Source: Epiperipatus broadwayi | Taxonomy: Eukaryota > Animalia > Onychophora | NCBI GenBank assembly: GCA_028023455.1 | Contig: JAQFVV010000007.1 | Span: forward strand, 3,286,001 to 3,350,000 | DNA: 64,000 nucleotides | Direction: 5' to 3' | In this document: piece after piece, positions 1 to 64,000 of the stretch | Numbering within the stretch: the first letter of the stretch is position 1 | How the letters are laid out: each line of letters opens with the position of its first letter | Notes under the pieces: generated by a model | The model's input: the letters and a program-made list of their open reading frames with translations, nothing else | Told to the model about the DNA's origin: nothing | Database searches by the model: none | Position numbers and translations under genes: made by a program

Positions 1-1467
1 CTAGGAAGAAAACTGTTAAGAACTCCCAACAATGCAAATACTTTTCATTCAATAAGACTAATGTTTCTCAATGATATATTTTAATATTCCTCACAAGTTT
101 CATTAAAAATATATCACCAGACATTCAATTAGTTCTGTAATTGTATAATTCATTAATAGTCTTGCATGTCTACACACTGATAATTTATTAGAATTAAACT
201 ATAATTTGCAAATAGATTATTAGTTAGAATTTTCATGTATTTTATTTCATTTCCATTTTATCTGTTTTCTGTTATATTTAAAATAACAAATATTTAAATC
301 AATTTACATGAATTTAATTCAGAGCATGATTCTCTCTGTGTGTAAGAGAATACACATTGGGTGCGAAATATCAGATTCATGGCAATCAACTGTTATGAAA
401 TAAACAAATGGCTAAAATTCCAAAGCATGCTCTGTTACACACCAATGAACATCCGGTTTTATTAAAATTAGAAATCTCCTATCATTTAATTCATTAAATA
501 CAAGCTAATTTTCTGAAGGCAATAATTAAGTACAGATTATTTCTCTTTAATAAAAAAAAACAGAATTAAATTGATGGTTAGACTTTGTTATATTAGCAAA
601 TGAGATATCAAAGATGTGCAGACAAACTAGCCTTAGTTCCGCCAAAGTCTACTCATCTTAGGCAGCATATTTGTCAATATAAATAGTGTAAATATAACCC
701 TCAAGTGAATTATGTTTCTTTTTTTGTCATGAAAAAGAATCTGGGTTTGCTCTCAGAAAATAAGCATTGCATATAATGAATGAAATCATAGAAAAAGGAA
801 AATTAAAAAATTGCTAATTCTAATAACATATTGGGTTACAGGTTTTGTGTAACTGAGCATACTATAGAATTTTATTTGTGCATTAATGATTTTTAATTTT
901 GTAAGAGTTAATATTTTATAGTATATTTACTATATGTATGTTTTGTTTTTTACATATTATAAATGGAGTTTAATTTATTTATATATATATATAATTAATA
1001 AATTTAGAAAAAAAAAAAGAACCTATTATTTTAAGATAAGCAAGTAGAAATTTGTGCTTTAATTAAGAAAGTAATGAAATTAAAAAAAAAAAACCCCTCA
1101 CACAATCAAACAATGAAGATGTTTAAATAAACAATGGCAATCAGTGATCAAATAATCATTAATACAGAAACTAATAATATGTTAATAATGCCATTCTTCT
1201 GAAATAAATATTTGTAGCAAGAAGGCATACACATAAATAATACTAACATTTCTGATGGATTAGAAAAATAATTTTAATTGAAAAAATATAAGTATAAAAT
1301 ATTTGAAAATAATTATTTTTATATTATTCACAATTTCTATATTAAATGCAAAACCAAGAAGCAAATGTTAAAAAAAATATTTTGGGGAAAAATAATTATT
1401 TTGTAAAAATTCTCATTAAAAAAAAAAAGTTATAAATAAAAAAAAAAAATTTTTTTTAGAAACTTAC

Positions 1468-1672
1468 TTTTGTTAAAATGCGCATAGCTTCTTTGGCAGT
1501 TTCAAATTTTGGTGTGCCAGGCTCAAGTCGATGAAACACAGCATCAATTAGTAAAGGCAAACGTGTTATACGCTGCATCGGCAGCATGAGGAAACTCTGC
1601 ATGTCTAAACTTTGACATTCGGGGTTTGCCTCTAGCCGTCGTAATGCTTCAATGAATTCTGGATTACTATTT
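1468..1672 (-). CDS. Exn: Ephexin-family RhoGEF coding exon (C-terminal part of DH domain); gene continues left of the window
   Basis: Acceptor ttttctttcaaag (AG at 1674-1673) and donor GTAAGT from 1467. Phase-2 start joins the previous exon. Translates (K)NSNPEFIEALRRLEANPECQSLDMQSFLMLPMQRITRLPLLIDAVFHRLEPGTPKFETAKEAMRILTK, containing the DH CR3 motif SFLMLPMQRITRLPLL typical of ephexins. Confidence 0.95.
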
Positions 1673-2399
1673 CTTTGAAAGAAAAAAACATATCAAATTA
1701 AATAATAGCATTATTCATATATTATATATGTACATTGTAAGAATGAATATTCAATTATAAATTAAAAGAATTTCTAAAATAGTTATTACAGTTCACAGAA
1801 TATTTTGTATTAATATTTTCAATTATATACTTAAAACACCTGCATCGATTGCTACATATATAGGAGCAACACCATTAATCTACCAATAAGATTTTCTGTA
1901 AACTCTTTTAATGCCAACAAAATTGCAAGGAAGTCTCTTTGAATTTTTACAAAACTATTTAAATAATAATACAATAAATAAATTGTTGTGCATATGTTTT
2001 AAAAGAAAATTTAATAAACTCTTATAAAGTTCTACAAATACTGGGTCTTTAAATTAAATTATTAAGCCTAATTGATATGAGCAATATGCTTCTATTTTGT
2101 CAAACTTAAAATAATTTATCCAACAAATATTTTACTTAATTTGAGTCTTGTCTACATTTTACTGACGATAATAAAATGCTCGATAACAAAAGTGAAAACA
2201 TTGATAGAACCTATATAAAATTAAAACTATTATAGACGTAAATTTTAAAGCTGCATACTAAATACACAGAAGGTGCAGTTGTCAAGACAATCACTAAATT
2301 TACTTATTGTAATATAATATGACAATAGAATCTCTTGTAATTTGTACAGTGAAGTTTCAGGTGACAGAAGTGTGCTAATGATTATGTGTACTATATGGA

Positions 2400-2800
2400 A
2401 TTATGCAAAAAATTATACAAACACAACTATATCATAATAAATATAGACAGAAAAGGTATTCCACATAGTGTCACTGAATTGGAGAAAAAAACTTAAAATG
2501 AAAAGAAGACATTGATAAAGGCAGTGGTCAATTTCTGATTTTGATGGACAAATAACTAAATGTTAAAATTATTGTTTATCATCCTTCTGGCAATGATGCT
2601 ATCTGCATAAAAAAAAAAAGACAGAGCATGATAATCATATCCATCCACAATAAAATTGTATAATTACTATATGGTTGGTGTTGATTTGTCTAATCAAAAG
2701 TGATCTCAGTATTGTTGGGATAAGTACAGTGATCAAGGGTCATGCTGAATTTTTTGATGGAAGTCCAGAATATATAGAAAGATCAAATCCATCAAGTAAT
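2400..2800 (-). mobile_element. Possible highly decayed non-LTR retrotransposon RT remnant
   Basis: Minus-strand fragments in the expected order: IFLYILDFHQKIQHD (cf. FLDFxKAFDxVxH), FIVDGY and ASLPEG (cf. SGVPQG). Many stops and frameshifts; boundaries unknown. Confidence 0.3.
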
Positions 2801-4357
2801 GCTATTTCATCTGGAAAAAGAAATTTCATTGAAGCCTTATGAAAGTCCATTTCTTAAGCAATAATTCTTTATTTAAATCTATATCTTGAGTTAAAGATAA
2901 GCCTGATTTATTTAAAAGCTTTTTATATATTTTCTAGGAGACAACTTGTCTTCTGACATAAAATGAGACAACTATTGCAAGGGAAATGGATGTGAAGGTG
3001 CTAGTAATATTTTTATAGTAATATTTAATTGTATATCTAGGAAATTTAGTGAAAGCACTTTTTATCCAAATGGAAGTCTAGTATTCTCCTGTAGAATATT
3101 AGTACTAAGTAAGCTGCTTTTAGAATATTTGCATTCCAATCCCACGTGATGTCGGCCAGCTTTTCGAAAAGCTTACTTTTAGAAATTACCTTAAATACAA
3201 TATTTGTTATACAGAAAAATAAGTGGCATGACATAGAATTAATACTGTAAGAGATTATATTCAATTTATGAGAAGTTTCCTTGCTGTTTAGATGAAAAGC
3301 TAAGCAAAATGATTTTGTGAGATTAATATAAGACACTAATATTAGAACAAAATTTCAAAAAAATTTATATTCTTGTTAAAAGACTTTTCTATTTCTGGGA
3401 AAAAAATTATCGTACCAAAACAATGATGAATTTCCTACATTCTGTTTTTAGTGAATTCAAGATGAATATATTAAATAAATGAGGGAATTGAGCTTTATAG
3501 GAAACAAGTTTATAAAAAAAATATTAACAATTATTATTTAAAATCACTTGAACTATTCTATTCAAAAGCATACTGATAACTAAATTAATGGTTTTCATGC
3601 ATTTAAAATTCCATTCATGCTTAGAAACAGACCATTTTCTCAAACAAAATCATTTACTGAGATTATAGATAACAGCACTTTTTAATTATTTTTAAAATCT
3701 TTTTCAAAGTGAATCAACATAAAACTAGTCCCTTTGTCCTGATCCTCATCCAATGTCCCTAAGAACAATTTTATTTTTTGAAGATATTATAGAGAACATA
3801 AAATAACAATAACGAGCAATATTTTTTGAAATTATATTATTAGGTTTATTCAATTTTAAGAGTACTTTGCTTTCATGCTAAGCTTTTGAAATACTTTCTG
3901 TATAAATAATGTTGATGAATACTTTTGTCAACCATTCTTCAGTTTAAGATCCTAAATTCTGCAGTATGAGGAATTTTTCTTATTTCAAAAAATTAAGGGC
4001 AATCCAGGTTTATTTGTTTTATTAGAATAAGATTAAACAAACATTGTAAAGAAAGTTTTTAATTCTGCTTTAATGATATTTTTCTTGTTCCATTAAAATT
4101 AAGTTTACAAGCCTGATTTATAAGATTGGCAATCTCACAATGAAAGAAATAATTATTTTGGATATGCTTTTATATCCCTTTAAGTCTATATAAGTGGCCA
4201 GTCTTCTGATTAGATTCTGTAATACATTGTTTTTTCCATAATATACCCCCATCTTTATTTTCTAATATATATCACCAAGAAATTTATTTAGTTTGTTAGC
4301 AATTTTTGAATTTCTGGTAGGTAAATATCACTTATCAAAAAGCACAGAAGAAGTCAA

Positions 4358-4447
4358 GTGTTGGTAGCCGAGAGGTCAGCGCAGCTGCCTTGTAAGCAAG
4401 CAGTTGCTTGCAGATAGTTGTCGCGGGTTCACTTCCCGGCTGATTGC
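4358..4447 (+). pseudogene. tRNA-like sequence (tRNA pseudogene or tRNA-derived SINE head)
   Basis: A-box-like TAGCCGAGAGG (4365-4375), T-arm/B-box-like GCGGG-TTCACTT-CCCG (4423-4438), anticodon-loop-like CTTGTAA (4389-4395), and a 16-nt hairpin GCAAGCA-GT-TGCTTGC (4396-4411). The acceptor stem pairs poorly. Confidence 0.55.
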
Positions 4448-7400
4448 TTTGACATATGGAAAAAAAAGCCTAGAAAAATTTGCTTTAATTTGGAAATAAA
4501 ACACTTTTAATATCCTCAAAGAATGAATCCTTTAACACCTGTAGTTGTGGGCTTGTTAAAGTTTTCATAACAAATAAAAAAAGATATGTTTCTGTTAATA
4601 TTCCTTTCAAGATATTCAATATATAATGATTCCAATTACATAAATTCTATCTAAGAATTATATAATATTCAATTGTGGTTTATATTAGCTATCGAGAAAA
4701 TAATCTAATATCAGAAAGCAGTAATAAACCATTTTTGTTGAAGCAAAGTATAAATCAGGGTGATGTGCATTATCCTTCTGAAAGAAATGCTACTTCTTGC
4801 TTGGGGTTATTAAGTAAGTGCTAATAACTTAAAACCATACATTCTAAAATTTGAGAAATTTCTTTATCCTCAAAGTTGCATATCCTTACGGCTATTATAG
4901 AAATTGAAATCTGTAAATACAGCAGACAAAGAATGATTTAGTAAAGAAAGTAGGCAGTTTATTACTGAAAACTTCTATGAGCACATTATTTGCAAAATCT
5001 ATCAAAATAATGATTACTATATTATTTGAACTACCTTTAATGAAAGTTATTTGCTCTATTAGATAATATGAAATAAAAGTAGTCAAACCATGTTTAATAT
5101 ATGTTCAATTAATCATTATTATGTGTCTACATTAATATTTAAAATAAGCGAACTTGATTGAAATAAGAACAAAGATTGCCACTAATATGAAGTTTCAGTC
5201 TTTTCAAATGTCAACGTTTGATTTATTTACAATGCTAAAAAACTGAAGATTACATATAAGAGAATCTGACAAAATAGATTGGTATAGATATTACAAAAGG
5301 TAAATGTATCTACAGATTTATTTACAAAAATAGTCCAGCTGGTGAAGTATGTTAATAATGTGTTGTTCTGTGAAATAGTTTTATATTTCTAACTTTACAC
5401 CATAAAATCATTTGAGTTCTCATTAAAATCATTAGTATTGTATTAAGAATCAATATGAAACTAGAGATTTATAAAAGATGTGCAATATTAGAGAAACGAA
5501 ATTAATTCCAGCGAAGATCCCAGTTTTGATTTTAAAATATTCTCAATGTTTAGTTCATGTCATATATTTCCTAAGAAATGAAAATATTGTTATGTAAAAC
5601 TGGAACTTGAGGTGTTTCATGATGTCAAAATTATGTAGTTCCTTTTTCATTTAAAAATTTTCACTTCTATTGTTCTAGCACTATTTATTCACCCTAATTA
5701 CTTCCAGAATTCACATTAATATTTTTGTGGTTTGATTTCTAATTTCTGCCTCTAACAAGGAATTTACATCATAAGACGAAGTTTGGTTTCTATGTGAAGG
5801 AGACATCAGTTTCAGTATAGCAACATAAGTTGCATGCAGGGTGGTCCTCAGAGACTATCATTCATTTATCCCAAAACCAACTTTGAAGACTATTTAGGCT
5901 ATTCTATTAGTATCCATATATTGCAATCTACCAAACATTTACAATTTGTTTCTTTTGTAATGTATCTATTATATTAGTCTTGGAATTCTGTGCCCTGTAT
6001 GATTTAGCATGGAAATAGAGTGGCTGAAAAAAATGTATCTACTTTGTTCAACTAACATATGAATGCTCATATATCACATGACCTTCTGAGCAATTAACTA
6101 TATGATTATTTATTTTTAAATCAACACCACCATATCTGTTCTTTTTTATATATACTGCATCATTCTTTCCATATTATTCTCTTATATGAGAATTTATTTC
6201 CCATTTATCTAAACAAATATTTTTAATTAATTAAAATGATTCCTAAATATTTAATTATCGCTTTATCTCTTTCCTTACTGTAGTTAGACTGCACTATCAA
6301 CTATTAATATATATAAAAAAATTGTTATTCCTAATGCAGTTGTTACTTTCATTTACATAACTCTAATATGAAAATAGTGATAACTTTTTTATCAGCTCTT
6401 TTTTTGTTTTAGTTCCCATTCATACAATTTTTTTTTCTAATTATTCAAAATAATTCCTAAATATTTTTCATATAATCAAGTTGAGTTTTTTAACACAGCT
6501 GCTTACTTTATTTTCATTTTATTGATTTCTACATATATATTATTCTATCTAATTTAAGGATCTAACTTTTCCTGATTACTACATCATCTGTAGAAATTCA
6601 TAAAATTCTAAAAATGTAGGTGTCCCATAAATAATTGAACTAACTTGAATGAAATGATCTATATCATATTTATTAATCTTATTTTTTAGTTAGTAGACTA
6701 TCCTAAATAATCTACAATATATATATATATATTCTAAGAATTTTGAGAAAAGTATTTAGCATTAAGGAAAATAAAGAAAATGAGTTGAAAAATTAAGAAA
6801 TGTTTTTATTTTTTACAGGTATATTATTATTTTCATAAAAAGTACAAATATTAAATGGGATCCCACATGACATACTATGAAGGAAACATGTATTCTAAAA
6901 CCTATGAACAATGCTAATGATGTGCATCATTGTCACATGAATAACAATATCTTCTTCTTGAATGAGCCAAATGGAAAATGAAAACTAATAAAGACTGCCA
7001 AAATGTAAAACTAAAATAAGTGCTGTTCACTGAATAGCTTGCATATTTGGGTAATTGTGAATGCAACAAAATATTATAACTGAGTATGGCTAGCTGATTT
7101 GCAAGTGCCTCATAGATTTGGGCAACCACATATATTAAATAAATTCATGGATCAAGTAGTTTTCTCTACTTATGCACTAAATATTTGGGCACTCTAAAAT
7201 ATATTATATAAATGTTGTACTTAGGCAACTAAAATAGATAAATAAATATGTTGATTCACAAATGGCTCTATGGCACTTTAAATTTATATTTGCAATGAAC
7301 ACATGCATTTTGCAAGGCACTAATGGTCCAGAGAATGAGTATCTTGCTTGGCAAAGAAGATACAATTCAATAAATGATGACTTATTTGATAATAAAGTAT

Positions 7401-9603
7401 AGTATGGAATGTATAATGAATTACCTTAATTGTAAAACAAATTGTGTAATAAAATAATTTTATAATGATTGATGCAATAGGCAAATCAAAGAACTTATGT
7501 TAATAATAATGATATAAATTTATTGAAATAAGCATTAACTCACTGAGGTGGATAAAATAAAGATTATAATTCTAATTTACCAACTGCAATCTAATATTCT
7601 ATCATATTTTATGATTTACCTCCCATCTTCTTTTTTTTTTCACGATTGCAAATAAAAGATATGATATACATTTAAATTATAAAGTACACAGTCATAAAAA
7701 GTTAAATATAAACTCTTTAAACAAAGTAATAAAAAATTTTAATATTATTTTTAAAATAAAAAAAAATCTATTATCATTTAAATGATAACAAATGTCAAGT
7801 ATGTTATACTAATGAAAATTAGTAATAAATAAATAAAAAACTTTAATAATAAATGTTTATCATTAAAATTATCATTATAACTTATTTTTAATCACTTTTT
7901 TAAAAAAATGAAACTTATCTGACAGTGTTACTTTAAAAAGCAGGTTTTTACTAGCATCTGTTACCAAAGTTTTGCATGTATATGACTTCTGATACCTTTT
8001 TGCTAGCTAAAACACAAACATAGGGATCCATAAACAATTTGAATCATTAGATGATATCCAATTATTATTCCTTTTGATATTGCAATCCAGGGTGAATTCA
8101 ATTATCTTAATTTTATGGTGCTCAGCATAGCATTTGTGATATTCATTTCATTTTAATCACAAAGATGTCAAATGAAGAGGGACCTCATGCCCCTAAATTA
8201 TTTTATCTACAGTGCACATTTCTTTGCTATATGTTCCAAATATATTTATAAAAGTAAGGTAAAATAAACACAATTTTAAGCAAAAAAGTATGTGACTTAT
8301 TGCTAAAAATCATTTCTGTAGTAATAGCAACACAAAATGCAGTCTTTTTCTTTTTGAAACACTGACTGGTGATCATCTGACTCTCTTCCTTCAAATCTAA
8401 TAAGGCATTGCTATCATTCAGCAATAATTTAAACAGAAATATTGCATTTTAAAATTTAGTAAATAAATGGTTCATTTATTCCAAATTCATTCAAAACAAT
8501 ATACTTTTTTATTAAATAGATGACTATTAATTGTTTTCTTTATTTAGTTATTTATATACTACAAAGAAACTACAGATGGCAACATGTGTATATCAAAATA
8601 CAGATCATTTAAACTATACCCCTCCATAAAAAAACAAACAGGCTAAGTTACCAATTTAATTCATCTAATTCAAATTATTGATCAAATCTCTGATTTTATC
8701 AAATGCCAGCAATTAGTCTTAAATATGATAAGTGAGATATTAAAATTAATTAAAGATGAAATATATCACATAATTTCATAAATCAGAGTATTACAATGCT
8801 TTAAATTTAAACTCAATCTACTTTGCTTCATGAACACACCACACCATAAATAAATGCATTTTAAAGTATTAATATTAATCACTCAAATTAACTAAATTGA
8901 GGCTTTAATTAATTTTTCATGTGACTTTCAGATTAAATAAAATTTGTGACAAAATAAACAGATTTTAGTTTAATTATTACTAAAAAAAATTTTAGAAATA
9001 AAAAAATACTATTTTAAAACAAAAAATTATTTTGAGAAAGAAAAAGCATACTTTTATGTTTTGCTAATGTAGACAATTCCCATTATAACACTAAATATAA
9101 AATGGATAAATCAACAAATACAAATGTTATGACAAATATCCTTGGCTGACATAGCATGTATGTGCACAAAATGTTTCATAATGTTCTTTTCCACTTGTTC
9201 ATCGGACATCTTTCTGATGTGTTAGGATTTTGTTCCCAATTTAGCTGTCATACCAGTTTATTTGTACTTTTAGCAGGCAAAATGATATTTTTAAAAAATT
9301 ATTTTACATATAATTTTAACCACAAGTCAAGAAAAATGGAATCCAAAAAATAAAATTTCCAAACTAAAGAGTAATAAAACTATCATAGATGTAAGAGCTG
9401 ATTATGAAATGCCTTTTTAAAAAATAAGGATTAAATAAAAAATTTCCAGATTTAATAATTCACATATTATGGAATAAATTGAAAGTCTTACTATTGGGGA
9501 TTAATTGTAAAAGCAAATGGCAAATGACAACAATGTAACTCTTTGCATTTAAAAATTTATTTTGAAATTCAAATACAAATATACAGTACAGTATATAAAA
9601 GTT

Positions 9604-10818
9604 GGTAGTTGTTTTGATCATGTAATGCGGCTGCTTGGCGACGCTGCGGTACCATCAACAACCCTCAAGAAGCATGCAAGTGATAAGCTTCTACATCAAA
9701 AATGCTGAAAACATCGATGTAAACAAAAATAAAAAAGTAGCTGAAATGATCGATGGACACCCCCCCCCCAATGAAAGAAAACCCGCTGAAAACATCGATG
9801 TAACCAAAAATAAAAAATCGCTGAAAACATATATGTAAAAAAAAAGAAATAGCAGAAATGATCGATGCCCCCCTCCCAGAATGAACAATTCTTTGCTGAA
9901 ATGGACAAAGTGAAATGCCTAAAGCAAAATAAAATGAACAAAATCTTGTAAAAGGCAAATTCAAAAAAGAAATCAAGAAAATGCTATAAAATTACAATTA
10001 CAACAAAATCAGAAACACTTTTAATGCTAAATGTCAACGAAGGTCCAATAATGGCTGATGGTCAGGAATTCTAAAAACAGAATTTCATCAATATTTAGCT
10101 TTCAACATTTACAAATATGCTTTGAAATTATGGCAAATCATAAACAATAAATACTTTTTAAATAGATTCCAAAGCAGTGCTTATTATACCCCCCCCCCCG
10201 GGTTCAATTTATCAAATTAATATTATGCTGCTTTGAAATTATGGCATATCATTTAAATTCATCAATATTTAAAAATTATAAGCAGTAAGAAAATTACAGA
10301 AAAATATATATTTACCAATTTCTTTCCACGCATTTGTAGTAGGTAGTTGGATGTTTGCAGCAAAAATACAACAAAGATGGCACCAATTAACATCAGATTA
10401 CAATCAGCGGGCAAACAATTATAGTTCGGCATAAAATAGGCAAAAGAAGGTTCAAATTTTTAGGCTTTGGGTACAAAATTATTCATACAAACATTCAGAT
10501 GTTGAAGAGTATTGGAGCAAAATTATTTAGTGTAGTTTTTCTTCAAACAGATTGTTGAATAATCACTGCAGATTAAATGATGGTGGTTATTTGGTGGTTT
10601 AAGAAATACGACAAAGGTGTCGCAAATTAATAGCAGATTACAATCAGCAAACAATTATAGTTCTGCAGAAAATAGGCAAAAAAAAAGTTTCAAATTTGGG
10701 TGCAAAATTATTCATACAAACATTCAGATGTTGAAGAGTATTGGAGCAAAATTATTTAGAGTAGTTTTTCTTCAGATTGAAGCAGGGTTGAATAATCACT
10801 GCAGAGAACAGATTTTAA
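9604..10818 (+). repeat. Left terminal inverted arm of the Merlin element
   Basis: Reverse complement of 12897-14068. Contains two copies of a roughly 230-260 bp subrepeat, short terminal subrepeats (CTGAAAACATCGATGT at 9706 and 9787) and a private 39-bp insertion (10038-10076). Confidence 0.9.
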
Positions 10819-11605
10819 ATTATATGCGTATGTTTAAAGCACACATATTATAATAAATGTAAAACATAGAATTAAAATAAGTTTCCAATTAAAAAAAAGT
10901 AACATGTTTACAAAGCAGATTTTAAGCTTATGTTTAATTGCTGACCAAGGTCTTTGTAAAAATTTCAATTTATTTTTAAATCAGATTTTAACATGTGTGA
11001 GAGAACCCTCCAGAAATTGAAATTTATATGCCAAGACAAGTAAATCAAGAGTTTTTTGACTTAAGATAATTTAAATCTATTGTATTACAGCAATGTCCAC
11101 ACAACTTATTTTAATAGTACATTTTAATTTTATTTTAATATGTCTGCTTTAAATATACGCACTTTATATACCAATTAAAGATTTATTTTAATATGTCTGC
11201 TTTAAATATACGCACTTTATATACCAATTAAAGATTTAAAAAGAAAAATATAATCGCACCCTAAAATATTAAAAGTCACAGTTTGTACTTTCAAAATGAA
11301 ATGTGACGTAATAGACTTTTCACTTGAAAAATATCATTTCCAAAGCCGATAAATTTAACCAAAATGTTACTGAAGTAGTCTTTTGAAATGTGCTTAGTTT
11401 TATTATGATGGACTGTTTATTTTGTACTGCTAGAAATAAAAGTTGTTGGGATTATTTTTATTTTTTGACAGGGTTTATATGGGATTTTTTTTTACGCAGA
11501 TGAATACAACATTAAACATGCACAAACTTCCATGCATCATTTCAAAATCCCGCACTGAAATATCAGTAGTATCCATCTTTTGGTCATCTTCTTTTTATAT
11601 TCAAA

Positions 11606-12466
11606 ATGATAAAAATTTGGAATATCCCAAAGATGGAACATGAGGCAGTGGAGTTCCTTCAAAGTAAAAAAGTTCTGCCCTCTCAAAAAGTGTGTGTCAA
11701 TGGCCATGAAATGAAACTTTATGTCACTCCAAGGGCACAATGGAGGTGCAACATTCGTGCATGTCAAAGTCACATAGCACTTCAGAAGGGAACCTGGTTT
11801 GAAGGTTGCCAATTGTCATTCGTCACAGCCATCCAAATCATTTATTATTGGAGTAGAAACCAATTGACCATACAATTGGGGAAAAATGATTTGGAGTTGA
11901 GCAAGACAGGTGTCGTTGCATGAAACAATATTTGAGAGATGCCTGTAAAGAAAGTCTGCTATCTCGCCCATCCTGCAAAATTGGAGGTCCAGGAAAAACT
12001 GTAGAGGTAGATGAAACTCTATTTACTAAACATAAAAACCAACAGGGAAGAATTCTTCCACATCAATGGTTATTTGGTTTATGTAGAGAAACAAAATAGT
12101 GTTTTATTGTCACTATTCCATGTCGAACAGTGTCTGTTCTTTTAGATGCCATTAAAGAACATATAGCACCAGGATCCTCCATCTATTCTGACTGCTGAAA
12201 GGCCTACAAGAGTGAGGAATTGAATGCTGTAGGTTACCGGCATTTCAAAGTAAATCACACTTATAATTTTGTTGATCCTTCTACTGGAGCACATACGCAG
12301 AACATAGAAAGACTTTGGGGGCTATTGAAATGGCGCAATAAAAGAGAGGGGGACCGCTCGATGTCACTTGGAGTCATACTTAGCCGAATTCATGTGGCAT
12401 CGACTGCATCATGATGAAGATATATTCGATGCGATATTGCAAGCCATTACTATACCATCAGTGTAA
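11606..12466 (+). pseudogene. Merlin/ISXO2-like DDE transposase, disrupted
   Basis: N-terminal CxxxH...WRC...C zinc-finger-like segment, then KIGGPGKTVEVDETLF (D), IYSDC*KAY (D) and FVDPSTGAHTQNIERLW (E), ending LAEFMW...DAILQAI. In-frame stops near 11921, 12098 and 12196, plus frameshifts near 11930 and 12350. Confidence 0.9.
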
Positions 12467-12504
12467 ATTTTAAAATGTCTAAATTGCTATCTTGTGCTGT
12501 TTTC

Positions 12505-14068
12505 TAAATAATTTTTCACCCAAATTTGAATCTTTTTTTTTTTGCCTATTATCTGAGGAACTATAATTGTTTGCTGATTGTAATCTGCTATTAATTTGTG
12601 ACACCTTTGTTGTATTTCTTAAACCACCAAATAACCACCATCATTTAATCTGCAGTGATTATTCAACTCTGCTTCAATCTGTTTGAAGAAAAACTATACT
12701 AAATAATTTTGCTCCAATACTCTTCAACATCTGAATGTTTGTATGTATAATTTTGCACCCAAATTTGAACCTTTTTTTTGCCTATTATCTGAGGAACTAT
12801 AATTGTTTGCTGATTGTAATCTGCTATTAATTTGTGACACCTTTGTTGTATTTCTTAAACCACCATCATTTAATCTGCTCTTACTATTCAAGTGTGTTAA
12901 AATCTGTTCTCTGCAGTGATTATTCAACCCTGCTTCAATCTGTATGAAGAAAAACTACACTAAATAATTTTGCTCCAATACTCTTCAACACTTGAATGTT
13001 TCTATGAATAATTTTGCACCCAAATTTTGCCTATTTTCTGCGGAACTATAATTGTTTGCTGATTATAATCTGCTATTAATTTGTGACACCTTTGTCGTAT
13101 TTCTTAAACCACCAAATAACCACCATCATTTAATCTGCAGTGATTATTCAACTCTGCTTCAATCTGTTTGAGAAAAACTACACAAAATAATTTTGGTCCA
13201 ATACTCTTCAACATCTGAATGTTTGTATGAATAATTTTGTACCCAAAGCCTAAAAATTTGAACCTTCTTTTGCCTATTTTCTGCGAAACTATAATTATTT
13301 GCCCGTTGATTGTAATCTGATGTTAATTGATGCCATCTTTGTCGTATTTTTGCTGCAAACATCCAACTGCCTACTACAAATGCGTGGAAAGAAATTGGTA
13401 AATATATATTTTTCTGTAATCTTCTTACTGCTTTTTATTTTTTAAATATTGATGAATTTAAATGATATGCCATAATTTCAAAGCAGCATAATATTAATTT
13501 GATAAATTGAACCGGGGGGGGGGGGTATAATAAGCACTGCTTTGGAATCTATTTGAAAAGTACTTATTTTTTATGATTTGCCATAATTTCAAAGCATATT
13601 TGTAAATGTTGAAAGCTAAATATTGATGAAATTCTGTTTGACATTAAGCATTAAAAGTGTTTCTGATTTTGTTGTAACTGTGATTTTATAGCATTTTCTT
13701 GATTTCTTTTTTAATTTGCCTTTTACAAGATTTTGTTCGTTTTATTTTGCTTTAGGCATTTCACTTTGTCCATTTCAGCAAAGAATTGTTCATTCTGGGG
13801 GGGGGGGGTCAATCATTTCTGCTATTTCTTTTTTATACATATATATGTTTTCAGCGATTTTTTATTTTTGTTTACATCGATGTTTTCAGTGTTTTTTTTC
13901 ATTGGGGGGGGGGTCCATCGATCATTTCAGCTACTTTTTTAATTCTTGTTTACATCCATGTTTTCAGCGTTTTTGGTGTAGAAGTTTATCACTTGCATGC
14001 TTCTTGAGGGTTGTTGATGGTACCGCAGCAACGCCAAGCGGCCGCATTACACGGTCAAAACAACTACC
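12505..14068 (-). repeat. Right terminal inverted arm of the Merlin element with extra tandem subrepeats
   Basis: 12897-14068 pairs with the left arm. About four tandem copies of the subrepeat (CCAAATTTG... starts near 12520, 12759, 13020 and 13243), versus two on the left. Confidence 0.9.
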
Positions 14069-14154
14069 TAAAAGTTAAATATAGTAAATTAGTTTTATGA
14101 GTATTTTTTACATTTATGTATTTGATTTTGAATTACATTTTGCCTATTTGTTCA

Positions 14155-14339
14155 TACTGGATGGGAAGTTTAGGCAATGGCCTTAGAACAGATTACCCTT
14201 AAATACATGCATTTCAATGTAACTGTTGTATTAATCTACCATTTAGCTACTGGATGGGAGTTTAGGCAATGGCCTTAGAACAGATTACTCTTAATTACAT
14301 GCATTTCAACGTAACTGTTGCATTAATCTACCATTTAGC
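14155..14339. repeat. 93-bp tandem duplication
   Basis: TACTGGATGGGA...CTACCATTTAGC starts at 14155 and again at 14248. Confidence 0.85.
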
Positions 14340-15783
14340 AACTATAACTCCACTGTATTATATACATTTTGTTTAATTTTTCACAATAATTTTTTAATGT
14401 CAGTAATAACATAAATAGATATATATAATTATGTTATCAGATAAGCTCCAAGCAAGACTAAGAAAAGGCTATTAAATGAAAAGAAAATTCAATTAATATT
14501 CAAAATGACAAATTGCTACATTAAATCAATTTAACTAAATATATGTGAGACCAGGATTTTCAAATAGAACAACATATATATATATATATATGATTTGTGA
14601 AAAATTTTCTCTATATATATTGAAACAGACACGTTGTTTCACACATATATTTTCAAGATTTCTTTCCCTCCCCAGCTAAAGCGGTTTAAATTAAAAATAA
14701 AACTGATGTAGTTCAGTAAATAAAAATTTTAATAAAGAAGCAAGTGACAGTGAATTAACATCACTTTTCCAACTATGTTATAAAAACAAATACCAAAAAA
14801 AAAAAAGGTAAAATAAAGAAAATATAAAAGAAGCATTTAATTAATAAATTTTTAGCATCACCTTCTTGCCTGGGGCTTTAAATCAGTTGTTTTTTAAAAA
14901 CATGTTGGTAGATGAAAAAAGTGCAGGAAGCAGAAGAAATAAAAGGAGCAGCTTAATTTGGTAAGGACAGTTACAGTAAATCAGTTATTAGTAGGGAGAC
15001 CTGTTGAAATAGTAGTCATTGTTATGCAATTTGTTACTTTTAGGAATTCTAAAATAACCAAGTTGGAAAACACAGTTATCATCAACAGAAGAAAACTTTT
15101 TTAATTACTGGATAACTGAATAATGGAAAAGCGCATTATTAATTTGGAAAACCCCCGTATGAGTGGGTAGAAATCAGTTCTTCTTTCTCTCTCCAAACAT
15201 GTGAAAAGCCCAGGAAAATCAGAAAACATGCCCAATTAACAACAGCAATAATTCAGTGTGCCATTCACCCAAGTCAACCCCTTCTTGATGTGAAGATTTA
15301 AATATCACATGATCACTATCTCTTATATGGAGAGTTTTGCCTTGTTTAAGATTTAAATATCAAGGTAAGAAAAATTTAGATACATTTATAATATTTAAAT
15401 ATATTTTGAAAATGTATTTGTTGAAATAATTAACGTATAAAATAAAATACAATTATTCAAATGATTGATTTATCAAATAAAACCTAAGAAAATAATGTTT
15501 TTAAAGAATAATGTTTTTAAAGGAATAATTATACTGATTTTAAGAACTTAAGAATATTGATTTAAAAATAAATGAAAAATATAATAAAATGTGAGTTAAA
15601 TCACAGATGTATTTATATATATATATGTGAATACAGGATTTGTAATGCTTGGATAGAAAAATTAAATTGAATACGTTTCTACTTCAAATATGAACAGGAA
15701 TTAGATATGCCTTCATAATACACAGATTAAAAATGCTTCTATGTAAAAATTAAATTGAATGAATGTGTTTCTATTTTAAATAT

Positions 15784-16450
15784 ACACCTGTATCAAAGAT
15801 GAATTAAACAAATGAATAACTCAAATCTACAAATCTGAATTAGAGAATTAATCTTTTAATATAAATCAATGAGAAAAATCTACATCCATACGCTTGGATT
15901 AAAGATGAATTAAGTAAATAAATGATTTAAATCTACAAATCTGAATTAGAGAATTAATATTTTAATGACTTGAATTTAAACCCAGACACCTGTATCAAAG
16001 ATGAATTAAACAAATGAATAACTCAAATCTACAAACATGAATTCGAGAATTAATCTTTTAATATAAATAAATGACTTGAACCTACATCCATATGCCTGGA
16101 TTAAAGATGAATTAAGTAAATGAATGATTTAAATCTACAAGTCTGAATTAGAGAATTAATCTTTTAATATAAATGAATGACATGAACCTACATCCATACA
16201 CTTGGATTAAAGATGAATTAAATAAATAAATGATTTAAATCTACAAATCTGAAATAGAGAATTAATAAATGAATGACATGAACCTACATCCATACACTTG
16301 GATTAAAGATGATTAAATAAATAAATGATTTACATCTACAAATCTGAAATAGAGAATTAATATTTTAATATAAGTGAATGACTTGAATTTAAACCCAGAC
16401 ACCTGGATCGAAGATGAATGACTTGAATTTATATCCACATACCTGGATCC
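15784..16450. repeat. Minisatellite, about 100-bp unit, about 6-7 diverged copies
   Basis: Recurrent AAAGATGAATTAA...AAATCTACAAATCTGAATTAGAGAATTAAT at about 100-bp spacing, alternating ACACCTG and CCTACATCCATA variants. Confidence 0.85.
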
Positions 16451-17974
16451 CAGATGAATGAATGAGACTTACATCCAGATACCACAATCGAGGATGAATA
16501 TTTTGTACAGAACTTATAGTTGGACTTATTGCACCAATCATCGATGATTATGAAAAGAATGATTAAATGTAAATCAAACTGACCTAGGACCATATGCGAA
16601 TATAAAAACTGACAATCCAAAGATGAACTGTCAATAACTTTTGTTGTCAAATAAATAAATCATTGTTATCTAAAACTAATCTATCTAGTCAGTTTTATTT
16701 CACATCACTCATCATTTATTGCATTTTTTCACAAGAATCTCATGCCTCCTGAGCTATATTCAGCATAACCAGATCTGAATAAGTAAGTAAGGTTATGGTA
16801 AGTTGGAACTCTAGTGGCACCATTTGGGAAACCATTTTCTAGATGTTTCCAGTCTCTTAAATGCTACATCCTCGGATGAGCAGGAAATATTGTTGTAGGG
16901 TGGTAAGATAAACATTGGGTAATGCCAATCTTTATTTCCATCCTGCAATATGCTCATCAGGAAATAGTTAAAACCGATAATATAGGTTGGTAGTTGATCC
17001 GGTTACAATATATATATACGTAATGATAAATAATACATTAATATTAAAAAAATATAATATGTGAAATTTACCAAGTGTATTTTAAATAATAATTAAACAT
17101 GGCAGTTAGAGGACAGTTCAATAATTATTTTAAATAGATTATAGATTTGGTAAATTTTGCATGTCATTGTATTTATTTAATATATAAATATATAAGTGAT
17201 ATAAAAGTGGGAAGGGATATGTGAAATTGAAGACATTGACAATGAACAAAACCGAATGGAAAAATGAATGAATTAATTGTGTGGCTCCTTTCTGGACCTG
17301 ACCATGAGACAGAACACTATTGATGTCTGAAAATTGATATTTGTGATTGATAAAAAAAATTAAGTGCAGATAAACAAAAGATTACCATCTCTATGTGACT
17401 TACTATAAGTTTTAGTAAGTAATAATAGATGCAAATAATGATAGTACTTATTAAATCCCTATTTTGTGTTGTCCTATCCAATATCCCCAGATTAGTTTCA
17501 AACTTATGGCTTTCATCATTGAGGAGCTTTATATCTTGAACCAGTGCACCTGGACCTTTAAAATCTAATGCACCCTCCTCCTTCCATTATCTACTTTTTA
17601 CCACTCTCTTATACTATCAAACTATCAGCCTAAATTAAAAAATATGTTTTCAATATAAGCCAACATGCTTGCATAGTCATATAGATCTGAAACCAGTTCA
17701 ATTTCTATATACTATGATGTCCTTAGTCTTTTGATAACTAGAGTACCTCTATTTCTGTGGCCAGGAGTTGGTATAAACCAATAAAATATCACTTGACTCC
17801 ATCATAGTTATCAAAAAACTAAGGACACCATGAAAGTGAACTGATTTCAAATCTATATGACTACGCAAGCAAGTTGACTTAAATTAAAAACATTTATATG
17901 TTGTTTTTTTTAATTTGGACTGATAGTTTGATAGTATAACAAAGAATCCAAGTGCACTGATCTAAGATCCAAGT

Positions 17975-18015
17975 TCCTGACTGATAAAAGACGTAAGCTT
18001 GAAACTAGTCTTGGA
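17975..18015 (+). ncRNA. Degenerate type I hammerhead ribozyme related to the 37-kb family
   Basis: TCCTGA-CTGATAA-AAGAC GTAA GCTT-GAAA-CTAGTC-TTGGA. Same GAAACTAGTC stem III/cleavage motif as the 37-kb ribozymes. G8-to-A core change and weak stem I. Confidence 0.55.
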
Positions 18016-19272
18016 TAGAGCAGAACAGAATAGAGATTTAATAAGCACTATGATCACCTGGATATTACATAATTATTAGAGTTTAAGTAAATGGCATAGA
18101 GATGATGAAAAATTATACTGCTATGTAATAAGTCAGGTGATATTTTACTGATTTATAAACAACTGACACAAACAGAAAGATAACTAATGAAAATTAGTAA
18201 AGTGTGAATAATGTTTAATAAAAAAAAAAAAGATTAAAAAAAAGAAAAGAGTTTACAAAGTTGGATACACAGAAATTGTTTTTTATTCAAGAGAATGCAA
18301 TTTTAATATTTATTGACGAGCAACCTTCCATTTAAATAATAATCCAAAATGGAATAAATAAATTTGCTTTGAGTAAAGAATTGCACAAAATATTCTTTAC
18401 TGTTTCCTCTAATATGAAGAAAAGCAAGAATGAAAATACTCTATTACTTGTTCTCATGAATATATTTATGTGACAAACTATCATTATAACTCATCTATCC
18501 CAACATGTATAAGTTGTCTTGTTTTACGACTTTTTTGCACAATTCATGCATAAACTGAAAAAATTATAAATCTTTATTACTGAGATGTATTGAAGCATGT
18601 CTTCTTTAATTAAACAATCATCCTTAATTGAAAAACTACTAAATTATGATTCAACTTTGGTTGATAGAACAAAAAAGTAAAATTAATTTGTTGCTAATGA
18701 TCCGTTTCTTTTATCTTTTATGTACGACTAATATGAATTTTTATTTAAGTTTGAACAATATGATAAAAAAATTGAATTATTCTTATAAAACCATTTATTT
18801 TGATCATAAGCAAAGAAAAATTAAGTAGTAGTATTAACTTATTTCCAAATATATTTTTAATTATGTATAAATACGTTAACCAGTATGGTTTAGGACAATA
18901 GTAGAGTGGTGAAATCTGGTCCATAGAACACATCTACAGCTTGTCACTTCTAGAGCTCAAACTTTTTAAAACTTCCAAGCAATAAACTTTGATTATTTAT
19001 TTTTATTTTAATAACATATGTTCACAATAAAGTTGTAATAATCTCTTACTTCCCAATGTCAAATTCCTTACAAATCATTTTAATATTTTCTTTATCTATA
19101 AGTTCATCAAACAATGATTACTCAGCTTCACTATTTCCATTAGTTCCCCATTTAATAATTTTTAACAAAAGGTAAATACAAGCACGGCTGCATAAAACAT
19201 GATATTTATTTTAAATAGAAATTATATTTAGTCGGCATACAAATGAGAAAATTAATATACGCCCATACTTAC

Positions 19273-19425
19273 TTCAACTTTTTTAAAGTACGATCCTGAT
19301 AAATTTGATTGGCACAGTATTTTACATAAACTCCAAAATCATTTTCAGCATGTTGTGCTACAATATCACATACATCAGATATGACAACACTTTCTTGCCA
19401 ACGTGCCTCTAAGTCCGCTAAAAAT
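19273..19425 (-). CDS. Exn: Ephexin-family RhoGEF coding exon (DH domain)
   Basis: Acceptor ttttctttcag and donor GTAAGT. 153 bp, phase 2/2: (R)FLADLEARWQESVVISDVCDIVAQHAENDFGVYVKYCANQIYQDRTLKKL(K). Confidence 0.95.
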
Positions 19426-21630
19426 CTGAAAGAAAATACATAACTGGGTTATTATAATAACTTAAGACAAAAACACAGCAAATTTACCTAAACACAAAAT
19501 ACTGGCCTGAATAAGAATTATATTTATACAAAATATACTATTAAATTTTTTTTAATTATTATTAACATTTCATATTACAGACATTATAATGACTTGTATT
19601 AATACATTTTGTAATGTCTTTCATAATTACATTAAAGAATCTATATTGAAAAAAATTCATTTTTTTTTTTTTTTTTTTAGTTCATCCTAGTATTATAATC
19701 AAATTAATGAACACAGGCAGCTCTCTGCTTAGATAAAGAAAGTATTCGGCAATCCCTTATTTAAAGTAAATTTTTACATAAACAGAATTCCCATTTAGAT
19801 TTACAATAACCACTAAACATGGTAATGAAAATGAAAAAATATTTTTTAGCAAATGAAAAATAACAATACAATATATCCTAAAAGATTTTTATGTAGCAAA
19901 TAACATTAACCGAGAGCTGTGCTAACTTAAAATCATTTTTTTTGCAATGTACATATGCCAGGAAATGTTGCTTAAGTTCATATTTATCTAAATTGGATTT
20001 ACATAAGTAGGGACTACTAGTATTATTGGAAAATACTACAGACTAAAATTCAACCTTCTGCAAATATACTAATGCTTTTAAAAATGTTCATATTTATAGT
20101 TAATGAATTTGTTTATTATTGATTATGTTCATTCATATAATTTAAAAAAAGTGTTGACTGCAGATGTATTTATTTTTCTTGGCCAATTAACATAGTTCTG
20201 TATTAAAAGCCCTATGTAGAAGTTTGAATAATAAATATTGTATTGATGATCGTTATTTCTATTTGCCATATGCAGTTAACTTGCCCTATTATAAGTGCCC
20301 CTAAAAAAATGTTTTCAGTTGTTAATTTGCATTATCATTAAGGATTTACAATTTGCTTATATATATATATTGATTATATTTGATGAGTGTTGTTTAGTGA
20401 TATGATCATATTTTTTCTTTTTATTTTATTAATTAATTTATCTGTAAGGTATTCCAATCTTGAAATATTTCAATTGTGATAGTTGCTATCAAAACATTAT
20501 ATCAGTAATGTTAGAATTTGTTGTTAAACTTTACTTGAACTCCAAAATCATGAATTATACACATATAAACTACAGTCTTAATAATAAGTGTACTGTCCTC
20601 ATAATATAGTTCAAGTTACATTAAAGACAACCATATAACTAGTATTAAAAAAAGAGAAAATATCATTTAAATTTGAAAGGTAAATTACTTAGAAAAAAAA
20701 ATTATTTAAAAAGTATAAAATGGATGTCAGGTTCATGTAATCATTTATATAACGATAAAATTCAGAATGTTGAATTATCAACTAATGGTGACTCTATAAA
20801 TGGTTTTGTGTATAAATAAATTGTGTTCCAATATTTGTCAAATTAATATTATCTCATGTTAATTTTATTTATCGTGTTTCATCCAATATATAAATCAGAG
20901 AAAATCATGGTCTCCGGACCTATGATAAAAATAATTAGCTTATGTGATGATTATAAAGAAAAGGTAAGAGAGACCTTCAAAGGTAGTTTACAGTCTTGAA
21001 GGAGGATATTGGCTATAGGGCTATTAATTACAACAAGGAAACCAAATATAGAAGGGCACTTGTCCATTAAGATTGATATTTAAACACAATCTAAATAATC
21101 TTCTAGGTTCTGAAAGAATCCGGTGGTGTCCAACTGAGTTAGCAAGAGTTGCCTCAATATGAGTTAAACATTAAAACTTGTAGCATCTTTCACCTCCAAC
21201 ATTGTAAAAACCTAGTGGTAACATTGGAAACTAGCTTCATTTAAGAGTTTCTTAGTACAATTGTTAAAGTACAGCCTCAAACAATTAATGACAAATAATT
21301 TATTAATGAGTTTTTTTGTGTTCAATTGAAATTCAGTTTAATTATGCCTCCATTTTGAATATTAATGTATACATGCACATATATAGTTATTTTTTTCCTG
21401 CACGATGTGCATGTATATATAAATATTGTTCCTATCTAAATTTTACACTTCAATTATTTATAAAATAAAAATCAAAAATAGCCTCTTTGCACATATTCAA
21501 TCTTTATACAAAATAAATGTAGTATTAAACAAATCACTTATTCTATGAGAAGATTAGTTATAAATATAATCAAAATACATTTATATAAATAATATACTGT
21601 GGATATTATATATATATATATTATTAATAC

Positions 21631-21809
21631 CTTTCACTAACATCTCTTACAGCTACAATGTTGGAAAAAAGGCAATGCTTATCTCGCCTTTCTATCACAC
21701 AGCGCGTAGAATGTTCAAATGAAAATTCTGGTGCCATTAGAAAATTATTCACAAGAATATTCAGACTTTTAAGATAAGCAGCTTCAGAAGTAATGACTTC
21801 AAACATGGC
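21631..21809 (-). CDS. Exn: Ephexin-family RhoGEF coding exon (DH domain N-terminus, CR1)
   Basis: Acceptor ttttttttag and donor GTATTA. 179 bp: AMFEVITSEAAYLKSLNILVNNFLMAPEFSFEHSTRCVIERRDKHCLFSNIVAVRDVSE(R). Confidence 0.95.
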
Positions 21810-24800
21810 CTAAAAAAAATTAAAATAAACTTAAAAATACATAAAGAAAACAATCTATGATTAATAATTTGTGCTTATTGTGTATAAGGGTATATGTTTA
21901 TCACCTAAAAGTATGAAATATAAGATGGTGCATTTGTAAACATTTTATTATAGTCAATAATAAAACTTCATATGTTAAAATAGTTAATATTAAATGGTTA
22001 GACAATAGAGGTGCTAACACGTGGTCAATTTTCATATGGGTTGATGGTATGAAACAGTCAATTTGTTTACATATTAAATAATAATATAATTTTAAAAAAG
22101 AGATTACGTTTTAATCAAAGGTAGTGTAGTCCTCAATTTTCTTTAAAACAAAATAAAAATAAAACCTATATGTCAATTTTTAAAAACCTCTTATTTTGCA
22201 ATAATTAGACAAATGAGATAAATGTATTTTTTGAATATATTTAAAGGTGTTTTTCTTTATGACAAATAAATTTCATAAAAGTTTCATTCCCATATTCTAA
22301 TAATAAAATGAATTCCAAAAATCATTATAACCTATAGCTTCATTTAGGAGTTTATTTATCAAAGCTAATATTATTGTTACAAAGGGCTACTTCTCAAAAG
22401 TTTACTATCAAAACTAAACATAAAATAAATGTATCAAATAAACATTTGCTATAAGGCATAAAATTACTTAATATTAATTATTCTTTTCATTATTTTGAAA
22501 AACATATAGTCTATTATGTTTAAAGGCAAAATATAATAATTTTTCTATTCTACAGACCAAAACTGCAATAAATGTAAAAAAAGGAAAAATATTCAGAATT
22601 TCATTTCTATATTTTTCATATTCAACAACATTGATAATGAAAATATTTACATTTTCTATTGTAATGGTAAGAACTCATATGCCTGGTTAACACGTTGCAA
22701 AATTCCACCACCATGTTCGAAAAGCAGCATAACAGGTGGGTTCAGGGCCTGCAGTACCATGTTTGAACATAATCATTTTATTTCACAACAAACCCCACAT
22801 GACAACGCGTATACCATAACAATAGTAAATATCTTTCTAGGCCTGGTGGTCATGTAGATACAAGAGACTCTAACTAAGATTAAGGGCTACTGCTATTTAC
22901 TTTAATGTGATTATAATAATTGAAATGAGATATTGAACATTACTATTAAACAAAACAGACAAGCAAATGCATAAATAGGTAGATACAAATATTTAATAAC
23001 GGTTAAATTAAGTTACATTTGATTTAAAACGCTACTGGGATATCATTATTCAATTACATCTCATGCCTCACGTTTAAATTGCGGATGTTGTGAGATTACG
23101 ATATGAGATCCCAAGTAGGAGTATATCTGCCAATCCAGCAATCATTATTTATTTACTTATTATTAATAAATAAGTCTACACTAACGAAATTACTATTAGA
23201 GTAGCTGATGTGAAGGAGTGGAAATAGATCTAGCATAGATATTCATATTCATAAACAAAGTGACACGCGATAGGTTTAGGTCTGCCGAATTTAAGAAGAC
23301 TCGGTTTTTCTTTGAGTACAACCGCTGAAAAACATTAGAGACAGGAGGGATGGCCAAACATCAGGCCGGAGCCATTAAGAGTAGTCACGAGCACGCCATC
23401 GGTATGAGGTCTTAGCCTTTCCATCGCCGACCGCGTGACGAGGTTAGTTACCATTGGGGTCATTTCTGTATACCAGATTATTATGGGAACTAGAATATTT
23501 GAAGAATCCGACTATTTTGTTTCTGCGGTTTAACTTAATCTTCATCCATAAGCCAACACATTTCACAAAATCAATGCAAATCATTTTATTTACTACTATG
23601 CTTTTAAAACAGAGAGTTTATTTCCAATCCCCACACTGATTAAACGAATTAATATCTATCTACTACCCTCCCCTCTTTTATGATTATATTACTCTAGATT
23701 GACAAGACTTAATGAAATATAATTTAATATACTATTTAAAAAAAATGAAATGATTGTTAAAGTGGCTAATACGTTATACTAACGATGATAGGGTCTTGCT
23801 TCTATATTATTTATAACAACATATAAAAATAAATTTATAATTCCCGAGCTGATCATTTATAAAAAGAGAAGGGAATTTTAGGCGAATCTAAAAGTCGTGC
23901 ACAAAGTAGCAACACTTTACGAATTTACTTGTTAGGGAACATCAGCTCGGAAATCATGTAGGCATGAAATATAATATATAATCAATAACAAAAATTATAG
24001 ATACCCAAGTAGAAGAATAAGAAAAAGCTTTATGAAATTTATAGGATATTACATTATGTTTTAGCACATATTTACAAGATGGAGATGAGAGTTTAGCTTT
24101 AAAAATACGATACATTTAAGTTAAAAATCAAATTTTAAAGATACAACACGTAATAGGAATTTAAATTAAGAGTTCAAAAAGAGAGTCTTTTTACTCTTGG
24201 GTATCGTTTTACCTTCAATTATTTGAAGAGTACACACTTGATGGGAGAGCCCGAGGTTCCTTGTTTAATAGCATTCACATTTTGAAGATATACACATGCA
24301 GCAGTTTGAGTTTAGGTTTGTTTCATTTGTATTATGGGAAGCTCCGTATTTCCATAGCCACAGTCTGGAGAAGCACAGAAGTCACCCTACTCCTCGCACA
24401 TTGTTAGGTTAAAGTATGATCTGGATCCGAAACAAAGCAACAGCATAACTTTTAAAATTTAACAGCAATAACGAATTACCAGCGACCATAAGCTTCACAA
24501 GATAACCAGCTTGTTGCTTTTATTCCTTTCTCTTTTATCTTTCAGATCCATCGAACAATTGTGTCATCCATCCAAGTGGTCTCTCTGGTCTGTGCTATCT
24601 ATCCTTTCAGGTAACGGATGCATAAGTGGCACATATTGAGATTGCAATTTCAATTCGACCACATTTTTCTCTACCTCGGTTTGGTAGATCAGAAGCACAT
24701 GTTGAAATTGCAATTTCAATCCGACCACCTTTTTAATTTACATTACTTTTGACCTAATTATAAATGCTTTTAACAAACTTTTAAATGACGAGTTTAGGAA

Positions 24801-24867
24801 TACTTCTCAACTCTATTATCTTTTCCCCCTCCCACTATGACTTGCAAACTCTAATTAGTAGAGGAAT

Positions 24868-25112
24868 ATCTATTTTTAACTACATTTACTTTTAAAAGTT
24901 AAAAGAAATATTTTAGATTTTATAATTTAAAATATTATATAAATCTGACCTAAATAATAATAATAACGCAATTCTTAAATCTTACAAAATTACATCTATT
25001 TTTAAATATGTTTACATTTAAAAGTTAAAAGAAATATTTTAGATTTTTATAATTTAAAATATTACATAAATCTGATCTAAATAATAATAATAACGCAATT
25101 ATCAAATCTTAA
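24868..25112. repeat. 126-bp tandem duplication
   Basis: ATCTATTTTTAA...TAAAAGTTAAAAGAAATATTTTAGATTTT...TAATAACGCAATT repeated at 24868 and 24994. Confidence 0.8.
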
Positions 25113-25899
25113 ACAAAATTGCATGTTACAAATCTAATAAATCATCTGCAATGCGTTATATTTTTAAAATAGACTTCACATCGGAGTGTGTGCATATATA
25201 CAATATTTTTAAATAACTGTACATATATTTTATAATATTACGCACAAAGTCCAATATTCGAGGTCAGAACCTATGTAAGATAACAATATTGGGTGAGAGG
25301 TGGAGAGATGACAGAACTGAGGTGAAACTAAGATTTGAATTCAAATCTTACTGTTTCACTATTAATCTTCTAAATACAAGGGCATGCAGTTGACAACATT
25401 CTATACTGCCTGCACTGTTTAATATAATAGTAACATGACCATTCTGAGTCTATGAATTGTGATTCCACATCTTCACTTCTCACATTCAAATTTCTTATAA
25501 AGTCATAAGTAATTAATCATTCAATTATTTAATAATTGCACTTTTAATCCAAAATCATCATTAATGACAATATTTAGAATAATTGTGACATCTATTTCAC
25601 AATTATTATAAAACCAATCTTAAAAACATATATAATTTTCTCATTAATATTTCCTAAAGGATTATAAATACCATTTAAAATCATAAACATTTCCATGTAA
25701 ATAAGATCTGTAAAAATACAAGTGGGAAGATATCAAAGGCACATCTTCATTACATTTACTCTGATTAACATAATGATACTTGAGATGAATACTTCAGTTT
25801 AAGAATTTAAAAATGAAAAAAGTTTTCACTAATGTAATATTACAGCATAATGTTATTTTAAGGGGCAGACTTCAAAGTTTAATATTCCTATAGTATGCC

Positions 25900-26147
25900 T
25901 CTCCCTCCTTTGTCATTTCAGGTGATCAAACTTCTGAAGTTCCAAGTAATAAACCAATCAATTGAAACATCACAAAATGTTGGTCTGTACAAAAAATTTT
26001 TAATCTTTGTAAATTTTAATTATAAAATTATAATTAAAAACTTATTTTTTTCTAAATAAAAATTTTGATTATAAAGACTTAAAAATAAAATATGATAAAG
26101 ACAATTTATTTTTAATGATAAACAGAAATAAATTAGATAGGAAAATA
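25900..26147. repeat. About 250-bp direct repeat, copy A (copy B at 32756-33011)
   Basis: TCATTTCAGGTG...CTTCTGAAGTTCCAA...CATCACAAAATGTTGGTCTGTA...AAATAAATTAGATA occurs at both loci with scattered substitutions. Confidence 0.85.
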
Positions 26148-26149
26148 CA

Positions 26150-28760
26150 ACCACTACTAGTATTAATACTCTATCATCCATTAACACATATCTCTTATTT
26201 ATAGACAGTTTTTTCTCTTCCATCCCATACCGTGCTATGCAGTATCTCAGGCTGACATGTAGGCCAGCCCTTGCTGATCCATTCTATTAACAAGATGTAA
26301 CTATGCTCAGCTTTTGTCCAACTTGCTAGCTTTTTGCTGTCTATTACTACTTTATTACAGTTGTTTATGTAGTTAATGATTGAATCCATTTCTTGTGGAG
26401 ATGATTTAATTGGGCATGCTTAATGACATGTCCCGTTTTAAAATTTAGCTCAAAATCGTGACCTGCTAATAAATTTAACCAATGTAACATTCTAGGGCTC
26501 AAGTGATTAGGTGTGGTCTTATTTTTAGCTAATATCCCTAATAGCGGCTTGTGATCAGTAAAGATCTTGAATGGCCACCCATATAACTATTGGTGAAATT
26601 TTTTCACTGCAAAGATAATAGCCAATGCCTCTTTATCCAATTGACTGTAGTTTTGCTCTGCTTTGGTTAATGTTCTCAAAATGAAGATTATTGGTTGCTC
26701 ACCCTCAGCTATGAATGACAAATCTGCTTAAATCCCGAAATCTGATGAATCAGTTGTTAGTATTAGTTCGAGACTACTCTCATAGTATACTAATAAACTA
26801 TCTGACATCAGCAATTCCTTTGTAGCACTAAATGCTTTTTCTTGGGTTTGATCCCAATGCCATTTTTAATCTTTTCTTAACAAATTATACAGTGGTCATG
26901 CTATATGCACTTTTTCCTTCAGAAAAGTTTCAAAATAAGTATAGGCTCAGAAAAGTCTGTAGTTCTCATACATTTCTGGATCTTGGGGTTTCTTTTATGG
27001 CCGCAATCTTTTGAGGATTGAACTTCTTTCCCATTCTCGATACGATATGCCCCAAGAACTTTATTTCGGTCGCCATTCAGATACATTTTCTGGGTTTATT
27101 CTAGCTCTGAAACTAGATAATTTAGCACAAACTTTAAAAAGTCGCTCGTGTATTTTCTTTTCTGAATTAGCGACTATTAAAATATCATCAAAATATGGTA
27201 ATACCCTCCATTTGTTGCAACAGCATGCCCATCTTGGCTTGGAAGATATTTTGTGCAACAATAATTTCAAAGGGCAGCCTATTGTAGTTAAACAATCCCA
27301 AGAGGATATTGATAGTTAACAATTCCGAGATGTGTTTAGGAACTGGAATCCGATGGAATGCAGATCTCAAATCAATTTTAGCAAAATAACTTGACATCTA
27401 CTGGATTCTGACTTTATGTAAGGTTTTTATTTACTATTGTACGGTAATCTCCACAAATGTGAATTTGTCTGTTTGGTTTAAATATCATTACAATCAACCT
27501 TCTTGTCCAGCATAGATACTCCCTTGCTAACTAAATCATTTAACTCTTGTTCCACTTTAGCTTGTAATGAAAAAAAAACTTTTCTAGGCCTGCAAATCAT
27601 GGGAGTTGCTCCATCTTGCAAGACTATATCGATTGGCTTAGTACTGAATTTGCTTTTCATATTACTAAATAAACTGGTGTATTTTATTTTTTATTTCGTC
27701 CTCGATAGCGGTCTTGTTTACCATATATATTTCTATTCCCAGTGTATCAAACCATTCCCTACCTATAATAGGGTTCAGACTGCCTTGACTATATATATAT
27801 ATATACAATGGCAGCCTATGGGCTCTTTTTTTAATTCCCACACTTACTTCTATCTTCCCTAATATTTTCATAATATTACCACTACCATCTTTTGCTCTTA
27901 AACTTGTTCACATAAACCTAGGGGGGGATTCACACAAATTTTCTGTTACCGTTTCCCAGTCTTTGACAGCCATTATTGATACGACGGATCTGCTGTCAAT
28001 TTCCAATTTCAAATTCATATTTAATAATTTCACTGATATCATATATTGGTTGCAATGAGCACCCTGGGTATTATCTCATATTTCTGCTCATTTCCCTTTC
28101 GAAAAGTGGGCAATACACTATGATCTTTTTCCCCGTTCAAACTACATGCTTTCAGTAGATGACCTACTTTGCCACAGACTCTACAACACTGTTAGTTAAC
28201 TCTACACTTACGTGCCATGTGGCCTTTTTTTGCACAGCAGTAGCAAACAATTTCCTTCTACTTACTCTTAGGAGACCGATATTTATTTTCAGTTTTTCTT
28301 ATAACCTCACTACCTTCATTCTTATTAATAAAATTTCGAAATTCCCTCGATTGGGCCACCACTATCTCATGGGCTACTCCTATTTTGATTGCTTCATCGT
28401 ATGACGTCTCCCGAGGCCAGTAACTGCTGTCTCAATTATCGTCACACATCCCCCAAAGTAATTGCTCCAATAGAGCATTTTCTAATGCATTGCCATAATT
28501 ACAACTCTTAGCTAGTTCTCTCAATGATTGATTGTAGTCTCATATGTTTTGTCTTTTATTTTGCCATCTATTTCTAAAATGTAGCCACACTATGTGCTTA
28601 AAGGGCTTTGGACTAAAATAATTATTTAGTTTTCCAAATACTATTTCATACAGCAATTTCTCTGGTTCTTCGTAAATACATAACCTATTTGGGATTTCTA
28701 TCACTTGCTGCCTGGCATAGCATAACAATGTGGCAACTTTAATGGGGTCGCTGACAATTC
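26150..28760 (-). mobile_element. Decayed Ty3/Gypsy LTR retrotransposon (gag-pol remnant, integrase core absent)
   Basis: Gag-like ORF 28540-28728. Two CCHC knuckles, CYCCAKKGHMARKC and CRVCGKVGHLLKAC (about 28150-28255). Protease end NPIIGREWFDTLGI. RT with FAKIDLRSAFHRIP and YFDDILIV. RNase H with TDSSDFG, NYSQLDKEALAIIFAV and FTDHKPL. Many stops and frameshifts. Confidence 0.9.
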
Positions 28761-29355
28761 CATTAATAAAAAAAAAAAGCTCAATCCTTTTGAGATAAAT
28801 TGGCGAATCAACAGGACTATTTATGCAAACCCATTTATTGTCACTTGGGGCACAGTCGTCATTTTAACTCTTAATCTGAATAACTAATAAGTAAAAAAAA
28901 TTTCCCCTGCAATTTCCAACAACACAATAAATTATATTATGATACAAAATTACAAGTTAAATTTCATTCTGTCAAGACTGCACCTGTTTTCTGCTATATA
29001 CAGCCACCATGAATACTACAATCACGGTAAAGATGGTCAGGCCAACAGCCGCAAGTTACTAAAAGTAAGGATTTACAAACTTGCTAAATATATTTACAAT
29101 TTATAAATATTACTTATGAAATGCCAATGAAGCATACACAAATTATAATAATGACGATGTGGCCTGTAGAGTCCCAAGGTCCACTTTGGTACCTTTAATG
29201 GTGGAGTTCACTGGGTTACTCCGTAGTCCTCATTACACTTGGTTACTTTATCTTTTCTAGCACAAGCAACTCCCATAATACGAGTGAGTGTAAAAAGACC
29301 ATGATTTTTCAAGTTTTTATATATTTCCTCATAATGTGGAATGGTCTAAAATATA

Positions 29356-31985
29356 ATCATCATCAACCATTATCAATCCACTGCATGAAGGAGGTGTTTC
29401 GAAGTTCAATCCATCTTCTTCGATCTTTAGCTTCTCTTCTCCGTATCACGCCTGCACACTTTCTTATTCCATTCATACATCTCACATGTGATCTCTTTCT
29501 GGGTCTTTTACAATCTTTTGGAATCCGGTTTAAGATTTCAGTTGTCCATCTATTATCATCTCTTCTACCAATATGTCCAGCCCAACTCCACTTCAGCTTT
29601 TAATTTTCTCATTGAGGTCAGTAAGACCTGTTTGTCCTCTTACCCATATATTGTATTTTCGATCTCTTCTTATTACTCCCAACATGCATCCCTCCATACT
29701 TCTTTGAGTGATCTGAAGTCTCTGTATTGCTCTTCTATTAAGTATCCAAGTCTCAGATATTTCTACTAAAAGCACTCCAACCAAGTTTAATTCTACGATT
29801 AATTTAATTCATTATACTTCCATCTGTATTAATAATCTGACCAAGTTATTTGTAGCTGTTAACTTCTTCTAACTCGTTATAATCAATCTTTATTTTCATA
29901 TTTTGAAAAAATCCATTAAACATTACTTTAGTCTTTTTTAACATTTATCTTTAGGCCTACTTTCCTCTGATAACCCCTGCAACATTTCCTGCAGCTCTAA
30001 AGCATTATTTGCAAAAACAACTACATCATCTGCAAAATCTAAATAATATAAATAGTCTCCATTTACTTTCACTCCTTTAGCTTCCCATTTTAATCGACAA
30101 AATACTTCTTGCAGCACTGCTGTAAAAAGTTTTGGAGATATGGAGTCACCTTGTCTTACACCCATCTCAATGTTGACTTTCCCAATACCATTATGTAATC
30201 TAATTAATGCTGTGGTATTTTTATAAATATTCTTTAAAATATGACAATATCCTGGATCTATACCTTGATGATCCAATGCTTTAATCACTGAAGAAATGTT
30301 TACAGAATCAAATCCATTTTCATAATCTACAAATCCAAAGCATAATGGCATCTCATATTCATTTGTCCTTTCTATAACTTCTCTTAATACCTGGATATGA
30401 TCTATTGTACTAAAACCACTTTTAAATCCAGCTTGCTCTCTTGATTGGTGGAAATCCAATGTTATTTGTAGAAGGGTTGTAATTATCTTGGTAAAAATTT
30501 TGTATAAAGCTTATAAAAGGCTGATAGGTCTGTAATTTCTAATATCTTCTGTATCACCTTTTTTAAATATTAATATTATTACTGCATTCTTCCAATCATC
30601 TGGTACATCTTTATCATTTAGACATTTGGTATATAACTTTACTAAAAAAATTTCTATTTCTTCACCTGCTTCTTTTAATATGTTATAATTCCATCATTAC
30701 CTGGAGCCTTTCCTTTCTTCATAAATTTAATTGCATGTCTCACTTCTTCATTTAAAATTCTAGGCAATTTAGAATATTTAATAGACATAGGAGGTACTTG
30801 TTCTTTATTATCAAGTAATTGTTGATAGAAGTCTTCTAGCCATTTCATGATGTCATCTCTCTTACTAATTCCATCTTTTTTCTTATTGCAGATATAAATT
30901 TTGAACCAATACCAAAATGTTGTTTTACACTTTTGAGACTTTTATTCTCTTCTACAGCTTTCCTTGCTAGTTCACAGTTATACTTTTTTATATCATTTTT
31001 AACTCTTTCCCGCACCATTTTACAAAATTCGAGATATTCAATCCTTTTTAATGCATCATTTTTGTATATCTTCATATTCCTTCTTTTCTTCATAAATTCT
31101 CTGATCTCAGTAGAAATTTTATTGGTCAATTGCTGCTTTCTTCTGCCAGCTATCTTTGTTGCAGTTTTTAAAAGTGTATCATTTATTTTCATATTAATTT
31201 CATTCAAATCTGAATCATGTTCAAAATCTACTAAGATTTGGAACCAATTTCTAAGTTCTAATTTAAATTCATTAGAATGTTTCTAAAGATTAGGAATATC
31301 AACTGTAAATATTGTTTTTCTTAATAATTTTTGTCTCTCTAGTTTCCTGTGTTAAATTTATTAAGAACATTACAATCTTGAAATATGTATTTTCTGTTAG
31401 TCAAAATATAATCCAATTCTGCTGTATCTTCATTTGGATGCTTCCATGTCCATTTCCTTTTACCATCTTTCTCAAAAAAAGAATTCATAATATAAAGTTT
31501 TTCTTTTTCTGCAAACTCCACAAGTCTATGTCTTCTTTCATTTCTATTACCATAACCAAAATTACCTACAGCACTTTCATCTTTCATTTGTTTACCAATT
31601 CTAGCATTAAAGTCTCCCATAACAATTTTAAAATGTTGTTTACTCTGATCAAAAGCCTTTTGTACATCCATATAAAAATCTACTATTTCATCACTATGAG
31701 AACTTGTTGTGGCATAAACCTGAATTATCTGAATTTGGTATCTGCTATTAAGTTGTATAACTAATCTTGGCACTCAGTCCGATATTATCAATCTCCACAA
31801 TGTTGTTCTTCCACTTTTTATTTATAATGAATCCTACTCCACTTGTATTTCCAATATTTGTACCTTTAGTACATGTCCACTTTTTAAATCAATTGTCTCT
31901 TCACCTTTTCTTCTAACATCACAAAGTCCAATAATGTCCCATTTAATATAAGACAGTTCTTCTTCTAATTCTTGCAATCTTCCTT
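29356..31985 (-). mobile_element. RTE-clade LINE, 5'-truncated, with internal deletions
   Basis: (CAT)n tail on the plus strand at 29356. RT ORF pieces EQAGFKSGFSTIDHI, GVRQGDSISPKLF and LDFADD. APE pieces IIQVYATTS, VMGDFNA and ELDYIL. Confidence 0.95.
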
Positions 31986-32024
31986 ATTGTTCTTTATCTT
32001 TTCGTTAATCATTTTCCAATCCGG

Positions 32025-32645
32025 TACGCTTATCATTTATTTTATCTCTAATTACGCTATTTCTCGAGTTCTAAATATGCTCATATAAATACGGTAATGC
32101 TTATCATTTATTTTCTCTCTAATTACACTGTTTCTTTGAGTTCTAAATATGCACATATAAATCCAGTAATGCTTATCATTTATTTTATTTCTAATTACAC
32201 TATTTCTTTGAGTTCTAAATCATCATCATCGTCATCATCATCAACCATTATCAATATACTGCAGGAAAAAGGTCTCTCCAAGTTTAATCCATCTTCTCCG
32301 ATCTTTAGCTTCTCTTCTCCACACTTCTTATTTCATCCATCCATCTCATGTGTGGTCTCTTTCTGGGTCTTTTACAATCTCTTGAAATCCAGTTTAAGAT
32401 TTCAATTGTCCATCTATTATCTTCTCTTCTAGCAATATGTCCAGCCCAACTCCACTTCAGGCTTTTAATTTTTTCAATGAGGTCAGTAACACCTGTTTGT
32501 TCTCTTACCTATATATTGCGTTTTCGATTTCTTCTTGTTACTCGCAACATGAATCTCTCCATACTTCTTTAAGTGGTTTGAGTTCCAAATATGCACATAT
32601 AAATCTGGTAATGCTTATCATTTATTTCATCTATAATTACTCTAT
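32025..32645. repeat. About 71-bp tandem repeat interrupted by an RTE 3' fragment
   Basis: TTATCATTTATTTT...GAGTTCTAAATATGCACATATAAAT units start at 32030, 32101, 32173 and, after the insertion, 32614. Confidence 0.8.
32221..32577 (-). mobile_element. RTE 3' fragment with 13-bp TSD
   Basis: (CAT)n tail at 32221. Flanked by TTGAGTTCTAAAT (32208-32220) and TTGAGTTCCAAAT (32578-32590). Confidence 0.85.
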
Positions 32646-32755
32646 TTAACCAAGGCAAAACTCTCTATACAGTAGTGCCACCCTGTGAGATGGTGATTAT
32701 GTAATTACCCTATTTCTTTGAGTTATAAGTATGTACATATAAAGCATATAGAATG

Positions 32756-33011
32756 TCCCTCCCTTATCATTTCAGGTGGTCACACTTCTGAAGTTCCAAA
32801 TAATAAACCAATCAAATTGAACATCACAAAATGTTGGTCTGTAGAAATTATCTTTTTTTTTAATCTTTGTAAATTTTAATTGTAAAATTATAATTAAAAA
32901 CTTACCTTCTTTTTTCTAAATAAGATTTTTGATTATAAACACTTAAAAGTAAAATATGATAAAGACAGTTTATTTTTAATGATAAACTGAAATAAATTAG
33001 ATATGAAAATA
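32756..33011. repeat. About 250-bp direct repeat, copy B
   Basis: Homologous to 25900-26147. Confidence 0.85.
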
Positions 33012-33166
33012 AGACAACAATGAGAGTTTCAAAATCAATTTAGATAAAATTCGAACTTGTATTAAGAATTTTAAAAAATTATAAATTTATATTAATTTAA
33101 TTCTTTTATCATAAAGGTAGACATAAATTTAATAAATTTAAATTTTAAAACTTTTGATCATCTTAC

Positions 33167-33223
33167 TTCTTGCAGTTTCCTATCCTGAGGCTTGATGATA
33201 TCGAGAATTCCACTTTGTCGAAC
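33167..33223 (-). CDS. Exn: Ephexin-family RhoGEF 57-bp coding exon
   Basis: Acceptor ttttttttttag and donor GTAAGA. Phase 0/0: VRQSGILDIIKPQDRKLQE, bridging LWCELPE and AMFEVITSE as in ephexin proteins. Confidence 0.93.
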
Positions 33224-36200
33224 CTAAAAAAAAAATCCAAAAAAATATTATTCACCCATGTATTTTAAGAAGCCTTTCATTGAAGGGTAAAAAAAAAAAA
33301 AACACCTTAATAATATTTCTCCAAAGAATCAACAAGCTAGTGAGAGTTTCTTATTAGATAAGAATAACTAGATAACTATTCCACCATTGTATGGCTAGCA
33401 GGATTAGCTACAGAAAGACCAACTAAAAAAAAAATTCTAAATTGATTTAGAAATCACTATCTATTTACAAAATTTTTCAAATTACATGATATTTGAATTC
33501 CTTGATTGGCATAAAAAAATACAGTGGATTTACAACATTTGCTATATTTTGTTCCCTCTCATATATTCTGCATATCATGTATAATAACTCATATTTTGTT
33601 GATAAGCTTTGATTACAGTAGAATACATGTTTATTGAACAGCAAGATTACAATATTTTTCAACATTCACATATATATATTGCAATAGTATAAAAACAATT
33701 ATTTGCTATTCAAACCTCATGTTTAAATATACCAAATGTAATAGTATTAAAATGAATGAAACATGTAAAATGTTTATCTAATATACTGGCTGGCTAATAT
33801 AATAATATATAAATAAATAAAATATATAGAAACTCTCAAGATTTAGATTAATATGGAATGTAATAATTAATTATTAATGATCGCAGAAAAAAATAATTTC
33901 ATTTAATAAAAATGAAAATTTATTAATATAAACAATAATAACCAATATATATATAAAATTAAAAAACAAAATATTCCTTGTAAAATAGTTTACACTTGAA
34001 TTGATTACCATTTATCTATTACCTATATTATACATGTATCTAACATGTGTTGTGAACAATACACTAAGAAAACAACAACAACAAAAGATTATTTCAGCAC
34101 AAATATTGCTAAATAAATACATAAAAATATATTTTGCAAAATTTAATTACTATGTTTAATTTGCTTATTATTTTTCTTATTATAATAAGCATAAGCTTAT
34201 TAATTTACATTCATAAAAATATTATAAATGTTTATTAAATATGCACTTCCATTAATATTACTCATATATATATATATATGTAAACCTATTTTCTTTTCAA
34301 ATATAATTGAAGACAACAAATAAATATATTTTTATTTAAACAAACTAAAATTATCATTAAGAAATATAGTTTTTGTTTATTACTTGCTTTAACCTCTTCT
34401 TTTTAGTAATGATATATTTTCTTGTGTATAAAGAATTTATTTTTAAAAAATAATATTAAAAAAAATATTACTTGGTAAATTTTTCTTTTATACTCACAAG
34501 GAATGCCCATCAAATTGTTACTCCATAAAAAAACAATATTCATTGTGTATACCAAAAATTTTCTGATTCACATACATTTTATATAAACACAAAAAATAAT
34601 AATTTATAGTCCAAACTCTTTTAGATAATCTGCTGAAAATCCCATTACATGTTTTGTTGGGTAGATAGATGTTATATTTAATCCTGATTTATTCCAACTT
34701 ATTAACATACCATAAAATTATTCATTTTGACATTTTTTTTATGAAATATTCCCTAATTAACATTTTACAGCATTTAATATTGCTTTATTTATGTAATTGC
34801 AATGACAGTTGTCAATTTCTTCAAAATATCCTGACAAATTACACTGTAGCACTTAATACTGATATTTACCACTATGAAATGATTTATTTTTATCTGATAT
34901 TATTTAGATTCTCAAAAGAGATGACACCTTTCAAGCAGATGTTTTATAAACTTAGCCCATAATATTTATTTCAAACTTTAAATAAAATTGATATATTTAC
35001 ACACAAATTTGGATAGTTTAGCTGCTGAGACAAAAAATATGAGACCGTGTTTAATCTAACATCAGAAGCTTAAATAGTTTTCTCCTGAAAATGTCATATT
35101 TATATCATTATCCTAGAAATTGTTTCTATGGCATCTTATTTTGGCAAATTTATTTTAACGTGTTTCTAAGACTCAAATTTATTTATATATTCACTCAATA
35201 AAAGTTCTTTTCTACAAATCACATTAAAATATATTTTTAAAATTTTAATAACAATAAATATTACAATGTTTTAAAAATGAAAAAATATAATTCTACAAAA
35301 TCAATTTGATGTACAAAATAAATCTAAAATTATATTTACATAAAACAGACATTCTTTCTAATTTATCTATTTTAAGTACTATAATTTAAATACTGATTTT
35401 AAATAAACCAATTGTTTTAAAATAATATATTGAATACCTAAAATTTAATGCTTTTGAATTATCCCAATAATATATAACATATATACATGCACACACATAC
35501 TTTAACAATAATTTAATATCATATTTGTTTATGTTTAAATCTTACTTTTGAAATATATATAGTACGTTAAATGTCAACAAATAAATTTATTAAAATTTAT
35601 TTTATTTTATAATTGCTATCTATTTAAAACTATTTATATACTTTTATTAATATATTCCTAATACAATATATACATTATTAATTTTATTACATCATACTAA
35701 GAATAATAAAAAATATTAATCTTAAAATTATGTCGCATAATACAATAAAAAATATTTTTTTGATACATCACTTGTTTAAAAAAAAAAACATGTATGGCCA
35801 TTTTACATTACAATGTATTATTTAAAACCATTTAATAACAAGATAAACTATTTTAATTATTTTTAAATTAATTTAATAATCTTAGAATTAAAATAAATGA
35901 AATAAACCAACAAAATTTTTTATGTAGATATCACCAAGTGTAAATTCAAGTTACAATGCTACAATATTTAACACAGATGTTTTTTATGTGTATAGTAAGC
36001 ATGCATAAATAAAGTGAAAAACAATAATAAAGTAGATATTAATAATAATTTGAACTTCTTTACATTTATATTTACTGTGTGAGCTCATTCAACAATGTAT
36101 CAGATTTTCATAAACAATTTAACATGCTTGGGATAATGTCTTTTTTCTTCAATAACCTTTTTCCCATTATGGAAATATTAATAGTAGCCTCTTTATGAAC

Positions 36201-37077
36201 AGATAATATTTTTTTTGGATATTTTGATGTTTTTAAGTCTGAAATGGTATAAGAATTTATAGTCACCCTAAATTTCAATTATACATTTAAGGATTCTCAA
36301 TTAAACTTTTCAAACTTTAAACTATCTGATGGAATACAAGAATATTTTACTGTTATTATTTTTTACCGCCATTAAATCAACAATTGTGATTTTATCAGTT
36401 AAGAAAGATATTTTACAAATTTTATTAAATTTCATGAAATTTTTAGCTTTACACTTAGAAAACATTTAATTATGCAATTACTATATTACATCAAAGAAAA
36501 GAGTGAAAGCTATGTGTTTTCATCTTAACCTGAAGAAATATTAAACCATTAAGATCACATGATCACATTTCCTATACTAGTACATTAATTGTTGATAAAC
36601 AGAGCAAAACTCTCCATACAGTATTGCCACCTGTGGAAACAGAGTAATCAATGGATGCCAGAAGGCTTGTGCATAAAATCCCTACCCAATGCCTACTCAT
36701 CCAATATCCCCAGACTAGTTTCTGGCTTGTGGCCTTATTGATTACTCTATTTAGCACAGGTGGCAATACTGTATGGAGAGTTTTGCTCTGTTTATCAACA
36801 ATTAATGTGCTAGTATAGGAAATGTGAAGCTTAATGGTTTAACACGAATCCTGCCTAATAGGATAGTGGTGGTTATGGTTGTAAAAGAGCCAAAGACACC
36901 CAAATGTATGGGTGCTGAACTGAGTTCAGACCCATATGACTATATAAGCTATTGAGCTTAGATTGAAAATATTTTTTGTGTTTTCAATAGTTTTGTAGTT
37001 AAGTAGAGATAAAAGGTGGTTGCTAGAGGGTTGCATTAGATCCTAAGATCTAGATGCAGTGCTCTCAGATCCAAAGC

Positions 37078-37119
37078 TCCTCACTGACGAAGGCCACAAG
37101 CCAGAAACTAGTCTGGGGA
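37078..37119 (+). ncRNA. Type I hammerhead ribozyme (family 1, copy 1)
   Basis: Stem I TCCTCA/TGGGGA; core CTGACGA; stem II GGC-CACAA-GCC flanked by an A and an A; GAAA; palindromic stem III ACTAGT. GUC cleavage predicted after 37113. Confidence 0.85.
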
Positions 37120-37534
37120 TATTGTATGAGTAGGCATTGGATAGGGATTTTATGCACAAGCCTTCTGGCATCCATTGATTACTCTGTTTAGCACAGGTGG
37201 CAATATTGTATGGAGAGTTTTGCTCTGTTTACCAACAATTAATGTGCTAGTATAGGAAATGTGACCATGTGATGCTTAATGGTTTAACACCAATCCTGCC
37301 TAATAGGATAGTGGTGTCTATGGTTGTAAAAGAGCCAAAGACACCCAAATGTATGGGTGCTGAACTGAGTTCAGACCCATATGACTATATAAGCTATTGA
37401 GCTTAGATTGAAAATATTTTTTTGTGTTTTCAATTTCATTCTCATAGTTTTGTAATTAAGTAGAGATAAAAGGTGGTTGCTAGAGGGTTGCATTAGATCC
37501 TAAGATCTAGATGCAGTGCTCTCAGACCCAAAGC

Positions 37535-37576
37535 TCCTCACTGATGAAGGCCGCAAGTCAGAAACTAGTCTGGGGA
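37535..37576 (+). ncRNA. Type I hammerhead ribozyme (family 1, copy 2)
   Basis: TCCTCA-CTGATGA-A GGC CGCAA GTC A-GAAA-CTAGTC-TGGGGA. Cleavage predicted after 37570. Confidence 0.85.
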
Positions 37577-40500
37577 TATTGGATGAGTAGGCATTAGATA
37601 GGGATTTTATGCACAAGCCTTCTGGCATCCATTGATTACTCTGTTTAGCACAGGTGGCAATACTGTATGGAGAGTTTTGCTCTGAAGAAATATTAATGTG
37701 GCCCTCCGAGATGAAAAACTGGCTATTGCCATTTATGAATTTTAATGTTTTCATTTTATGTTTTTATTTTTGTTGTATAAATTGGAGTAGTTTATATTGA
37801 TACTGCATACATCACAATTTCACTGTAAATGCCCAACAATTATCATCTGAACTACAATATTCATGACCATACAATTAGTAGTTACCTATACATACATACT
37901 TATATACAATTATAAAAGATATTATATACAATATTCTACATTATGAATTTTAAAAATAACAAATTTTTCAATGAACCCAATACCTATATCATCATCATCA
38001 TCAGCAACCATTATCAATCCACTGCAGAATGAAGCTCTCTCCAAGTTCAATTCATCTTCTCCGATCTTTAGCTTCTCTTCTCCACATCACCACTGCACAC
38101 TTTCTCATCTCATCCATCCATCTCACATGTGGTCTCTTTCTGGGTCTTTTACAATCTCTTGGAAAACCGTTGAAGACTTCAATTGTCCATCTATTATCAT
38201 CTCTTCTAGCAATATGTCCAGCCCAACTCCACTTCAATCTTTGAATTTTTTTAATGAGATCAGTAATACCTGTTTGTTCTCTTACCCATACATTGCGTTT
38301 TCGATCTCTTCTTGTTACCCCCAACATGCATCTCTCCATATTTCTTTGAGTGGTCTGAAGTCTCTGTATTGCTCTTCTATTAAGTGTCCAAGTCTCAAAT
38401 CCATAAGTAAGAAATGGCAAAACCCACTTGTTAAAAACCTTCCTTTTCAAACACATCGGCATATTTCCTTTTAGTATCAAGTTATTTCTACCAAAAGCAC
38501 TCCAACCAAGTTTAATTCTATGATTAATTTCATCCATTATGTTTCCATCTGTATTAATAATCTGACCAAGGTATTTGTAACCATTAACTTCTTCTAATTC
38601 ATCACAATCAATATTTATTTTCATATTTTGAGCAAATCGACTAAACATTACTTTAGTGTTTATAACATTTATCTTTAGTCCTACTTTCCTACTGTCATCT
38701 GATAACTCCTGAAACATTTCCTGCAACTCTGAAGCATTATCTGCAAAAACAACTACATCATCTGCAAAATCTAAATGAATTAAATAATCTCCATTTACTT
38801 TCACTCCTTTAGTTTCCCATTTTAATCCACAAAATACTTCTTGCAGCACTGCTGTAAAAAGTTTTGGAGATATGGAGTCACCTTGTCTTACACCCATCTC
38901 AATGTTGACTTTCCCAATACCATTATGTAATCTAATTAATGCTGCTGCATTTTTATAAATATTCTTTAAAATATGACAATATCCTGGATCTATACCTTGA
39001 TGATCCAATGCTTTAATCACTGAAGAAATGTTTATAGAATCAAATGCCTTTTCATAATCTACAAATCCAAAACATAATGGCAACTCATATTCATTTGTCC
39101 TTTCTATAACTTCTCTCAATACCTGGATATGATCTACTGTGCTAAAACCACTTTTAAATCCAGCTTGTTCTCTTGGTTGGTGGAAATCCAATGTTCTCTG
39201 TAGACAAGTTGTAATTATCTAGGTAAAAATTTTGTATAAAACTGATAAAAGGCTGATAGGTCTATAATTTCTAATATCGTCTGTATCACCTTTTTTAAAT
39301 ATTAATATTATTACTGCATTCTTCCAATCATCTGGTACATCTTTATCATTTAGACATTTGGTATATAACTTTACTAAAAAAATTTCTATTTCTTCACCTG
39401 TTTCTTTTAATATATCAATTATAATTCCATCATTACCTGGAGCCTTTCCTTTCTTCATACATTTAATTGCATATTTCATTTCTTCATTTAAAAGTCTGGT
39501 CAATTCGGGAGATGTAATAGATATAGGAGATACTTGTTCTTTATTACTATATAATTCTTGATAAAAGTCTTCTACCTATTTCATGATGTCATCTCCTTTT
39601 TTTAGTAATAATTCCCTTATTGCAGATATAAATTTCCTACCAATACCAAAATGTTATTTTACATTCTTGAGACTTTTATTTTCTTCAACAGCTTTCCTCA
39701 CTAGTTCACAGTTATCCTTTCTTATATCATTTTCAATTCTTTTCTGCACCATTTTATAAAATTCAAGATATTCAATTCTTTTTAATGCATCATTTTTGTA
39801 TATCTTCATATTCCTTCTTTCCTTCATAAATTCTCTAGTCTCAGTAGAAATTTTATTGGTCAATTGCTGCTTTTTTTTTATTAGCTATCTTTGTTGCAGT
39901 TTTTAAAAGTGCATCAGTTATTTTTATATTAATTTCATTCAAATCTGAATCATGTTCAAAATCTACTAATACTTGAAACCGATTTGTAAGTTTTAATTTA
40001 AATTCATTAGAATGTTTCTGAAGATTAGGAATATCAACGATAGATATTGTTTTTCTTAATAATTTTTGTCTCTCTAGTTTTGCAATAACACGTATCTTAC
40101 ATCTTACTAATCGATGATCACTTCTTGTGTTAAATTTATAAAGAACATTACAATTTTGAAATATGTATTTTCTGTTAGTCAAAATATAATCCAATTCTGC
40201 TGTACCTTCATTTGGATGCTTCCGTGTCCCATTTCCTTTTAACATTTTTCTTAAAAAAAGAATTCATAATATAAAGTTTTTCTTTTTCTGCAAACTCCAC
40301 AAGTCTATGTCCTCTCTCATTTCTATTACCATAACCAAAATTACTTACAGCACTTTCATCTTTCATTTGTTTATCAATTCTAGCATTAAAGTCTCCGCAA
40401 CAATTTTAAAATGTTGTTTACTCTGATCAAAAGCCTTTTGTACATCCATATAAAAATCTTCTACTACTTCATCACTATGAGAACTTGTTGGGGCATAAAC

Positions 40501-40960
40501 CTGAATTATCTGCATTTGGTATCTGCTATTAAGTTGTATAACTAATCTTGCCACTGTCTGATACACCATCAATCTCCACAATGTTGTTCTTCCACTTTTT
40601 ATTTGTAATGAATCCTACGCCACTTGTATTTCCAATATTTGTGCCTTTATAATAGAGTACATGTCCACTTTTTAAATCAATTGCTTCTTCACCTTTTCTT
40701 CTAACTTCACAAAGTCCAATAATGACCCATTTAATATAAGACAGTTCTTCTTCTAATTCTTGCAATCTTCCTTCACTTGAAAGTGATCTGCAGTTGCAAG
40801 TACCTAAATAAAAAGTTGTCATCAAATGGCAGCCTAGGTCCACAATCAGGGGATTCTTAGCACCCTCTTCCTACGGCCACCAACTGCTGCCTTGGTTGGT
40901 GACTTTACAGCCTCCTGGGAATAAGGGCCATGATTTACTTTTGTCTGTCATAATTGTATA

Positions 40961-41826
40961 CACTTGGGTCTCTTTTTACGTGGACTTATTTAACACGATT
41001 TTGAAGTTACGCGATTCGTGTTTAGTCGATTTCCGATAATGCGCTATTACTTTAAATAATAAATTTCATGCACTTACGTTATATTGAAAGTAATAGCACA
41101 TTATTGGAATTCGACTTTCATCTGAATAATTTCAATATTTTCAGTGCTTTATAATAGTAAGATCTTATACAATAGTGAAATGAAAATCATGATTTCCACA
41201 TTTTATGTATATACATATTAAATTTTACAAGATTATAATGTAAATTTGTTCAAACATTGTGCGTGTTAATTTTGCATTTTAAATCACATTCTGTTTTTGC
41301 TTTTTAAAAAAGAACGCAATCAATTATTATTTTCTTATTAATGATACTAATCATTAATGTGCTCTTAAATTCCAACGAGAGCTAAATGGTTGTATGTCTG
41401 GATATCGCGAGCATCATAAAACAATTAATAAAATCGTCTCAAATATTAATTCCTAATTACGTTGTCACCAGAAAATCATAATAATTAAAACTGTATAAAA
41501 AAATGTAAATTACTGTAGTGTAAATTATGCATAAAAATATATTATTTTGAATAAAATTAAATATTATAGTTAAATAAAGTTTGTCTTGTATCAATTTTTT
41601 TCAAATTTGAAATTTTTTATTAGTCATATTTTATTTCCTTATTTTTTTTTTTTTTGCGCGAATTTTAAACTAATTTTACGTTGGTGCTTTGCTTTTATGC
41701 GAATTTTGAAAAATCACAGACCGCACCCCCCCCCCTTTTCAATGTAAGTTACGTCTATTTTGGCGCGATTTCGTTTGCGCATGTTTTCTGAGGAATCTAT
41801 CTATCGCGTAAAACGAGACCCAGGTG
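40961..41826. mobile_element. Tc1/mariner-superfamily (pogo/Tigger-type) MITE, 866 bp
   Basis: 20-bp TIRs CACTTGGGTCTCTTTTTACG / CGTAAAACGAGACCCAGGTG (2 mismatches) with a TA duplication. The empty site is visible in the paralogous RTE 5' UTR near 50540-50560. Confidence 0.9.
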
Positions 41827-41980
41827 TATATGTATTGGAAAAATATTTATCATTCACACAAACATTCATTCTGCCTTATCAGGCAACAGAGAAGAAGGAC
41901 CATGATGTTTCTTGATCTTAAACTCAGAGATAAAAAGCCAATAAACTCACCACGCTGGCTAATGCGTGTTGGTGAGCAGC

Positions 41981-42146
41981 CCATCAATGTTTGTATACTA
42001 TATAAATAATCACATAGTAATAACAGCTGCAACGACAAAAACGTATGGAGTGGTCATTAGGAATTTGCCCTGCTTGGTTCCTTTAAGGTCTCCAAGAGGA
42101 ATCAAAGGGTCTCCTTTCAGTTAATAGCAAACTTCTTTCTGCAGCC
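41981..42146 (-). ncRNA. HDV-like (CPEB3-type) ribozyme at the RTE 5' end
   Basis: Sense strand: P1 GGCTGCA/TGCAGCT with G1-U wobble; P2 CCACTCCAT/ATTGATGG (one mismatch); P3 ACG/CGT; L3 TTTTTGT; J1.1/4 GT; P4 TACTATGT/ATATAGTA; J4/2 CAAA with putative catalytic C at 41993; long J1/2 of about 90 nt. Confidence 0.75.
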
Positions 42147-42379
42147 AATACCTATAATATATTTTTATATATTTATAATTAATTTTAAATATGTAAGTAT
42201 AGATAAGCACTAATTGTATAGTCAGGAATATTGTAGCTCTGATAATGATTGTTAAGCAAGTTAAAATATTAAAGAAATGACAAAGAAATAAAATTTTATT
42301 TTATTAGATAGAATTGTAAAGTATTTAATGAAGGTGCAAAAAAAAAAATCACAGTGATTCAAATTATAGTACAGAAGAA

Positions 42380-43000
42380 GAATATAATTAATACTCTCGC
42401 ATCTACCAAATAAACCCATCGCAATTTTCACATACAAAAAGCTCTGACTTCAAAGCTACTAATTTTTGAAGTGGATGCTAAAATGTGGAAACACTAATGT
42501 CATCATAGGCATAAAACCTAGATCATTGATGAATAATATTATGTACTATCATCAGACAAATCATCATTTGAACTTTACTCCACTACTAAACTCAAGTCTA
42601 ACAATTGTTAAAAAAAAAAAAAAACACATGTCAACTGTATTGATAGGTAAGAAACATTTTCTGATGCATCTTTCATGATTTATGTGTGGTATTCTATTTA
42701 TTCAATTATTATTCTGCAACACAGGTATAAATAGTGTGAACATTTTAGAAGATGAAGTTTATATTTCATGGAGCAAAGATTATTTCCAGGTAATATTACT
42801 ATTTTCCAAGATAATAATCCTATAATTCATTTAGTTCAGACTATTAAAATGTTTAGAACATGAAACTAGAACTATATATTTCGTACAATCTTCCCAATCG
42901 TCCATTTAACATGTAGAAGGTTGATATTCTCTATTGACAAATCTCAAGATTTTGAAACTTTTCTCCATTAGGCATAAATTATATTCTTTTAGGCAGCATT
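42380..43000 (+). mobile_element. Decayed Tc1-like transposase remnant
   Basis: Fragments in order: VLSSDKSSFELY (cf. VxxSDESKF), GINSVNILED, IFQDNNPIIH (cf. FQQDNAPxH), then a decayed SPDLNPIE-like region. Multiple stops; no TIRs found. Confidence 0.5.
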
Positions 43001-44911
43001 AAAATGTTATACCACACAGAAGTCATATGGTTCTTGATAGCGATTTTATACCACATTAATAAAAAAGATCAGATATTCATTCCCATTATTTTATTCAAAG
43101 ATGATTGTATACTTAAATAGATGCATGATATTGTTACATTACATCATTTTTATCTACATAATGAGTTATAAAAGATATTTCAAAATATTTTAAATTATTC
43201 TCAGATACTTGCAAAAAAAATTCAGAGTGGATATGATATGATACAAAAATGACTTTTCCTTTAGACAAAGTTGTGAGTTTTTTTGTTTTGCATACATATT
43301 AAGTTCTCTATCCTAAGGCAGAATGGTATTTAAAAATCATGTCTAAAAACCTTAGTGGCCAAATTAAACTGTCCCTCTCTTTATTCATATTATATAAACT
43401 AATCAACTTTTTTCCAATTATTATTTCCTTTGATCTAACACAGTAATGTCAGGTCATCCTCTGTTTTAACATATACTACTGCATTTATAAGCTATCAAAT
43501 AAAATTATAAACAAAAATTAAAAACAGTAATTTTTTAAAATTAATCAGAAACATATTAATTTTGTATATATATTACATTTTTTAAATATAAATAGCATTT
43601 TCTTTTTTGAAAAGCTCTTCCCATCTCTTGCATTGTGATAATATATCAGTCATATTTTTTTCATTATAAATAATAAATCATTTTCTTAAAACCATTAATA
43701 TTTAGACATTAATTATCAAAATTTAACAATTACTTAGTAAACATGAAATTATTACATGAAATTATTAAATTTCATAAGCTGTATTTATAATACATAACTT
43801 TAAATTTATTTAAAGATTATATATGTGTTTTTTCTACTGAACTTTTTCAAATATACACTTTTTAATATATGCATACTAAATAATTACACCACTGAAGTTA
43901 CAATCTTTATAATTATTTTCCATAAATCAAATCTTAAGCATATGATGGGGCTTCTTCTCTTCATTTTGTTAACTTCAAAAATTTTAAATTTAATTTGAAA
44001 TTAGTAATTCAACGTGTAAATTTTACCAAGCATAAGAAAATTTGTAAACATCCTGTAAGTCATAAAATGATAATTATTAATTTCAGCACACTAAGTTGTT
44101 TTTTTTTTTCTTGAGAGAGTCTTACACACTAATACTTGCATTTGTAAATATACATAAAATATTAGATTTTTATATTTTTAATTATTTTTATTTATATCTT
44201 AGATTGTTTATATATTGTAGAATTTTAGATTAAACTATATTATAGGTACAAGCATATATATGTTATTAAGTGTCTGTTTTGCATGTTGAAAAAAAAAAAC
44301 ATATGAGCAATTATATGCTAATTTACAGTATTTGCTAGCAGGCTTGGAACAAGATATAGTGAATGTTGTGGCCCCAATAAATTATCTAATCATTATGATT
44401 CATAGTCAACCATTTAATGAACTAATTACATCTGATTTACAAAACTAATATTTAACATTATTTGCAAGATGAAAATTTTAAAAAAATATATTAAAAGATA
44501 ACTGATAAATCTTTTGTAACATTTTTAAGATCAGATATTATAGAGTAATAAATATTCGATAGAATGACAAAAAATGAATAAAATTCCACAAAGACTAGAA
44601 ATAAAAATTATACTGAAAACCTGTATTTTAATAATAATAGCATTTTAAAAATCTGAAATGTAAAAGTAAAAAAAAGAATTAAATAGAACTAAGTGAGCAC
44701 TGCATACACTGACAAATTTTTTAAACATCAGCATTTAAGGAAGAAACATTATAGTGCTTAAGCAAACAAAGCTATGAAAAAATACAAATGCTTAAAATAA
44801 AAAAAGTTTGAAACTAATACATTCTAATAATGAAGTTATAAACAGGAATGAGCATAGCAAAAAAATATTAATAGAAAAGCAGCCAAACGTAAGAAAATAT
44901 AATGTTAGCAG

Positions 44912-44976
44912 TTCTGGCATCCATTGATTACTCTGGCTTGCACTGAGTGGCAATACATATAGAGTTTTGCCTGTTT
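44912..44976 (+). repeat. Short dispersed fragment of retrozyme family 1 (no ribozyme core)
   Basis: TTCTGGCATCCATTGATTACTCTG...GTGGCAATAC...AGAGTTTTGC matches 37163-37230. A similar reverse fragment lies at about 32650-32690. Confidence 0.7.
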
Positions 44977-47214
44977 TAATAGCAGTAAAATTATTAATGT
45001 CATGTTTATAACAACTGAAAATAATGAAATCTGGATCAGTTAAAATATATTAGCTTGGAGAAATCATTTCTGTCACGAAGGTTTATTATTGCATACATCT
45101 AGCAATTTAATATTGTTTTAGAAAAAAAGATATGAAAATAGTAAGAAGAGATTAACTTTTTGAGATTAGGTTGAATATGAGCAATTTTCCAATAATATGG
45201 AGAAAAAAACTAATTTGCAAAATAGTTCAAACTGGTTTTTGAGCACTGGCGAAAATAAAATGCAATTATGAAGACAACAACAGGAATCTTACTTGTTTTG
45301 AAAAATTTCTATCATCAAGATTTATAAGAAAAGAAAAATAAGATAAAAACTATCAAAATTTTATACAGAATTAGAAATATATATATATATTATTTTGACA
45401 AATAGTTGCTCAACACAATCAATAATAAATTTATATTCACTGTGTCAACAAACAGTAAAAACTATATCTCTGCAATGTAAAAGTTTGTGAAACTAAAGTA
45501 TGGAATTTGATTTCAGTTGAATGGTAGATTTAGTAATGAAAAGTCTCATAACTGAATAATTTAACATCAAAGATAATAACAGAATTTTTGAAAAATTTTG
45601 AAACAAGAATTAATCTACTGAAAGGAAGCATTAAAGTTCCCATAAACCGAATGCATAAAATAAATCAATATGGGTCTAAAAATGCTGGAAATAAACACAA
45701 GGCTCATTAGAAAATTAGTTAATAACAATAATAATCTAAACGAACACTATTAAAGATAAAAAAAAATTTCAGAGTTTCTAGTTTAAAAGAAAAATCAAAT
45801 ACATTTAACAGATAGGAGAATGTCATGTAAAGCAGTGCATTAGATCAAATCTCTCCAAAATACAGCCCTCAATGAGAGTTTATGCTACCTGGCTAGAGCT
45901 GAATGAAAAATAAAATAACAATTTGAATTGAATGCTTATCAAATATTTTAATTCTATCACAGATGTTGATATTATTATCTAGTATTTTTATATCATTAAC
46001 ACCTATATATTTTTCAAATAGAAGATGTGTTAAAAAAAACAACCTTGCATTGTTTAGTAAATGAAGCTGAACTATTACAAAGCTCTTGTTAAAATGATAT
46101 ATTATAAATATGTTATTATATCTCGACTGCTGTTTCAATACAAATTTTGATAAACACCGTAACTTTTTTTTATAAATTTTGTGAATGCCTGCTAAATCTA
46201 ATTATGAGTAAGACTCCTTAATAATTTAGGTTTTTTTTTGTTAATGTAGCCCTTGGATTACTTAAGGTTGAGTAACTTTCTGTTAGATCATGGATGAAAA
46301 ATTTTAACCTTTCCTCTATAGTAAAGGTTTAGTTGATCAGATGAGAAAGCTGAGCTACAAACCATATGAAAACACTTTATTGCATAAAGGTTTGACTATG
46401 AATTTTAATCCAACAATTGGATTTGAAGTGAAATTACTTTTCTTTCCATTTGTTTTACAGGTCAACAGAATTCCTCTATTTCTTAATAGCTATATATAAA
46501 AATAAGACAAATTCCTTGATTTTGGCAGAAATTCAGTTTTTTTTATATTGTTTCTAGAAGATACAATTTACTTTCCATCAACTTAGTTTTTTTTTTATTT
46601 TATACCATACCTTCCATATTCTCATCTTTCTCTAAAATAACAAATATAGAATATTAGAAAATTTAAGAACTGTTGAAGCAAAAATCTTTACAATTTCATG
46701 TCAAAAAACAAATAAAATTGTTATTGCTATGTATATAAAAGACAGATTAATAATACACTCCAGATGTATAAAAAATGATTGGTCAAGATTTCAATCAGAA
46801 TAATTAAACTGCTCTAAAAGGAAAAGCACTAATTTTCTGATAAAGTAAAAGTTACAATCACAGTTATGTCTTGCTCAAAGAGCTAATATGTGAATGAATG
46901 AACTTGTTAATAAAATGTGACAGTTATAATATATTTTAGGATATAAAGAATGTAAAGAAGTTAAAAAACACAAAAATAAAACAAAAAAAATTAACTCAAG
47001 TAAACTCAAATGTAGGATAAAGATTAATGTGCTCATTTGTTATTATTCAGGAGTCAGACAGAAACACAACATTTTTTTCTTAGAAATAATATCACCAAGA
47101 ATTGAAAAAAAACCACACACACAAAAGAATATAAATGTGTATACACTAACTATATATATATACATATAATTTTAAAGAGTTTTTTTATTTAGATAAATGA
47201 TATAAAACACTAAC

Positions 47215-47469
47215 CTCTGGTAATTCACACCACAATGTGCGGTGACCACCTTTGCTTTCAGATTTTTGTAGTAATAACAGTGAAGATTTTGGATTGGTTG
47301 CCTCCTGCTTAGAAATATTTCTTGATTGTTCAATCACTGACTGACTCTTCTCCTCAAAAGCTCTACGAATGACATCACAATTATAATACTGATACAATGG
47401 TTCTGATTCCAGCTTCGATTTTTTCTTTTTGTCTTGTCTTAAAGGACTAGCCTGAGGACTAATAAAATT
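47215..47469 (-). CDS. Exn: Ephexin-family RhoGEF coding exon upstream of the DH domain
   Basis: Donor GTTAGT at 47214. Most likely acceptor ttttatttag at 47471-47470, though nearby AGs are possible. NFISPQASPLRQDKKKKSKLESEPLYQYYNCDV...GGHRTLWCELPE carries the family motifs PLYQxY and RTLWCELPEV. Confidence 0.88.
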
Positions 47470-48808
47470 CTAAATAAAATAAAAAATGCAAATTACTAAA
47501 TAAAATTGCTAGTGACAATTTTTCATTTATTTAATTTGTTTCTAAAAATTCACTTAGGAGATATTAAATAATAATAAACTACATCAAGATCCCTATTTTG
47601 AATATTAAACCAAGATTCTATAATTGAAGAATTATGGTATATAAAATGGAATTCTTACGAAGTTCCAAACAATTTATTTTTCCAACTCTAATAATAAAAT
47701 GAACTAGAGATTTCCTAGACCCAACTAGAGTCTCACCAACAAATTCGAGACAAGTTATGATCATTGAACTCAACTGCTTCAAAAACAAAATTTATGAACC
47801 ACTGCTCTACCTAAATGTAGTCAATCACAAAGGATGAACTATATGGTTAATGATAGCTGTATCTGTGGTTACAGTGGCACAAATAAAGGACTTGATAAAC
47901 CAGTGGTTGATTCTATTTTCTGGTTGAAATCTTTACAAATTCCTATGCAATATTTTGTTATCAGTTAAAGCAATAAAAAAAAATCTGTATGTTAAATAAA
48001 CAATAATAAAATAATAATAATAAAAAAATTACAAACATTAAACAAAATAGTGTACATATTAATTATTAAAATATATCACAGTAAAATAGATGAATCCCAT
48101 GATCATCATTTCTTCTGCTTACACAAGGAGGCAATAGCTAATATGGAATAGCAATTACGTTTCACTTTCCTCTTTCATAGAAGTATCATGTTATAGTGAG
48201 GATGAAATTCCTGAATTGATTTGTACACATATTGATGTACCTATTTATTTATACATTGGAGTAACTATTTCCTAAATTCAGTATTTCTTTGGTACATGAT
48301 ATTTCTCAATAAGTCTAAAAATAACGAATTACAAAAATATATATTTTAGCTAGTATGTTGTTCTCTGTTCAAAGGCAGAATGAAATAATTATGTGATAAG
48401 ATGGTCAAATGATAACATGTTGTCATTATAGAACATAATTTATTGCCAATATTTATTTTATTTATATATGTAGGAATACATTCTATAAAAAAAAATGTAA
48501 ACTCTTTTTCTTTTGTATTTGTTAAAGATCTGGAGCACTACTAATTAATGTATGTGTTAATATGACATAATGCTCATGACCTTAGTGATACCTCCTTTCT
48601 ATTTACAGAACCATAATGTAAGCCATAAATAAAATCAAGGGAAAATACAAATCATACTATTATGAATCACTGCTTAAATATTGGTTCTTAGCAATAAAAA
48701 AAAAAAAAAGATGTGAAGAAGTCGATCAATGCTTAATACTTCAAAAGTGCATTATTTTAAACACAAAATTAAATGACAAATCTAGATTGACCTAAGTGTA
48801 TATAAACT

Positions 48809-51800
48809 TCAACCATTATCAATCCACTGCAGGATGAAAGTCTCTCCAAGTTCAATCCATCTTCTCTGATCTTTAGCTTCTCTTCTCCACATCACCCCTG
48901 CACACTTTCTTATTTCATCCATGCATCTCACATGTGGTCTCTTTCTGGATCTTTTACAATCTCTTGAAATCCAGTTTAAGATTTCAATTGTCCATCTATT
49001 ACCATCTCTTCTAGCAATATGGCCAGCCCAACTCTACTTCAGTCTTTTAATTATTTCAATGAGGTCAGTAACACCTGTTTGTTCTCTTAGCCATATATTG
49101 CGTTTTTGATATCTTCTTATTACTCCCAACATGCATCTCTCCATACTTCTTTGAGTGGTCTGAAGTCTCTGTATTGTCTTCTATTAAGTGCCCAAGTGTC
49201 ACATTCATAAGTAAAAACTGGGAAAACACATTTATTAAAAACCTTTCTTTTCAAACACATAAGCATATTTCCTTTTAATATCAAGTTATTTCTACCAAAA
49301 GCACTCCAACCAAGTTTAATTTCATTCATTGTTTCCATCTGTATTAATAATCTGACCATGGTATTTGTAGCTGTTAACTTCTAACTCATTATAATCAATA
49401 TTTATTTTCATATTTTGAGAAAATCCATTAAACATTACTTTAGTCTTTTTAACATTTATCTTTAGTTCTACATTTCTACTTTCATCTGATAACTCCTGCA
49501 GCATTTCCTGCAGCTCTAAAGCATTATTTGCAAAAACAACTACATCATCCTCAAAATCTAAATGACTTAAATAATCTCCATTTACTTTCACTCCTTTAGT
49601 TTCCTATTTTAATCCACAAAATACTTCTTGCAGCACTGCTGTAAAACGTTTTGGAGATATGGAATCACCTTGTCTTACACCCTTCTCAATGTTGACTTTC
49701 CCAGTATCATTATATAATCTAATTGTTGCTGTTGCATTTTTATAAATAGTCTTTAAAATATGACAATATCCTGGATTTATACCTTGATGATCCAATGCTT
49801 TAATCACTGAAGAAATGTTTATAGAATCAAGTGCCTTTTCATAATCTACAAATCCAGAACATAATGGCAACTCATATTCATTTGTCCTTTCTATAACTTC
49901 TCTCAGTACTTGGATATGATCTACCATACTAAAACCACTTTTAAATCCAGCTTGTTCTCTTAGTTGGTGGAAATCCAATGTTCTCTGTAGACGAGTTGTA
50001 ATTATCTTGGTAAAAATTTTGTATAAAACTGATAAAAGGCTGTTAGATCTGTAATTTCTAATATCTTCTTTATCACCTTTTTTAAATATTAATATTAATA
50101 CTGCATTGTTCCAATCAGCTGGTACATCTTTATCATTTACATATTTGATATATAACTTTGCTAAAAAAATTTCTATTTCTTCGCTTGCTTCTTTTAATAT
50201 ATCAATTATAATTCCACCATTATTACCTGGAGCCTTTCCTTTCTGCAGAAAGGAGTTTGCTATTAACTGAAAGGAGATGCTCTTGGAGGTCTTAAAGGAA
50301 CTGAGCAGGTCAAATTTCTAATGTCCACTCCATACATTCTTGTCGTTGCAGCTGTTATTACTATGTGATTATTCATATAGTATATGAACATGGATGGGCT
50401 GCTCACCAACACGCATTAGCCAGCGTGGTGAGTTTTTGGCTTTTTACCTCTAAGTTTAAGATCAAGAAACACCATGGTCTTTCTTCTCAGCTGCCTGATA
50501 AGGCAGAGTGAATGTATGTGTGAATGATAAATATTTTTCCAATAGATATATACAATCATGACAGACAAAAATAAATCATGGTCCTTATTCCCAGGAGACT
50601 GTAAAGTCACCAACCAAGGCAGTGGTTGATGGCCAAAGGCGAAGGGTGCTAAAAAAACCCTGATTGTGGACCCAGGCTGCCATTCAATGACGACTTTTTA
50701 TTTAAGTACTTACAATTGCAGATCACTTTCAAGTAAAAAAAAATTGCAAGAATTAGAAAAAGAACTGTCTTATATTAAATGGGACTTTATTGACTTTGTG
50801 AAGTTAGAAGAAAAGGTGAAGAGACAATTGATTTAAAAAGTGGACATGTGCTCTACTATAAAGGCACAAATATTGGAAATACAAGTGGAGTAGGATTCAT
50901 TATAAATAAAAAGTGCAAGAACAACCTTGTGGAGATTGATGGTGTATCAGACAGAATGGCAAGATTAGTTATACAACTTAATAGCAGATACCAAATGCAG
51001 ATAATTCAGTTTATGCTCCAACAAGTTCTCATACTGATGAAGTAGTAGATGATTTTTATATGGATGTACAAACAGCTTTTGATCAGAGTAAACAACATTT
51101 TAAAATTGTTGCGGGAGACATTAATGCTAGAATTGATAAACAAATGAAAGTTAAAAGTACTGTAGGTAATTTTGGTATGGTAATAGAAATGAGAGAGGGC
51201 ATAGACTTGTGGAGTTTGCACAAAAAGAAAAACTTTATATTATGAATTCTTTTTTTTTTTTTGAGAAAAATGTTAAAAGGAAATGGACATGGAAGCATCC
51301 AAATGAAGGTACAGTGAAATTGGATTATATTTTGACTAACAGAAAATACATATTTCAAGACTGTAATGTTCTTAGTAAATTTAACACAGGAAGTGATCAT
51401 CCACTACTAAAATGTAAGATACATGTTAATGCAAAACTAGAGAGACAAAAATTATTAAGAAAAACAATATTTACAGTTGATATTCCTAATCTTCAGAAAC
51501 ATTCTAATGAATTTAAATTAGAACTTACAAATCAGTTTCAAGTATTAGTAGATTTTGAACATGATTCAGATTTGAAATGAAATTAATATGAAAATAACTG
51601 ATACACTTTCACAAACTGCAACAAACATAGTTAGTAGAAAAAAGCAGCAATTGACCAATAAAATTTCTACTGAGACTAGAGAATTTATGAAGAAAAGAAG
51701 GAATATGAAGATATACAAAAATAATGCATTAAAAAGGATTGAATATCTCGAGTTTTGTAAAATGGTGCAGAAAAGAGTTGAAAATGATTTAAGAAAGTAT

Positions 51801-52048
51801 AATTGTGAACTAGCAAGGAAAGCTGTAGAAGAGAATAAAAGTCTCAGAGGGTAAAACAACATTTTGGTATTGGTAGGAAATTTATATCTGCAATAAGGAA
51901 AAAAGATGGATTACTACTAAAACAAGAAATGACATCATGAAATGGGTAGAAGACTTCTATCAAGAATTATATAATAATAAAAAACAAGTACCTCCTATAT
52001 CTACTGTCTCTTCCAAATTGCCCAGAATTTTAATAGAAGAAGTGAGAC
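48809..52048. mobile_element. RTE LINE with inverted 5' half
   Basis: 3' half (RT to tail) on the minus strand, 48809 to about 50243. 5' half (5' terminus, UTR, APE up to ...EEVR) on the plus strand, about 50243-52048. About 19 nt of element sequence is missing between the halves. Confidence 0.92.
50243..50399 (+). ncRNA. Second, inactivated copy of the RTE HDV-like ribozyme
   Basis: P2 CCACTCCAT/ATGGATGG; L3 TTCTTGT; P1 3' strand TGCAGCT; GT; 10-bp P4 TACTATGTGA-TTAT-TCATATAGTA. J4/2 is TGAA (catalytic C replaced by T at 50385) and the 5' GG of P1 is lost at the inversion junction. Confidence 0.7.
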
Positions 52049-52268
52049 TCTCTACATACCCACACATATATGAAATTTAGTATTCCAGAGTCTCATGATT
52101 TCACATTTAATCTGTAATGTTTTAATACATTGTACAGGCTTAAACTTGCATTTATATATATAATATATTCAGGGTTCGAACTCAGACTTTCACACGATCC
52201 ACCACTCTCAGTGCCATCTCATATTGCTGACCCACCTGATCACACACATGTTGAAAAGATAAATAATT

Positions 52269-52312
52269 ACCAATATACGTATTTCATGCTAAACCAGCAA
52301 TCATCAGTTAGT
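52269..52312 (-). ncRNA. Type I hammerhead ribozyme (family 2, inverted copy)
   Basis: ACTAA-CTGATGA-T TGCT GGTTT AGCA T-GAAA-TACGTATA-TTGGT on the minus strand. Confidence 0.82.
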
Positions 52313-52921
52313 CTAGATTACTATCCTCACACGTGTATATAATCAGCACTCAGCTTTATATTAAGATAGCCAATCTTTATACTTTAATGGACAGGCTTCA
52401 AATTATTCCAACTCACAACTCATTAGCCTTCCATTTCATTGAAAATCTGATGATGGAACATTCAAAGCCCTTGTTATATTGTGATTATTTATCTTTTCAA
52501 CATGTGTGTGATCAGGTGGGTCAGCAATATGAGATGGCACCGAGAGTGGTGGGTCGTGTGAAAGTCTGAGTTCGAACCCCGAATATATTACATATATAAA
52601 TGCAGGTTTAAGCCTGTATAATGTATTAATTTATATAAATATTGTGTAAAAAGTCTGCCCATCCCTCGCATATGTATGTATAAATGGATTATTCTCCTGT
52701 ACATGAGGGGTCAGAATGACTAATATGTCAACATGGGTAGGATGACAACCTTGGCACTAACAAGGGCTTTGAACGTTCTATCATCAAATTTTCAATGAAA
52801 TGGAAGGCTAAAGAGTTGTGAGTTGGAATAATTTGAAGCCTGTCCATTAAAGTATAAAGATTGGCTATCTTAATATAAAGTTGAGTGCTGATTATATATA
52901 TGTGTGAGGATAGAAATCTAG

Positions 52922-52965
52922 ACCAACTGATGATTGCTGGTTTAGCATGAAATACGTATATTGGT
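52922..52965 (+). ncRNA. Type I hammerhead ribozyme (family 2, direct copy)
   Basis: Stem I ACCAA/TTGGT; CTGATGA; stem II TGCT/AGCA flanked by a T and a T; GAAA; palindromic stem III ATACGTAT. AUA cleavage predicted after 52960. Confidence 0.85.
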
Positions 52966-53661
52966 GATTATTTATCTTTTCAGCATGTGTGTGATCAGGT
53001 GGGTCTGTAATGTTTTGTAAATCAAATGTGAAATGAAGGTTGTTTTGGGATAAATGAGATATTACCACTAGTTAAAAATTTTATCGTGCACTCAATCCAG
53101 GGAAGTCAACTCATCTAGCAATCTAAGATGCGTTGGCAAAAGGCACAAACATATTATTAGCTGAAGAATAAAATAATATCCAATACAATTTGAAATAGTA
53201 AAATAAATTTTCATACACTATCTATAAAGAAAAAGGAGATATAAAATACGATGTGACATTCAATGCTATAAGAAAAAAGCTACATCTTTATGGATCACAA
53301 ATTACCATATTCATTGTAGAACATGGTATTTATATTCATCCACAAATAATATTTAAATACTTGACAAACAAACCATTATTATGAAAAAAGTAAGCCTCAA
53401 ATCTTAAAAAAAAAAAAAAAAAAACAATGCTTATTAAAATATAATGTAGAAGCACCATTCTTCTTTAAATTAGACAAGAGAAGAAATTACAAATCATTAA
53501 ATAAAGTATAGTATAACTTTATCAAAGATATAAAGTATAATTTAAAAATTATACACATTAACATGTCAACAACAAAACAAGAAAATAACGAATGATGAGG
53601 AAAAACAACAACACTAAAATAATAAATTTAAAGTATATGTACATATACTAGATGAATATGT

Positions 53662-54297
53662 CATCATCATCATTGTCATCAACATCAACCATTATCAATC
53701 CACTGCAGGATGAAGGTCTCTCCAAGTTCAATCCATCTTCTCTAATCTTTAGCTTCTCTTCTCCACATCACTCCTGTACACTTTCTTATTTCATCCATCC
53801 ATCTCACATGTGGTCTCTTTCTGAGTCTTTTACAATCTCTTGGAATCTGATTTAAGATTTCAATTGTTCATCTATTATCATCTATTCTAACAATATGTCC
53901 AGCCCCACTCCACTTGTCTTTTAATTTTTTCAATGAGGTCAGTAACACCTGTTTGTTCTCTTACCCATATATTACATTTACGATCTCTTCTTGTTACTCC
54001 CAACATGCATCTCTCCATACTTCTTTGAGTGGTCTGAAGTCTCTGTATTGCTCTTCTATTAAGTGTCCAAGTCTCAGATCCATAAGTAAGAACTGGTAAA
54101 ACACATTTATTAAAAAAACCTTCCTTTTCAAACACATAGTATCAAGTTATTTCTACCAAAAGCACTCCAACCAAGTTTAAGTCTATGATTAATTTTATCC
54201 ATTATGTATCCATTTGTATTAATAATCTGACCAAGGTATTTGTAACTGTTAACTTCTAACTCATCATAATCAATCTTTATTTTTATATTTTGAATAT
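53662..54297 (-). mobile_element. RTE 3' fragment with 11-bp TSD
   Basis: (CAT)n tail at 53662, VLPVLTYGSETW motif, TSD GATGAATATGT (53651-53661 and 54298-54308). Confidence 0.92.
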
Positions 54298-54870
54298 GAT
54301 GAATATGTATATAAATATATTTTGGAGAAGTTTATAATAATTTCTGAATCTCTGTAATCAGTCCATACTTGCAATAAATAAGTTGAAATCATATTAAATT
54401 TAAATTTTCATATAGATACAAGAGTATTAGACAAAGTTTTTTTTTTTATCAAAAATCTTTCTATTAATGCTTTTTCCATCTTTACATAACTTTAACCGCT
54501 TCAAAAGCATAAACAGTAACAATTTTTTTTTACTATTACTTTAAGAATTGAAGATTTATTCTTATTGAATATCCAGTCATCTTCATCATGTTTTTTACTG
54601 TTCAAAGCTAAATCTACTGGATTTTTCCATTAAAAAACCCAGCCAAATAAAGGCCTATCTGGGCCTATATTTAGATTTTGGTTTCCAAATAGAAGCCCAT
54701 GAGCCTTTATTTGTAGACAAATAATAATGTATTTCTGTGTTCTGCACATGGTGAAGATAGTAGGGATAGATTCAATGCATTTGAGAAACATAATGCAACT
54801 CTCAATATTACATGTCATTTTTATTTAATTGTTGCAATATTTAACCCTAAAAATAAAAAATAATAAATTA

Positions 54871-56177
54871 AGAAAACGAAAATCATATACTATCCAGGAA
54901 AAATTACAATTTGTGATATGTTTAAAAGTAGGGGGAAATGAAAATTTGATATCACAACACAGACATCGACAGAAAAAAATCTTCATCGTTGGATGCAACA
55001 AGAAATAGAATTATTGAAGCAGGTTAAAGAACATAAACACAAACATCTTGAGAGTGAAGGAAGGAAGACGTTCTATCCCAAAATTGAGAAAAATTTGAAT
55101 TTTTCAAATAGGAATGAGAAAAACAATGATCAGTTACATATAACACATTGCAAAATTATATTTTCTCCCAGAATTTGGACTTCAAATAGCACATCATTTT
55201 AAAGTCAATAATAATTTCTTATTTGGATGGACCAGGAGACATCAGATTAGATCATATAAAATAACTCATCATGAACAACTTGACAATCGCAATCCAAAGA
55301 AGATAGATGCAAGAACAAGCAAAGCAATACTTAATACAAAAAAATAAAACTACTGCAGGAATGACAAGTGATCATTTTTTAATGCGGACAACACTCCATG
55401 TTACTTCAACATGGCAAGAGATTGCACTCTTCATTTTGTTGGAAGCAAGAATGTCGATGGAGCTGATATAGAGTTCAGAAAACATCAATACACTGTCTGT
55501 TTGACAATATCACTGGATGGATGCATGCTCCCATTTATGATTATTTTTTGTGGAATGAAGAACATTCATCAAATAACAATCTCCAGTAGTAAGGCAGCTA
55601 TTGCTGTAAACAAAAGATTAACGGATACAAATCTACTGAGGATGTAGATAGCTAAAGAATTCCGCGAGAGGTGCTTATTTTAGTAATACTCCATCAGTTC
55701 TTGTTCTTATGGAATTCATAAGCAAGAAGAAATTTTGAAATATCTTTCTAGAAAATATGACTCAAAGGTAGTGATAATTCAGAAAAAATAATGCACTACA
55801 CACAACCATTAGATGAAATTCAGTTTCAAAGCTGCTATTCCTAAAGATATAGAAAACAACCCTTTTATCAAAAGATTGTTGATACGGTCCTTTCAACCTA
55901 TAATGCAATCCAGTCAGAAACAATTCAAAGGGCATTTGAGTGTTGTGGAATTGTTGCAAATGGGTGAGAAGTAGCAACTATGATATTAAATCAAAAATTA
56001 TGAACTATTCTTGAAAACAATCATGAACACAAAATTGAAGCTGATGAAGAAGCTGACTCTGATGATCGCGCTTCTAGTGCTGGAAGTGATGAAAAATTAA
56101 TAGAATTGAATGAAGATGAAAACAATAATTCTTCCAGCACTACCTCAGATTGTTCTGATACAACAGATTCTGAATAA
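54871..56177 (+). pseudogene. pogo/Tigger-like transposase remnant (Brinker-like HTH + CENP-B HTH + DDE_1 + acidic tail)
   Basis: Frameshifted pieces RKRKSYTIQEKLQFV, NLHRWMQQEIELL, GRKTFYPKIEK, FLFGWTRRHQI, FNADNTPCYFNM, TVCLTISLDGCMLPFMIIF, and a D/E/S-rich C-terminus ending TAA at 56175-56177. TIRs not found. Confidence 0.75.
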
Positions 56178-57647
56178 AAAATATTCTTATAAATCATATA
56201 TGTTTTGACAACTTTTACCAGTCTTTTTTCTATTGATAATTTTTTCATATATTATATTTTTCATATTATATTATTACATTATATTTATACTTTCATATAA
56301 CAATAATAATAATTTAGAATTTAATAATTAAAATAAAATGACCTTAAAAAAGTAAAAACCAAATACAAACCTAACTTTTCACTTTGGAGCTATTTTAAAA
56401 GAAATTTTCATTTTCTAATTCACAATATAAAATAATGGATGCCAATGATTTTGATGTGAGATCAGTTTATTGTGTGAATCTAAAAGAATGCGGAGAACAA
56501 GAAAATGGCTGCTGCTGCACTGCAAGGGTAACATTTATTATAAAATTTTTATTTATTTATTCTCAAACTACGAGTTATTGAACCCTGGGATTTGAAAGCA
56601 TGGATAAGGTGGGTCTAATGAAACCTGTTGGTTTAGTAGATAAGATATCCATAAAAGTAGTAAGTCCTTTAATGCTTTAAAAAGAAAAAAAAAAGAACTC
56701 TTTAACTTGATCACTAAGTATTATCCTCTTCAAATAAATTTAAAAAAAAAAAAGTTTATTGTAGAAATATAATATTTAGTGTTCACTGCAATTGTATTAA
56801 TTATTTAAAAACAATACTTTTCATCAGTATTTATTTATCACTACATAATAAAAAAAGTAATGTATTGGTAATGTACTCCAGCTCTCTCGTGTTTATAGAC
56901 ATATGATATACATGGAGTACTTAAATCTTGACAGTGCTCAAATATTTTCCAGCATAAAATTCTAAAATTATGATGCACATATGTTAATATTTATATACAA
57001 ATTATAAAATAGCTTTAATAATATTAAAAAAGTACAAGCACTAAAAAAGTGTAATTCACAATGTTTGGCCATAAATAGGCAAATATATTTTTACTATTAT
57101 TAATGTTATTAAATCAAAATTAACTCCTGCAATTATATGAATAGTACTTATTCAGAATAGCTTTACTGTGTTTTTGATTTTAAGTTGCAATTATTTTCAA
57201 TATAGTGCATTAGAAGTTTTTTCACAGATTAAAATAATCGAGCTCAATTAGTATCAAATGTACAATAGTTAAACATTAGAAAACATAAAAATAAAACCAA
57301 AAAATTCACTGCAAAATGGAAGATAATAATGTCAAAAAATGTACCAGAATACAAAAATTAAAATGTTTAATTTTTTTTTTTTTTAAATGAAATAGAAATA
57401 GATCTTTTGAACAGTTAACTTTATAAAAACAATTGATAATATTTAAGAGTTACTGTATGATTATCTTGTTTGTTTGTTTTTTAATAATAATAAACAGCCA
57501 TTTGTAAACAAGTATGACCATTCTAACTCTGAAAAAAAAAAAAGAAAGAAAGAAAGGTGAGAGAGAAAAAAGTACTCTGCAATTAAGTTTTGCAAGGACT
57601 ACACAAACAAATTTGTGATCAACAAATATGTCCACATATAGAACATG

Positions 57648-58153
57648 CTAGTCCATTTTTTGCTTCCTTGATATTTTAGTGTTATCTTTTAACTTCTTCA
57701 GCAGAAAGCTTTTTTCCTGAAATATTTCAATCTCATATCTAATTGCAACTCTCCATTGTATTCTAGTCTCTGTCACATCTTTCCAATATAAACAATTGAC
57801 ATTGGATTTCTTTAAAATGTCTGAGATCATGCATAAATTCATCATAAAATAACCTTTAGAAAATTTTCCATTGTTCATTCGAATTACATATCCAACCCAA
57901 CGAAGATGTGATTTTGCAATAGTGGACTTAATATTAGCACTTCCAATAAGCTGAAGAACATATTGATTAATTTTATGAGCTTGCCATTATATTTTAAAAA
58001 TTTTATTGAATTTTTTTTTATTCCTTTATAAAGTATCAATAGGATATCAGTTTCATTTCCATACAATGAATTAGGAAAAACAGAAACTCTATATGCGACT
58101 AACTTAGTTGCAGCAGTTATTTCACTTTGATGAAATACTATTAACTGAATCAA
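57648..58153 (-). mobile_element. Old, decayed RTE-like LINE 3' coding remnant (different family)
   Basis: YRVSVFPNSLYGNET (cf. VYxAxVLxxLLYGxETW) followed by DILKKSNVNCLYWKDVTETRIQWRVAI (cf. LKxxxIxxxxWExxAxDRxxWR). Confidence 0.5.
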
Positions 58154-61100
58154 ATTAAAAATTCCAAGCTCTATCGTGTTTTATTTTGAGCTTGTCTAAT
58201 TAAGCCACCGATAAACAATTTCAAAGATCACTGTCACAAAAATTGAAACAAAGTTGGAACAAGTGTTATGAATGAAAACTATATAATTAAAATTATAATT
58301 GAAAAAAAATATAACATGTATGTATTGTAATGGTATTTCTTGCAGTTTGGGTTTGGACACATATCCAATGATACATATACAATCAAAGATATACACATAT
58401 ATAAAATGAGATCTTCAAGATGTGTACCATAAACTTTGGTTCAAATAAATAAGTTAAATGGTTAATAAAATTCAAATAAAAAATTTAATTCAAATATATA
58501 ATAATATTAACCCATGTGATGACAAGGATTTATAATTTAAAAATACTCCCAAAAGCATTTTATTTGTTTTTTCAGTTTCAGTAAAAAGAAACTCAAAGGT
58601 GCCAAACCTCATAAAAAAAAAGTTTACTTTTAAAAAAGCTTTTGAAGAAATGATCATCATCAATTATTATCACCGCCCCATTATGTCCCCCAATGGATTG
58701 CATGATTTCTCAGGGCTGTAGATATTTACTAGCATATGTGTGTAAAAAGTATATATTTGGATTAAGTTACATGCACAAACTAAATGGATTAATAATAAAA
58801 AAAGAATTTATTAATAATGAATAAATAAAACGATAGCGTATATTGAAACAGATCTATCGACCTGTCTGTTTTACCTATTATATTCTATAAGAGTGTATTT
58901 ATTTGGTGCTATGCTTCACTCAGATTGTGTGTATTTCTTTAATTTAAAACTTTGAGTTTGTGTTTATAATATTGCCAAGTATGTGCGTGTATAATCACCT
59001 TGTTCATTATAATATGCAGATGCAGTCATAGGTAGCATATACACACATACCACTCTGGCATTTGTTAAAACTGAAGTAAACATAGCAGTGTGTAGTTAGA
59101 ATTTATATATATAACAAAATTATAAGTTTAAATTTGTAAAATTATTCATTTAAGAAGTTGTGGTTTAATATTTATTTAAAATAATTTTTGAGTTCTATTG
59201 TTTGTTTAAAATTACACAGGCTGTAAGTTGTTTACGAATGTTAACATTTCGTCTAAAAATAATCTTTTAGCTGAAAATTGACCTCATTTAAAATTATAGG
59301 CAAAACAAATTTGAAAATCTAATCAGGCATAAATTTATCTTAAGTGCAATTGGAAAACCCAAGGGAAAAGAGCTTTTAACTCCAGATTTAGCTGTGGATA
59401 ATATTTAAAAAAGAAGAAAATTTAGTTAAAGGCAAAGTTTAAAGTAAGTAAACGAGTGATGTTGCAAAAGTAAAAGGGAAGAGGGAAGAATACTAACAAA
59501 AATATGATATAAAAAAGCCTGTAGTGGCCATTTAAAATGGCTAGACACATCTTTTTCCAAACAAGTATTGAAGAAGAATAATCAAAGAGCTGTTCCCGCA
59601 TTACTTTTTGGCAAACTGAATTCGGACCAAGCAATTATTAAAAACTGTTAAGATGAGAACCGTGGGCTGATAGACTTGCTGTCTATCTCCCACAGAAAAC
59701 TGTTCCACAGAATGGAAGAGAACATCAACCTCAGTCCTGGCCAAGTGATGGAGAAGCCGCACCCTGAAGTAATGGAGAAAAACCACATCCCGACTTAAAT
59801 TGAGAAAAGCCACATCCTGACTTAATGGAGAGAAGACGCTCAGTAAAGAATGCCTTGAAAGACTTACTACCAAGTAATACCGGTAAATCATTCTGCAGAA
59901 TACGCTAATTTCATTACTAAACAAACTCTAAATTAAAGCTAGCAAACTAATCAAGCTTCATATCTCATTATATTATTTAAATGTTACATTAAACCATTTG
60001 TGTAAATTTACTTTAAAATTTAGAACACTCTTAAATTTATTGCTTGATCATAAACATTTAAGTTCTATAAACCAGTTAAACATAAATTCTTATTCATTTT
60101 TCTAAATTATCACTTTATCAATTTCTGCAATTTGTTCTTATGCCATCTATATTTAGTTTTAAATTCATGTTTATTAATTTATGCTATGTTCATCAGAATG
60201 GAGTTTTGTGGGGTTTGATAATTATTGGAGAGATGATTAGGCACCTTTCCATTATGATAAAATATTATAATATAAGGAAATATAGGCAAAACTCCCTTCT
60301 GAAATCAACTATTATTCACGCTAGAGTGAGCCAGCTATTTGTAACGTACTGAATAAGTTATTTTAAAAATCAATATTTTGCTTAATATTAGGCGTGATTC
60401 TATACAGCATATACATAATATTCTAACTCTTGATAAATCTCTAAATTTGCTGTAACTCTGCTTAATTATAGGTTAAACTATACAGATATCCTTAAATCAG
60501 ATTCCTGTTATTGCTTTTGTAGTGTGACTACATATACTATTTATGAACTGACCAGTGATAGTGGCACTGATAGAAGCTATAGATTTGGCGTAATTGATTT
60601 AGGAAAATATTAAATTAGCGTGGCGAATGTGTTGCTAGTTAGCATAAAAATGCATAGCTTCTTGCTATACTTATAGTGGCCTACATCAGGATCGATTCCA
60701 TGTCAAATCATGTATCTTAAGTTTAGGCAACTGTGATATTTACCTTGTATTTAGAGAAATCAGTGTTCCAAGGACTCATTAAGCCGCTGTTCCGTTCACT
60801 CGAATAAAAGGGCCTCTTCGTATTATAGCAAGTAGCGTGGTCTGAGGAACCAATTACTAGGTAATGAACCTCAATTAAGAGCACATTCGAGACGCACATA
60901 CTCTGATATTATAGTTTGTAATGCCATAGAATCTGATGTTAGTCTGCCCGGCATCAGTTCCGCCTCCCATAGAAATTAACATCGGCTTTGATCCAATTTG
61001 GAATCTGAGTTAATGCGATTTATCTGTGCAGTAAATTATGTTTAAACTTAATAATATAACGCCAATTAATTGATCACTCTAGCTGTTACTAAGTTTCCTA

Positions 61101-61289
61101 CATAGTTCATAGCATAAATTATGACATAGAGGGTGGAAAATATTTTATCTCGCAATCTGCTTAAAATGAGTTTAGTTGAAACTTTAGATACTATATCTTA
61201 ATTATGTGTATATTCTCCTGTAACATAAAAAATGGTGTAAGCATATTGTCAGTTCTGCAAATCCATAATCTATTTAAACACTTTGTAAA

Positions 61290-61760
61290 CTTAAGTTTTC
61301 ACTCACCTGCGCATGAGCAATTATAATTGGTTTTGTTTTATCATCTATTGATTATTACATTAAACATTTTGTAATACATTAAAGATCAGCCTTTTCAAGG
61401 TATTGTGCATGCGCTTTTTACGAGTGTTAATAATAAATGAATATTTTCATTCCCAACACAAGATATAGTATTTATGAAAGAATAAAATGAATCACTTATT
61501 CTTTCCAACCCAAATGCTTATATATGGGCAAAAGTGCTGTAAAAAAAATAAATAAATAAATAAATGCTTATTAAACATTTTATAAACCCAAGTATTCACT
61601 CACCTGCATGTGAGCAATATATAATTTGCATTATTTTAACATTTACTGATTATTACATTAAATATTCTTTGTAAACCTAAGTATTCACTCACCTGCATGT
61701 GAGCAAATATATATATAATTTACACTGTTTTCATTTATTGATTATTACATTAAATTTTAT
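61290..61760. repeat. Local diverged repeat, three copies
   Basis: AAGT(T/A)TTCACTCACCTGC(G/A)(C/T)(A/G)TGAGCAA...TTGATTATTACATTAAA recurs at about 61293, 61590 and 61680. Confidence 0.7.
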
Positions 61761-64000
61761 AAAATATAAATTTCATCTCAGTCTCCATTCTTGCTCATAC
61801 CTTTATGAATCACTAGTTTTAAGTTATACAATCCCATGTGTGTGTGTGTGTGGGGGGGGGATGTCTCATGTTTTACCGTTTCACTACTGCTGGAACATGA
61901 AGGAGATATCGAGTGTAATTTCAGGCATGTCATTAGCTATGGGTTGCCTTGGAAGCACTTGTAAGAGAGTTGAGGCATGATCAGACATAGGATATTACTA
62001 TCTTGACTTGGTCAGTTTTTGGTTCCCTGGCTCGGACTCTCGGTCTGTTGAGCAAATGAACAAACCTGACCGTTACAATATAGTCGCAACTATCAACAAA
62101 TACACAAAAATATTATAGTAACTAAAATATTTTTAAGTTTAAGCTAGGGTTCAAGTTTTAGGCTTTATGGTATTTATAATGATAAGATCTTACCATGTTA
62201 CATAGGGAATTAGTCACTAACCATGGTTTTTTCAGGTAGTTTACTATTGTCTTTCTGATAATGATCTTCTCCTTAACCATTGGTGAGATTGGAAAAGGTA
62301 TAATATCTGTAGGTCTTTATATGGCACTATCTATTTCTTCAATCATGGCATTATAAAGGCATTGCACAAGCTGGTTTTTCAAACTTCAGCATTAATTTCT
62401 GGATCCAACTGCATTTTCCAGGCATGTTGACTGGTGTGGCTTTTGGTTATCTAGGCCCACATGGCAGATGGATTTCTTCTAAATAAATTCATCATACTAA
62501 ATGTTGTAACTGAAGTACTGAAAAATACTTCAAGAACAGTCAATAAATATGGCTTATGGCGGAAAAATTTTAATCAGCAATCATTTCTCTCTTCCATATA
62601 CATCATGGCAACACAGTTTCAACAGTAGACTGCACTCTAACACAAAGCAATATAAAATGAACTGCTGGGCTCCTAGAATTAAAATGACAGTAATAACAAT
62701 AATCATCTTTAGTTTCTTATTTCAGATCTATTTATATCTCTGTGATGTTGTTCAAATATGTTTTTAAACAACATATAATGTCATCAACTAAGAGAAATAT
62801 GACTTTTGCACCATTATAACAACATATTTTTTAAAAAATAACTTTATTATCTTCAAAACATGTGGATACAAATTTTATGTACATTATATTCTGATTTTTA
62901 TACATAAAAAATAAGAAAACAAAATAGCTTGTGTCTTTCTCTTTTTCTACATTTTGTAACGTAAGAAGAAAAATTCCTGCAGACTTTTAACTTTTTAATT
63001 ATAACTCCTAAAATATTATTAATTCCAAAATTTTAAGTTTATATTTAGCTTTGCCATTCAGTTTTATTATGAAATGGACAAATTATTTAATTAAAATTTC
63101 CATTTGAAAGGTTCAAATTTAGATTTTTTTTAAAAAAAAAAATGCAATTCAAAATTCTTTTGCAGATCAAAACCATTTTTCCTTCTTCCTTTACAGTGTA
63201 ATTAATCATTCCTTACATATTACAAAATAAATTTAATAATCTTTTAATAATATGCATAAATTCATTTTTTCTCTTAATCTTTAGACAGTTTACACTTATT
63301 TTTTTCAGTGACACGCAAGCACACACACAATGTCAATTTGTATATCTATTAATCAATTGAAACCTTTTTTCCCTCTGCATTGTAGCATAACTTGTTATAG
63401 CTATAGTATATAAACAATATAATATTATAAATAAATAATTAAATAATTTTCTAAAATAAAAAGTATATGACTATTTTAGGATTCACTATATTTTTTCTAA
63501 AAAAAAAAAAAATCCAATATGAACTAAAAAAAATAAATTTCCTTTTATTTCCATACTTTTTTTAAGTTTTAAGAGGTTTTTTTTTCTGTTTTTATATGAT
63601 ATAATTCAACTGTATACATAAATCATTATCTAATTTAAATAGTAAAAAATGCAAACAGACCCACCCCCCAAATTCACCAGTAGGTTTAAACAATAATATA
63701 ATCACAGAGGTCAGCATATATTTTATTAGTGGCAAATGTTAAATTGATTATATAAACACAAAATGAGTTGAATCTTTTGATTATAAACAAACAAATAACA
63801 TTATAAAGCAGACAACTACATGATATATAATAATCTCAACATATTTAATAACTATAGTAAAATAATAGTGTATATTATAACAGGGCTGAGTTCAAACCCT
63901 GTTCTAAGTCAGAGGGTAATACTACCGAGCATATATATCTAATTAAATCAAGTGTAATATTAAGTAAATTGTTATTTTTCTTTTTCGTTGTGGTCTTGTA

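Follow-up and report, generated by a model that had tools for sequence, protein, structure and literature searches.

A probable HDV-like ribozyme, mutated in the copy described here, at the 5' end of an abundant RTE retrotransposon family of Epiperipatus broadwayi

The window analyzed here is a 64-kb stretch (64,000 nucleotides) of the genome of the onychophoran Epiperipatus broadwayi, with a base composition of about 27% G+C. Its minus strand carries exons of a host gene and, in the intron from 47214 down to 33224, a non-LTR retrotransposon that is oriented in the sense of that gene. The intron boundaries can be read directly: the donor is ...CCAGAG/gttagt at 47215/47214 and the acceptor ttttag/GTTCGA at 33224/33223 (both on the minus strand), and the reading frame continues in frame across the splice junction (LWCELPE / VRQSGILDIIKPQDRKLQE). 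Three further minus-strand exons (21809-21627, 19448-19272 and 1692-1459), searched singly and not as a joined model, match consecutive positions of the Pfam RhoGEF profile (2-52, 52-105 and 106-175, respectively). The sense location in this intron, as proposed in the first-pass annotation of the window, is hereby borne out by the splice sites, and the three exons identify the host as a RhoGEF; judged by these matches, the element sits in sense within an intron of a Dbl-family RhoGEF gene. The name "ephexin", which had been given to the host gene, presumably fits the motif. The next host intron (between exons 33223-33167 and 21809-21627) contains a decayed fragment of an LTR retrotransposon at about 28863-26023 (-), in which open frames with retroviral-type pol motifs are found, namely reverse transcriptase and RNase H-like ones (FAVKKFHQ, YGWPFKIFTDHKPL).

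The non-LTR element extends on the minus strand from 42146 down to 37989 and measures 4,158 bp, against approximately 3.3 kb for other copies of the same family; the difference is due to an 872-bp insertion in its 5' UTR (see Table 1 for all coordinates). The bounds of this insertion follow from the consensus 5' UTR, which aligns to 42146-41824 only, and from the ORF, which begins at 40951. The insertion is AT-rich, its ends read GGGTCTCGTTTTACG ... CGTAAAAAGAGACCC, and it resembles a small DNA transposon of the non-autonomous kind. Pieces related to it are also present in the flank of another family copy (L035). The coding part of the window copy is decayed: it still matches RVT_1 (E 1.5e-22), and a tblastn alignment to the intact 985-aa copy spans several frames. 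Along its length the window copy is about 91-96% identical to an intact copy. The element had been described as a full-length RTE, which holds in so far as both ends are present, though it is not a canonical copy given the insertion at 41823-40952 and the broken ORF.

Table 1. Features of the retrotransposon copy, its predicted ribozyme and the surrounding host intron (window coordinates; numbers in brackets are positions counted from G1)
Feature	Coordinates	Strand	Basis or remark
Host intron, RTE in sense	33224..47214	-	Splice sites read directly
TSD, 5' copy, TATAGGTATT	42147..42156	-	Exact 10-mer, repeated at 37988-37979
P1, 5' strand, GGCTGCA (1-7)	42140..42146	-	Pairs with 42031-42025, -10.1 kcal/mol
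J1/2 (8-91): 3-nt linker, closed domain 11-88, 3-nt linker	42056..42139	-	Fold
P2, 5' strand (92-102, C97 bulged)	42045..42055	-	Nested MFE fold of a near-consensus copy, 10-bp helix
P3, 5' strand, ACG (103-105)	42042..42044	-	Pairs with CGT at 42034-42032
L3 (106-112), TTTTTGT here, TTCTTGT in the family	42035..42041	-	Position 108 (42039) is the P1.1 partner
P3, 3' strand, CGT (113-115)	42032..42034	-	Sequence, descriptor
P1, 3' strand, TGCAGCT (116-122)	42025..42031	-	T42025 wobbles with G1
J1/4, GT (123-124)	42023..42024	-	G123 is the partner of C108 in the one-pair P1.1
P4 hairpin (125-153), 8 bp, one bulged T	41994..42022	-	MFE folds
J4/2 (154-158), CAAAC here, CGAAC in the family	41989..41993	-	C154 (41993) is the putative catalytic cytosine
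P2, 3' strand (159-168)	41979..41988	-	Consensus duplex -11.0 kcal/mol
5' UTR hairpin CTCACC...GGTGAG, just after the ribozyme	41946..41976	-	Conserved
Insertion of 872 bp in the 5' UTR, bounded by terminal inverted repeats	40952..41823	-	Private to the window copy
Decayed endonuclease/reverse-transcriptase ORF	38007..40951	-	tblastn and RVT_1
(TGA)5 3' tail of the RTE	37989..38003	-	Same tail type in other copies
TSD, 3' copy, TATAGGTATT	37979..37988	-	Exact 10-bp match to the 5' copy

Other copies of the family are far better preserved. An intact ORF of 985 amino acids with Exo_endo_phos and RVT_1 domains was found in two of ten sampled copies, and the nine sampled copies other than the intact reference are 96.5-99.8% identical to it. 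Intact copies have a single ORF encoding endonuclease and reverse transcriptase, a (TGA)n tail and TSDs of 9-20 bp; by these features, rather than by a formal clade phylogeny, the family can be assigned to the RTE clade. Its closest named proteins are insect RTE-type endonuclease-reverse transcriptases, with identities to the family ORF of 51-54% for psyllid and 41-45% for Lepidoptera proteins. Assembly contigs reach 60% (P0001-P0003), and the RTEs P0001-P0005, among them a Diaphorina citri locus, span 53-60%. A division into two subfamilies with different endonucleases, suggested by low tblastn identities, was ruled out: the full-length copies are 96.5-99.8% identical throughout, and the low values result from frameshifts.

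The 5' ends of the family are exact or nearly so. Of 60 other copies, about 51 have this GG as their first bases, with unrelated DNA upstream, and the remaining ones miss just 1-4 bases. In eight of ten other full-length copies a TSD of 9-20 bp lies flush with G1 and with the 3' tail, and in one further copy the TSD is ambiguous since it falls in an AT repeat. Counted over the entire genome (5.6 Gb), the 32-base ribozyme core occurs 5,472 times with a C at position 108, the residue that differs in the L3 of the window copy, and 74 times with a T. This ratio fits what random decay would give. T108 had appeared as a subfamily marker in a first, query-biased sample, and was rejected as such on the genome-wide counts.

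Positions in the ribozyme are numbered from G1 (42146), so that a position p corresponds to window coordinate 42147 - p. Read directly from the minus strand, the segment 42146-41979 contains all elements of the nested double pseudoknot of HDV ribozymes in the correct order, as the first-pass annotation had noticed. The same annotation had put G1, the predicted first base of the cleavage product, at the exact 5' boundary of the element, where it is indeed set by the 10-bp TSD together with the common start of the other copies; the 3' end given at the time (41981) is too short, as P2 runs two bases further to 41979 (position 168). The J4/2 cytosine is kept at 41993, exactly where it had been placed.

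To describe the family rather than one decayed copy, we used a majority consensus that covers the first 340 bases of the 5' UTR only. The consensus has a P1 of 7 bp (opening with a G1.U wobble), a P2 of 10 bp with one bulge and a P3 of 3 bp; L3 is UUCUUGU, C108-G123 provides the pairing between L3 and the bases after P1 (P1.1), and the P4 hairpin is followed by C-GAAC as J4/2. P1, P3 and P2 pairing and the J4/2 cytosine are thus all kept at the family level. The same holds for the one-pair P1.1, the GU linker and the long J1/2 that had been pointed out earlier (consensus and folds), and the consensus L3 proposed at that time, TTCTTGT, agrees with the genome-wide core counts.

Folding of a near-consensus copy provides further support for this arrangement. 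For the J1/2 domain (positions 11-88, 78 nt) the fold energy is -27.4 kcal/mol (z -2.5; three of 200 shuffled sequences do as well). Over positions 1-168 it is -50.6 kcal/mol (z -3.1; none of 200 does as well), in a structure that holds both the 10-bp P2 and P4. The nested fold chooses P2 over P1, as expected of a pseudoknot. Shorter registers of P2 (4 bp and 5 bp) were considered and are superseded by the 10-bp helix with bulged C97 seen in the MFE fold.

The fit to the HDV architecture was compared with chance by means of a strict descriptor. It demands a 7-bp P1 that opens with G.U and is followed by a G, a 3-bp Watson-Crick P3 that abuts the P1 3' strand and is closed by an L3 of 6-9 nt, a P4 of at least 5 bp with C-N-A-A behind it, and a P2 of at least 5 bp abutting P3; these are canonical features, written down after the sequence had been seen. 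Anchored at base 1, the descriptor is matched by the majority consensus built from the first 30 copies. The first 200 bases were also shuffled 20,000 times with their dinucleotides preserved: 20 of the shuffled sequences pass P1, P3 and the G, 10 pass these plus J4/2, two also pass P4, and none passes all features. Without the anchor the descriptor is less specific: it finds about two AT-only chance matches on both strands of the window (128 kb) and two matches in 605 kb of metagenome loci. Because of this low specificity in AT-rich DNA, the weight lies on the independently set first base and on the G+C-rich helices. When the flanks and bodies of 58 other copies with full-length 5' ends were searched (371 kb, both strands), 20 of the 21 strict matches were located at RTE 5' ends, and 20 of the 58 copies fit the strict descriptor.

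HDV-type ribozymes have been known in RTEs since 2009-2011. According to PMC3774820 and PMC6765202, Webb et al. (2009) and Ruminski et al. (2011) described them at the 5' ends of RTEs and of further non-LTR elements, and they cut at the 5' junction of RTE, R4 and L1 elements (PMC3774820). The general statement that RTE-clade elements use HDV-like ribozymes for 5' processing, from which the annotation had started, is supported by both sources (PMC3774820, PMC6765202). By its sequence features the present family would be filed with the HDV-like 5'-processing ribozymes of RTE, R2, R4 and L1Tc. It resembles the RTE ribozymes in that the ribozyme comes first in the element with the cut site (a predicted one in this family) at the element's first base, in the order of the nested double pseudoknot, and in a dependence on read-through transcription, often from introns. 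RTEs with HDV-like ribozymes have no promoter and are transcribed from introns (PMC6765202), so residence in sense within an intron is the expected lifestyle. Differences are that its sequence is unrelated to known RTE ribozymes as far as Rfam models tell, that P1.1 is a single pair here, and that the family is unusually large, with at least 5,472 perfect cores.

As for the periphery, large HDV-like ribozymes are activated when J1/2 is structured, the linkers are short and P2 is extended (PMC4908430). [quoted passage not shown] R2 ribozymes of silkmoths are active with J1/2 loops of 216-498 nt (PMC3774820), and the long J1/2 observed here is therefore no objection. R2 ribozymes are also alike in that they process the 5' end out of a co-transcript and tolerate a long J1/2. 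They differ in that R2 inserts site-specifically in 28S rDNA and is released from transcripts made by Pol I, the cut often lying upstream of the junction, whereas the present RTE inserts genome-wide and is predicted to be cut at its own first base.

The core design resembles that of the CPEB3 ribozyme: both have an L3 of 7 nt that reads UUCNNGU, a P1.1 of one pair, GU as the linker after P1, and a J4/2 in which CGAA is joined by a single pyrimidine. Both are also located in introns in sense, the CPEB3 ribozyme being intronic as well (PMC6765202). Here, by contrast, the host is a RhoGEF and not CPEB3, the organism is not a mammal, and the ribozyme belongs to a mobile element with thousands of copies; moreover, J1/2 has 84 nt against a few bases in CPEB3, and there is no match to the Rfam CPEB3 model. 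The label "CPEB3-like" used in the first-pass annotation is consequently fair as a description of the core design, but it does not stand for a relationship, as the Rfam HDV and CPEB3 models are silent at E <= 10.

Overall, it is very probable that the segment 42146-41979 (-) is a mutated HDV-like self-cleaving ribozyme, and that it constitutes the first 168 nt of a young and abundant RTE family. The fold of the consensus, its fit beyond chance, the precise starts of the copies, their number, and the position and orientation in the host intron can be read from the sequence; that family transcripts would cleave themselves, and that this cleavage would serve 5' processing, is what we infer. An element of this kind would not need a precise promoter of its own: any read-through transcript, for example of a host intron, would fold into the nested double pseudoknot, and C154 of J4/2 with a bound Mg2+ would cut the backbone just 5' of G1. 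The released RNA would start at the first base of the element and would then be reverse-transcribed at a new site. A cut at G1 would account for the common G at which full-length copies begin, and for its position directly next to the TSD. The structured J1/2, the 3-nt linkers and the 10-bp P2 would match the 'pinch' design that speeds large HDV-like ribozymes.

The window copy itself deviates from the consensus by eight substitutions in positions 1-168, four of which are in the core: U93A in outer P2, C108U, which turns P1.1 into a wobble U.G with G123, G155A in J4/2 and G161U in inner P2, beside the active site. The others are G13A, a mismatch in the closing helix of the J1/2 domain, G58A and G72A in J1/2, and C143T in the P4 loop region. 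A P2 mismatch and the L3 C-to-T change had already been named as possible causes of silencing, and comparison with the consensus confirms both changes. P1, P3, P4 and the J4/2 cytosine are intact, and what has been lost is the Watson-Crick pair of P1.1 and two pairs of P2. The copy fails the strict descriptor at P2 only, where U93A and G161U lower the predicted duplex from -11.0 kcal/mol (consensus) to -4.0 kcal/mol.

It might be argued that this copy is nonetheless active and cuts the nascent pre-mRNA of the RhoGEF (ephexin-like) gene, thereby lowering or modulating host expression. Next to the intact elements and the confirmed sense orientation in the intron, this would be helped by the fact that eight of the ten P2 pairs can still be drawn, that C108U leaves a G.U wobble at P1.1, and that C108U and G155A each occur in other copies that do fit the strict descriptor. 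Against it, all four core changes are combined in this one copy, P2 is broken in its inner half, beside the active site, G13A puts a mismatch into the helix that closes the J1/2 domain, and thousands of better copies exist genome-wide, with nothing that singles out this one. The four core changes and the weakened P2 make impairment the more likely outcome, and we regard an active window copy as unlikely. Judged from the sequence, the window-copy ribozyme most likely cleaves slowly or not at all, and the RhoGEF pre-mRNA of the host is probably affected little by it.

A more fundamental alternative is that the segment is not a ribozyme. The fixed start would then come from an internal promoter, the helices would be 5' UTR structure with another role (in translation, or in binding of the element's protein), and the HDV likeness would be fortuitous. 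Such a reading could draw on the Rfam results. At gathering score no family of any kind, hammerhead included, was matched in the whole window; at E <= 10 no HDV, CPEB3, drz, twister or other ribozyme model matched 41800-42300; and neither the intact copy L035 (E <= 1) nor four related contigs (permissive search) gave a match to a ribozyme family. The 84-nt J1/2, which such models would penalize heavily, is a likely cause of this. There is likewise no covariation to support the helices: in 60 copies a minor variant is frequent at 14 positions, of which 10 reflect CpG decay and none of the remaining is compensatory, and the copies are too alike. The signal is missing because the family is too young and because the reachable relatives do not have the motif.

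These relatives comprise 80 metagenome loci and 20 GTDB loci, every one of the latter on a contaminant contig of a MAG. Their 5' regions gave nothing convincing with strict, relaxed, P1+P3-only or P1-less descriptors, and an HDV core was not found in the 5' regions of RTE relatives with 46-56% protein identity on metagenome and MAG contigs. Three of the contigs (L043, L044 and L050), which stem from human-gut metagenomes, have RTE-type ORFs 46-47% identical to the family ORF. Since intact RTEs are, to our knowledge, absent from the human genome, these three contigs were not regarded as human; they have no bearing on the conclusions. A clean match to the strict descriptor does occur in another metagenome contig, at L112:5266-5600 (+), downstream of a distant RT match (P3 ACC/GGT, L3 TCCGCGT, GG after P1 and J4/2 CTAAGA); this contig starts in 28S rRNA, and the element is unrelated and rDNA-associated. 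Some other elements of the RTE superfamily are reported to have twister-variant ribozymes at their 5' ends (PMC8501958; PMC7761336). These are alike in position, presumed role and superfamily, and unlike in ribozyme class. By analogy, the use of twister elsewhere may explain that the reachable RTE relatives are without an HDV core, and ribozyme modules may differ between RTE lineages.

What related RTEs do have in common with the family is the hairpin just downstream of the ribozyme (41946-41976 (-)). It has 27 of 32 bases in common with the 5' UTR of an RTE with 46% protein identity on a metagenome contig (L041:304-335), where the counterpart lies about 20 nt before the start codon, and shows a weaker similarity to L046:345-373. 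This suggests that the hairpin is conserved in its own right, as a part of the 5' UTR distinct from the ribozyme. In addition, positions 166-171 (GGCTGC; 41976-41981 (-)) duplicate the P1 5' strand (42141-42146 (-)) and could pair with the P1 3' strand. The resulting competing helix (116-121/166-171) would enclose P4 and J4/2, and may represent a different fold of the RNA or one taken up after cleavage. In L041 a similar-looking helix, GGCGCAG...CTGCGCC, is found on either side of the corresponding region. Both the shared hairpin without an HDV core and the look-alike of the competing helix could be cited for a structure with some other role. Such a role would have to be reconciled with the anchored descriptor, which chance did not reproduce in any of the 20,000 shuffles, with the correct spacing of G1.U, the 3-bp P3, the 7-nt L3 with its C, the G after P1 and the C-GAA after P4, with a periphery designed like that of large HDV-like ribozymes which have been tested (PMC4908430), and with the documented RTE ribozymes of HDV class (PMC6765202, PMC3774820). 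We therefore consider a non-ribozyme structure very unlikely and retain the self-cleaving ribozyme as the preferred reading.

In all, the 64-kb window contains six copies or fragments of the family. A second family 5' end is found at 50243-50571 (+), antisense to the host gene and with its first two bases missing; it has an 11-nt deletion in J1/2, the change G105A in P3 and a C-to-T change of the J4/2 cytosine, and it abuts a 5'-truncated minus-strand copy at 50248-48812. That copy is one of four 5'-truncated fragments, all on the minus strand, the others being 31983-29366, 32580-32244 and 54292-53688.

For the window locus the message is modest, given that the copy is decayed and that an effect on the host would probably be small. 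On the scale of the genome, with at least 5,472 perfect cores and with intact ORFs still present, one could suppose that the family provides cleavage sites genome-wide, at which sense-oriented introns are cut co-transcriptionally, with decayed copies such as the one in the RhoGEF gene acting as weak attenuators of their hosts. We think this highly improbable; if true, the CPEB3 situation would be repeated thousands of times, which would offer a possible domestication route for intronic ribozymes.

Summarizing, the family adds a well-defined retrotransposon of very high copy number, with predicted HDV-type setting of its 5' end, in a large and AT-rich animal genome, and it is an example in which a large structured J1/2 domain is combined with a one-pair P1.1. 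The ribozyme provides annotators with a precise marker for full-length copies of the family, and it points to thousands of places within host introns at which transcripts might cleave themselves.
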